A stretch of 64,000 nucleotides of DNA from Escherichia coli. Its GTDB lineage: Bacteria; Pseudomonadota; Gammaproteobacteria; Enterobacterales; Enterobacteriaceae. Location of the stretch: assembly GCF_046105845.1 (NCBI RefSeq), contig NZ_CP151004.1; one strand, 5' to 3'. The notes under the pieces were generated by a model. The model searched no databases and was not told the origin of the DNA. It saw only the letters and a list, made by a program, of their open reading frames with translations. This document shows positions 1 through 64,000 of this stretch, one piece after another (position 1 is the first letter of the stretch; each line of letters starts with the position of its first letter). Both the position numbers and the translations under genes were made by a program.

Positions 1-23
1 GCATAGGCTATTCGAAGGGGTAG

Positions 24-539
<516 letters not shown>

Positions 540-551
540 TCGGGATTATAG

Positions 552-947
<396 letters not shown>

Positions 948-979
948 TTGGCTTCTGCTCCGGCAGAAAACAATTTGCG

Positions 980-1008
980 AAAAAACCCGCTTCGGCGGGT
1001 TTTTTTAT
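980..1008 (+). terminator. Intrinsic terminator after rplM-rpsI
   Basis: GC stem cccgc/gcggg with ttcg loop followed by T7 run (aaaaaacccgcttcggcgggttttttt). Confidence 0.8.
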
Positions 1009-1341
1009 GGCTAAATTCTGAATCAGCGTAAAAAATGGAAAGTTGCTTTTTGCTGCCGTCTGACAGACAGGTAAAACAAAAACCACATCGCCAATAAGGG
1101 ACTAAGTCAACTATTTCAGACTAAAGCGCATCTCTTTTTCCCCATTTCCGGCATCGACTCACCACAAAGGTCGCAAAATCTGGTAAACTATCATCCAATT
1201 TTCTGCCCAAATGTCGGGTATTGCTCATTTTTTGTTTGATTTTCGAACAAAGAGAGTCGTTCCTTACTGGGTAACACAACTTCTGACTGGCCACCTGGTG
1301 GCTGGTAGCAGTAAAAATTCTGACTATACCTGGAGGTTTTC

Positions 1342-1980
1342 ATGGCTGTCGCTGCCAACAAACGTTCGGTAATGACGCTGTTTTCCGGTCCTACTGACAT
1401 CTATAGCCATCAGGTCCGCATTGTGCTGGCTGAGAAAGGTGTAAGTTTCGAGATCGAACACGTGGAAAAGGACAATCCGCCTCAGGATCTGATTGACCTC
1501 AACCCGAATCAGAGCGTTCCGACCCTGGTGGATCGTGAGCTGACCCTGTGGGAATCTCGCATCATTATGGAATATCTGGATGAGCGTTTCCCGCATCCGC
1601 CACTGATGCCTGTTTACCCGGTAGCTCGCGGTGAAAGCCGTCTGTACATGCATCGCATCGAAAAAGATTGGTACACGCTGATGAACACCATCATCAACGG
1701 TTCAGCTTCTGAAGCAGATGCCGCACGTAAGCAACTGCGCGAAGAACTGCTGGCGATTGCGCCGGTCTTCGGTCAGAAGCCGTACTTCCTGAGCGATGAG
1801 TTCAGCCTGGTCGATTGCTACCTTGCTCCGCTGCTGTGGCGTTTGCCGCAACTGGGCATCGAGTTCAGCGGCCCGGGTGCGAAAGAGCTGAAAGGCTATA
1901 TGACCCGCGTCTTTGAGCGTGACTCTTTCCTTGCTTCTTTAACTGAAGCTGAACGTGAAATGCGTCTGGGCCGGAGTTAA
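1342..1980 (+). CDS. sspA: Stringent starvation protein A (GST-like RNAP-associated protein)
   Basis: 212-aa ORF matching SspA sequence and length; followed by sspB. Confidence 0.95.
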   Translation: MAVAANKRSVMTLFSGPTDIYSHQVRIVLAEKGVSFEIEHVEKDNPPQDLIDLNPNQSVPTLVDRELTLWESRIIMEYLDERFPHPPLMPVYPVARGESRLYMHRIEKDWYTLMNTIINGSASEADAARKQLREELLAIAPVFGQKPYFLSDEFSLVDCYLAPLLWRLPQLGIEFSGPGAKELKGYMTRVFERDSFLASLTEAEREMRLGRS

Positions 1981-1985
1981 TCTGT

Positions 1986-2483
1986 ATGGATTTGTCACAG
2001 CTAACACCACGTCGTCCCTATCTGCTGCGTGCATTCTATGAGTGGTTGCTGGATAACCAGCTCACGCCGCACCTGGTGGTGGATGTGACGCTCCCTGGCG
2101 TGCAGGTTCCTATGGAATATGCGCGTGACGGGCAAATCGTACTCAACATTGCGCCGCGAGCTGTCGGCAATCTGGAACTGGCGAATGATGAGGTGCGCTT
2201 TAACGCGCGCTTTGGTGGCATTCCGCGTCAGGTTTCTGTGCCGCTGGCTGCCGTGCTGGCTATCTACGCCCGTGAAAATGGCGCAGGCACGATGTTTGAA
2301 CCTGAAGCTGCCTACGATGAAGATGCCAGCATCATGAATGATGAAGAGGCATCGGCAGACAACGAAACCGTTATGTCGGTTATTGATGGCGACAAGCCAG
2401 ATCACGATGATGACACTCATCCTGACGATGAACCACCGCAGCCACCACGTGGTGGTCGACCAGCATTACGCGTTGTGAAGTAA
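1986..2483 (+). CDS. sspB: Stringent starvation protein B (ClpXP adaptor)
   Basis: 165-aa ORF with acidic C-terminal tail typical of SspB; 5 nt after sspA stop. Confidence 0.95.
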   Translation: MDLSQLTPRRPYLLRAFYEWLLDNQLTPHLVVDVTLPGVQVPMEYARDGQIVLNIAPRAVGNLELANDEVRFNARFGGIPRQVSVPLAAVLAIYARENGAGTMFEPEAAYDEDASIMNDEEASADNETVMSVIDGDKPDHDDDTHPDDEPPQPPRGGRPALRVVK

Positions 2484-2487
2484 TACT

Positions 2488-2520
2488 AAAACAGGCCCTG
2501 GCGGCCTGTTTTGTCTTTTT
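2488..2520. terminator. Hairpin plus T-run between convergent sspB and dcuD
   Basis: acaggcc/ggcctgt stem followed by ttttgtcttttt; lies between two convergent stops. Confidence 0.7.
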
Positions 2521-2526
2521 AATGAC

Positions 2527-3894
2527 TTAATAAAATAGCGTGATTGTGGCAATCATATTCACCACGAAACCGACTGCCATGGGGATCGCTGTCCGCTTCA
2601 CTACCGCAAAAGGCGAAACGCCTGCAATTCCTGACGTAACGACCACCACCGCAGTAATCGGCGAAACAGCGCGCGCTAGCGTCGTGGCAAAATGCATCGG
2701 CATAATCATTACAACCGCTGGTACATGTAGTCCGGCTGCGATATTCGGAATAAGACTGGCAAATGACATAAACGGCGCATTGCCTGAGCCCATCACAATG
2801 GCACAAATGGCAATGACCAGCGCCATAATAATCATCACGCCAATACCGCCCAGGCCAGAATGCTCCGCACCCCTGATAACCGCATCGACAGTGCCAATCG
2901 TCGTTAAGCCTTTCGCAAATATTTCACCCGCGACCACCAGCGTTACCACGTTGGCAAACTGCGTACCCATGCCGTCAAAAAACGCCTGCACATCGTCCAT
3001 TGTTTCGCGCAAGTTATGCTTGCGGAAGAACTCAACAAACATCGTCACCGTCAAACTCAGTAACATCACCACCACCAGATGCAGTTCTGACTGCATCAGC
3101 CCGACGTGGGCAAGGAACAGCGAGCCGAGCATCAGGATTAACGGCATCACCGGTAAAATGGCGTAATAGAGCGGCGGGACATTATCGAGAGCTTTTTGCT
3201 CTGCCTGTTCGTGATTGATATTTTTATCTTTTTTGTCGAAAGCGCGTTGCACGAAAAAGTGGGAGATCGCCACCGAGATAATGACGCAAGAGGCGACCGG
3301 AAGCTGGTAGTGGAAGAAGTAAGTGGCAATTTTCATTCCTGCGACCTGGGCAGCAAAAATAGAGTTCGTTTCCAGAATCCCCCACTCAATGGACATGGTG
3401 GTTGCGATAACCGCCACCGCAGAGAGACGACTTACTCCCAGACTCACCAGCGTCGGAAATAAGGTGACCATCAGCAACATACCCAGACCGGAGGCGCTGG
3501 TAATAAACTGCGCCATGATTTGGCCGATGACGTAAGTTGCCGACAGAATAATATACGGCGAGCGAATGAGTTTTAACGGGCGGCTTAACAAGCTCACCAT
3601 CGCGCGACTTGCCCCTATGCGCTCCATATAGCGGGCATAACCGCCCACTGCCATAATCGACAGCCCCAATCCGGCAATGCGGTTGGACAGCATGCGCAGG
3701 ATTTCATTATAAATATCGACGATCAAGTAGCCGCTGCTTTTGGCGGGATCGAGCACACCACCGAACCCTAACCAGACACCGCACATCATCAGGAAGATAC
3801 CTGCGGCAGCCAGCACCACCTGAGGTTTGTAGTTTTTCAGGATCAAATAGCCCATCGTAATTAATACGATGACAGATATAATTATGCCGAACAT
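2527..3894 (-). CDS. dcuD: Anaerobic C4-dicarboxylate transporter, DcuC family
   Basis: Polytopic membrane protein; track ORF 461 aa, start moved to MFGIIISV to give 455 aa; position next to sspB as in K-12. Confidence 0.85.
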
Positions 3895-4273
3895 TGTTGA
3901 ACTCCGTGTCAAAAGAAAACGGTCAATCCCATAAACGGCAGATTGAAAACAATGATGTTATATTTTTTGCAAGGCTATTTATGGTGCGGATGTCGTGTTT
4001 TTAATTGTAGGTGAGGTGATTTTTCATTAAAAAATATGCGCTTATGATTATTTTGTAAGAACACATTCATAATATTCATAATGCTCGTGAATAGTCTTAT
4101 AAATAATTCAATCGGGATGTTTTTATCTGCGTTACATTAATTTTTCGCAATAGTTAATTATTCCGTTAATTATGGTAATGATGAGGCACAAAGAGAAAAC
4201 CCTGCCATTTTCCCCTACTTTCAATCCTGTGATAGGATGTCACTGATGATGTTAATCACACTGACCTTACAGA

Positions 4274-5065
4274 ATGGGCCTTATGAACGCATTTGATTCG
4301 CAAACCGAAGATTCTTCACCTGCAATTGGTCGCAACTTGCGTAGCCGCCCGCTGGCGCGTAAAAAACTCTCCGAAATGGTGGAAGAAGAGCTGGAACAGA
4401 TGATCCGCCGTCGTGAATTTGGCGAAGGTGAACAATTACCGTCTGAACGCGAACTGATGGCGTTCTTTAACGTCGGGCGTCCTTCGGTGCGCGAAGCGCT
4501 GGCAGCGTTAAAACGCAAAGGTCTGGTGCAGATAAACAACGGCGAACGCGCTCGCGTCTCACGTCCTTCTGCGGACACCATCATCGGCGAGCTTTCCGGC
4601 ATGGCGAAAGATTTCCTTTCTCATCCTGGCGGGATTGCCCATTTCGAACAATTACGTCTGTTCTTTGAATCCAGCCTGGTGCGCTATGCGGCTGAACACG
4701 CCACCGATGAACAAATCGATTTGCTGGCAAAAGCACTGGAAATCAACAGTCAGTCGCTGGATAACAACGCGGCATTCATTCGCTCAGACGTTGATTTCCA
4801 CCGCGTTCTGGCGGAGATCCCCGGTAACCCAATCTTCATGGCGATCCACGTTGCCCTGCTCGACTGGCTGATCGCCGCACGTCCAACCGTGGCTGATCAG
4901 GCTCTGCACGAGCATAACAACGTTAGCTATCAACAGCATATTGCGATCGTTGACGCGATCCGGCGTCATGATCCTGACGAAGCCGATCGTGCGTTGCAAT
5001 CGCATCTCAACAGCGTCTCTGCTACCTGGCACGCCTTCGGTCAGACCACCAACAAAAAGAAATAA
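4274..5065 (+). CDS. nanR: GntR-family repressor of sialic acid catabolism
   Basis: 263-aa ORF matching NanR; divergent from dcuD, upstream of nanA. Confidence 0.93.
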
Positions 5066-5128
5066 TGCCACTTTAGTGAAGCAGATCGCATTATAAGCTT
5101 TCTGTATGGGGTGTTGCTTAATTGATCT

Positions 5129-5151
5129 GGTATAACAGGTATAAAGGTATA
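5129..5151 (+). promoter_or_regulatory. NanR operator: three direct GGTATA repeats in nanA promoter
   Basis: ggtataacaggtataaaggtata read directly about 40 nt upstream of nanA start; matches the known Nan box architecture. Confidence 0.85.
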
Positions 5152-5186
5152 TCGTTTATCAGACAAGCATCACTTCAGAGGTATTT

Positions 5187-6080
5187 ATGGCAACGAATTT
5201 ACGTGGCGTAATGGCTGCACTCCTGACTCCTTTTGATCAACAACAAGCACTGGATAAAGCGAGTCTGCGTCGCCTGGTTCAGTTCAATATTCAGCAGGGC
5301 ATTGACGGTTTATACGTGGGTGGTTCGACCGGCGAAGCCTTTGTACAAAGCCTTTCCGAGCGTGAACAGGTACTGGAAATCGTCGCCGAAGAGGCGAAAG
5401 GTAAGATTAAACTCATCGCCCACGTCGGTTGTGTCAGCACCGCCGAAAGCCAACAACTTGCGGCATCGGCTAAACGTTATGGCTTCGATGCCGTCTCCGC
5501 CGTCACGCCGTTCTACTATCCTTTCAGCTTTGAAGAACACTGCGATCACTATCGGGCAATTATTGATTCGGCGGATGGTTTGCCGATGGTGGTGTACAAC
5601 ATTCCTGCCCTGAGCGGGGTAAAACTAACCCTGGATCAGATCAACACCCTGGTTACGCTGCCTGGTGTCGGCGCGCTGAAACAGACCTCTGGCGATCTCT
5701 ATCAGATGGAACAGATCCGTCGTGAACATCCTGATCTGGTGCTCTATAACGGTTACGACGAAATCTTCGCCTCTGGTCTTCTGGCGGGCGCTGATGGTGG
5801 TATCGGTAGTACCTACAACATCATGGGCTGGCGTTATCAGGGGATTGTGAAGGCGCTGAAAGAAGGCGATATCCAGACCGCGCAGAAGCTGCAAACCGAA
5901 TGTAATAAAGTCATTGATTTACTGATCAAAACGGGCGTATTCCGCGGCCTGAAAACGGTCCTGCATTATATGGATGTCGTTTCTGTGCCGCTGTGCCGCA
6001 AACCGTTTGGACCGGTAGATGAAAAATATCTGCCAGAACTGAAGGCGTTGGCCCAGCAGTTGATGCAAGAGCGCGGGTGA
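5187..6080 (+). CDS. nanA: N-acetylneuraminate lyase
   Basis: 297-aa ORF matching NanA ([16 protein letters not shown]...). Confidence 0.95.
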
Positions 6081-6188
6081 GTTGTTTCCCCTCGCTCGCC
6101 CCTACCGGGTGAGGGGAAATAAACGCATCTGTACCCTACAATTTTCATACCAAAGCGTGTGGGCATCGCCCACCGCGGGAGACTCACA

Positions 6189-7679
6189 ATGAGTACTACA
6201 ACCCAGAATATCCCGTGGTATCGCCATCTCAATCGTGCACAATGGCGGGCATTTTCCGCTGCCTGGTTGGGATATCTGCTTGACGGTTTTGATTTCGTTT
6301 TAATCGCCCTGGTACTCACCGAAGTACAAGGTGAATTCGGGCTGACGACGGTGCAGGCGGCAAGTCTGATCTCCGCAGCCTTTATCTCTCGCTGGTTCGG
6401 CGGCCTGATGCTCGGCGCTATGGGTGACCGCTACGGGCGTCGTCTGGCAATGGTCACCAGCATCGTTCTCTTCTCGGCCGGGACGCTGGCCTGCGGCTTT
6501 GCGCCAGGCTACATCACCATGTTTATCGCTCGTCTGGTCATCGGCATGGGGATGGCGGGTGAATACGGTTCCAGCGCCACCTATGTCATTGAAAGCTGGC
6601 CAAAACATCTGCGTAATAAAGCCAGTGGTTTTCTGATTTCCGGCTTCTCTGTGGGGGCCGTCGTTGCCGCTCAGGTCTATAGCCTGGTGGTTCCGGTCTG
6701 GGGCTGGCGTGCGCTGTTCTTTATCGGCATTTTGCCAATCATCTTTGCTCTCTGGCTGCGTAAAAACATCCCGGAAGCGGAAGACTGGAAAGAGAAACAT
6801 GCTGGTAAAGCACCAGTACGCACGATGGTAGATATTCTCTACCGTGGTGAACATCGCATTGCCAATATCGTAATGACACTGGCGGCGGCTACTGCGCTGT
6901 GGTTTTGCTTCGCCGGTAACCTGCAAAATGCCGCGATCGTCGCTGTTCTTGGGCTGTTATGCGCCGCAATCTTTATCAGCTTTATGGTGCAAAGTACGGG
7001 CAAACGCTGGCCAACGGGCGTAATGCTGATGGTGGTCGTGTTGTTTGCTTTCCTCTACTCATGGCCGATTCAGGCGCTGCTGCCAACGTATCTGAAAACC
7101 GATCTGGCTTATAACCCGCATACTGTCGCCAATGTGCTGTTCTTTAGTGGCTTTGGCGCGGCGGTGGGATGCTGCGTAGGTGGCTTCCTCGGTGACTGGC
7201 TGGGAACCCGCAAAGCGTACGTTTGTAGCCTGCTGGCCTCGCAGCTGCTGATTATTCCGGTATTTGCGATTGGCGGCGCAAACGTCTGGGTGCTCGGTCT
7301 GTTACTGTTCTTCCAGCAAATGCTTGGACAAGGGATCGCCGGGATCTTACCGAAACTGATTGGCGGTTATTTCGATACCGACCAGCGTGCAGCGGGCCTG
7401 GGCTTTACCTACAACGTCGGCGCATTGGGCGGTGCACTGGCCCCAATCATCGGCGCGTTGATCGCTCAACGTCTGGATCTGGGTACTGCGCTGGCATCGC
7501 TCTCGTTCAGTCTGACATTTGTGGTGATCCTGCTGATTGGTCTGGATATGCCTTCCCGCGTTCAGCGTTGGTTGCGCCCGGAAGCATTGCGTACTCATGA
7601 CGCTATCGACGGCAAACCATTTAGCGGTGCCGTGCCATTTGGCCGCGCCAAAAACGATTTAGTCAAAACCAAAAGTTAA
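6189..7679 (+). CDS. nanT: Sialic acid MFS transporter
   Basis: Track ORF 506 aa; conserved start [15 protein letters not shown] gives 496 aa; polytopic MFS protein. Confidence 0.93.
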
Positions 7680-7726
7680 TCCTGTTGCCCGGTCTCTGTA
7701 CCGGGCCTTTCGCTAAGGGAAGATGT

Positions 7727-8412
7727 ATGTCGTTACTTGCACAACTGGATCAAAAAATCGCTGCTAACGGTGGCCTGATTGTCTCCTGCCAGCCGGTTCC
7801 GGACAGCCCGCTCGATAAACCCGAAATCGTCGCCGCCATGGCATTAGCGGCAGAACAGGCGGGCGCGGTTGCCATTCGCATTGAAGGTGTGGCAAATCTG
7901 CAAGCCGCGCGTGCGGTGGTGAGCGTGCCAATTATCGGGATTGTGAAACGCGATCTGGAGGATTCTCCGGTACGCATCACGGCCTATATTGAAGATGTTG
8001 ATGCGCTGGCGCAGGCGGGCGCGGACATTATCGCCATTGACGGCACCGACCGCCCGCGTCCGGTGCCTGTTGAAACGTTGCTGGCACGTATTCACCATCA
8101 CGGTTTACTGGCGATGACCGACTGTTCCACGCCGGAAGACGGCCTGGCATGCCAAAAGCTGGGAGCCGAAATTATTGGCACTACGCTTTCTGGCTATACC
8201 ACGCCTGAAACGCCAGAAGAGCCGGATCTGGCGCTGGTGAAAACGTTGAGCGACGCCGGATGTCGAGTGATTGCCGAAGGGCGTTACAACACGCCTGCTC
8301 AGGCGGCGGATGCGATGCGCCACGGCGCGTGGGCGGTGACGGTCGGTTCTGCCATTACGCGTCTTGAACACATTTGTCAGTGGTACAACACAGCGATGAA
8401 AAAGGCGGTGCT

Positions 8413-8416
<4 letters not shown>
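7727..8416 (+). CDS. nanE: N-acetylmannosamine-6-phosphate 2-epimerase
   Basis: Track ORF 243 aa; start at [16 protein letters not shown] gives 229 aa. Confidence 0.92.
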
Positions 8417-9749
<1,333 letters not shown>

Positions 9750-9824
9750 ATTTATTAGATCAGGTGTGACCTGACCCATCTTTGGCACAGAGCCAAACCT
9801 GAACTGACGGACCGCTCTGTGCCA

Positions 9825-10130
9825 TTACCTGACGTTGTATTCTTTTATGTTAACACCCTTGATACTGTATATACCTGTCCGCTTAATTCGCTTGCCCTTT
9901 TTATTCGTAATAGTTGCTGTAAGTGTACTGCAGCGAATGGAATGACGTTCATCAATCACCAGCCGAATTGCTTCTGAAGCATCTTCCACCTCTAGAAGGT
10001 CGTGAGTCTTATTTAAGCCGAATGGAACAAGGTGGAAGGCCGTTTTTCCAGATGATTTTCTGGTTATTTTTACTGGATACAACACATCACCACTTTTATG
10101 GATTAATTCAAGCTGTTCAATGTAAATCAT
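9825..10130 (-). CDS. Hypothetical protein, 101 aa, in AT-rich segment
   Basis: ORF with AGGAA Shine-Dalgarno 8 nt upstream of ATG; about 40% GC by eye; no recognised family. Confidence 0.4.
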   Translation of the reverse strand: MIYIEQLELIHKSGDVLYPVKITRKSSGKTAFHLVPFGLNKTHDLLEVEDASEAIRLVIDERHSIRCSTLTATITNKKGKRIKRTGIYSIKGVNIKEYNVR

Positions 10131-10217
10131 GGCAACTTTCCTTCGTTTATCTGCATGAATATATAAACCGAAAATAGGAGATGCAATACAAAAGCTGTGG
10201 AAATATCAAATAGCCTC

Positions 10218-10574
10218 TCAATTTGGCAGACAGCGTCTGCCAAATCTTTGCCGATGGGAATTCTGCAGAATTTCAACATGTTGATAAAAAAGGTAAAAAA
10301 GCTTCATTTGGCGTAAGTTTTTTGCAGAGACCCCACGTTTATACCGTCGACTTAAATCCTGCGATAACCGATCAATCAGCTGTGCAGCATAAGCCGCTCT
10401 TGCCTCGCCGCCTTGTTCAAATTCGACAATTCGTCGGCCAATTTCCCAGTATGTGGCGGTCATTAACGCGTTAACACTACGTACCGTTTCCGTCCGGGCG
10501 CTATCGACCAGGTGAATAATACCGTCGTGGATTTGCTGGTAGCCTGTTGAGGTTCTCTCTGAGAGCGATTCCAT
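10218..10574 (-). pseudogene. N-terminal fragment of DUF1016/YhcG-like (PDDEXK nuclease family) protein, truncated
   Basis: 118-aa ORF with TYWEIGRRIVEFEQ...NLRQMKLFYLFY resembling the N-terminal domain of DUF1016 proteins; full-length members about 340-375 aa; C-terminal nuclease domain absent. Confidence 0.5.
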
Positions 10575-10727
10575 TATCTGTCCCTTTATATGGCGCTGCG
10601 TTGAATAATGGAATCAGCTATACGCCGGGCATCTACCGGTAACAATCCAGATGAGCGTATTACATTGGTTTTCTTCACATTATGCGAGGCACCTTCCAGC
10701 GAGGTGTCACGTTGTGGTGAAGATAAA

Positions 10728-10758
10728 TCAAAAAAGGCCGGAGCGGGCGTATCCGGCC
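10728..10758 (-). terminator. Intrinsic terminator ending the five-gene operon
   Basis: Minus strand reads GGCCGGA-TACGCCCGC-TCCGGCC followed by T-run, 8 nt after the VWA gene stop. Confidence 0.8.
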
Positions 10759-10765
10759 AGAATTT

Positions 10766-11935
10766 TCAGGCGGTTTCTCTTGCTGTCACTACGCCATTTT
10801 GCGCAGCCCACAGATTCACATCTTCCTTACGAATGGCGGCGGCCATCATGCCGGGGAATAAATCTGGGGTACAGGCAAAGGAGGGAATACCCATGGCGGC
10901 GAGTTTTCCTGCCAGTGACCGGTCGTAAAACGGCGCACCTTCATCGCTTAAGGCCAGCAGGGTAACCACCTGTACGCCGGACTGAATCAACTCACTGGCG
11001 CGTTGCAACAGATTGCGTTCCACCCCGCCTTCGTAGAGGTCGGAAATCAGCACCAGAATGGTATTGCGCGGATCGCGAATCAAAGACTGGCAGTAGCCCA
11101 CCGCGCGGTTGATGTCGGTGCCGCCACCCAGCTGTACGCCAAACAGCAGCTCTACCGGATCGTCGAGCTTCTCTGTCATATCAACGACTGCGGTGTCGAA
11201 AACCACCAGATGCGTTTTTACCGCCGGGAGCGATGCCATTACTGCGCCAAAAATACTGGAATAGACCACCGAGGAGGCCATCGACCCACTCTGGTCGATA
11301 CATAAAATGATCTCCTTTTGCGTGCGTTGAGACTTGCGCCCGTAGCCGATCAGCGTTTCAGGAACAATACTTTTATACTCTTCCTGCCAGTGGCGCAGGT
11401 TGGCGCGAATGGTGCGCTGCCAGTCAATTTCCGCGTGGCGCGGGCGACGATTACGTACCGCACGATTAAGAGCGCCGCTTACCGCGCTACGCATTGGCTC
11501 TTCAAGCTGTTTCATCAATTGCTCGACAACTTTACGCACCACAAGCCTGGCGGTTTCTTTGGTTTTGGCCGGAATTACGCCATTCAGCGACATCAGCGTG
11601 GAGACCAGATGAACATCAGGCTGGACGTTTGCCAGCATCTCTGGCTCCAGCAGCATACTGTGCAAATTAAGACGTTCAAAGGCGTCTTTTTGCATCACCT
11701 GAACCACAGAAGAAGGGAAATACTGGCGAATATCACCCAGCCAGCGAGCGACTTTGGGTGACGATCCACCCGTGCCGCCGCGTAATCCATGTTTACCGTC
11801 TGGCTGATAGAGCGCCGCCAGCGCGGCATCAATCGCGGACTCTCTGGCATCCAGCGCCACGTTACAGGCATTGTCGGCATCTTCTCCAAGGATCAGACGC
11901 CAGCGGCGCAGCCGTTCCATTTCGTTACTCGACAT
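10766..11935 (-). CDS. VWA-domain protein with MIDAS motif (CoxE-like)
   Basis: 389 aa; DxSxS motif in ILCIDQSGSMASS and downstream VLISDLYEGG; N-terminal RWRLILGE typical of CoxE-type VWA proteins; AGGGA SD upstream; 11-nt overlap with upstream gene. Confidence 0.8.
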   Translation of the reverse strand: MSSNEMERLRRWRLILGEDADNACNVALDARESAIDAALAALYQPDGKHGLRGGTGGSSPKVARWLGDIRQYFPSSVVQVMQKDAFERLNLHSMLLEPEMLANVQPDVHLVSTLMSLNGVIPAKTKETARLVVRKVVEQLMKQLEEPMRSAVSGALNRAVRNRRPRHAEIDWQRTIRANLRHWQEEYKSIVPETLIGYGRKSQRTQKEIILCIDQSGSMASSVVYSSIFGAVMASLPAVKTHLVVFDTAVVDMTEKLDDPVELLFGVQLGGGTDINRAVGYCQSLIRDPRNTILVLISDLYEGGVERNLLQRASELIQSGVQVVTLLALSDEGAPFYDRSLAGKLAAMGIPSFACTPDLFPGMMAAAIRKEDVNLWAAQNGVVTARETA

Positions 11936-22800: not shown

Positions 22801-24423
22801 AAATTGCTGGCGGAAGTAATCGTAAATAATGCGCGGCTGACTGGAGAGCACGGCGAATGGGGTGTCGTCGCCCATCGAACCGACCGCTTCCTGACCGTTT
22901 TCGCCCAGTACGCGAATTACGGAGTCCAGCTCTTCCGCGCTGTAGTTAAACTGTTTCTGGTAGCTGGCAAGTGTGTCGTCGTCCAGTTCGCGGCTACCTA
23001 CTTCTTCATCGGGCAGATCTTCAAACGGTACCAGTCGGCGGACGTTTTTCTCCATCCACTCTTTATATGGATGGCGGCTTTTCAGATCGTCATCGGTTTC
23101 TGCCGAGTGCAGAATACGCCCACTGCGGGTGTCGATAACCATCAGTTCGCCTGGCCCGACGCGGCCTTTTTCGACCACTTCGTCAGGCTGGTAATCCCAG
23201 ATACCGACTTCAGAGGCGCAGGTGATGAGCTTATCTTTGGTGATGACGTAGCGCGCCGGACGCAGACCGTTACGGTCGAGGTTACAGGCAGCGAAGCGAC
23301 CATCGGACATCACGATGCCCGCCGGACCATCCCACGGCTCCATATGCATGGAGTTAAAGTCAAAGAAGGCACGCAGTTCCGGGTCCATATCCGGGTTGTT
23401 CTGCCAGGCGGGTGGTACTAACAGACGCATGGCGCGGATGATATCCATCCCGCCTGCCAGCAGCAGTTCCAGCATGTTATCCATCGAACTGGAGTCAGAA
23501 CCGGTTTCGTTGACGAACGGCGCGGCGTCGTGCAGGTCAGGGATCAGCGGCGTCTGGAATTTATAGGTACGTGCGCGCGCCCATTGGCGGTTACCGGTGA
23601 TGGTGTTGATTTCACCGTTATGCGCCAGGTAGCGGAACGGCTGCGCCAGCGGCCAGCGCGGTACGGTGTTAGTGGAAAAGCGCTGGTGAAACAGGCAGAT
23701 GGCCGATTCCAGACGCAGGTCCGCGAGGTCCAGGTAGAAGCGCGGCAGATCCGCCGGCATACACAGACCTTTATAGATGTTCACCAGATTCGACAGGCTA
23801 CAGACGTAGAAGTCTTTGTCGGCTTCGAGACGCTTTTCAATGCGGCGGCGGGCGATAAACAGACGGCGCTCCATATCGCGCGGACGCCAGCCTGCCGGGG
23901 CGTTCACAAAAATTTGCTCAATGCGTGGCAGAGAGGAGAGGGCGATTTCACCCAGCACGCCTTCGTTAGTGGGGACATCACGCCAGCCCACAATCGACAA
24001 CGTTTCGCGTTGCAGCTCTTCTTCAACGATGTGGCGTGCGGCAGCAGCGAGTTCAGGATCTTTATTCAGGAATAGCATCCCGACGGCGTAGTTTTTTGCT
24101 AAACGCCAGCCGCGCTCCTGCGCAACGATGCGAAAAAAGCGATCCGGTTTTTGTAACAGCAAGCCGCAACCGTCACCGGTTTTACCATCGGCGAGAATCG
24201 CGCCACGGTGCTGCATGCGGGCCAGTGCGTGTATTGCAGTACGCACTACCTTGTGGCTAGGTTCGCCTTCTATGTGGGCGATCAGGCCGAAACCACAGTT
24301 ATCCCTCTCAAGGGATTTATCGTACAACATATCGTGAACCTCCCCCAGGCTCTGCGGGAACCCCACTTCCGAACCGCTGCGCACGGGCACAGAAAGAGCG
24401 TGGCGACGGGGGTTGCGTGTCAT
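19870..24423 (-). CDS. gltB: Glutamate synthase large subunit
   Basis: Track ORF 1522 aa; start at [12 protein letters not shown] gives 1517 aa; N-terminal propeptide before Ntn Cys in ERDNCGFGL; 12 nt upstream of gltD. Confidence 0.93.
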
Positions 24424-24439
24424 ACGCGCGCCTCGCATT

Positions 24440-24800
24440 CGCCCCCTTGTTGTCCTTTTCGCATCGGTTAATACGGTGAAGAGGGGATCTCAATTACTGC
24501 ATAAATATGATGAGCAGGCTGCTCATCCAGAAAGCTTCCAGCGGATTTCCAACTTATCGGGAAAGCTGATACAGGTCAAATGGCAAGCTTATTGGTACAG
24601 AAATGTGCTTTAGCGCAAAATTCTTTATTAAATGGCTGAAATTAAAATAGATTTTATCTTTAAGGCTAAAAGGGAAGTCGTTAGAGAAACAGTCAATTCC
24701 TGACTGTCATAAAGGCGTGTTAACCCTTATCCTGCCTTGAACTGACGAGAAAACCAGCATTTTATACTGCCTTAATTGATAATGACGTTTCATGCTACTG
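24440..24800 (-). promoter_or_regulatory. gltBD promoter and upstream regulatory region
   Basis: Long AT-rich non-coding stretch upstream of gltB; K-12 equivalent carries global-regulator binding sites; individual sites not mapped here. Confidence 0.4.
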
Positions 24801-25004
24801 TTTTTGCCTAAAATCCATAAGGAGATAAAAAAATCTGACACAAGATAAGCAAAAGTGATTTATGTGATTATGCATGAAATTTCGGTAATTTTGATTGATT
24901 ATGCAGTTGATAAAAGCAGGCCGGGACGATTGATCCAGGTCATCGCCGAATTGGGCTAAAAATGGCAGGCTTTGGCCTCTTTTCAAGGCGCGGTCTATCA
25001 GATT

Positions 25005-25934
25005 ATGCAGTTACAGAAATTAGTCAATATGTTTGGTGGTGATCTCACCCGTCGTTATGGGCAAAAGGTGCATAAGCTGACGCTGCACGGCGGTTTTAGC
25101 TGCCCTAACCGTGACGGTACCATCGGGCGTGGTGGCTGCACATTCTGTAATGTTGCCTCGTTTGCCGATGAAGCGCAGCAACATCGTTCCATTGCCGAAC
25201 AACTGGCGCACCAGGCGAATTTAGTTAACCGCGCTAAACGCTATCTGGCCTACTTTCAGGCGTATACCAGCACCTTTGCGGAAGTTCAGGTGCTGCGTTC
25301 TATGTATCAGCAGGCGGTGAGCCAGGCCAATATTGTCGGTTTGTGTGTTGGTACCCGCCCGGACTGCGTGCCGGATGCAGTGCTGGATCTGCTTTGTGAA
25401 TATAAAGACCAGGGCTACGAAGTGTGGCTGGAGCTGGGGCTACAAACCGCCCACGACAAAACGCTACATCGCATTAATCGCGGTCATGATTTTGCCTGCT
25501 ATCAGCGCACGACGCAGCTGGCGCGTGAGCGCGGGCTGAAGGTGTGTTCTCACTTAATTGTCGGCCTGCCTGGCGAAGGGCAGGCTGAATGTTTGCAAAC
25601 GCTGGAGCGAGTGGTTGAAACCGGCGTGGACGGCATAAAGCTGCATCCGCTGCATATAGTAAAAGGCAGCATTATGGCGAAAGCCTGGGAAGCGGGGCGT
25701 TTGAATGGTATTGAACTGGAGGATTACACGCTCACTGCCGGAGAAATGATTCGCCATACGCCACCGGAAGTGATCTACCACCGCATTTCCGCCAGCGCCC
25801 GTCGCCCGACGCTGCTTGCTCCGCTGTGGTGCGAAAATCGATGGACGGGAATGGTCGAGCTGGATCGCTATCTGAATGAACATGGCGTACAGGGATCGGC
25901 GCTGGGACGTCCGTGGCTACCTCCTACGGAGTAG
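25005..25934 (+). CDS. yhcC: Radical SAM protein YhcC
   Basis: Start at MQLQKLVNMFGG gives 309 aa; Cys cluster CPNRDGTIGRGGCTFC. Confidence 0.85.
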   Translation: MQLQKLVNMFGGDLTRRYGQKVHKLTLHGGFSCPNRDGTIGRGGCTFCNVASFADEAQQHRSIAEQLAHQANLVNRAKRYLAYFQAYTSTFAEVQVLRSMYQQAVSQANIVGLCVGTRPDCVPDAVLDLLCEYKDQGYEVWLELGLQTAHDKTLHRINRGHDFACYQRTTQLARERGLKVCSHLIVGLPGEGQAECLQTLERVVETGVDGIKLHPLHIVKGSIMAKAWEAGRLNGIELEDYTLTAGEMIRHTPPEVIYHRISASARRPTLLAPLWCENRWTGMVELDRYLNEHGVQGSALGRPWLPPTE

Positions 25935-26029
25935 GTCATTGAGGGGAATTCCGCATTTCTCACACAATTTATAACGTAACTGTCAGAATTGGGTATTATT
26001 GGGGCAGGTTGTCGTGAAGGAATTCCCTA

Positions 26030-28366
26030 ATGAAGCAAATTCGTCTGCTGGCGCAGTATTATGTTGACCTGATGATGAAGTTAGGTCTGGTGCGCTTCTC
26101 AATGTTGCTGGCGCTGGCCCTCGTCGTTCTTGCCATTGTGGTACAAATGGCGGTAACCATGGTGCTGCATGGTCAGGTCGAAAGCATTGATGTTATTCGT
26201 TCTATCTTCTTTGGTTTGCTGATTACGCCGTGGGCGGTCTACTTTCTATCGGTGGTCGTCGAGCAACTGGAGGAGTCACGGCAACGTCTGTCACGGCTGG
26301 TGCAAAAACTGGAGGAGATGCGCGAGCGCGATTTGAGCCTCAACGTTCAGTTAAAAGATAATATTGCCCAGCTAAATCAGGAAATCGCCGTTCGTGAAAA
26401 AGCGGAAGCAGAACTGCAGGAAACCTTCGGCCAACTGAAAATTGAAATCAAAGAGCGCGAAGAGACACAAATTCAGCTCGAGCAGCAATCCTCATTCTTA
26501 CGTTCCTTCCTTGACGCTTCACCCGACCTGGTTTTTTATCGTAACGAAGATAAAGAGTTTTCCGGCTGTAACCGCGCGATGGAGCTGCTGACCGGAAAAA
26601 GCGAAAAACAACTGGTTCACCTGAAACCTGCTGATGTTTACTCACCGGAAGCCGCTGCGAAAGTCATTGAAACCGATGAAAAAGTGTTCCGTCATAATGT
26701 GTCACTGACCTATGAGCAGTGGCTGGATTATCCCGACGGACGCAAAGCCTGCTTTGAAATTCGTAAAGTGCCGTACTACGACCGCGTGGGTAAACGTCAC
26801 GGTTTGATGGGCTTTGGTCGCGACATTACCGAGCGTAAGCGGTATCAGGATGCGCTTGAACGGGCCAGCCGCGACAAAACGACGTTTATCTCCACCATCA
26901 GTCACGAATTGCGTACACCGCTGAACGGTATCGTCGGCCTGAGCCGCATCCTACTGGATACCGAACTCACCGCCGAGCAGGAAAAATATCTCAAAACCAT
27001 CCATGTTTCGGCCGTCACGCTCGGGAATATCTTCAACGATATTATCGACATGGATAAGATGGAACGGCGTAAGGTCCAGCTTGATAATCAGCCGGTTGAT
27101 TTCACCAGCTTCCTTGCCGATCTGGAAAATCTCTCCGCATTGCAGGCGCAACAAAAAGGATTGCGCTTTAATCTGGAGCCTACGCTGCCATTACCGCATC
27201 AGGTCATTACCGACGGGACGCGTTTACGGCAGATCCTGTGGAACCTCATCAGTAACGCCGTCAAATTCACCCAGCAAGGCCAGGTTACTGTGCGCGTGCG
27301 CTACGATGAAGGCGATATGCTGCATTTTGAAGTGGAAGACTCTGGTATCGGCATTCCGCAAGATGAGCTGGATAAAATCTTCGCCATGTATTACCAGGTG
27401 AAAGACAGTCATGGCGGTAAACCTGCCACCGGCACCGGTATTGGTCTGGCCGTTTCTCGTCGTCTGGCGAAAAATATGGGCGGCGATATTACGGTTACCA
27501 GCGAACAGGGCAAAGGTTCAACCTTTACGTTGACGATCCACGCACCGTCGGTAGCAGAAGAGGTTGATGATGCGTTTGATGAAGACGATATGCCTTTACC
27601 GGCGCTGAATGTGCTGCTGGTGGAAGATATTGAACTGAACGTGATTGTCGCACGCTCTGTGCTGGAAAAATTAGGTAACAGCGTTGATGTCGCCATGACC
27701 GGCAAGGCGGCGCTGGAAATGTTTAAACCGGGCGAATACGACCTGGTGTTGCTGGATATTCAGTTGCCAGATATGACCGGGCTGGATATCTCTCGTGAAC
27801 TGACGAAGCGTTATCCGCGCGAGGATTTACCGCCGCTGGTGGCCTTAACCGCTAACGTGCTGAAAGACAAGCAAGAGTACCTCAATGCTGGAATGGATGA
27901 TGTGCTGAGTAAGCCGCTTTCTGTTCCGGCGCTAACCGCGATGATCAAGAAATTCTGGGATACCCAGGATGATGAGGAAAGTACGGTGACGACAGAAGAG
28001 AACAGTAAATCAGAAGCATTGCTCGATATTCCCATGCTGGAACAGTATCTCGAACTTGTAGGACCGAAGCTGATCACCGACGGGTTAGCGGTGTTTGAGA
28101 AGATGATGCCGGGCTATGTCAGCGTGCTGGAGTCGAATCTGACGGCGCAGGATAAAAAAGGCATTGTTGAGGAAGGACATAAAATTAAAGGTGCGGCGGG
28201 GTCAGTGGGGTTACGCCATCTGCAACAGCTGGGTCAGCAAATTCAGTCTCCTGACCTTCCCGCCTGGGAAGATAACGTCGGTGAATGGATTGAAGAGATG
28301 AAAGAAGAGTGGCGTCACGACGTAGAAGTGCTGAAAGCGTGGGTGGCAAAAGCCACTAAAAAATGA
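26030..28366 (+). CDS. arcB: Aerobic respiration control sensor histidine kinase
   Basis: 778-aa ORF with two N-terminal TM segments, HisKA motif (SHELRTP), receiver and HPt domains. Confidence 0.95.
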   Translation: MKQIRLLAQYYVDLMMKLGLVRFSMLLALALVVLAIVVQMAVTMVLHGQVESIDVIRSIFFGLLITPWAVYFLSVVVEQLEESRQRLSRLVQKLEEMRERDLSLNVQLKDNIAQLNQEIAVREKAEAELQETFGQLKIEIKEREETQIQLEQQSSFLRSFLDASPDLVFYRNEDKEFSGCNRAMELLTGKSEKQLVHLKPADVYSPEAAAKVIETDEKVFRHNVSLTYEQWLDYPDGRKACFEIRKVPYYDRVGKRHGLMGFGRDITERKRYQDALERASRDKTTFISTISHELRTPLNGIVGLSRILLDTELTAEQEKYLKTIHVSAVTLGNIFNDIIDMDKMERRKVQLDNQPVDFTSFLADLENLSALQAQQKGLRFNLEPTLPLPHQVITDGTRLRQILWNLISNAVKFTQQGQVTVRVRYDEGDMLHFEVEDSGIGIPQDELDKIFAMYYQVKDSHGGKPATGTGIGLAVSRRLAKNMGGDITVTSEQGKGSTFTLTIHAPSVAEEVDDAFDEDDMPLPALNVLLVEDIELNVIVARSVLEKLGNSVDVAMTGKAALEMFKPGEYDLVLLDIQLPDMTGLDISRELTKRYPREDLPPLVALTANVLKDKQEYLNAGMDDVLSKPLSVPALTAMIKKFWDTQDDEESTVTTEENSKSEALLDIPMLEQYLELVGPKLITDGLAVFEKMMPGYVSVLESNLTAQDKKGIVEEGHKIKGAAGSVGLRHLQQLGQQIQSPDLPAWEDNVGEWIEEMKEEWRHDVEVLKAWVAKATKK

Positions 28367-28478
28367 CCCCGGCTAGACCGGGGTGCGCGAATACTGCGCC
28401 AACACCAGGGAAATCTTGGCTGCGCCGTAAATTATTATGATGAGTTACAAGGGCACAGCACTGTTTTTCAGGCCGCAC
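28358..28478 (-). ncRNA. arcZ: ArcZ small RNA (Hfq-dependent)
   Basis: Minus strand reads GTGCGGCCTGAAAAACAG...CCCCGGTCTAGCCGGGGTCATTTTTT, matching recalled ArcZ; terminator overlaps arcB stop codon; about 121 nt. Confidence 0.8.
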
Positions 28479-28595
28479 GCAGTTAAGATAGCAAAACTTA
28501 AATGATTTGTTACATGAATCAGTTAAATGTGTGATGCGTAGCATTTTTATTAAAAAAATTAATGTGTTTCAGTCAATTGCGAAAGGATGATCACA

Positions 28596-29249
28596 ATGAA
28601 GAAAATTGGCGTAATTCTGAGCGGATGCGGCGTCTATGACGGTTCTGAAATTCATGAAGCGGTGTTGACGTTGTTAGCTATTTCACGCAGCGGTGCGCAG
28701 GCGGTCTGCTTTGCACCGGATAAGCAGCAGGTTGATGTTATCAACCATTTAACGGGCGAAGCGATGACGGAAACGCGCAATGTGCTGATTGAAGCGGCAC
28801 GAATAACGCGCGGTGAAATCCGTCCTCTGGCTCAGGCCGATGCCGCTGAACTGGATGCGTTGATTGTGCCGGGGGGGTTTGGCGCGGCGAAGAATTTAAG
28901 CAATTTTGCCAGTCTTGGTAGCGAATGCACCGTTGACCGTGAATTAAAGGCGCTGGCACAAGCGATGCATCAGGCCGGAAAACCGCTTGGTTTTATGTGT
29001 ATTGCCCCGGCGATGCTGCCGAAAATTTTCGATTTCCCGCTGCGTTTGACCATCGGTACTGATATCGATACCGCAGAAGTGCTGGAAGAGATGGGCGCGG
29101 AGCATGTGCCGTGTCCTGTCGATGATATCGTGGTTGATGAAGACAATAAGATTGTCACCACCCCGGCATATATGCTGGCGCAGAACATTGCAGAAGCGGC
29201 GAGCGGCATTGATAAGCTGATTTCCCGCGTGCTGGTTCTGGCTGAATGA
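28596..29249 (+). CDS. elbB: DJ-1/PfpI-family protein ElbB
   Basis: Start at [21 protein letters not shown] gives 217 aa. Confidence 0.88.
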
Positions 29250-29974
29250 GTAAAAGCCGCTTAACGGTGTTTAGTTTCATTCGCCGTTTTCTTCTGCGGT
29301 TAATGGTTGTCCTCGCCGTTTTCTGGGGCGGGGGCATCGCGTTGTTTAGCGTTGCGCCTGTTCCTTTCTCAGCGGTAATGGCCGAGCGACAAGTCAGCGC
29401 CTGGCTGCATGGCAATTTTCGTTACGTGGCACATTCTGACTGGGTCAGTATGGATCAAATTTCGCCGTGGATGGGACTGGCGGTGATTGCCGCAGAAGAT
29501 CAGAAGTTTCCTGAGCACTGGGGCTTTGATGTCGCCTCCATTGAGCAAGCCCTGGCCCACAACGAGCGCAATGAAAACCGTATTCGCGGTGCGTCAACGA
29601 TTTCTCAGCAGACAGCCAAAAATCTCTTTTTATGGGATGGGCGTAGCTGGGTTCGAAAAGGGCTGGAAGCTGGATTAACGCTGGGGATAGAAACAGTCTG
29701 GAGCAAAAAGCGTATCCTGACGGTTTACCTGAATATCGCCGAATTTGGCGACGGTGTGTTTGGCGTCGAAGCTGCGGCACAACGTTATTTCCACAAACCC
29801 GCGAGCAAACTTACCCGGTCGGAAGCTGCATTACTGGCAGCTGTATTACCTAATCCACTTCGTTTCAAAGTCTCCGCGCCATCGGGCTACGTGCGTGGCC
29901 GTCAGGCGTGGATTTTACGGCAGATGTATCAGTTAGGCGGTGAGTCGTTTATGCAACAGCACCAGCTGGATTAA
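29246..29974 (+). CDS. mtgA: Monofunctional peptidoglycan glycosyltransferase
   Basis: 242-aa ORF with N-terminal TM and transglycosylase motifs; ATGA overlap with elbB. Confidence 0.9.
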
Positions 29975-30603
29975 GCTTCGCGCGAAGTGAGGGCCAGCGT
30001 TTTGCTCTCACGAGGTTGCAGATCTTTCTGCAGGGCAATAGCCAGCGCCGGTTGGGCGATAAATCGTTTCCATAACCGCTCTTGCTTACGCAGACAACAC
30101 CACTTCGACCAGGTCGCCAGTGGAATCAATGTGCTTTCACCAATGTTGTCGCAGACGACTGGGATAACCTCTGACTCACTGATGCGGTGACAGAGGATAT
30201 TCTGCGGCTTCAGCGACATCGTCACGATACGGTTATCCTGCAAATAACGCTTCAGCTGTTTCAGTAACTGGCGCAGTTGTGCAATGTCTTCTTCGTAACG
30301 GCATTGTTCTGCAAATTCGGTCAGCGTAATGGAAGGCTTGCCGTCGAAATCGGCAATCACATCGTAGACATAACCGGTTCCGCAATCCGTCTCAACGGTA
30401 CCGTGATAGCGCGGTATTCCACTCCAGTCTTTTAACCGGCGACCAAGATGCGCGTAGTACTTTAACTCACGGCGGATCTCTTTATCGCCACCATCGCCAC
30501 GATGGTAGACAATCTTGATACAGCGTTGGGCATCTTCCGGATGCGCATAACATTTCCGATGTCTTCCGGTGCCCAGGGGACTTTGTTCAGATAAGCGAAT
30601 CAT
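29971..30603 (-). CDS. yrbL: Uncharacterised protein YrbL
   Basis: 210-aa ORF matching YrbL length and position. Confidence 0.8.
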
Positions 30604-30815
30604 GCCATCTCCTGGAAATATTTTCTGACGATCTCCAGTATGGTCGATTAACTTAAACGAAACCTAAACAATGCTTCTTAAGGTTTTCTTAAGGTTCTTC
30701 TGAAAGTAAAAAGCGCACGAAATGTACAATTGACGTTGATTGAGAACGATTTCAGTACGCGCTTTTCTTATTGCCGGGGGAGCTTGAAGGGATTTGAATG
30801 TCAAAGTGATGAAGA

Positions 30816-31088
30816 TTAATCTTCATCAAAACCAGAGTTAAAGAGGGCGATAACGGCGGCCAGTGCTTCCTCTTCCTGTGGACCGGTCGCTTCAACTTCA
30901 ATCTGCCGTCCTTTGGCAGAATCCAACATCAGCAGCGCAATAACGCTGTTGGCTTCAGCCTCGGTGCCTTCGTCATTACGTAACAGCACTTCAGCGTCAA
31001 AACCTTGCATTAATTCAAACAGCTTCATTGCAGGCCGGGCATGCATGCCCAGCTTGTTTGTGATTTCAACAGTTTGCTTGACGGTCAT
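30816..31088 (-). CDS. ptsO: Nitrogen-related PTS phosphocarrier protein NPr
   Basis: 90-aa HPr-like ORF ([20 protein letters not shown]). Confidence 0.92.
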
Positions 31089-31939
31089 GGTTTACGTTTT
31101 TCCAGCGTACGATGGCGTGACTGGACATTTTTACCGCGCGAGCGGAAGTAGTCTGCCAGTTGCTCTGCAATATACACCGAACGGTGCTTCCCGCCGGTAC
31201 AACCAATGGCGACCGTCAGGTAGCTACGGTTGTTGGTTTCCAGCATAGGTAACCATAGCTCAAGATAGCTTCGCGTCTGGTAGATAAAATTGTGTACTTC
31301 TGTGTGGCGGTCGAGGAACGCGGCGACAGGTTTATCAAGACCTGTCATTGGACGCAGTTTCGGATCCCAGTGCGGGTTCGGCAAGAAGCGCACGTCAAAG
31401 ACGTAATCTGCATCGATAGGGATACCGTGTTTGAAGCCGAAAGACTCAAAGACCATGGTCAGTTCGCGTTCACGTTTACCCAGCAGACGGGTACGCAGCA
31501 TTTCAGCCAGCTCGTGAACGGACATTTCTGAGGTATCGACAATCAGATCCGCTCGCGAACGCAGAGGCTCCAGCAAATCGCTTTCTTTGTCGATAGCACT
31601 TTCCAGCGACAGGTTTTTGCTGGAAAGCGGATGCAGTCGGCGCGTGTCACTGTAACGACGAATTAAGGTATTACGGTCGGCATCCAGGAACAGTAGTTGC
31701 GGTGAGAAAGCGTCAGGCAGGTTACTCATCGCCTGTTCGAATATTTCTGGTGACTCCGGCATATTACGAACATCAATGCTGACGGCGGCAGAAATCTCGC
31801 GATCGGCCAGGGTTCGAGCCAGATCGGGTAACAACACTACGGGAAGGTTATCCACGCAGTAAAAACCCATATCTTCCAGCGCACGCAGGGCGACAGATTT
31901 ACCTGAACCTGAACGTCCGCTGACGATCATCAGTACCAT
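31085..31939 (-). CDS. rapZ: RNase adaptor protein RapZ
   Basis: 284-aa ORF with Walker A GRSGSGKS; overlaps ptsO start. Confidence 0.92.
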
Positions 31940-31984
31940 GTACTGTTTCTCCTCACAACGTCTAAAAGAGACATTACCGAATAA

Positions 31985-32476
31985 CTACGCTTCATCCGGA
32001 GTACCTTCGGTATCCGTAATGATTTGATACAGCTCTTCATCGCTCTGGGCTGCGCGTAAACGGCGGCAGATGGTTTTGTCCGCCAGACGTTTCGCCACCA
32101 GCGACAGAGTATGCAGGTGCGTTTTGGTTTGGTCAGCCGGCACCAGCAGGGCAAAAAGTAAATCCACCGGTTGGTTGTCGATGGCATCGAAAGCTATAGG
32201 CGTTTCGAGCTGAACGAAAACGCCAACGGCGCGCAGAGTATCTTCTTCCAGTTTGCCATGCGGAATAGCAATACCATTGCCGATACCGGTACTGCCCATT
32301 TTTTCCCGCGTCAGGATAGCTTCAAAAACCACCTGAGGCGGCAGGCTAAGTTGTTTCGCCGCCAGCTCGCTGATGATTTCCAGGGCGCGTTTTTTGCTCT
32401 GACAGTGGACGCGGCTTCGCGTACATTCCCTGTTAAGAACACTGCTAAGCTGTAGAGTTGTATCATTATTTGTCAT
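31985..32476 (-). CDS. ptsN: Nitrogen-related PTS enzyme IIA
   Basis: Start at MTNNDTTLQLSSVL gives 163 aa. Confidence 0.92.
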   Translation of the reverse strand: MTNNDTTLQLSSVLNRECTRSRVHCQSKKRALEIISELAAKQLSLPPQVVFEAILTREKMGSTGIGNGIAIPHGKLEEDTLRAVGVFVQLETPIAFDAIDNQPVDLLFALLVPADQTKTHLHTLSLVAKRLADKTICRRLRAAQSDEELYQIITDTEGTPDEA

Positions 32477-32593
32477 AATTTCACCTAAGAACCTGCCCAC
32501 TCAAACAGTGGAACAGGCTCGGAGCATTAACCGTACAAATGGCCCGTTGTGCCGCACAACAGGCCGCCATGCACATGCTAATTGCCCGGACAA

Positions 32594-32881
32594 TTAGTGT
32601 TGTTTCAGTTTATCTTTATGTTTGGTCAACTGGCGTGCCAGCTTATCAATTAAGCCATCAATGGCAGCGTACATGTCCTGACCTTCCGCGCTGGCATGAA
32701 TTTCACCACCGTTTACATGCAGTGTTGCATCTGAGGTGTGGGTGACTTTCTCCACTTTCAGAACAACATAGACCTGGTTGATTCGGTCAAAATATTGCTC
32801 AAGTTTGGCAAATTTGGCTGTAACAAATTCGCGCAGTGCCTCGGTGATCTCGACGTTATTTCCGGTAATGTTGAGCTGCAT
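32594..32881 (-). CDS. hpf: Ribosome hibernation promoting factor
   Basis: Start at MQLNITGNNVEIT with AGGAAGA SD gives 95 aa. Confidence 0.92.
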   Translation of the reverse strand: MQLNITGNNVEITEALREFVTAKFAKLEQYFDRINQVYVVLKVEKVTHTSDATLHVNGGEIHASAEGQDMYAAIDGLIDKLARQLTKHKDKLKQH

Positions 32882-32903
32882 AGTGTCTTCCTTATCGGTT
32901 GGG

Positions 32904-34337
32904 TCAAACGAGCTGTTTACGCTGGTTTGACGGCGGAATGGATAAAGACTCTCGGTACTTCGCAACAGTGCGGCGTGCCACCATGATACCTTGTTCCGAC
33001 AGCAAAGAGGTTAACTTGCTGTCGCTCAACGGCTTCGCTGGGTTTTCCGCCGCGATTAATTTCTTCACCAGTGCACGAATCGCCGTGGAGGAGGCTTCGC
33101 CGCCGCCCTCGGTATTGACGTGACTGGAAAAGAAATACTTCAGTTCAAAAATGCCTCGTGGACTATGCAGGTATTTTTGCGTGGTCACGCGAGATATCGT
33201 CGATTCATGCATTTCGACAGCCTGGGCGATATCGGCCAGTACCATCGGTTTCATATATTCTTCGCCTTGCTCAAAGAAGGCTTGCTGCTGTTCAACGATA
33301 CAGCGACTCACGCGCAGTAGCGTATCGTTACGGCTTTCCAGACTCTTGATCAACCATTTGGCATCCTGCAGATTGCTGCGGATAAACTGGCTGTCACCAT
33401 CGTTGCGCGCGTTATTGCACATCGAGGCGTAGTGCTGGTTGATTTGCAGACGCGGAATGCTGTCACTGTTGAGTTCTACCGTCCAGTGACCGTTATGCTT
33501 ACGCACCAGCACATCTGGAATGACATACTCAGGTTCGCCAGTCTGGATCGACTGCCCGGGGCGCGGATCGAGCGACTGGATCAGATTGACGGCTTCTTTC
33601 AGCACATCTTCTTTCAGACGCGTGACGCGCATTAAAGTGCGGAAGTCGTGATTGGCTAACAGATCGAGATGATCGCTAATAATCAGTCTGGCCTCTTCCA
33701 GCCACGGCGTGGTCTTATCGAATTGGGAGAGTTGGATCAGCAGACAGTCACGCAGATCTTTTGCCGCCACACCGACCGGATCAAACCGTTGGATCCGCTT
33801 AAGGACGGCTTCAACTTCGTCGATGTCGATCTCTTCATCGCCCATACTTTCGAGAATATCTTCCAGCGGGACAGTCAGATAACCGGTGTCATCAACGGCA
33901 TCGACGATAGAGGTAGCAATAGCGCGGTCAGTGTCAGAAAACGGTGTCAACTCGACCTGCCACATCAGGTAATCCTGCAAGGTCTGCGTCGTTTCGCCCT
34001 GATAGACCGGCAGCTCGTCGTCAATGTAGTCACCGCTGGTGCCGGATGGTGTACCAGCGGTGTAAATGGTGTCCCAACTGGCATCGAGCGGCAGCTCTTC
34101 CGGCATCTCTTTTTGTTCGAGCGCGTCGGCGGTGTCCAGCGTTTCACTGTCTTGCGTTTCGCGGGTGTCGATTTCTTCATGAGTGTCGATTTGCTCAAGC
34201 AGCGGATTACTCTCCAGCGCCTGCTGTAGCTCCTGCTGAAGTTCCAGCGTCGACAACTGCAACAGACGAATTGCCTGTTGGAGCTGTGGCGTCATCGCCA
34301 GTTGTTGGCTAAGCCTGAGTTGCAAACCTTGCTTCAT
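32904..34337 (-). CDS. rpoN: RNA polymerase sigma-54 factor
   Basis: 477-aa ORF with Gln-rich N-terminus and RpoN box ([10 protein letters not shown]). Confidence 0.95.
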
Positions 34338-34384
34338 GTTCAGAATCGTACTCTCCTGCTAAAACGTCGCAAACTTCTACCCTA

Positions 34385-35110
34385 TCAGAGTCTGAAGTCT
34401 TCCCCAAGGTATACACGCTTAACGTGTTCGTCTTGTAAGATTTCTGTAGGCGTGCCGTGGGCGATCAAATGCCCCTGACTGACGATATAAGCGCGTTCAC
34501 AAACCGCCAGTGTTTCACGCACGTTGTGGTCAGTGATCAGTACGCCCAAGCCGCTGTCGCGCAGGTGTTCAATGATGCGTTTAATGTCGATAACCGAGAT
34601 CGGGTCAACCCCGGCAAACGGTTCGTCGAGCAGAATAAATTTCGGATTCGCAGCCAGTGCGCGGGCAATTTCTACACGGCGACGTTCACCCCCGGAGAGT
34701 GACTGCCCCATGCTGTCACGCAGGTGCTCAATGTGAAACTCTTCCATCAGCTCGTTCGCGCGGTCTTCACGTTGTTCAGCAGACAAGTCGTCACGAATTT
34801 GCAGTACCGCCATCAGGTTATCGTAAACGCTGAGGCGACGGAAAATGGAGGCTTCCTGTGGCAGATAGCCGATACCGCGGCGCGCGCGTGCATGCAGAGG
34901 CAGCAGACTGATATCGTCATCATCAATAATGATGTTGCCCGCATCGCGCGGCACAATGCCTACAACCATGTAGAAAGTGGTGGTCTTACCGGCACCGTTT
35001 GGCCCCAGCAGACCGACAATTTCCCCGGAGTTGACGGTCAGGCTGACGTCTTCTACCACGCGACGGCCTTTATAGGCTTTTGCAAGGTTCTTTGCAGTTA
35101 ATGTTGCCAT
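34385..35110 (-). CDS. lptB: LPS export ABC transporter ATPase
   Basis: 241-aa ORF; Walker [13 protein letters not shown] signature LSGGERRR. Confidence 0.95.
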
Positions 35111-35116
35111 AACGAA

Positions 35117-35674
35117 TTAATTACCCTTCTTCTGTGCCGGGGTCTGGCCTTTGTTGTTTTTGTCCTGCAGCTGCGACGGCACCAGAACGGTGGTTACGCG
35201 CTTACCTTTGTCGCTGAAAGCCTGCATTTTCTGCTCTTTCACCAGGTAAGTGATCTTATCGCCCTTAATGTTGCTATCGACCTGCTGCAGATAAGCATTA
35301 CCCGTCAGAACGACAAAATCTTTTGCCAGTTCGTAGTGCATCTGGGAAGCGTGACCTTCAACGGGTTTACCATTGTCCTGCATCTGGTAGAACGTTGCCG
35401 GTTTACCGTAGCCGTCAATCACTTCTTTACCTTGTTCGCCGCCCGGACGGGTAACGACCACTTTGTCGGCATTAATTTTGATGGTGCCCTGGGTGACGAT
35501 GACATTACCGGTAAAGGTAACCACGTTGCCTTGCATATCAAGAGATTGCTGGTCCGATTCAATGTGGATCGGCTGATCAGTGTCTCCGGTTACGGCAAAT
35601 GCCGGAATGCTGGCGGCCAGAAGTGAGCTGGCAAGCACAAGATTAAGGCTGAGTTTGTTTGTTTTGAATTTCAT
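35117..35674 (-). CDS. lptA: LPS transport periplasmic protein LptA
   Basis: Start at MKFKTNKLSLNL gives 185 aa; signal peptide. Confidence 0.92.
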   Translation of the reverse strand: MKFKTNKLSLNLVLASSLLAASIPAFAVTGDTDQPIHIESDQQSLDMQGNVVTFTGNVIVTQGTIKINADKVVVTRPGGEQGKEVIDGYGKPATFYQMQDNGKPVEGHASQMHYELAKDFVVLTGNAYLQQVDSNIKGDKITYLVKEQKMQAFSDKGKRVTTVLVPSQLQDKNNKGQTPAQKKGN

Positions 35675-36218
35675 AGGATGTTCTAACCTTTTCAATCAGC
35701 TCGGCGTTCTTGCTGCGTAAGTTGCCGCGCATTTTCAGACCGCTGGAGTTAAATGTTGTTCCGTATAACGTGACGAGGTCTTCAGAGGTAACATCCTGCG
35801 TCACCAGATTGATCTGCGCGTTATCCGTCGTGATTCTGCGAAGTTGAGAGTCCGGCACAAGTGCGTTGACTTCAACGTGTCCATATAAATAGAGCATCCG
35901 GTCATTGGTCAGCTTGGCTTTATCTGCTTTTACGGACCATGTCGGGATTTTATCCTTATCAAACGTGGTAAGTACCGGCTGCGTAAACCACGAAACGGCC
36001 TGATCGGAATAATATTCAACATGTTGAGCAATCAATCGATAGCTTAGTGCCCCTTCTGGGTTATAGACGAGCGTGTCCGTATGCTCGCTTTTATAGGTGG
36101 GATCATTGTTGTTGACGACCACCTGGGCGGTATCGTCTTTTTCGGCCATATTAATGCCGATCATCACCAGAACCGCCAGTGATAGCACAATGATAACCCA
36201 ACGTCTGGCTTTACTCAT
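35643..36218 (-). CDS. lptC: LPS export system protein LptC
   Basis: 191-aa ORF with N-terminal TM anchor; overlaps lptA start. Confidence 0.92.
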   Translation of the reverse strand: MSKARRWVIIVLSLAVLVMIGINMAEKDDTAQVVVNNNDPTYKSEHTDTLVYNPEGALSYRLIAQHVEYYSDQAVSWFTQPVLTTFDKDKIPTWSVKADKAKLTNDRMLYLYGHVEVNALVPDSQLRRITTDNAQINLVTQDVTSEDLVTLYGTTFNSSGLKMRGNLRSKNAELIEKVRTSYEIQNKQTQP

Positions 36219-36781
36219 ATCGATTGCCCTTTGGCTTCATCCAGTTTGCCCTGCGCCAGGAGTAATAAGTCGCAAACTTCACGCACTGCACCACGACCGC
36301 CAGCAATGCGCGTCACGTAATCGGCGCGCGGGAGCAACAGTGGATGCGCATCGGCCACGGCGACGCTTAAACCCACTTTTTCCATTACCGGCCAGTCGAT
36401 GAGATCATCGCCGACATAAGCCACATTTTCCGGGGCAATCGCCAGTTTTTCCAGCAAATCGCTAAAGGCGATCAGTTTGTTTGACTGCCCCTGATACAAG
36501 TGAGTGATCCCCAATGTGGCACAACGATCTTCTACCAGTTTAGCCTTTCGCCCGGTAATGATAGCGACTTCAATATCAGAGGTGAGCGCACAACGAATGC
36601 CATAACCGTCACGAACATTGAACGCTTTCAGCTCTTCGCCGTTATTGCCCATATAAATCAGGCCATCTGACAGTACGCCATCGACATCGAGGATCAGCAG
36701 ACGAATGTTCTCTGCTTTTGCTATAACGTCGGCGCTGACAGGGCCGTAACAGGTCGCAAGCGACGCACCTGCTTTGCTCAT
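36215..36781 (-). CDS. kdsC: KDO 8-phosphate phosphatase
   Basis: 188-aa HAD-type ORF (ILDVDGVLSDG). Confidence 0.93.
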   Translation of the reverse strand: MSKAGASLATCYGPVSADVIAKAENIRLLILDVDGVLSDGLIYMGNNGEELKAFNVRDGYGIRCALTSDIEVAIITGRKAKLVEDRCATLGITHLYQGQSNKLIAFSDLLEKLAIAPENVAYVGDDLIDWPVMEKVGLSVAVADAHPLLLPRADYVTRIAGGRGAVREVCDLLLLAQGKLDEAKGQSI

Positions 36782-36801
36782 TGTTGTTTATCCTTGAATC
36801 T

Positions 36802-37788
36802 TTACACTACGCCTGCACGCAGTAAATCATGCATATGTAACACACCGAGTAAATGGTCGCCATCGGCAACCATCACGGAGGTGATATGGCGGGACTGCAT
36901 TAAGTTCAGTGCCTCAACGGCCAGAATGCCAGGGCGCACGCGTATTCCCCCCGGCGTCATAACATCGGCAATACTTAACTGACGAACATCCACGCCCATA
37001 TCGAAGACACGGCGTAAATCACCGTCGGTAAAGATGCCTTCAATCATCATATTGTCATCGCAAATGACAGTCATACCAAGATTTTTGCGGGTAACTTCCA
37101 GCAATGCGTCACGCAGACTGGCCGTTTTCTTAACATGCGGGATCTCATCGCCCGTATGCATAATATCGTTTACGCGCAGCAGAAGTTTACGACCCAGTGC
37201 GCCGCCTGGGTGTGAGAGCGCAAAATCTTCAGCAGTAAAGCCGCGTGCTTTTAACAGAGCGACAGCGAGGGCATCGCCCATAACCAGCGTGGCGGTGGTG
37301 CTGCTGGTCGGTGCCAGCCCTAACGGACAGGCTTCTTTCGCTACTTTAACACACAGATGCACATCTGCGGCGCGCGCCATGCTGCTCTCCGGGCGACCGG
37401 TGATGCAGATTAACGGTACGTGAAGACGCTTAAGCACTGGAATTAAGGCCGTGATTTCGCTGGATTCACCTGAGTTAGAGATAGCAATCACCACATCCTG
37501 TGGGGTGACCATGCCTAAATCACCATGCGCGGCTTCACCAGGATGGACGAAAAATGAAGGTGTACCGGTGCTGGCAAACGTTGCCGCCATTTTGCGCCCA
37601 ATATGCCCCGATTTCCCCATCCCCATGACGACAACTTTCCCTTTACACCAGAACATCTTTTCACAGGCAAGCGTGAAATTCTGATTGATGTATTGATCAA
37701 GCTCCGCCAGGCATTCACGTTCAATCGCCAGGACTTCTTTACCTGCTTGCTGAAAGTCAAAACCCGGTTGTAACTCTACGTGCGACAT
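36802..37788 (-). CDS. kdsD: D-arabinose 5-phosphate isomerase
   Basis: Start at MSHVELQPGFDF gives 328 aa; SIS plus CBS domains. Confidence 0.93.
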   Translation of the reverse strand: MSHVELQPGFDFQQAGKEVLAIERECLAELDQYINQNFTLACEKMFWCKGKVVVMGMGKSGHIGRKMAATFASTGTPSFFVHPGEAAHGDLGMVTPQDVVIAISNSGESSEITALIPVLKRLHVPLICITGRPESSMARAADVHLCVKVAKEACPLGLAPTSSTTATLVMGDALAVALLKARGFTAEDFALSHPGGALGRKLLLRVNDIMHTGDEIPHVKKTASLRDALLEVTRKNLGMTVICDDNMMIEGIFTDGDLRRVFDMGVDVRQLSIADVMTPGGIRVRPGILAVEALNLMQSRHITSVMVADGDHLLGVLHMHDLLRAGVV

Positions 37789-37801
37789 AATGCGTTTCCA
37801 G

Positions 37802-38779
37802 TTATTCAACGAGTATTGGCGATAACCAGTACAACATCGCCAGCCATACGATAAATCCGCCAGTTAATAATACCCCTACACCACGGCCCGATTGCGGGGA
37901 GCGCCGCCAGCACAGCAACGCAAAAATAATGCTCACCAGCAACATCACGCTGTAGTCACGACTGTACGCCAGTGGATCAATCTCTCCTGGCGTTATCAGC
38001 GCGGGTAAACCCAACACGATGACAATATTAAAAATGTTTGCGCCAATGATATTTCCGACCGCAATGTCGTTTTCACCTTTGCGAACCCCCGCTATTGCGG
38101 TTGCCAGTTCCGGCAGGCTGGTTCCGATAGCAATTGCCGTCAGACCCATCGTCAACTCGCTGATGGCAAAGTAATTCGCCAGCACCGTGGCGTTATCAAC
38201 CACCATCCGCGTGGCCACTGGCATGATGATAAGCGCAATGCCGAGCCATAAAAACGCGACGGGCAATCCGCCGTCACGCGGCAGCTCTGCAAGCTGCTCT
38301 CTGGTCAGGCTGTCAGTCCCCTGACGTTCAGCCTGACGTGCAAGTTTAACAATGAACAGCAGCCATAGCACAGCCAGAAAGAGGAGAAAGATACCATCGC
38401 TGCGACTAAGTTGTCCGTCATAGAGTACGGAACCGGCCACCACGCTGACCAACAACATTAAGGGTAATTCACGGCGTAGAACATCAGAATGGACGGTAAA
38501 AGGACGAACCAGCGCAGCCAGACCGAGGATCAGCAATATATTGATAATGTTTGAGCCGAGGGCTGTACCAACGGCTAAATTGCGTTGTTCGTGCAGTGAC
38601 GCGGCAAGCGAGACGATGATTTCTGGTAACGATGTACCAATACTGACCACCGTCATGCCGATGATCAGCGGCGGGATGCCAAAGGTTCGGCAAAGAATGG
38701 ACGCGGCAAAAACCAGGCGGTCGGCACTGTAAACGACCAAAAGTAAACCAACAATTAACAGTGCCGTAGCTAAAAGCAT
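37802..38779 (-). CDS. yrbG: Cation/Ca2+ exchanger family membrane protein YrbG
   Basis: 325-aa polytopic ORF with two GTSLPE-type alpha repeats. Confidence 0.88.
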   Translation of the reverse strand: MLLATALLIVGLLLVVYSADRLVFAASILCRTFGIPPLIIGMTVVSIGTSLPEIIVSLAASLHEQRNLAVGTALGSNIINILLILGLAALVRPFTVHSDVLRRELPLMLLVSVVAGSVLYDGQLSRSDGIFLLFLAVLWLLFIVKLARQAERQGTDSLTREQLAELPRDGGLPVAFLWLGIALIIMPVATRMVVDNATVLANYFAISELTMGLTAIAIGTSLPELATAIAGVRKGENDIAVGNIIGANIFNIVIVLGLPALITPGEIDPLAYSRDYSVMLLVSIIFALLCWRRSPQSGRGVGVLLTGGFIVWLAMLYWLSPILVE

Positions 38780-38988
38780 CTAACGTCCTTTCTTCAGGTA
38801 TACTCGCCGGTCCGCTGAAGATTTTCAGAAAGCCGTAACGGATTCTTAATTTTGACTTTATGCGGCTAAAAAGTAAAACAAATGCCAGCTTTCGCTAACC
38901 ACGGCGGGTAATATTCTGTAAATATGTTGGGTTCAAGGTTAAATTGAGCGCCATGCTTAGAAAATCAACGCAAGACGAAGGGTGAATT

Positions 38989-40588
<1,600 letters not shown>

Positions 40589-40592
40589 GTTC

Positions 40593-41144
40593 ATGCAAAC
40601 GAAAAAAAATGAAATTTGGGTGGGTATCTTTTTATTAGCAGCACTACTGGCGGCGCTGTTTGTTTGCCTGAAGGCGGCGAACGTGACGTCCATACGTACT
40701 GAACCGACCTACACGCTTTATGCGACGTTCGATAACATTGGCGGCCTGAAAGCGCGCTCTCCGGTCAGCATTGGTGGTGTTGTTGTGGGCCGGGTGGCGG
40801 ATATTACGCTGGACCCGAAAACATATCTGCCGCGCGTAACGCTGGAAATTGAACAACGTTATAACCACATTCCTGATACCAGTTCGCTGAGCATTCGTAC
40901 TTCCGGCCTGCTGGGGGAACAATATCTGGCATTAAACGTCGGTTTTGAAGACCCGGAACTGGGGACTGCTATCCTGAAGGATGGCGATACAATTCAGGAC
41001 ACCAAGTCTGCGATGGTGCTGGAAGATCTTATTGGTCAGTTCCTTTACGGTAGTAAAGGCGATGACAATAAGAATAGTGGCGATGCGCCAGCTGCTGCGC
41101 CAGGTAATAATGAAACCACTGAACCTGTGGGTACAACGAAATAA
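40593..41144 (+). CDS. mlaD: MCE-domain phospholipid-binding protein MlaD
   Basis: Start at MQTKKNEIWVGIF gives 183 aa. Confidence 0.92.
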   Translation: MQTKKNEIWVGIFLLAALLAALFVCLKAANVTSIRTEPTYTLYATFDNIGGLKARSPVSIGGVVVGRVADITLDPKTYLPRVTLEIEQRYNHIPDTSSLSIRTSGLLGEQYLALNVGFEDPELGTAILKDGDTIQDTKSAMVLEDLIGQFLYGSKGDDNKNSGDAPAAAPGNNETTEPVGTTK

Positions 41145-41797
<653 letters not shown>

Positions 41798-41798
<1 letters not shown>

Positions 41799-42091
41799 TG
41801 AGCGAGTCACTGAGCTGGATGCAGACGGGTGACACGCTGGCGCTATCCGGAGAGCTGGATCAGGACGTTCTGCTACCGCTTTGGGAAATGCGTGAGGAAG
41901 CGGTGAAGGGGATTACCTGCATCGATCTTAGCCGTGTGTCCCGCGTGGATACGGGTGGACTGGCACTGCTGCTCCATCTTATCGATCTGGCGAAAAAGCA
42001 GGGCAACAACGTGACGCTTCAGGGGGTAAACGATAAAGTGTATACCCTGGCGAAATTGTATAATTTGCCTGCTGATGTTCTGCCTCGTTAA
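41798..42091 (+). CDS. mlaB: STAS-domain protein MlaB
   Basis: Start at MSESLSWMQTGD gives 97 aa; TAATG overlap with mlaC stop. Confidence 0.9.
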
Positions 42092-42250
42092 ATTTTTTCA
42101 GGCCGGATATGGCGTTAACCGCCGGTCCGGCAAACCTGCCTGCAAGTCGAGCCTTGTCTGATTTATCAGCGAGGCTTTTTGCTTATTTATGCCAGCGCAA
42201 CTTTGCTCTAAGATGTTTCGCTGGTTTATTAACTGATGATTGAAGATCCC

Positions 42251-42505
42251 ATGGAAAATAATGAAATTCAGAGCGTGTTGATGAACGCTCTCTCCCTCCA
42301 GGAAGTCCACGTTTCCGGCGATGGCAGCCACTTTCAGGTTATTGCCGTGGGTGAGTTGTTTGACGGCATGAGTCGGGTTAAAAAACAGCAGACGGTCTAT
42401 GGCCCGCTGATGGAATATATTGCGGATAACCGCATTCATGCTGTGTCGATCAAAGCGTATACCCCTGCGGAGTGGGCGCGCGATCGCAAACTGAACGGCT
42501 TTTGA
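42251..42505 (+). CDS. ibaG: BolA-family protein IbaG
   Basis: Start at [14 protein letters not shown] gives 84 aa. Confidence 0.9.
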
Positions 42506-42559
42506 GCTATGGGCGATTCGCCGGTAGCGGATATGAATTGTTAACTGAGAACAAACTAA

Positions 42560-43819
<1,260 letters not shown>

Positions 43820-43866
43820 TCGTCTGAGAGCTGGCAGCCCCGTTCGCGGGGCTACCGCCAGACCAC

Positions 43867-44145
43867 TCATTTTTTCGGTTTAGTGTAGCTACGCATCAAC
43901 TGCGTTCTGTCGATAAACTCATGGGTCTGCGGATCATGGTAGCGTGATGGCCATATAACCCAGGGGTCAGTTCCCAGGGCTTTCGCAATAATCATCTCTC
44001 CTTTCGGCCAGGGGCGCGATAATGCGTTCGCCAGCGTTGAGGAACTCAAACCATTTCTGCGAGATTCCGCCGCCATTGACGTTCCCTTCTTGCGCAAACC
44101 CGCAATGATGTCAGCGGGATGCCAGTCAATGAAATTACTTTCCAT
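43867..44145 (-). CDS. sfsB: Ner-like DNA-binding regulator SfsB/Nlp
   Basis: 92-aa ORF matching SfsB (MESNFIDWHPADIIAGLRKKG). Confidence 0.9.
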   Translation of the reverse strand: MESNFIDWHPADIIAGLRKKGTSMAAESRRNGLSSSTLANALSRPWPKGEMIIAKALGTDPWVIWPSRYHDPQTHEFIDRTQLMRSYTKPKK

Positions 44146-44373
44146 CTTTCCTCACTCCTTAAGTTAGTCGCTTTCATTCAGAACACTTCTTCTGTCGAGC
44201 ATCACTATACTCCTGATGGCCTATTGTTCTAAAAAGTTCCTGTAAAGAGTGTGAATATTCAGAATATATAAAGATACATACACTGGTTTTTCAGGCGTTA
44301 TTGCGCTGAATAAGTGTTTTTATGGAACATATTGGAATCATCCCGCGCACTGCGCGGGATGAGGGGGAGGGGA

Positions 44374-45345
44374 TTAACGATCGCGTTGAACAGCGATGTG
44401 CGCGAGGCCGATGAGTGCTTCTCGCCACGGGGTGTCCGGGAGCACCTGTAACGCTGCGATGGCTTTGTCTGCTTCTTCCTCGGCACGCTGACGCGTCCAT
44501 TCAAGAGATCCACAAGCGTTCATTGCTTCCAGAACCGGTTCCAGAAGATGGCGACCGTTACCCTGTTCGATGGCGGTACGAATCATCTGTGCCTGTTCTG
44601 GTGTGCCATGATGCATTGCATGCAGCAGCGGCAGCGTCGGTTTACCTTCGTTCAGATCGTCGCCGACGTTTTTACCTAACTGTTCGCCATCGGCATTGTA
44701 ATCGAGTAAATCGTCGATCAACTGGAAAGCAGTGCCGAGATAGCGCCCATAATCCTGCAGGCCTTTCTCCTCCTCCGGCGTACAGCCAGCCAGAATCCCG
44801 GAACACTGCGCGGCAGCCTCAAACAGACGCGCGGTTTTGCTATAGATAACGCGCATGTAGTTTTCTTCAGTGATGTCCGGATCGTTAACGTTCATCAGTT
44901 GCAGAACTTCACCTTCTGCGATGACGTTTACGGCTTCTGACATGACTTCCAGCACTTTGAGCGAACCGAGGCTGGTCATCATCTGGAACGCGCGGGTATA
45001 AATAAAATCGCCTACCAGCACGCTGGCGGCATTGCCAAATGCGGCGTTGGCGGTAGCTTTACCCCTGCGCATATCTGATTCATCCACAACGTCGTCGTGC
45101 AGCAGAGTCGCCGTGTGGATAAACTCGATCAGGGCAGCAATGGTGACATGCGCATTTCCCTCATAGCCAACAGCTCGTGCAGCCAGTACAGCAATCATCG
45201 GACGAATACGTTTACCGCCGCCGCTGACGATGTAATAGCCTAACTGATTGATCAGTTGGACGTCGGAATTAAGCTGCTCAAGGATTGCCGCATTAACACC
45301 CGCCATATCTTGCGCGGTTAACTCATTGATTTTTTCTAAATTCAT
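44374..45345 (-). CDS. ispB: Octaprenyl diphosphate synthase
   Basis: 323-aa ORF with two Asp-rich motifs (LLHDDVVDES, DDLLD). Confidence 0.94.
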   Translation of the reverse strand: MNLEKINELTAQDMAGVNAAILEQLNSDVQLINQLGYYIVSGGGKRIRPMIAVLAARAVGYEGNAHVTIAALIEFIHTATLLHDDVVDESDMRRGKATANAAFGNAASVLVGDFIYTRAFQMMTSLGSLKVLEVMSEAVNVIAEGEVLQLMNVNDPDITEENYMRVIYSKTARLFEAAAQCSGILAGCTPEEEKGLQDYGRYLGTAFQLIDDLLDYNADGEQLGKNVGDDLNEGKPTLPLLHAMHHGTPEQAQMIRTAIEQGNGRHLLEPVLEAMNACGSLEWTRQRAEEEADKAIAALQVLPDTPWREALIGLAHIAVQRDR

Positions 45346-45567
45346 CGCAAAAGCCGGGCTTTTCGCCCCGATTACCTTACTGTGAACAAAGGCAACTTAG
45401 GGTTTATGGTTAGGAATATAGGGTGATTGTACTGAAAAAATGGCACAGATAAACGTTACCGTACAAGTTGTGTTTTTTTTCTTCGTGTATTGACTGTAGC
45501 ACTTGTCAAAGGCGTGCGTTTTGCGTAATATTCGCGCCCTATTGTGAATATTTATAGCGCACTCTGA

Positions 45568-46193
<626 letters not shown>

Positions 46194-46217
46194 GTTTTTC
46201 GCGTCCCGGTAACGGAT

Positions 46218-46248
46218 GAAAGCCCCGCAACACGTTGCGGGGCTTTTT
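46218..46248 (+). terminator. Intrinsic terminator after rplU-rpmA
   Basis: agccccgcaac/gttgcggggct stem followed by T-run. Confidence 0.85.
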
Positions 46249-46319
46249 ACATTCGATAACCGGTAAAAATGCGCATGGTGCGACGTTAATTCGCAAATGC
46301 GCTTTGCAGGGAATACGGT

Positions 46320-47285
46320 ATGAAGCAGCAGGCAGGCATTGGCATTCTTTTGGCGCTCACCACAGCAATTTGCTGGGGGGCGTTGCCAATCGCAATGAAG
46401 CAGGTGCTGGAGGTGATGGAACCTCCGACAATCGTGTTTTACCGTTTCTTGATGGCGAGTATTGGCCTGGGTGCCATTCTTGCGGTGAAGAAGAGGTTGC
46501 CGCCATTACGCGTGTTTCGTAAGCCACGCTGGTTGATTTTGTTGGCAGTGGCGACCGCCGGGCTGTTTGGGAACTTCATCCTGTTCAGCTCATCCTTGCA
46601 ATACCTGAGTCCGACCGCTTCGCAGGTGATTGGGCAACTCTCGCCAGTTGGCATGATGGTTGCCAGCGTATTTATCCTGAAAGAGAAAATGCGCAGCACT
46701 CAGGTTGTAGGGGCATTGATGCTCCTGAGCGGCCTGGTGATGTTTTTTAACACCAGTCTGGTCGAGATATTTACAAAGCTCACCGATTACACCTGGGGAG
46801 TTATCTTTGGGGTCGGTGCTGCGACGGTTTGGGTGAGTTATGGCGTGGCGCAAAAGGTTTTATTGCGTCGGCTGGCCTCACCGCAGATTCTGTTTTTACT
46901 GTACACTTTATGTACAATTGCGCTCTTCCCTCTGGCAAAGCCTGGAGTGATAGCGCAGCTTAGCCACTGGCAGCTCGCATGTTTAATTTTTTGCGGACTG
47001 AATACATTGGTAGGATATGGCGCCCTGGCGGAAGCGATGGCTCGCTGGCAGGCAGCGCAGGTGAGCGCGATCATTACGCTCACCCCACTGTTTACGCTGT
47101 TTTTTTCAGATCTTTTATCACTGGCCTGGCCCGATTTCTTCGCCAGACCGATGTTAAACCTTTTAGGTTATCTCGGTGCGTTTGTCGTGGTTGCGGGCGC
47201 GATGTATTCCGCCATTGGTCATCGTATTTGGGGCGGATTACGTAAGCATACAACGGTGGTATCGCAACCCCGCGCAGGCGAATGA
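46320..47285 (+). CDS. yhbE: EamA/DMT-family transporter YhbE
   Basis: 321-aa polytopic membrane ORF between rpmA and obgE. Confidence 0.88.
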   Translation: MKQQAGIGILLALTTAICWGALPIAMKQVLEVMEPPTIVFYRFLMASIGLGAILAVKKRLPPLRVFRKPRWLILLAVATAGLFGNFILFSSSLQYLSPTASQVIGQLSPVGMMVASVFILKEKMRSTQVVGALMLLSGLVMFFNTSLVEIFTKLTDYTWGVIFGVGAATVWVSYGVAQKVLLRRLASPQILFLLYTLCTIALFPLAKPGVIAQLSHWQLACLIFCGLNTLVGYGALAEAMARWQAAQVSAIITLTPLFTLFFSDLLSLAWPDFFARPMLNLLGYLGAFVVVAGAMYSAIGHRIWGGLRKHTTVVSQPRAGE

Positions 47286-48473
<1,188 letters not shown>

Positions 48474-48477
48474 TCAG

Positions 48478-48510
48478 CAAAACCCCGGCCATGCGCCGGG
48501 GTTTCTTTTT
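48478..48510. terminator. Bidirectional terminator between obgE and dacB
   Basis: ccccggc/gccgggg stem flanked by A-run and T-run between convergent stops. Confidence 0.8.
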
Positions 48511-48512
48511 GA

Positions 48513-49946
48513 CTAATTGTTCTGATAAATATCTTTGTACAAACGGCTTTCAAAACGCACTAACGGAATACGGCGATTACGCTGATCCGCGGGTTCTACT
48601 GCATAGCCGGAAAGATATTGCACAAACGCCATTCGTTGCCCGCTCGCCGTGGTAATGAATCCCGCCAGGTTATATACCCCCTGCAACGAGCCGGTTTTCG
48701 CTGAGACTTTGCCATCCACGCCCGCCTGATGCAGACCTGCACGGTACTGCAAAGAGCCGTCATAGCCCGCCAGCGGCAGCATAGAGATAAAGTTAAGTTC
48801 ATTGTCGTGTTGGGCTATGTATTGCAGCACCTGCATCATGGTGGCGGGGGCAATCAGGTTATGCCGCGAAAGCCCTGAACCATCGGCAATAATGGTGTTA
48901 CCAATATCGACACCGGCTTGCTGGCGCAGGATCTGACGCACGGCGTCCGACCCGGCCCGCCATGTTCCAGGCACATTGAAGCGCGCATGGCCTATCATGC
49001 GGAAAACCGTATCGGCAATCATGTTGTCCGACTTTTTCAGCATAATCTTAAGCAGATCGTGCAGCGGGGCCGACTGTTTACTGGCAACTACCGTTCCAGG
49101 TTCGTTAACCTGCGTCTGACGCAGCAGTGTTCCGCTCCAGGTGATACCTGCCTGTTTTAACTCATCTTTCAGAATTGCTCCGGCATAGCTGGCTCCATCC
49201 TGCACGGCAAAAGCCAACGGGAGCGGCTCAGAACGTTGTGGCAGGCATCCGGTCAGCGTAAAGCGGTTCAGGTCGCCTGGCACCACATCCAGCTCGCAAT
49301 ATTGCGCTTCGGCAGAACCACGGGGGAGGGTGCGTACCTGGCTGAACATCGTAACGGGGTAATAAGATGCCACGCGTATAAAAGCCATATCACCAGGTTT
49401 TGGGGCACTGTAGAGCGAGACGGAGAAACAGTTGCGGTCAACTATGGCGGCAGCAGGCGGAGCGCTAAAGCATTGTGTCATGTCATTCCATGGCCAGCCG
49501 GGGGCTTTATCGTGGCTGGCGAAAATGGAGGTATCTATCAACACATTGCCATCGATTTGGTTGACGCCAGATTTTTTCAAAGTCGCGACCATATTGCGAA
49601 TATCCTGACGTTTTAACGTCGGATCGGCACCAAATCGCGCCACTAAGTCACCCTTAAGTACGCCGTTTTCCACATTACCTTTGGTTTCAAGCGTCGTGGT
49701 AAAACGAAAATCGGGGCCGAGTTGAATCAACGCCGCCAGTGCAGTAATCACTTTCTGCGTACTGGCGGGCAGCGCCATCTGCTGACTGTGGTAATCAATA
49801 GCGGGGGCCGACGCGCCGACTTTTTGCACCATCAGGGCAAGGTTGGCACCAGCGGGGAGTTGAGTAATGTACTCATCAACATTTGCGGCCTGAACACTGA
49901 ACGCTATACAGCTGGTCAATCCGATGATAAATCTGGAAAATCGCAT
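48513..49946 (-). CDS. dacB: D-alanyl-D-alanine carboxypeptidase/endopeptidase PBP4
   Basis: 477-aa ORF with signal peptide and STQK active-site motif. Confidence 0.94.
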   Translation of the reverse strand: MRFSRFIIGLTSCIAFSVQAANVDEYITQLPAGANLALMVQKVGASAPAIDYHSQQMALPASTQKVITALAALIQLGPDFRFTTTLETKGNVENGVLKGDLVARFGADPTLKRQDIRNMVATLKKSGVNQIDGNVLIDTSIFASHDKAPGWPWNDMTQCFSAPPAAAIVDRNCFSVSLYSAPKPGDMAFIRVASYYPVTMFSQVRTLPRGSAEAQYCELDVVPGDLNRFTLTGCLPQRSEPLPLAFAVQDGASYAGAILKDELKQAGITWSGTLLRQTQVNEPGTVVASKQSAPLHDLLKIMLKKSDNMIADTVFRMIGHARFNVPGTWRAGSDAVRQILRQQAGVDIGNTIIADGSGLSRHNLIAPATMMQVLQYIAQHDNELNFISMLPLAGYDGSLQYRAGLHQAGVDGKVSAKTGSLQGVYNLAGFITTASGQRMAFVQYLSGYAVEPADQRNRRIPLVRFESRLYKDIYQNN

Positions 49947-50065
49947 AATCTCGCGCTAACAACCTGGAATCGAGCCGTCATACTACGGCGCAACGCCCTA
50001 TAAAGTAAACGATGACCCTTCGGGAACTTCAGGGTAAAATGACTATCAAAATGTGAATTGTAGCT

Positions 50066-50099
50066 GACCTGGGACTTGTACCCGGGTCGGTATTTTTTT
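50066..50099 (+). promoter_or_regulatory. greA leader intrinsic terminator (GraL-type attenuator)
   Basis: gacctggg/cccgggtc hairpin followed by T7 run about 95 nt upstream of greA start; matches the known leader terminator that yields the GraL RNA. Confidence 0.55.
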
Positions 50100-50193
50100 G
50101 CTTCTGGTCCCGGTGAGGAGTTATGCCGGGCAGGCCGAACAGCCGGGGTGGGTGAAGACTTGCCCCATCAGGAATATTCAAGAGGTATAACAA

Positions 50194-50670
<477 letters not shown>

Positions 50671-50712
50671 GAATTACCCAATACTCAAGATGTTGATGTA
50701 TTGTAAAGAAAG

Positions 50713-50738
50713 GAAAAAGGCCGCTATGCGGCCTTTTA
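50713..50738. terminator. Terminator between greA and yhbY
   Basis: ggccgc/gcggcc stem with flanking A-run and T-run between convergent genes. Confidence 0.75.
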
Positions 50739-50825
50739 TCAACGAACAGAGCGTGGCATTTTGCTCTCCTGCCTGCGGAAAACCCCTCGTTTTACACAGC
50801 AAATGTGTGTAACTTTAGGATAATC

Positions 50826-51119
50826 TTAGCGTGGCAGCGAGATTTTACGTTCTTTAGTTGGGCGATAAAGCACCAGCGTTTTACCGATGACCTGTACATT
50901 ACAGGCGCCGGTTTCGCGCACGATAGCTTCCACGATCAAGGTTTTAGTTTCGCGATCTTCGGTGGCGATTTTCACCTTGATGAGTTCATGGTGCTCTAAC
51001 GCTTGTTCAATCTCGGCCAGCACCCCTTCGGTCAAACCATTACTGCCAAGCAGAACAACTGGCTTGAGCGGATGTGCCAGACCTTTCAGGTGCTGTTTTT
51101 GTTTAGTACTCAGATTCAT
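50826..51119 (-). CDS. yhbY: CRS1/YhbY RNA-binding protein
   Basis: 97-aa ORF MNLSTKQKQHLKGLAHPLKPVV... Confidence 0.92.
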   Translation of the reverse strand: MNLSTKQKQHLKGLAHPLKPVVLLGSNGLTEGVLAEIEQALEHHELIKVKIATEDRETKTLIVEAIVRETGACNVQVIGKTLVLYRPTKERKISLPR

Positions 51120-51244
51120 CGTATTTTTTGCTTACGTTGGGATTGAAAACGGGTCATTCTACCGCCATCTCCCATATATCACCAAATAGGCGCGTAAAAA
51201 TTTACGCAATTGGTTACGATGAGTTATCCCCATGGGAAAGTTAA

Positions 51245-51874
51245 ATGACAGGTAAGAAGCGTTCTGCCAGCTCCAGCCGCTGGCTTCAGGAACACTTTAG
51301 CGATAAATATGTTCAACAGGCACAGAAAAAGGGGTTACGTTCCCGTGCCTGGTTTAAACTTGATGAAATACAGCAAAGTGACAAACTCTTTAAACCGGGA
51401 ATGACGGTTGTCGACCTTGGTGCTGCCCCGGGTGGTTGGTCACAATATGTGGTCACCCAAATTGGCGGCAAAGGCCGCATCATCGCTTGCGATCTTTTAC
51501 CTATGGATCCTATCGTTGGTGTGGACTTTCTTCAGGGCGATTTTCGTGATGAACTGGTGATGAAAGCACTGCTGGAGCGCGTTGGCGACAGCAAAGTCCA
51601 GGTTGTCATGTCCGATATGGCACCAAACATGAGCGGAACACCGGCGGTGGATATCCCCCGTGCCATGTATCTGGTGGAACTGGCGCTAGAAATGTGTCGT
51701 GATGTATTAGCGCCAGGTGGCAGTTTTGTAGTGAAGGTGTTCCAGGGCGAAGGTTTCGATGAGTATCTAAGGGAAATTCGCTCCCTGTTTACGAAGGTCA
51801 AAGTTCGTAAGCCGGACTCTTCTCGTGCACGTTCGCGGGAAGTGTATATTGTAGCGACCGGGCGTAAACCCTAA
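51245..51874 (+). CDS. rlmE: 23S rRNA 2'-O-ribose U2552 methyltransferase
   Basis: 209-aa ORF with SAM-binding motif [11 protein letters not shown]. Confidence 0.95.
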
Positions 51875-51973
51875 CCGGGAGATTTCAGACGAAAGTTTGA
51901 AAGATGCTGGATATAGAGTATCCTGACGCTGTTTTTAACACAGTTGTAATAAGAGGTTAATCCCTTGAGTGAC

Positions 51974-53908
51974 ATGGCGAAAAACCTAATACTCTGGCTG
52001 GTCATTGCCGTTGTGCTGATGTCAGTATTCCAGAGCTTTGGGCCCAGCGAGTCTAATGGCCGTAAGGTGGATTACTCTACCTTCCTACAAGAGGTCAATA
52101 ACGACCAGGTTCGTGAAGCGCGTATCAACGGACGTGAAATCAACGTTACCAAGAAAGATAGTAACCGTTATACCACTTACATTCCGGTTCAGGATCCGAA
52201 ATTACTGGATAACCTGTTGACCAAGAACGTCAAGGTTGTCGGTGAACCGCCTGAAGAACCAAGCCTGCTGGCTTCTATCTTCATCTCCTGGTTCCCGATG
52301 CTGTTGCTGATTGGTGTCTGGATCTTCTTCATGCGTCAAATGCAGGGCGGCGGTGGCAAAGGTGCCATGTCGTTTGGTAAGAGCAAAGCGCGCATGCTGA
52401 CGGAAGATCAGATCAAAACGACCTTTGCTGACGTTGCGGGCTGCGACGAAGCAAAAGAAGAAGTTGCTGAACTGGTTGAGTATCTGCGCGAGCCGAGCCG
52501 CTTCCAGAAACTCGGCGGTAAGATCCCAAAAGGCGTCCTGATGGTCGGTCCTCCGGGTACCGGTAAAACGCTGCTGGCGAAAGCGATTGCAGGCGAAGCG
52601 AAAGTTCCGTTCTTTACTATCTCCGGTTCTGACTTCGTAGAAATGTTCGTCGGTGTGGGTGCATCCCGTGTTCGTGACATGTTCGAACAGGCGAAGAAAG
52701 CGGCACCGTGCATCATCTTTATCGATGAAATCGACGCCGTAGGCCGCCAGCGTGGCGCTGGTCTGGGCGGTGGTCACGATGAACGTGAACAGACTCTGAA
52801 CCAGATGCTGGTTGAGATGGATGGCTTCGAAGGTAACGAAGGTATCATCGTTATCGCCGCGACTAACCGTCCGGACGTTCTTGACCCGGCGCTGCTGCGT
52901 CCTGGCCGTTTCGACCGTCAGGTTGTGGTTGGCTTGCCAGATGTTCGCGGTCGTGAGCAGATCCTGAAAGTTCACATGCGTCGCGTACCATTGGCACCCG
53001 ATATCGACGCGGCAATCATTGCCCGTGGTACTCCTGGTTTCTCCGGTGCTGACCTGGCGAACCTGGTGAACGAAGCGGCACTGTTCGCTGCTCGTGGCAA
53101 CAAACGCGTTGTGTCGATGGTTGAGTTCGAGAAAGCGAAAGACAAAATCATGATGGGTGCGGAACGTCGCTCCATGGTGATGACGGAAGCGCAGAAAGAA
53201 TCGACGGCTTACCACGAAGCGGGTCACGCGATTATCGGTCGCCTGGTGCCGGAACACGATCCGGTGCACAAAGTGACGATTATCCCACGCGGTCGTGCGC
53301 TGGGTGTAACTTTCTTCTTGCCTGAGGGCGACGCAATCAGCGCCAGCCGTCAGAAACTGGAAAGCCAGATTTCTACGCTGTACGGTGGTCGTCTGGCAGA
53401 AGAGATCATCTACGGGCCGGAACATGTTTCTACCGGTGCGTCCAACGATATTAAAGTTGCGACCAACCTGGCACGTAACATGGTGACTCAGTGGGGCTTC
53501 TCTGAGAAATTGGGTCCACTGCTGTACGCGGAAGAAGAAGGTGAAGTGTTCCTCGGCCGTAGCGTAGCGAAAGCGAAACATATGTCTGATGAAACTGCAC
53601 GTATCATCGACCAGGAAGTGAAAGCACTGATTGAGCGTAACTATAATCGTGCGCGTCAGCTTCTGACCGACAATATGGATATTCTGCATGCGATGAAAGA
53701 TGCTCTCATGAAATATGAGACTATCGACGCACCGCAGATTGATGACCTGATGGCACGTCGCGATGTACGTCCGCCAGCGGGCTGGGAAGAACCAGGCGCT
53801 TCTAACAATTCTGGCGACAATGGTAGTCCAAAGGCTCCTCGTCCGGTTGATGAACCGCGTACGCCGAACCCGGGTAACACCATGTCAGAGCAGTTAGGCG
53901 ACAAGTAA
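51974..53908 (+). CDS. ftsH: ATP-dependent zinc metalloprotease FtsH
   Basis: Start at [14 protein letters not shown] gives 644 aa; Walker A GPPGTGKT, zinc site HEAGH. Confidence 0.95.
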
Positions 53909-53940
53909 GTTCCCGCATCAGATGACTGTATTTGTACCAA

Positions 53941-53970
53941 AAACCCCGGGGCGTGCTCCGGGGTTTTTTC
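53941..53970 (+). terminator. Intrinsic terminator after ftsH
   Basis: ccccgg...ccgggg stem followed by T6 run. Confidence 0.8.
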
Positions 53971-53997
53971 TTATCAATTCATACCAGGGATAACATT

Positions 53998-54846
53998 ATG
54001 AAACTCTTTGCCCAGGGTACTTCACTGGACCTTAGCCATCCTCACGTAATGGGGATCCTCAACGTCACGCCTGATTCCTTTTCGGATGGTGGCACGCATA
54101 ACTCGCTGATAGATGCGGTGAAACATGCGAATCTGATGATCAACGCTGGCGCGACGATCATTGACGTTGGTGGCGAGTCCACACGTCCAGGGGCGGCGGA
54201 AGTTAGCGTTGAAGAAGAGTTACAACGTGTTATTCCTGTGGTTGAGGCAATTGCTCAACGCTTCGAAGTCTGGATCTCGGTAGATACATCCAAACCAGAA
54301 GTCATCCGTGAGTCAGCGAAAGTTGGCGCTCACATTATTAACGATATCCGCTCCCTTTCCGAACCTGGCGCTCTGGAGGCGGCTGCAGAAACCGGTTTAC
54401 CGGTTTGTCTGATGCATATGCAGGGAAATCCAAAAACTATGCAGGAAGCCCCGAAGTATGACGATGTCTTTGCAGAAGTGAATCGCTACTTTATTGAGCA
54501 AATAGCACGTTGCGAGCAGGCGGGTATCGCAAAAGAGAAATTGTTGCTCGACCCCGGATTCGGTTTCGGTAAAAATCTCTCCCATAACTATTCATTACTG
54601 GCGCGCCTGGCTGAATTTCACCATTTCAACCTGCCGCTGTTGGTGGGTATGTCACGAAAATCGATGATTGGGCAGCTGCTGAACGTGGGGCCGTCCGAGC
54701 GCCTGAGCGGTAGTCTGGCCTGTGCGGTCATTGCCGCAATGCAAGGCGCGCACATCATTCGTGTTCATGACGTCAAAGAAACCGTAGAAGCGATGCGGGT
54801 GGTGGAAGCCACTCTGTCTGCAAAGGAAAACAAACGCTATGAGTAA
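53998..54846 (+). CDS. folP: Dihydropteroate synthase
   Basis: Start at [12 protein letters not shown] gives 282 aa; the track ORF start would overlap the ftsH terminator. Confidence 0.93.
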
Positions 54847-56176
54847 TCGTAAATATTTCGGTACCGATGGGATTCGTGGTCGTGTAGGGGATGCGCCGAT
54901 CACACCTGATTTTGTGCTTAAGCTGGGTTGGGCCGCGGGTAAAGTGTTGGCGCGCCACGGCTCCCGTAAGATCATTATTGGTAAAGACACGCGTATTTCT
55001 GGCTATATGCTGGAGTCAGCACTGGAAGCGGGTCTGGCGGCTGCCGGTCTTTCCGCGCTCTTCACTGGCCCGATGCCAACACCGGCCGTGGCTTATCTGA
55101 CGCGGACTTTCCGCGCAGAGGCTGGGATTGTGATATCTGCATCGCATAACCCGTTCTACGATAATGGCATTAAATTTTTCTCTATCGACGGCACCAAACT
55201 GCCGGATGCAGTTGAAGAGGCCATCGAAGCGGAAATGGAAAAAGAGATCAGCTGCGTTGATTCGGCAGAACTGGGTAAAGCCAGCCGTATCGTTGATGCT
55301 GCGGGTCGCTATATCGAGTTTTGCAAAGCCACGTTCCCGAACGAACTTAGCCTCAGTGAACTGAAGATTGTGGTGGATTGTGCAAACGGTGCGACTTATC
55401 ACATCGCGCCGAACGTGCTGCGTGAACTGGGGGCGAACGTTATCGCTATCGGTTGTGAGCCGAACGGTGTAAACATCAATGCCGAAGTGGGGGCTACCGA
55501 CGTTCGCGCTCTCCAGGCTCGTGTGCTGGCTGAAAAAGCGGATCTCGGTATTGCCTTCGACGGCGACGGCGATCGCGTGATTATGGTTGACCATGAAGGC
55601 AATAAAGTCGATGGCGATCAGATCATGTATATCATCGCGCGTGAAGGTCTTCGTCAGGGCCAGCTGCGTGGTGGCGCTGTGGGTACATTGATGAGCAACA
55701 TGGGGCTTGAACTGGCGCTGAAACAGTTAGGAATTCCATTTGCGCGCGCGAAAGTGGGTGACCGCTACGTACTGGAAAAAATGCAGGAGAAAGGCTGGCG
55801 TATCGGTGCAGAGAATTCCGGTCATGTGATCCTGCTGGATAAAACCACTACCGGTGACGGCATCGTTGCTGGCTTGCAGGTGCTGGCGGCGATGGCACGT
55901 AACCATATGAGCCTGCACGACCTTTGCAGCGGCATGAAAATGTTCCCGCAGATTCTGGTTAACGTGCGTTACACCGCAGGTAGCGGCGATCCGCTTGAGC
56001 ATGAGTCAGTTAAAGCCGTGACCGCAGAGGTTGAAGCTGCGCTGGGCAACCGTGGACGCGTTTTGCTGCGTAAATCTGGCACCGAGCCGTTAATTCGCGT
56101 GATGGTAGAAGGTGAAGACGAAGCGCAGGTAACTGAATTTGCACACCGTATCGCCGATGCAGTAAAAGCCGTTTAA
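54839..56176 (+). CDS. glmM: Phosphoglucosamine mutase
   Basis: 445-aa ORF with active-site Ser motif SASHNP; 8-nt overlap with folP. Confidence 0.95.
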
Positions 56177-56403
56177 AGCGTTAGATAACTGGCTAAAAAG
56201 GCGGCGATTGTCGCCTTTTTTCTCGGCGAACACATCTATTTTGCTGTTTTTTTCCGCAGTTGATACAATGTGATAAAATTGCCCTTGCGAAGGTCATTCG
56301 CTTTGGTTAGTATTCACACCCGCTTCAGTGGGAAAGATTAAAAACTCCCGCTTTATTGGTTGAAGCATTGGTACGCGGCAACTCCGCAAGGAACAGGTTG
56401 ATT

Positions 56404-56736
56404 ATGTACGAAGCTCTTTTGGTAGTTTTCCTTATTGTGGCAATTGGCCTTGTTGGTCTGATCATGCTGCAGCAAGGTAAAGGCGCTGATATGGGAGCCT
56501 CCTTCGGAGCAGGCGCTTCCGCTACGCTGTTTGGTTCAAGTGGTTCTGGTAACTTCATGACCCGCATGACGGCGCTGCTGGCAACGTTATTCTTCATCAT
56601 CAGTCTGGTGCTGGGTAACATCAATAGCAACAAAACCAATAAAGGTAGCGAATGGGAAAACCTGAGTGCGCCGGCCAAAACCGAACAAACTCAGCCAGCT
56701 GCTCCGGCTAAGCCGACCAGCGATATCCCGAACTAA
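56404..56736 (+). CDS. secG: Protein translocase subunit SecG
   Basis: Start at MYEALLVVFLIVAIGL gives 110 aa. Confidence 0.93.
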   Translation: MYEALLVVFLIVAIGLVGLIMLQQGKGADMGASFGAGASATLFGSSGSGNFMTRMTALLATLFFIISLVLGNINSNKTNKGSEWENLSAPAKTEQTQPAAPAKPTSDIPN

Positions 56737-56750
56737 AAAGTAGTATCCGT

Positions 56751-56837
56751 GCCGAGGTGGTGGAATTGGTAGACACGCTACCTTGAGGTGGTAGTGCCCA
56801 ATAGGGCTTACGGGTTCAAGTCCCGTCCTCGGTACCA
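56751..56837 (+). tRNA. leuU: tRNA-Leu
   Basis: 87-nt sequence GCCGAGGTGGTGGAATTGGTAGACACGCTACCTTGAGGTGGTAG...GGTTCAAGTCCCGTCCTCGGTACCA with long variable arm, ending in CCA. Confidence 0.93.
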
Positions 56838-56845
56838 AATTCCAG

Positions 56846-56875
56846 AAAAGAGACGCTGAAAAGCGTCTTTTTTCG
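56846..56875 (+). terminator. Intrinsic terminator after secG-leuU
   Basis: agacgct/agcgtct stem with gaaa loop followed by T6 run. Confidence 0.85.
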
Positions 56876-57293
56876 TTTTGGTCCTGGTCTGAGGAATGGT
56901 TGTCAGGTATCTGTATCTCGTCCAGTTGCTTTACTCGTAGCTGGTACTTTGAAACGATGGTGCCGGTACGCCTTAGTTATAAACTTTTCCCTTCTGCTGA
57001 CATAATTGGCACTTTATTGTGTCAACTCCAGTTCCGGTACGAATACGGATATGTTTACTTCTCGATAAACCATCCTGCTCCTGTCAGTATAACTACTGAT
57101 GGCTACGTTCTGCGTAATGTTTAGAGACGCATTGATAATGTTATTTAATTACTGAGAACAATGGCCGCATCATTTAAAAAGAAAAAACTAACAGTGTTTC
57201 GGTCTGATATGGATCAGAGTTGAAAAACATGTCTGATATAAAATTGAACATTGTTGATAATTGTTTATATTGGTTGTGAACTTGGATTTCTGG

Positions 57294-58919
57294 ATGACAG
57301 TATTCAACAAATTTGTTAGAAGTTTTAAATCTCATTGGTTGTTGTATCTTTGTGTTATTGTTTTTGGTATTACGAACTTAGTCGCCTCTTCCGGAGCGCA
57401 TATGGTTCAGCGATTGCTGTTCTTCGTTCTGACCATCCTGGTTGTTAAACGTATATCATCCCTTCCGCTTCGCCTGCTTGTTGCCGCACCATTTGTGTTA
57501 CTGACAGCGGCAGACATGAGTATTAGCCTCTATTCATGGTGTACCTTTGGTACAACTTTCAATGATGGATTTGCGATTAGCGTGCTGCAGAGTGATCCGG
57601 ATGAAGTTGTCAAAATGCTGGGGATGTATATCCCTTATCTATGTGCTTTTGCCTTTTTATCCCTTCTTTTTTTTGCAGTAATAATAAAATATGATGTTTC
57701 CTTGCCGACGAAAAAAGTGACAGGAATATTATTGCTGATTGTCATTTCGGGCAGTTTATTTTCCGCTTGTCAATTTGCTTATAAAGATGCAAAAAATAAA
57801 AAAGCGTTCAGTCCATATATACTAGCGTCGCGATTTGCTACCTATACACCGTTTTTCAATCTCAATTATTTTGCTTTAGCAGCGAAAGAGCATCAAAGAT
57901 TACTCTCAATTGCAAACACGGTGCCGTATTTTCAATTATCAGTCAGGGATACAGGTATTGATACCTACGTGTTGATTGTGGGGGAGTCTGTACGTGTCGA
58001 CAATATGTCTTTGTATGGATATACACGCTCTACGACACCGCAAGTCGAAGCACAAAGAAAACAGATCAAACTGTTTAATCAAGCAATAAGCGGTGCACCT
58101 TACACTGCGCTGTCGGTTCCCCTTTCTTTAACTGCTGATTCTGTTTTGAGTCATGACATTCATAATTACCCGGACAACATTATTAATATGGCTAATCAAG
58201 CAGGATTTCAGACTTTCTGGCTAAGCTCGCAATCCGCTTTTCGGCAGAATGGTACAGCAGTTTCCAGTATCGCCATGCGCGCCATGGAAACAGTCTATGT
58301 CAGAGGATTTGATGAATTGTTGTTGCCGCATTTATCGCAAGCGTTACAGCAAAAGACGCAGCAAAAGAAATTGATTGTTCTTCATTTAAATGGAAGCCAT
58401 GAACCGGCTTGTAGCGCCTATCCGCAATCCAGCGCCGTGTTTCAACCGCAGGACGATCAGGATGCCTGCTATGACAACTCCATTCATTACACAGATAGTT
58501 TGCTAGGTCAGGTTTTTGAATTATTAAAAGATCGCCGCGCCTCGGTCATGTATTTTGCCGATCACGGCCTGGAACGCGACCCTACGAAGAAGAACGTCTA
58601 TTTTCATGGAGGCAGGGAGGCCAGCCAGCAGGCATATCATGTCCCGATGTTTATCTGGTATAGCCCCGTTCTTGGGGATGGCGTTGATCGTACAACGGAA
58701 AACGATATCTTTTCCACTGCGTACAATAATTACCTTATTAATGCGTGGATGGGGGTAACAAAGCCGGAACAGCCGCAAACGCTGGAGGAAGTGATTGCAC
58801 ACTATAAAGGAGACTCACGGGTTGTAGATGCAAACCATGATGTTTTCGATTTTGTGATGCTAAGAAAGGAGTTTACTGAGGATATGCAAGGTAACCCCAC
58901 CCCTGAAGGGCAGGGTTGA
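57294..58919 (+). CDS. yhbX: Phosphoethanolamine transferase-family membrane protein YhbX
   Basis: Start at MTVFNKFVRSF gives 541 aa; N-terminal TM segments plus sulfatase-like domain; AT-rich gene. Confidence 0.85.
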   Translation: MTVFNKFVRSFKSHWLLYLCVIVFGITNLVASSGAHMVQRLLFFVLTILVVKRISSLPLRLLVAAPFVLLTAADMSISLYSWCTFGTTFNDGFAISVLQSDPDEVVKMLGMYIPYLCAFAFLSLLFFAVIIKYDVSLPTKKVTGILLLIVISGSLFSACQFAYKDAKNKKAFSPYILASRFATYTPFFNLNYFALAAKEHQRLLSIANTVPYFQLSVRDTGIDTYVLIVGESVRVDNMSLYGYTRSTTPQVEAQRKQIKLFNQAISGAPYTALSVPLSLTADSVLSHDIHNYPDNIINMANQAGFQTFWLSSQSAFRQNGTAVSSIAMRAMETVYVRGFDELLLPHLSQALQQKTQQKKLIVLHLNGSHEPACSAYPQSSAVFQPQDDQDACYDNSIHYTDSLLGQVFELLKDRRASVMYFADHGLERDPTKKNVYFHGGREASQQAYHVPMFIWYSPVLGDGVDRTTENDIFSTAYNNYLINAWMGVTKPEQPQTLEEVIAHYKGDSRVVDANHDVFDFVMLRKEFTEDMQGNPTPEGQG

Positions 58920-58926
58920 TGTCGAA

Positions 58927-60285
<1,359 letters not shown>

Positions 60286-60321
60286 TTAATTAACTGATGA
60301 TGAGCCTGGATTTCCGCTCTC

Positions 60322-60359
60322 ACTGAATTTTTATGCAAAATAAATGAGTTTTCATTTAA
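60322..60359. promoter_or_regulatory. Tandem ARG boxes (ArgR operator) upstream of argG
   Basis: actgaatttttatgcaaa and aatgagttttcattt, 50-90 nt upstream of argG start; resemble the TGAAT-AT-rich-ATTCA ARG box palindrome. Confidence 0.6.
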
Positions 60360-60617
60360 TCATCTTTTATCGGAGACAGGAAGAGTTTAGTGTGTTTTTT
60401 GTAAAATAATGCGCTTAAGGGAGAGCAGGAGAAGGCAAAAGTATTCAACAAATGAAAGTGAACTGGATATTCATTCACGTGATTAGCAATAAACGTTGAC
60501 AAAATGTGGCATGGATCACTATAATGCCTGCAGATTTTACGTCCCGTCTCGGTACACCAAATCCCAGCAGTATTTGCATTTTTTACCCAAAACGAGTAGA
60601 ATTTGCCACGTTTCAGG

Positions 60618-60694
<77 letters not shown>

Positions 60695-60817
60695 CTTTCC
60701 CTTAGAGTCCTTTTTCAAATATACTGTGAAGACTTCGGCCTTCGTAGTGGGATTTGAAAAAATCCTTCTGGAAAGTGCTCCAGACCGCAGTTGCGGTTAT
60801 AGGGTTCAGTTATATAA

Positions 60818-60843
60818 AGCCCCGATTTATCGGGGTTTTTTGT
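60818..60843 (+). terminator. Partial terminator between metY and rimP
   Basis: agccccga/tcggggtt hairpin followed by T-run. Confidence 0.7.
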
Positions 60844-60900
60844 TATCTGACTACAGAATAACTGGGCTTTAGGCCCTTTTTTTATGTCTTGGGGGTGGGC

Positions 60901-61353
60901 TTGTCCACATTAGAGCAAAAATTAACAGAGATGATTACTGCGCCAGTTGAGGCCCTGGGTTTTGAACTGGTTGGCATCGAATTTATTCGCGGTCGCACAT
61001 CCACACTGCGCATCTATATTGATAGTGAAGATGGCATCAATGTTGATGATTGTGCTGATGTGAGCCACCAGGTAAGTGCTGTGCTGGATGTTGAAGATCC
61101 CATCACCGTTGCTTATAACCTGGAAGTCTCCTCACCGGGTCTCGATCGCCCACTGTTCACGGCTGAACACTACGCCCGTTTCGTCGGAGAAGAGGTGACT
61201 CTGGTTCTCCGCATGGCGGTACAAAACCGTCGTAAATGGCAGGGCGTTATCAAAGCGGTAGACGGTGAAATGATCACAGTTACCGTCGAAGGTAAAGATG
61301 AAGTGTTCGCGCTGAGTAATATCCAGAAGGCGAACCTGGTTCCCCACTTTTAA
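60901..61353 (+). CDS. rimP: Ribosome maturation factor RimP
   Basis: Track ORF begins at TTG 60889; recognised RimP N-terminus (M)[27 protein letters not shown] begins at TTG 60901, giving 150 aa. Confidence 0.85.
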
Positions 61354-61380
61354 TAGTCTGGATGAGGTGAAAAGCCCGCG

Positions 61381-62868
<1,488 letters not shown>

Positions 62869-62892
62869 TAAACTGTAGCAGGAAGGAACAGC

Positions 62893-64000
62893 ATGACAGA
62901 TGTAACGATTAAAACGCTGGCCGCAGAGCGACAGACCTCCGTGGAACGCCTGGTACAGCAATTTGCTGATGCAGGTATCCGGAAGTCTGCTGACGACTCT
63001 GTGTCTGCACAAGAGAAACAGACTTTGATTGACCACCTGAATCAGAAAAATTCAGGCCCGGACAAATTGACGCTGCAACGTAAAACACGCAGCACCCTTA
63101 ACATTCCTGGTACCGGTGGAAAAAGCAAATCGGTACAAATCGAAGTCCGCAAGAAACGCACCTTTGTGAAACGCGATCCGCAAGAGGCTGAACGCCTTGC
63201 TGCGGAAGAGCAAGCGCAGCGTGAAGCGGAAGAGCAAGCCCGTCGTGAGGCAGAAGAATCGGCTAAACGCGAGGCGCAACAAAAAGCTGAACGTGAGGCC
63301 GCAGAACAAGCTAAGCGTGAAGCTGCTGAACAAGCGAAACGTGAAGCTGCGGAAAAAGACAAAGTGAGCAATCAACAAGACGATATGACTAAAAACGCCC
63401 AGGCTGAAAAAGCCCGCCGTGAGCAGGAAGCTGCAGAGCTCAAGCGTAAAGCCGAAGAAGAAGCGCGTCGTAAACTCGAAGAAGAAGCACGTCGCGTTGC
63501 TGAAGAAGCACGTCGTATGGCGGAAGAAAACAAATGGACTGATAACGCGGAACCGACTGAAGATTCCAGCGATTATCACGTCACTACTTCTCAACATGCT
63601 CGCCAGGCAGAAGACGAAAGCGATCGTGAAGTCGAAGGCGGCCGTGGCCGTGGTCGTAACGCGAAAGCTGCGCGTCCGAAGAAAGGCAACAAACACGCTG
63701 AATCAAAAGCTGATCGTGAAGAAGCACGCGCAGCAGTACGTGGCGGTAAGGGCGGAAAACGTAAAGGTTCTTCGCTGCAGCAAGGCTTCCAGAAGCCTGC
63801 TCAGGCCGTTAACCGTGACGTTGTGATCGGCGAAACCATCACCGTTGGCGAACTGGCGAACAAGATGGCGGTTAAAGGCTCTCAGGTCATCAAAGCGATG
63901 ATGAAACTGGGCGCAATGGCAACCATCAACCAGGTTATCGATCAGGAAACCGCACAGCTGGTTGCTGAAGAGATGGGCCACAAAGTTATCCTGCGTCGTG
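62893..64000 (+). CDS. infB: Translation initiation factor IF-2 (5' part, runs off window end)
   Basis: ATG at 62893 with GGAAGGA SD; [29 protein letters not shown]... with charged repeat region; absent from the track because no stop lies in the window. Confidence 0.93.

Follow-up and report, generated by a model that had tools for sequence, protein, structure and literature searches.

Tandem ARG boxes upstream of argG in Escherichia coli: an ArgR operator conserved across enteric genera

The argG operator among described arginine operators

In E. coli, the canonical arginine operator is composed of two 18-bp ARG boxes separated by a 3-bp spacer, to which one ArgR hexamer binds on one face of the helix (PMC6245113, PMC6640053, PMC4381063). 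At biosynthetic genes, the ARG boxes lie across the −10 and/or −35 elements of the promoters, from which RNA polymerase is excluded sterically (PMC6640053, PMC6245113), and according to the Charlier laboratory ArgR does little to block polymerase that is already elongating (PMC6640053). Regarding argG itself, its promoter is repressed by ArgR and arginine and serves, together with argR, as an arginine-repressible reporter (PMC8851469). A single CRP site serves metY-argG (PMC3105977), and the part of PMC3017606 that cites Krin et al. 2003 describes ArgR and cAMP-CAP as acting in the argG-metY control region. A paper on Klebsiella (PMC12219000) discusses argG mutants and not the argG boxes.

We analyzed a stretch of 64 kb (hereafter the window), of which the region around the operator belongs to the E. 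coli chromosome: a 701-bp query covering 60100–60800 matched 5425 of the 5426 complete E. coli genomes, with 100% identity to several O157 and O145 strains, and the features annotated beneath its matches were argG (argininosuccinate synthase) and tRNA-Met. The regulated gene, argG, is an ORF of 447 amino acids on the minus strand (60270..58927, ATG at 60270), which is annotated as such in at least 5,421 E. coli genomes and corresponds to b3172 of K-12. It is separated by an intergenic region of 347 bp with 37% GC, which contains the operator, from the divergent metY, the initiator tRNA-Met (tRNA-fMet) with anticodon CAT (60618..60694, plus strand; identified by ARAGORN, Rfam tRNA and RefSeq annotation). 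metY is followed by rimP, nusA and infB in the same order as in K-12. The metY promoter, TTGACA and TATAAT with an 18-bp spacer (12/12 matches; 60496..60525, plus strand), is directed away from argG, and both of its hexamers are conserved across genera in an alignment of 14 genera. Downstream of metY, the Rfam rimP leader was found at 60783–60883 (RF01770; 102 bits, E = 4e-18), overlapping terminator-like hairpins at 60816–60839 and 60864–60876. Over the operator, Rfam gave no known structured RNA, the only ones nearby being the tRNA and the rimP leader.

The operator occupies 60322–60360, which, read in argG orientation, is 52–90 nt upstream of the ATG and thus in the control region of a member of the arginine regulon. 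The locus is that of the argG operator of K-12, where the 39-mer is identical (NC_000913.3, 3318547–3318585), so that there is no difference within the operator. Read on the argG-sense strand as the reverse complement, the arrangement ATTAAATGAAAACTCATT-TAT-TTTGCATAAAAATTCAGT corresponds to the argG ARG-box pair reportedly given in the Maas 1994 review. The primary work on this operator is reportedly that of Charlier et al. 1992 (J Mol Biol 226:367) and of Krin et al. 2003 (J Bacteriol 185:3139).

The operators of carAB P2, argF, argI, argA, argD, argECBH, artJ and artP share with argG the two imperfect 18-bp palindromes and the 3-bp spacer, as well as the combination of one strong and one weaker box; their overlap with the core promoter is predicted for argG as well. 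Repression at these canonical operators is exerted by hexameric arginine-bound ArgR, as is proposed at argG. On the other hand, at G4 the distal box of argG carries TAAAT where the consensus has TGAAT, a departure that is invariant across genera, and, unlike the other operators, that of argG is accompanied by extra single boxes farther upstream and lies in a control region that also contains the divergent metY promoter and a CRP site. The site upstream of gltBDF is likewise a tandem pair at 21-bp spacing and is located in the same window (24869–24907); however, it lies approximately 320–360 bp upstream of the start site without occluding the promoter (PMC1784095), whereas at argG the operator and the predicted core promoter overlap.

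Box architecture and matrix scores

A preliminary description had pointed to two AT-rich, palindrome-like 18-mers upstream of argG at 60322–60359 (ACTGAATTTTTATGCAAAATAAATGAGTTTTCATTTAA) as fitting the ArgR operator pattern. Both 18-mers are present and AT-rich (78% and 83% AT), and their palindromic character is imperfect, with 4 of 9 self-complementary pairs in each; the placement upstream of argG is likewise correct. Regarding the coordinates, the start at 60322 stood, but the end was one base short of the true end at 60360, and the 2-bp spacer that it implied was wrong: the 2-bp-spacer register (60342–60359) scored −14.3 bits versus +13.0 bits for 60343–60360. The operator of 39 bp is thus built of a box at 60322–60339, a 3-bp spacer (ATA) at 60340–60342 and a box at 60343–60360, which is the canonical arrangement of arginine operators, and it forms a sharp phylogenetic footprint in 20 species.

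The promoter-proximal box (60322..60339, minus strand; TTTGCATAAAAATTCAGT in argG sense, ACTGAATTTTTATGCAAA on the plus strand) has a single mismatch to the consensus WNTGAATWWWWATTCANW, and with the matrix derived de novo (see below) it scored 19.4 bits, ranking first among the 63,983 positions of the window. All of the 20 species compared have its core, TTGCATAA..AT.CA, unchanged. The spacer (60340..60342, minus strand) reads TAT on the argG-sense strand and gives the boxes a centre-to-centre distance of 21 bp, i.e. two helical turns; it is TAT in 17 of the 20 species and AAT in the other 3, and its length of 3 bp is kept in all of them. The promoter-distal box (60343..60360, minus strand; ATTAAATGAAAACTCATT in argG sense) is more degenerate, with 3 mismatches to the same consensus, and is a weak match of 13.0 bits (rank 4 of 63,983), but it is conserved in 20 of 20 species with its non-consensus bases included.

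The matrix was trained on the upstream regions of nine other members of the K-12 arginine regulon (carA, argF, argA, argR, argD, argE/C, argI, artJ and artP), from which argG was left out in order to avoid circularity. A MEME-like EM procedure for a palindromic 18-mer, run with no prior consensus, converged on AATGAATATATATTCATT, and this motif found box pairs 21 bp apart in 6 of the 9 regions (carA, argF, argA, argD, argE/C and argI). A scan of this kind had been suggested in the preliminary description as a check, and the argG-free matrix gave the argG pair the best tandem score of the whole window (32.4 bits at offset 21). At offsets of 20 and 22 bp, pairs involving these argG boxes all scored 9.0 bits or less, and the best pairs anywhere in the window reached 8.0 and 14.4 bits, respectively. 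When the window was shuffled 200 times with its dinucleotides preserved, a score of 32.4 bits was never attained (maximum 22.8 bits). Since the intergenic region is AT-rich, local simulations matching its own first-order composition were also performed, and none of 5000 such first-order Markov sequences attained the score (maximum 27.5 bits). A simple consensus search allowing up to 3 mismatches, by comparison, was unenriched in the window (10 matches versus 6.1 expected).

The second-best tandem of the window, with 23.9 bits, was the one at 24869–24907, approximately 540–580 nt upstream of the gltB ATG. In the gltBDF control region, an ArgR site has been footprinted with DNase I at −361 to −318 from the start site, farther upstream than the Lrp sites (Paul et al. 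2007, PMC1784095), and the position of the gltB tandem fits this site, indicating that the matrix recovers another proven operator and thus providing a positive control. The two ArgR operators known in the window, argG and gltB, are therefore the top two tandem matches of the matrix. A further, weak tandem ARG-box-like match of 18.1 bits (AGAGTGTGAATATTCAGA ata TATAAAGATACATACACT) was observed at 44246–44284 in the ispB-sfsB intergenic region; this one may be due to chance, as its score is below the shuffle maximum of 22.8 bits.

Of the six highest single-box scores in the whole window, four belong to the argG-metY intergenic region (60322, 60462, 60343 and 60398); the local simulations produced three or more boxes of 13 bits or above in 0.02% of cases. 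In addition to the two boxes of the operator, the four comprise a single auxiliary box at 60462..60479 (ACTGGATATTCATTCACG; 13.5 bits, rank 3 in the window), which lies between the operator and the metY promoter at 17 bp from the −35 element of the latter, and a weak ARG-box-like match at 60398..60415 (TTTGTAAAATAATGCGCT; 11.2 bits, rank 6 in the window), which possibly reflects chance in an A/T tract. Neither showed positional conservation in other genera. The window strain and K-12 have only two differences in the intergenic region. One of them, at 60479, affects the final position of the auxiliary box, where the window has G and K-12 has A, which would score higher; the other, at 60511, falls in the central spacer of a CRP-like site at 60505..60520 (TGTGGCATGGATCACT), which is situated within the 18-bp spacer of the metY promoter. 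This CRP-like site is the sole intergenic match with two or fewer mismatches, but such matches are unenriched window-wide, so that by itself it is weak sequence evidence. The presence of a CRP-like site and an auxiliary box near the metY promoter fits the published action of ArgR and one CRP site on both divergent promoters.

Conservation of the operator and its flank

Within E. coli, the 131-bp segment around the operator was found in 5424 of 5426 complete genomes, in 5185 of them with at least 99% identity. For comparison across species, loci were collected with the ArgG protein as a query and one genome per species, which returned 80 loci. A tandem with a 3-bp spacer was present upstream of argG, without gaps, in 19 further species (22–34 bits), consisting of 14 Enterobacteriaceae, Pectobacterium, Brenneria, two Dickeya and Tolumonas; the genera bearing it include Citrobacter, Pluralibacter, Kluyvera, Phytobacter, Superficieibacter, Shimwellia and several Enterobacter. 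The order of a weak distal and a strong proximal box is common to all 19. In controls from Burkholderiales and Neisseria, whose ArgG is approximately 80% identical, the tandem was absent (approximately 5 bits or less), and it was likewise absent from Acinetobacter controls (approximately 5 bits or less).

In the 14-genus alignment, the block AAAAGATGATTAAATGAAAACTCATTTATTTTGCATAA appears as a near-invariant island between flanks that cannot be aligned, and it is intact in spite of a distance to the ATG that ranges from 87 to 309 nt among species. A constant block at a variable distance from the ATG is what is expected of a promoter-operator unit. Within the boxes, the invariant positions are the sequence-specific ones of the ARG box (TG at 3–4, CA at 15–16, AT at 6–7 and 12–13), and the columns that vary among species are those to which the matrix assigns little information (Spearman rho −0.53, p about 0.001, a descriptive value as the species are related). 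Similarly, the substitutions observed among these related species cost 0.7 bits on average versus 2.8 bits for a random in-box substitution. The compared species share kinship, and these conservation statistics are accordingly not drawn from independent samples.

Conservation is not confined to the boxes but reaches approximately 25 bp beyond them, upstream of the distal box. Directly adjacent to the distal box is the flank AAAAGATG (60361..60368, minus strand), possibly an A-tract of UP-like character or else the TG belonging to an extended −10 element, of which 7 of 8 positions are invariant in the 14-genus alignment; in the ungapped alignment of 20 species, its last three bases (ATG) alone are identical in all and the others are at least 90% conserved. 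Farther upstream lies the conserved element CTCTTCCTGTC (60374..60384, minus strand), which reads CTCTTCCnGTC across species and is kept at a fixed distance from the boxes. Both AAAAGATG and CTCTTCCnGTC stand in exact register with the operator across Enterobacteriaceae and Pectobacteriaceae. Since conservation runs past the boxes, part of it reflects something besides ArgR contacts. Promoter or UP-element constraints would be the simplest explanation of the conserved flank and of the invariant non-consensus bases. It is also conceivable, though rather improbable in our estimation, that the flank block is an undescribed control element of argG, which would be either the UP element or extended −10 element of a second promoter (TG-n-TTAAAT) or the site of a further regulator.

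Several lineages deviated from the common arrangement. In Yersinia artesiana and Acerihabitans, there was no ARG box of at least 8.5 bits within 500 bp upstream of argG, and Rahnella (loci L030/L031) had two strong boxes overlapping at a 10-bp offset with no 21-bp tandem; control of argG is perhaps organized differently in these three lineages. Four species (loci L015, L017, L020 and L022) carried a conserved insert of approximately 30–50 bp (…ATCATCATGGCGTGGCTGTTAAGTCTCTCACCAT…) in the argG leader between the boxes and the ATG, which is missing from E. coli. A mini-ORF of 12 codons was found in the insert of one species and was not conserved in another, suggesting that the insert is probably not coding. 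Kluyvera had a strong third ARG box (TTTGAATAAAAATGCATG, 18 bits) 135 nt upstream of argG and 46 bp upstream of the distal box, near the place of the weak E. coli match at 60398..60415 but in a different register, and far stronger than anything at the equivalent place of E. coli. The CRP place was a near-perfect palindrome in Kluyvera, and none was seen in Citrobacter.

Promoter overlap and alternative readings

A strict promoter consensus scan found no minus-strand promoter at the argG operator. With softer sigma-70 scoring over 20 species, every good candidate fell inside the operator, and the promoter was weak by consensus. The top score, both in E. coli and on average over the 20 species, was given by ATGAAA and AAAAAT with a 17-bp spacer; we therefore predict a −35 element in the distal box (ATGAAA, 60350..60355, minus strand) and a −10 element in the proximal box (AAAAAT, 60327..60332, minus strand), which would imply a start near 60320. 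Alternative candidates are the extended −10 TG-a-TTAAAT (60362–60354, minus strand) and the −10 TATTTT (60342–60337, minus strand), both of which overlap the operator. A combination located downstream of the boxes, −10 GGAAAT (60315–60310) with −35 TTGCAT, was rejected, as it was unconserved and scored poorly. The supplementary data of Mendoza-Vargas 2009 have no argG entry. Because the promoter is weak by consensus, which of its elements are overlapped by the operator is a matter of prediction, with ATGAAA/AAAAAT as the best putative pair. Since all predicted candidates are inside the operator, steric occlusion would hold whichever of them is real, in line with the overlap rule for the ARG boxes of biosynthetic genes.

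Taken together with the published work, 60322–60360 is almost certainly the operator through which ArgR acts on the argG promoter in E. coli, where arginine-loaded ArgR would repress by promoter occlusion. The present analysis observed the match to the ARG box together with its spacing, its statistical excess, its location upstream of argG and its conservation, and ArgR binding and arginine-dependent repression at argG are as reported in the literature. With arginine in ample supply, a single ArgR hexamer loaded with it would bind both boxes cooperatively; with the argG core promoter covered by the boxes, RNA polymerase would be excluded and synthesis of argininosuccinate synthase would drop. 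When arginine is scarce, ArgR would leave and argG would be transcribed.

The reading that best survives beside this one, although we consider it very unlikely, is that the conserved block is just the argG core promoter with a UP-like element, its resemblance to ARG boxes being a by-product of AT-richness and control by ArgR being located elsewhere or lacking. It draws on the promoter candidates inside the block, on the conservation that runs past the boxes into AAAAGATG and CTCTTCCnGTC, and on the invariant non-consensus bases of the distal box, which imply a second constraint besides ArgR. However, AT-richness did not generate the 32.4-bit tandem at the exact 21-bp offset in any of the 5000 composition-matched simulations, the variation between species tracks the information profile of the ARG box, and repression of the argG promoter by ArgR is stated in the literature (PMC8851469). 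Moreover, the roles of promoter and operator are compatible, their overlap being the expected design (PMC6640053).

It is even less probable, to the point of being negligible, that the main binder is another AT-preferring protein such as Lrp, IHF, Fis or H-NS, with the ARG-box match being secondary. The region is AT-rich (37% GC), and at artP and gltBDF Lrp and ArgR do have targets in common or compete for them (PMC1784095, PMC6640053), but no specific motif for any of the four proteins was evident, the invariant positions are exactly the sequence-specific ones of the ARG box, and nucleoid proteins need neither the ARG-box pattern nor an exact 21-bp repeat. A functionless chance resemblance in AT-rich intergenic DNA, for which only the non-significant consensus search (10 versus 6.1) could be invoked, is effectively refuted, with hardly any likelihood left to it, by a tandem score that neither the 200 shuffles nor the 5000 local simulations reached and by gapless conservation across 20 species between flanks too divergent to be aligned.

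The ArgR operator of argG is thus an already known and ordinary one, a textbook site in a classic member of the arginine regulon, and its significance beyond annotation is little, with no new question opened by it. If the conserved flank were the site of a further regulator, it would couple argG to the distant CRP site and metY. What the present check documents is the sharp conservation of the operator across enteric genera and the recovery of both the argG and the gltB sites by the matrix.

Follow-up and report, generated by a model that had tools for sequence, protein, structure and literature searches.

Two degenerate repeat arrays, an internal start region and rare in-frame length alleles in the N-terminal part of Escherichia coli IF2

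The charged, repetitive stretch near the start of infB, the gene for IF2 in Escherichia coli, raises the question of what its repeats encode, whether their number differs between natural strains and whether they account for the long open reading frames on the opposite strand. A sequence-only reading of the 64,000-nt stretch of E. coli DNA analysed here (the window) had placed a single repeat region in the IF2 N-terminal domain at 63160-63540, had held its tandem repeats responsible for two spurious antisense ORFs and had suggested that repeat copy number can vary between strains. The best explanation, in which we have high confidence, is that this stretch encodes the N-terminal part of E. coli IF2, highly charged and built from repeats. 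Two degenerate tandem arrays would code for a pair of long, solitary alpha-helices in which Ala, Glu, Arg, Lys and Gln abound, and the break between the helices would coincide with the internal start codons of the shorter isoforms.

The window ends in the E. coli operon metY-rimP-nusA-infB (Table 1); the same operon order is annotated in E. coli strain 118UI. Translation showed that positions 63160-63540 correspond to IF2 codons 90-216. A 521-nt probe (63100-63620) was used to search complete E. coli genomes and matched annotated infB in 5,425 of 5,426, with an identity of at least 99% in 5,363 of the 5,425. The probe was 100% identical to infB of strain 118UI and 99.6% identical to that of K-12 MG1655. 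About 2 nt in 521 therefore separate the window allele from the K-12 gene, which is nothing material, and the gene, its operon position and its start codons are the same as in K-12, which has three IF2 isoforms (IF2-alpha/-1, IF2-beta/-2 and IF2-gamma/-3). All E. coli records among the 60 matches listed carry infB as the annotation. The infB gene of 118UI encodes 890 aa with the expected Pfam domains and scored 988 bits against TIGR00487 (cutoff 424) over aa 306-889, a score that refers to the full 118UI gene, as the window itself holds codons 1-369 only. Within the IF2 fragment of the window, PF04760 (IF2_N) was matched in two stretches (97 bits) and PF08364 (IF2_assoc) was matched with 63 bits. 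The gene is thus a member of the IF2 equivalog family (infB; NCBIfam TIGR00487), and the probe identities together with the two IF2_N matches and the IF2_assoc match identify the region as the standard infB N-terminal sequence.

The same searches gave several minor observations. One of the 5,426 genomes labelled as complete lacked any match to this segment of infB, an essential gene, and some E. coli genomes had up to 4 places matching the probe. In PLSDB, nine records labelled as plasmids carried this infB region; four of them were 4.8-5.4 Mb and most of the others 0.35-0.8 Mb in size, and the infB-carrying records appear to be chromosomes or chromosomal fragments mislabelled as plasmids. A 91-kb PLSDB record of Enterobacter roggenkampii also carried infB. 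Other gathering-level Rfam matches in the window were the ArcZ sRNA at 28371-28478 (-), the greA leader at 49977-50098 (+) and a second tRNA at 56751-56834 (+), which fit the arcB-to-infB segment of the E. coli chromosome.

Table 1. Features at the end of the window and natural infB length alleles of E. coli. Positions are those of the window; aa numbers refer to IF2. AF2, AlphaFold2.
Feature	Position	Strand	Description
tRNA	60618-60691		Rfam match
rimP leader	60783-60883		Rfam match
nusA ORF	61381-62868		ORF list; rimP ORF listed too
infB (IF2)	62893..64000	+	ATG at 62893; first 369 of 890 codons, then window end
N1 subdomain (first IF2_N copy)	62893..63042	+	aa 1-50; Pfam; AF2 pLDDT 84-91
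IF2_assoc region	63058..63174	+	aa 56-94; PF08364; AF2 beta hairpin aa 58-92
Helix A, predicted	63178-63372	+	aa 96-160; AF2 pLDDT 85-93 (aa 100-150); encloses block A
Repeat block A	63181-63363	+	aa 97-157; about 7 degenerate 24-nt/8-aa units, [AEQ][EQ]xA[QRKE]REA
Synonymous-conservation zone	63340..63375	+	codons 150-161; around IF2-beta start
GTG codon 158, IF2-beta (IF2-2) in-frame start	63364..63366	+	translation; published knockout site
ATG codon 165, IF2-gamma (IF2-3) in-frame start	63385..63387	+	translation; published knockout site
Helix B, predicted	63391-63534	+	aa 167-214; AF2 pLDDT 73-84; encloses block B; start of domain II
Repeat block B	63433-63534	+	aa 181-214; degenerate 21/24-nt, 7/8-aa units
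N2 subdomain (second IF2_N copy)	63832..63984	+	aa 314-364; best Pfam IF2_N stretch
Antisense ORF, 214 aa	63052..63696	-	in register with infB codons; non-coding by-product
Antisense ORF, 109 aa	63042..63371	-	non-coding by-product; same-frame continuation is a 53-aa ORF, 63372..63533
Allele +24 nt (+8 aa)	block A		exact AEEQAQRE duplication; IF2 of 898 aa; 6 genomes including AST198
Allele -48 nt (-16 aa)	block A		two units lost; IF2 of 874 aa; STEC2018-553
Allele -96 nt (-32 aa)	block A		four units lost; IF2 of 858 aa; N68, CSF isolate
Allele -21 nt (-7 aa)	block B		EEARRVA lost; IF2 of 883 aa; 4 records, 3 strains
Allele -24 nt (-8 aa)	block B		EEEARRKL lost; IF2 of 882 aa; 29 records, one clone

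The charged character of the region is real. Of its 127 residues, 32 are Glu, 29 Ala, 18 Arg, 13 Lys and 12 Gln (82% E/A/R/K/Q), and the 10-residue motif noted before is present twice, at aa 137-146 and 145-154. The repetition is real as well; only its singleness has to be given up, for the region consists of two arrays with a non-repetitive spacer between them that carries internal start codons. Tandem Repeats Finder detected 24-nt arrays at 63202-63257 and 63244-63358 in block A, and a 24-nt array at 63445-63494 and a 21-nt array at 63481-63528 in block B. Autocorrelation of the block A protein sequence at lag 8 was 0.64, compared with 0.21 in composition-preserving shuffles (z = 8.3), and the block A DNA at lag 24 gave z = 7.6 against codon shuffles. 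The periodicity of block B was weaker, with z = 4.0 and 3.1 at lags 7 and 8. The periodicity of the blocks is well beyond what composition would produce by chance. Two adjacent block A units at 63301-63348 are identical in protein sequence only in E. coli. In most other genera the second unit is ADKAKREA (GATAAA instead of GAACAA), and a small conversion event copying the upstream unit could account for the two neighbouring base changes.

A Pfam search of the IF2 fragment found no domain over aa 97-214, the part that holds both blocks. An AlphaFold2 model was built with 41 orthologues, and each block lay within a long predicted helix. The model as a whole is poor (mean pLDDT 68, pTM 0.24), and the helices are to be read as predictions. 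The pLDDT fell below 50 at aa 160-165, between helices A and B, where the shorter isoforms begin, and also for aa 215-269 and 283-313. In helix A, 51% of the residues are charged and 3% are hydrophobic, and 17 opposite-charge pairs at i/i+4 were counted where 7.7 were expected (z = 4.2). Helix B is 8% hydrophobic and has 20 such pairs against 8.2 expected (z = 5.4). This charge pattern is what is to be expected of single helices stabilised by salt bridges, and not of coiled coils. Laursen and colleagues (J Biol Chem, 2003) reportedly found residues 98-157 to be helical, with a repetitive hydrophilic sequence, by NMR of domain I; predicted helix A agrees with this.

Single alpha-helix (SAH) domains of the ER/K type are found for example in myosins VI and X and in caldesmon. 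Like these, the IF2 blocks are rich in E, K, R and A, are nearly free of hydrophobic residues, are enriched in i/i+4 pairs and are predicted as long solitary helices joining two folded parts. By charge, scarcity of hydrophobic residues, i/i+4 pairs and predicted helix, they have the sequence properties of an ER/K-like single alpha-helix linker. The IF2 helices differ from classic ER/K motifs in being richer in Ala and Gln. The resemblance concerns a way of working, without common ancestry, between established SAH domains and IF2 helices that are known here from prediction.

Helix A, built from 24-nt/8-aa units, would end domain I and would tether the N1 subdomain to the rest of the factor, and helix B, built from 21/24-nt units, would open domain II. 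The N1 subdomain is present only in full-length IF2-alpha and binds NusA (PMC12297416). By sequence comparison only, the 890-aa IF2 sequence was found in solved ribosome complexes (3jcj and four others); the N-terminal region of IF2 is missing from existing structures (PMC11838494).

The spacer between the blocks was overlooked in the sequence-only reading, and it contains the start codons of IF2-beta and IF2-gamma. Both in-frame codons of the three-isoform system, GUG158 and AUG165, are present in infB of the window, and the 6-residue break between the predicted helices would coincide with them. Codons 158 and 165, nt 472-474 and 493-495 in the published numbering, are the sites of the knockout mutations g474c and t494c (PMC3334882), and an internal infB start was detected by Ribo-RET in K and B strains (10.1101/520783). 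Initiation at the internal infB codons is thus supported by the literature (PMC3334882, 10.1101/520783, PMC12297416).

We aligned the window with 80 other Enterobacteriaceae species (81 sequences) to examine variation at synonymous sites. Codon 158 was GTG in 81 of 81 sequences, without synonymous variation, and codon 165 was Met in 89% of species. Codons 153-161 (GCG GAA AAA GAC AAA GTG AGC AAT CAA) were almost invariant at synonymous sites. In sliding windows normalised by amino acid, the synonymous diversity of codons 150-161 was 0.11-0.23 of expectation, and in the 81 sequences no other part of the 369 codons fell below the 5% permutation threshold. A purine-rich sequence, GGAAAAAGA, lies at 63351-63359, just upstream of GTG158, and is unpaired in the minimum-energy fold. 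The conservation of codons 150-161 is as expected of an internal ribosome-binding region, and such a region would explain why the surroundings of GUG158 are nearly frozen in Enterobacteriaceae. The internal start region at 63340-63387, and not the repeats, is the one functional element of the interval at the nucleotide level. A structured RNA at the internal start was considered and rejected (z = -0.79 for a 121-nt fold), and the Rfam search found nothing within infB. Further dips of synonymous diversity, to about 0.31-0.5 of expectation, were seen at codons 17-27 (62941-62973) and 104-118 (63202-63246); they did not pass the permutation threshold (0.30) and were not accepted as conserved zones.

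To compare repeat copy number between strains, length alleles were sought with strict E-value limits, which only unbroken alignments pass, and with junction-specific probes; variants were uncovered from the weakest passing records. The strict limits were used because megablast joins the pieces flanking an indel into one place of 100% coverage. Identity and coverage counts from megablast were therefore discarded as an indel census: a probe for the N68 junction 'matched' 3,013 genomes at a coverage of at least 80%. Block A was unbroken in 5,406 of 5,425 genomes and block B in 5,390 of 5,425. The 35 broken block B records comprised the 29 and 4 records of the two deletion alleles, one artefact and one uninspected record. 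The artefact is NZ_CP027552.1, a record whose sequence starts within infB, at the equivalent of window position 63485. For block A, 19 records were broken or divergent, of which 2 were inspected, and the 6 duplication carriers are additional to these; they pass the unbroken filter because the duplication sits near the probe edge.

As shown in Table 1, the suggestion of varying copy number was borne out by five in-frame alleles, found in 41 of 5,425 complete genomes. The comparison across infB alleles also showed that they are rare. The 41 verified records (0.76%) come from about 12 strains or clones and reflect 5 or more separate events, and the upper bound on variants is about 59 of 5,425 records (1.1%). 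All 29 records of the -8 aa allele are chromosomes of about 5.16 Mb from strains Esc1-Esc29 and CNR20191027 (isolated from urine in Belgium); they are one clone sequenced many times, so that the frequency per genome is inflated. Each of the five alleles is in frame and gains or loses a whole number of local units. Alignments placed each indel junction within an 8-14-nt stretch common to both units involved, a pattern that we infer to be the footprint of slippage or unequal recombination. The identical stretches of 8-14 nt in neighbouring units would allow either process to add or remove whole units occasionally, giving viable but rare length alleles.

The array length is also stable across Enterobacteriaceae. 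Individual units align as orthologues across genera in the 80 other species. The distance from KRDP to the GTG was 65 aa in 63 of 79 scorable species, 73 aa in 12 species and 64 aa in 4 species; the distance of 73 aa corresponds to one extra unit and was found in Phytobacter, Kosakonia, Mangrovibacter, Franconibacter, Siccibacter and others. An apparent block A length of 47 aa in one species was traced to an upstream in-frame AAAGTGA hit by the regular expression and is not a true deletion. The infB repeat array is slow and ancient and not hypervariable; its copy number does not differ in a substantial fraction of strains, as it would in a VNTR.

The natural length alleles resemble mutations selected in the laboratory. 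The target of lamotrigine is domain II of IF2, in which the drug selects in-frame deletions and a short duplication without growth cost (PMC4371806). Published resistance alleles include IF2-delta8 and IF2-delta17, the latter removing aa 176-192 (PMC10486304). Like these, the natural block B alleles are in-frame losses of repeats in helix B and domain II. The natural deletions of 8 aa and 7 aa, at aa 188-203, adjoin or overlap the published delta17. The natural -8 aa allele and the published delta8 belong to the same class of change, a likeness that may not extend to the exact residues. The two groups differ in origin: laboratory selection at 15 C gave the published alleles, and the natural ones were found in clinical isolates that have no known exposure. 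Domain I, which holds the natural block A alleles, is not part of the reported lamotrigine target.

Tentatively, and with more doubt than conviction, we propose that the natural helix B deletions are functionally equivalent to the lamotrigine-resistance alleles and, more broadly, that the length of block A tunes the reach of N1. The helix B candidates for such an equivalence may be the -8 aa allele of the Belgian urinary clone and the -7 aa allele of three strains. If the proposal is true, a small fraction of clinical E. coli is already insensitive to lamotrigine, an inhibitor of ribosome biogenesis. Strains with helix B deletions could also differ in ribosome assembly at cold temperature. In block A, the changes of +8, -16 and -32 aa might set the distance that N1, which binds NusA, can span from the part of IF2-alpha held on the ribosome. 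The literature already covers the gene, the repeats, the isoforms and the tolerance of in-frame indels, and all that is mildly new is the list of natural length alleles together with their likeness to mutations that confer lamotrigine resistance. The original observation was correct and the region is well characterised, so that its value as a discovery is small. The five natural whole-unit alleles, in about 0.8% of complete genomes, provide a baseline for studies of IF2 domain I and II length, of lamotrigine and of the IF2-NusA tether.

The two antisense ORFs described earlier are present in the ORF list with exactly the boundaries reported (Table 1), and they are spurious, as had been supposed. 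The part of the claim that failed is the cause, since the tandem repeats do not produce them. In the antisense frame that is in register with the sense codons, a stop can arise only where the sense strand has a TTA, CTA or TCA codon. Of these, the infB fragment contains no TTA, no CTA and two TCA codons, and the two TCA codons bound the 214-aa antisense ORF. In synonymous permutations that kept the residues identical, the in-register frame measured 231+/-53 codons, compared with 216 observed, and the other antisense frame 104+/-37 codons, compared with 109 observed. Shuffling of codon order within codons 90-216, which destroys the periodicity, left the lengths unchanged (216 observed and 216 after shuffling; 109 observed and 87+/-29 after shuffling). 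When synonymous codons were drawn without bias, the in-register antisense stretch still averaged 139 codons. The ORFs also overrun the repeats by more than 100 nt. These lengths are due to the amino-acid composition and the codon bias of a highly expressed gene and not to repetition. A sequence of GAA, GCN, CGT, AAA and CAA codons leaves few stop triplets on the opposite strand, TTA, CTA and TCA are avoided by highly expressed genes, and the antisense ORFs are side effects. They are a textbook case of long antisense ORFs opposite highly expressed, codon-biased genes, with no difference from it.

Further searches were made around the ORFs. Pfam found no family in either antisense ORF, a search of both strands of 62800-63900 found no sigma-70-like promoter, and terminator-like sites over 62800-63900 were at chance level. 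No antisense gene is annotated among the 60 matches listed, in which infB stands alone. The 214-aa ORF has at least one internal stop in 57 of the 80 other species, and a TTA at codon position 130 is a frequent one (22 species); the 109-aa ORF has an internal stop in 32 of the 80. Another antisense ORF of 489 aa was observed at 61567-63036 (-). It is in register, covers nearly all of nusA and the nusA-infB junction and is longer than both of the flagged ORFs, although nusA has no such repeats. As nusA is nearly without the three relevant codons (TTA 1, CTA 1, TCA 0), this ORF is the same artefact of codon bias. In gene calling and in scans, the long antisense ORFs opposite infB and nusA ought to be kept out of the set of candidate genes.

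Other explanations of the region have to be weighed against the reading as two tandem-array helices. In one of them, the N-terminal repeats form a disordered multivalent region for RNA-dependent phase separation in the cold, and the number of repeats tunes condensation and not reach. Recent work describes the entire N-terminal region of IF2 as intrinsically disordered and condensate-forming, with a supporting role in cold growth and in condensation that depends on RNA (PMC11838494). Condensation with RNA is driven by this region, above all at low temperature, the beta isoform has lost much of this ability, and deletion of aa 1-294 causes cold sensitivity (PMC11838494). The low pLDDT (<50) at aa 215-269 and 283-313 also points to disorder there. 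The repeat blocks themselves, however, are predicted with fairly high confidence as uninterrupted helices, they have the salt-bridge spacing (i/i+4) that characterises stable single helices, and the condensation study itself describes predicted helical regions that are consistent with spectroscopy (PMC11838494). We therefore think it rather unlikely that disorder and condensation account for the repeats. The helix view and the condensate view are compatible, because charged helices can be multivalent.

Two other explanations are far less probable. That the arrays form a hypervariable locus of the contingency or VNTR type, with frequent adaptive changes of copy number, would fit the five distinct in-frame whole-unit indels in natural isolates and the speed with which lamotrigine selects the same class of indel in the laboratory (PMC4371806; PMC10486304). 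We regard it as very improbable, since at least 98.9% of the 5,425 complete genomes have the standard length, 29 of the 41 variant records are one clone, the degenerate units have identical runs of only 8-14 nt, and the units are orthologous across 80 other species with an unchanged array length in 63 of the 79 that could be scored. It is less credible still, to the point of being almost negligible, that one or both antisense ORFs (63052..63696 and 63042..63371) represent genuine genes overlapping infB. With 214 and 109 aa they are long, each has a start codon, and the GTG start of the 214-aa ORF corresponds to sense codon 268 (His), for which 65 of 81 sequences have CAC. Their lengths nevertheless equal the null expectation even when the order of codons is shuffled, they are interrupted in many relatives, they have neither a Pfam family nor a promoter-like site nor an annotation in the records listed, and over nusA the same frame holds an antisense ORF that is longer yet. 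An overlapping gene would be longer than composition predicts and would be kept open in relatives, and neither is the case here. On the sense strand, a stop-free stretch of 145 codons was observed at 63389-63823 (+), in frame +1 relative to infB. It contains the Lys/Arg-rich ORF 63419..63826 of 135 aa, which looks like another by-product of composition.
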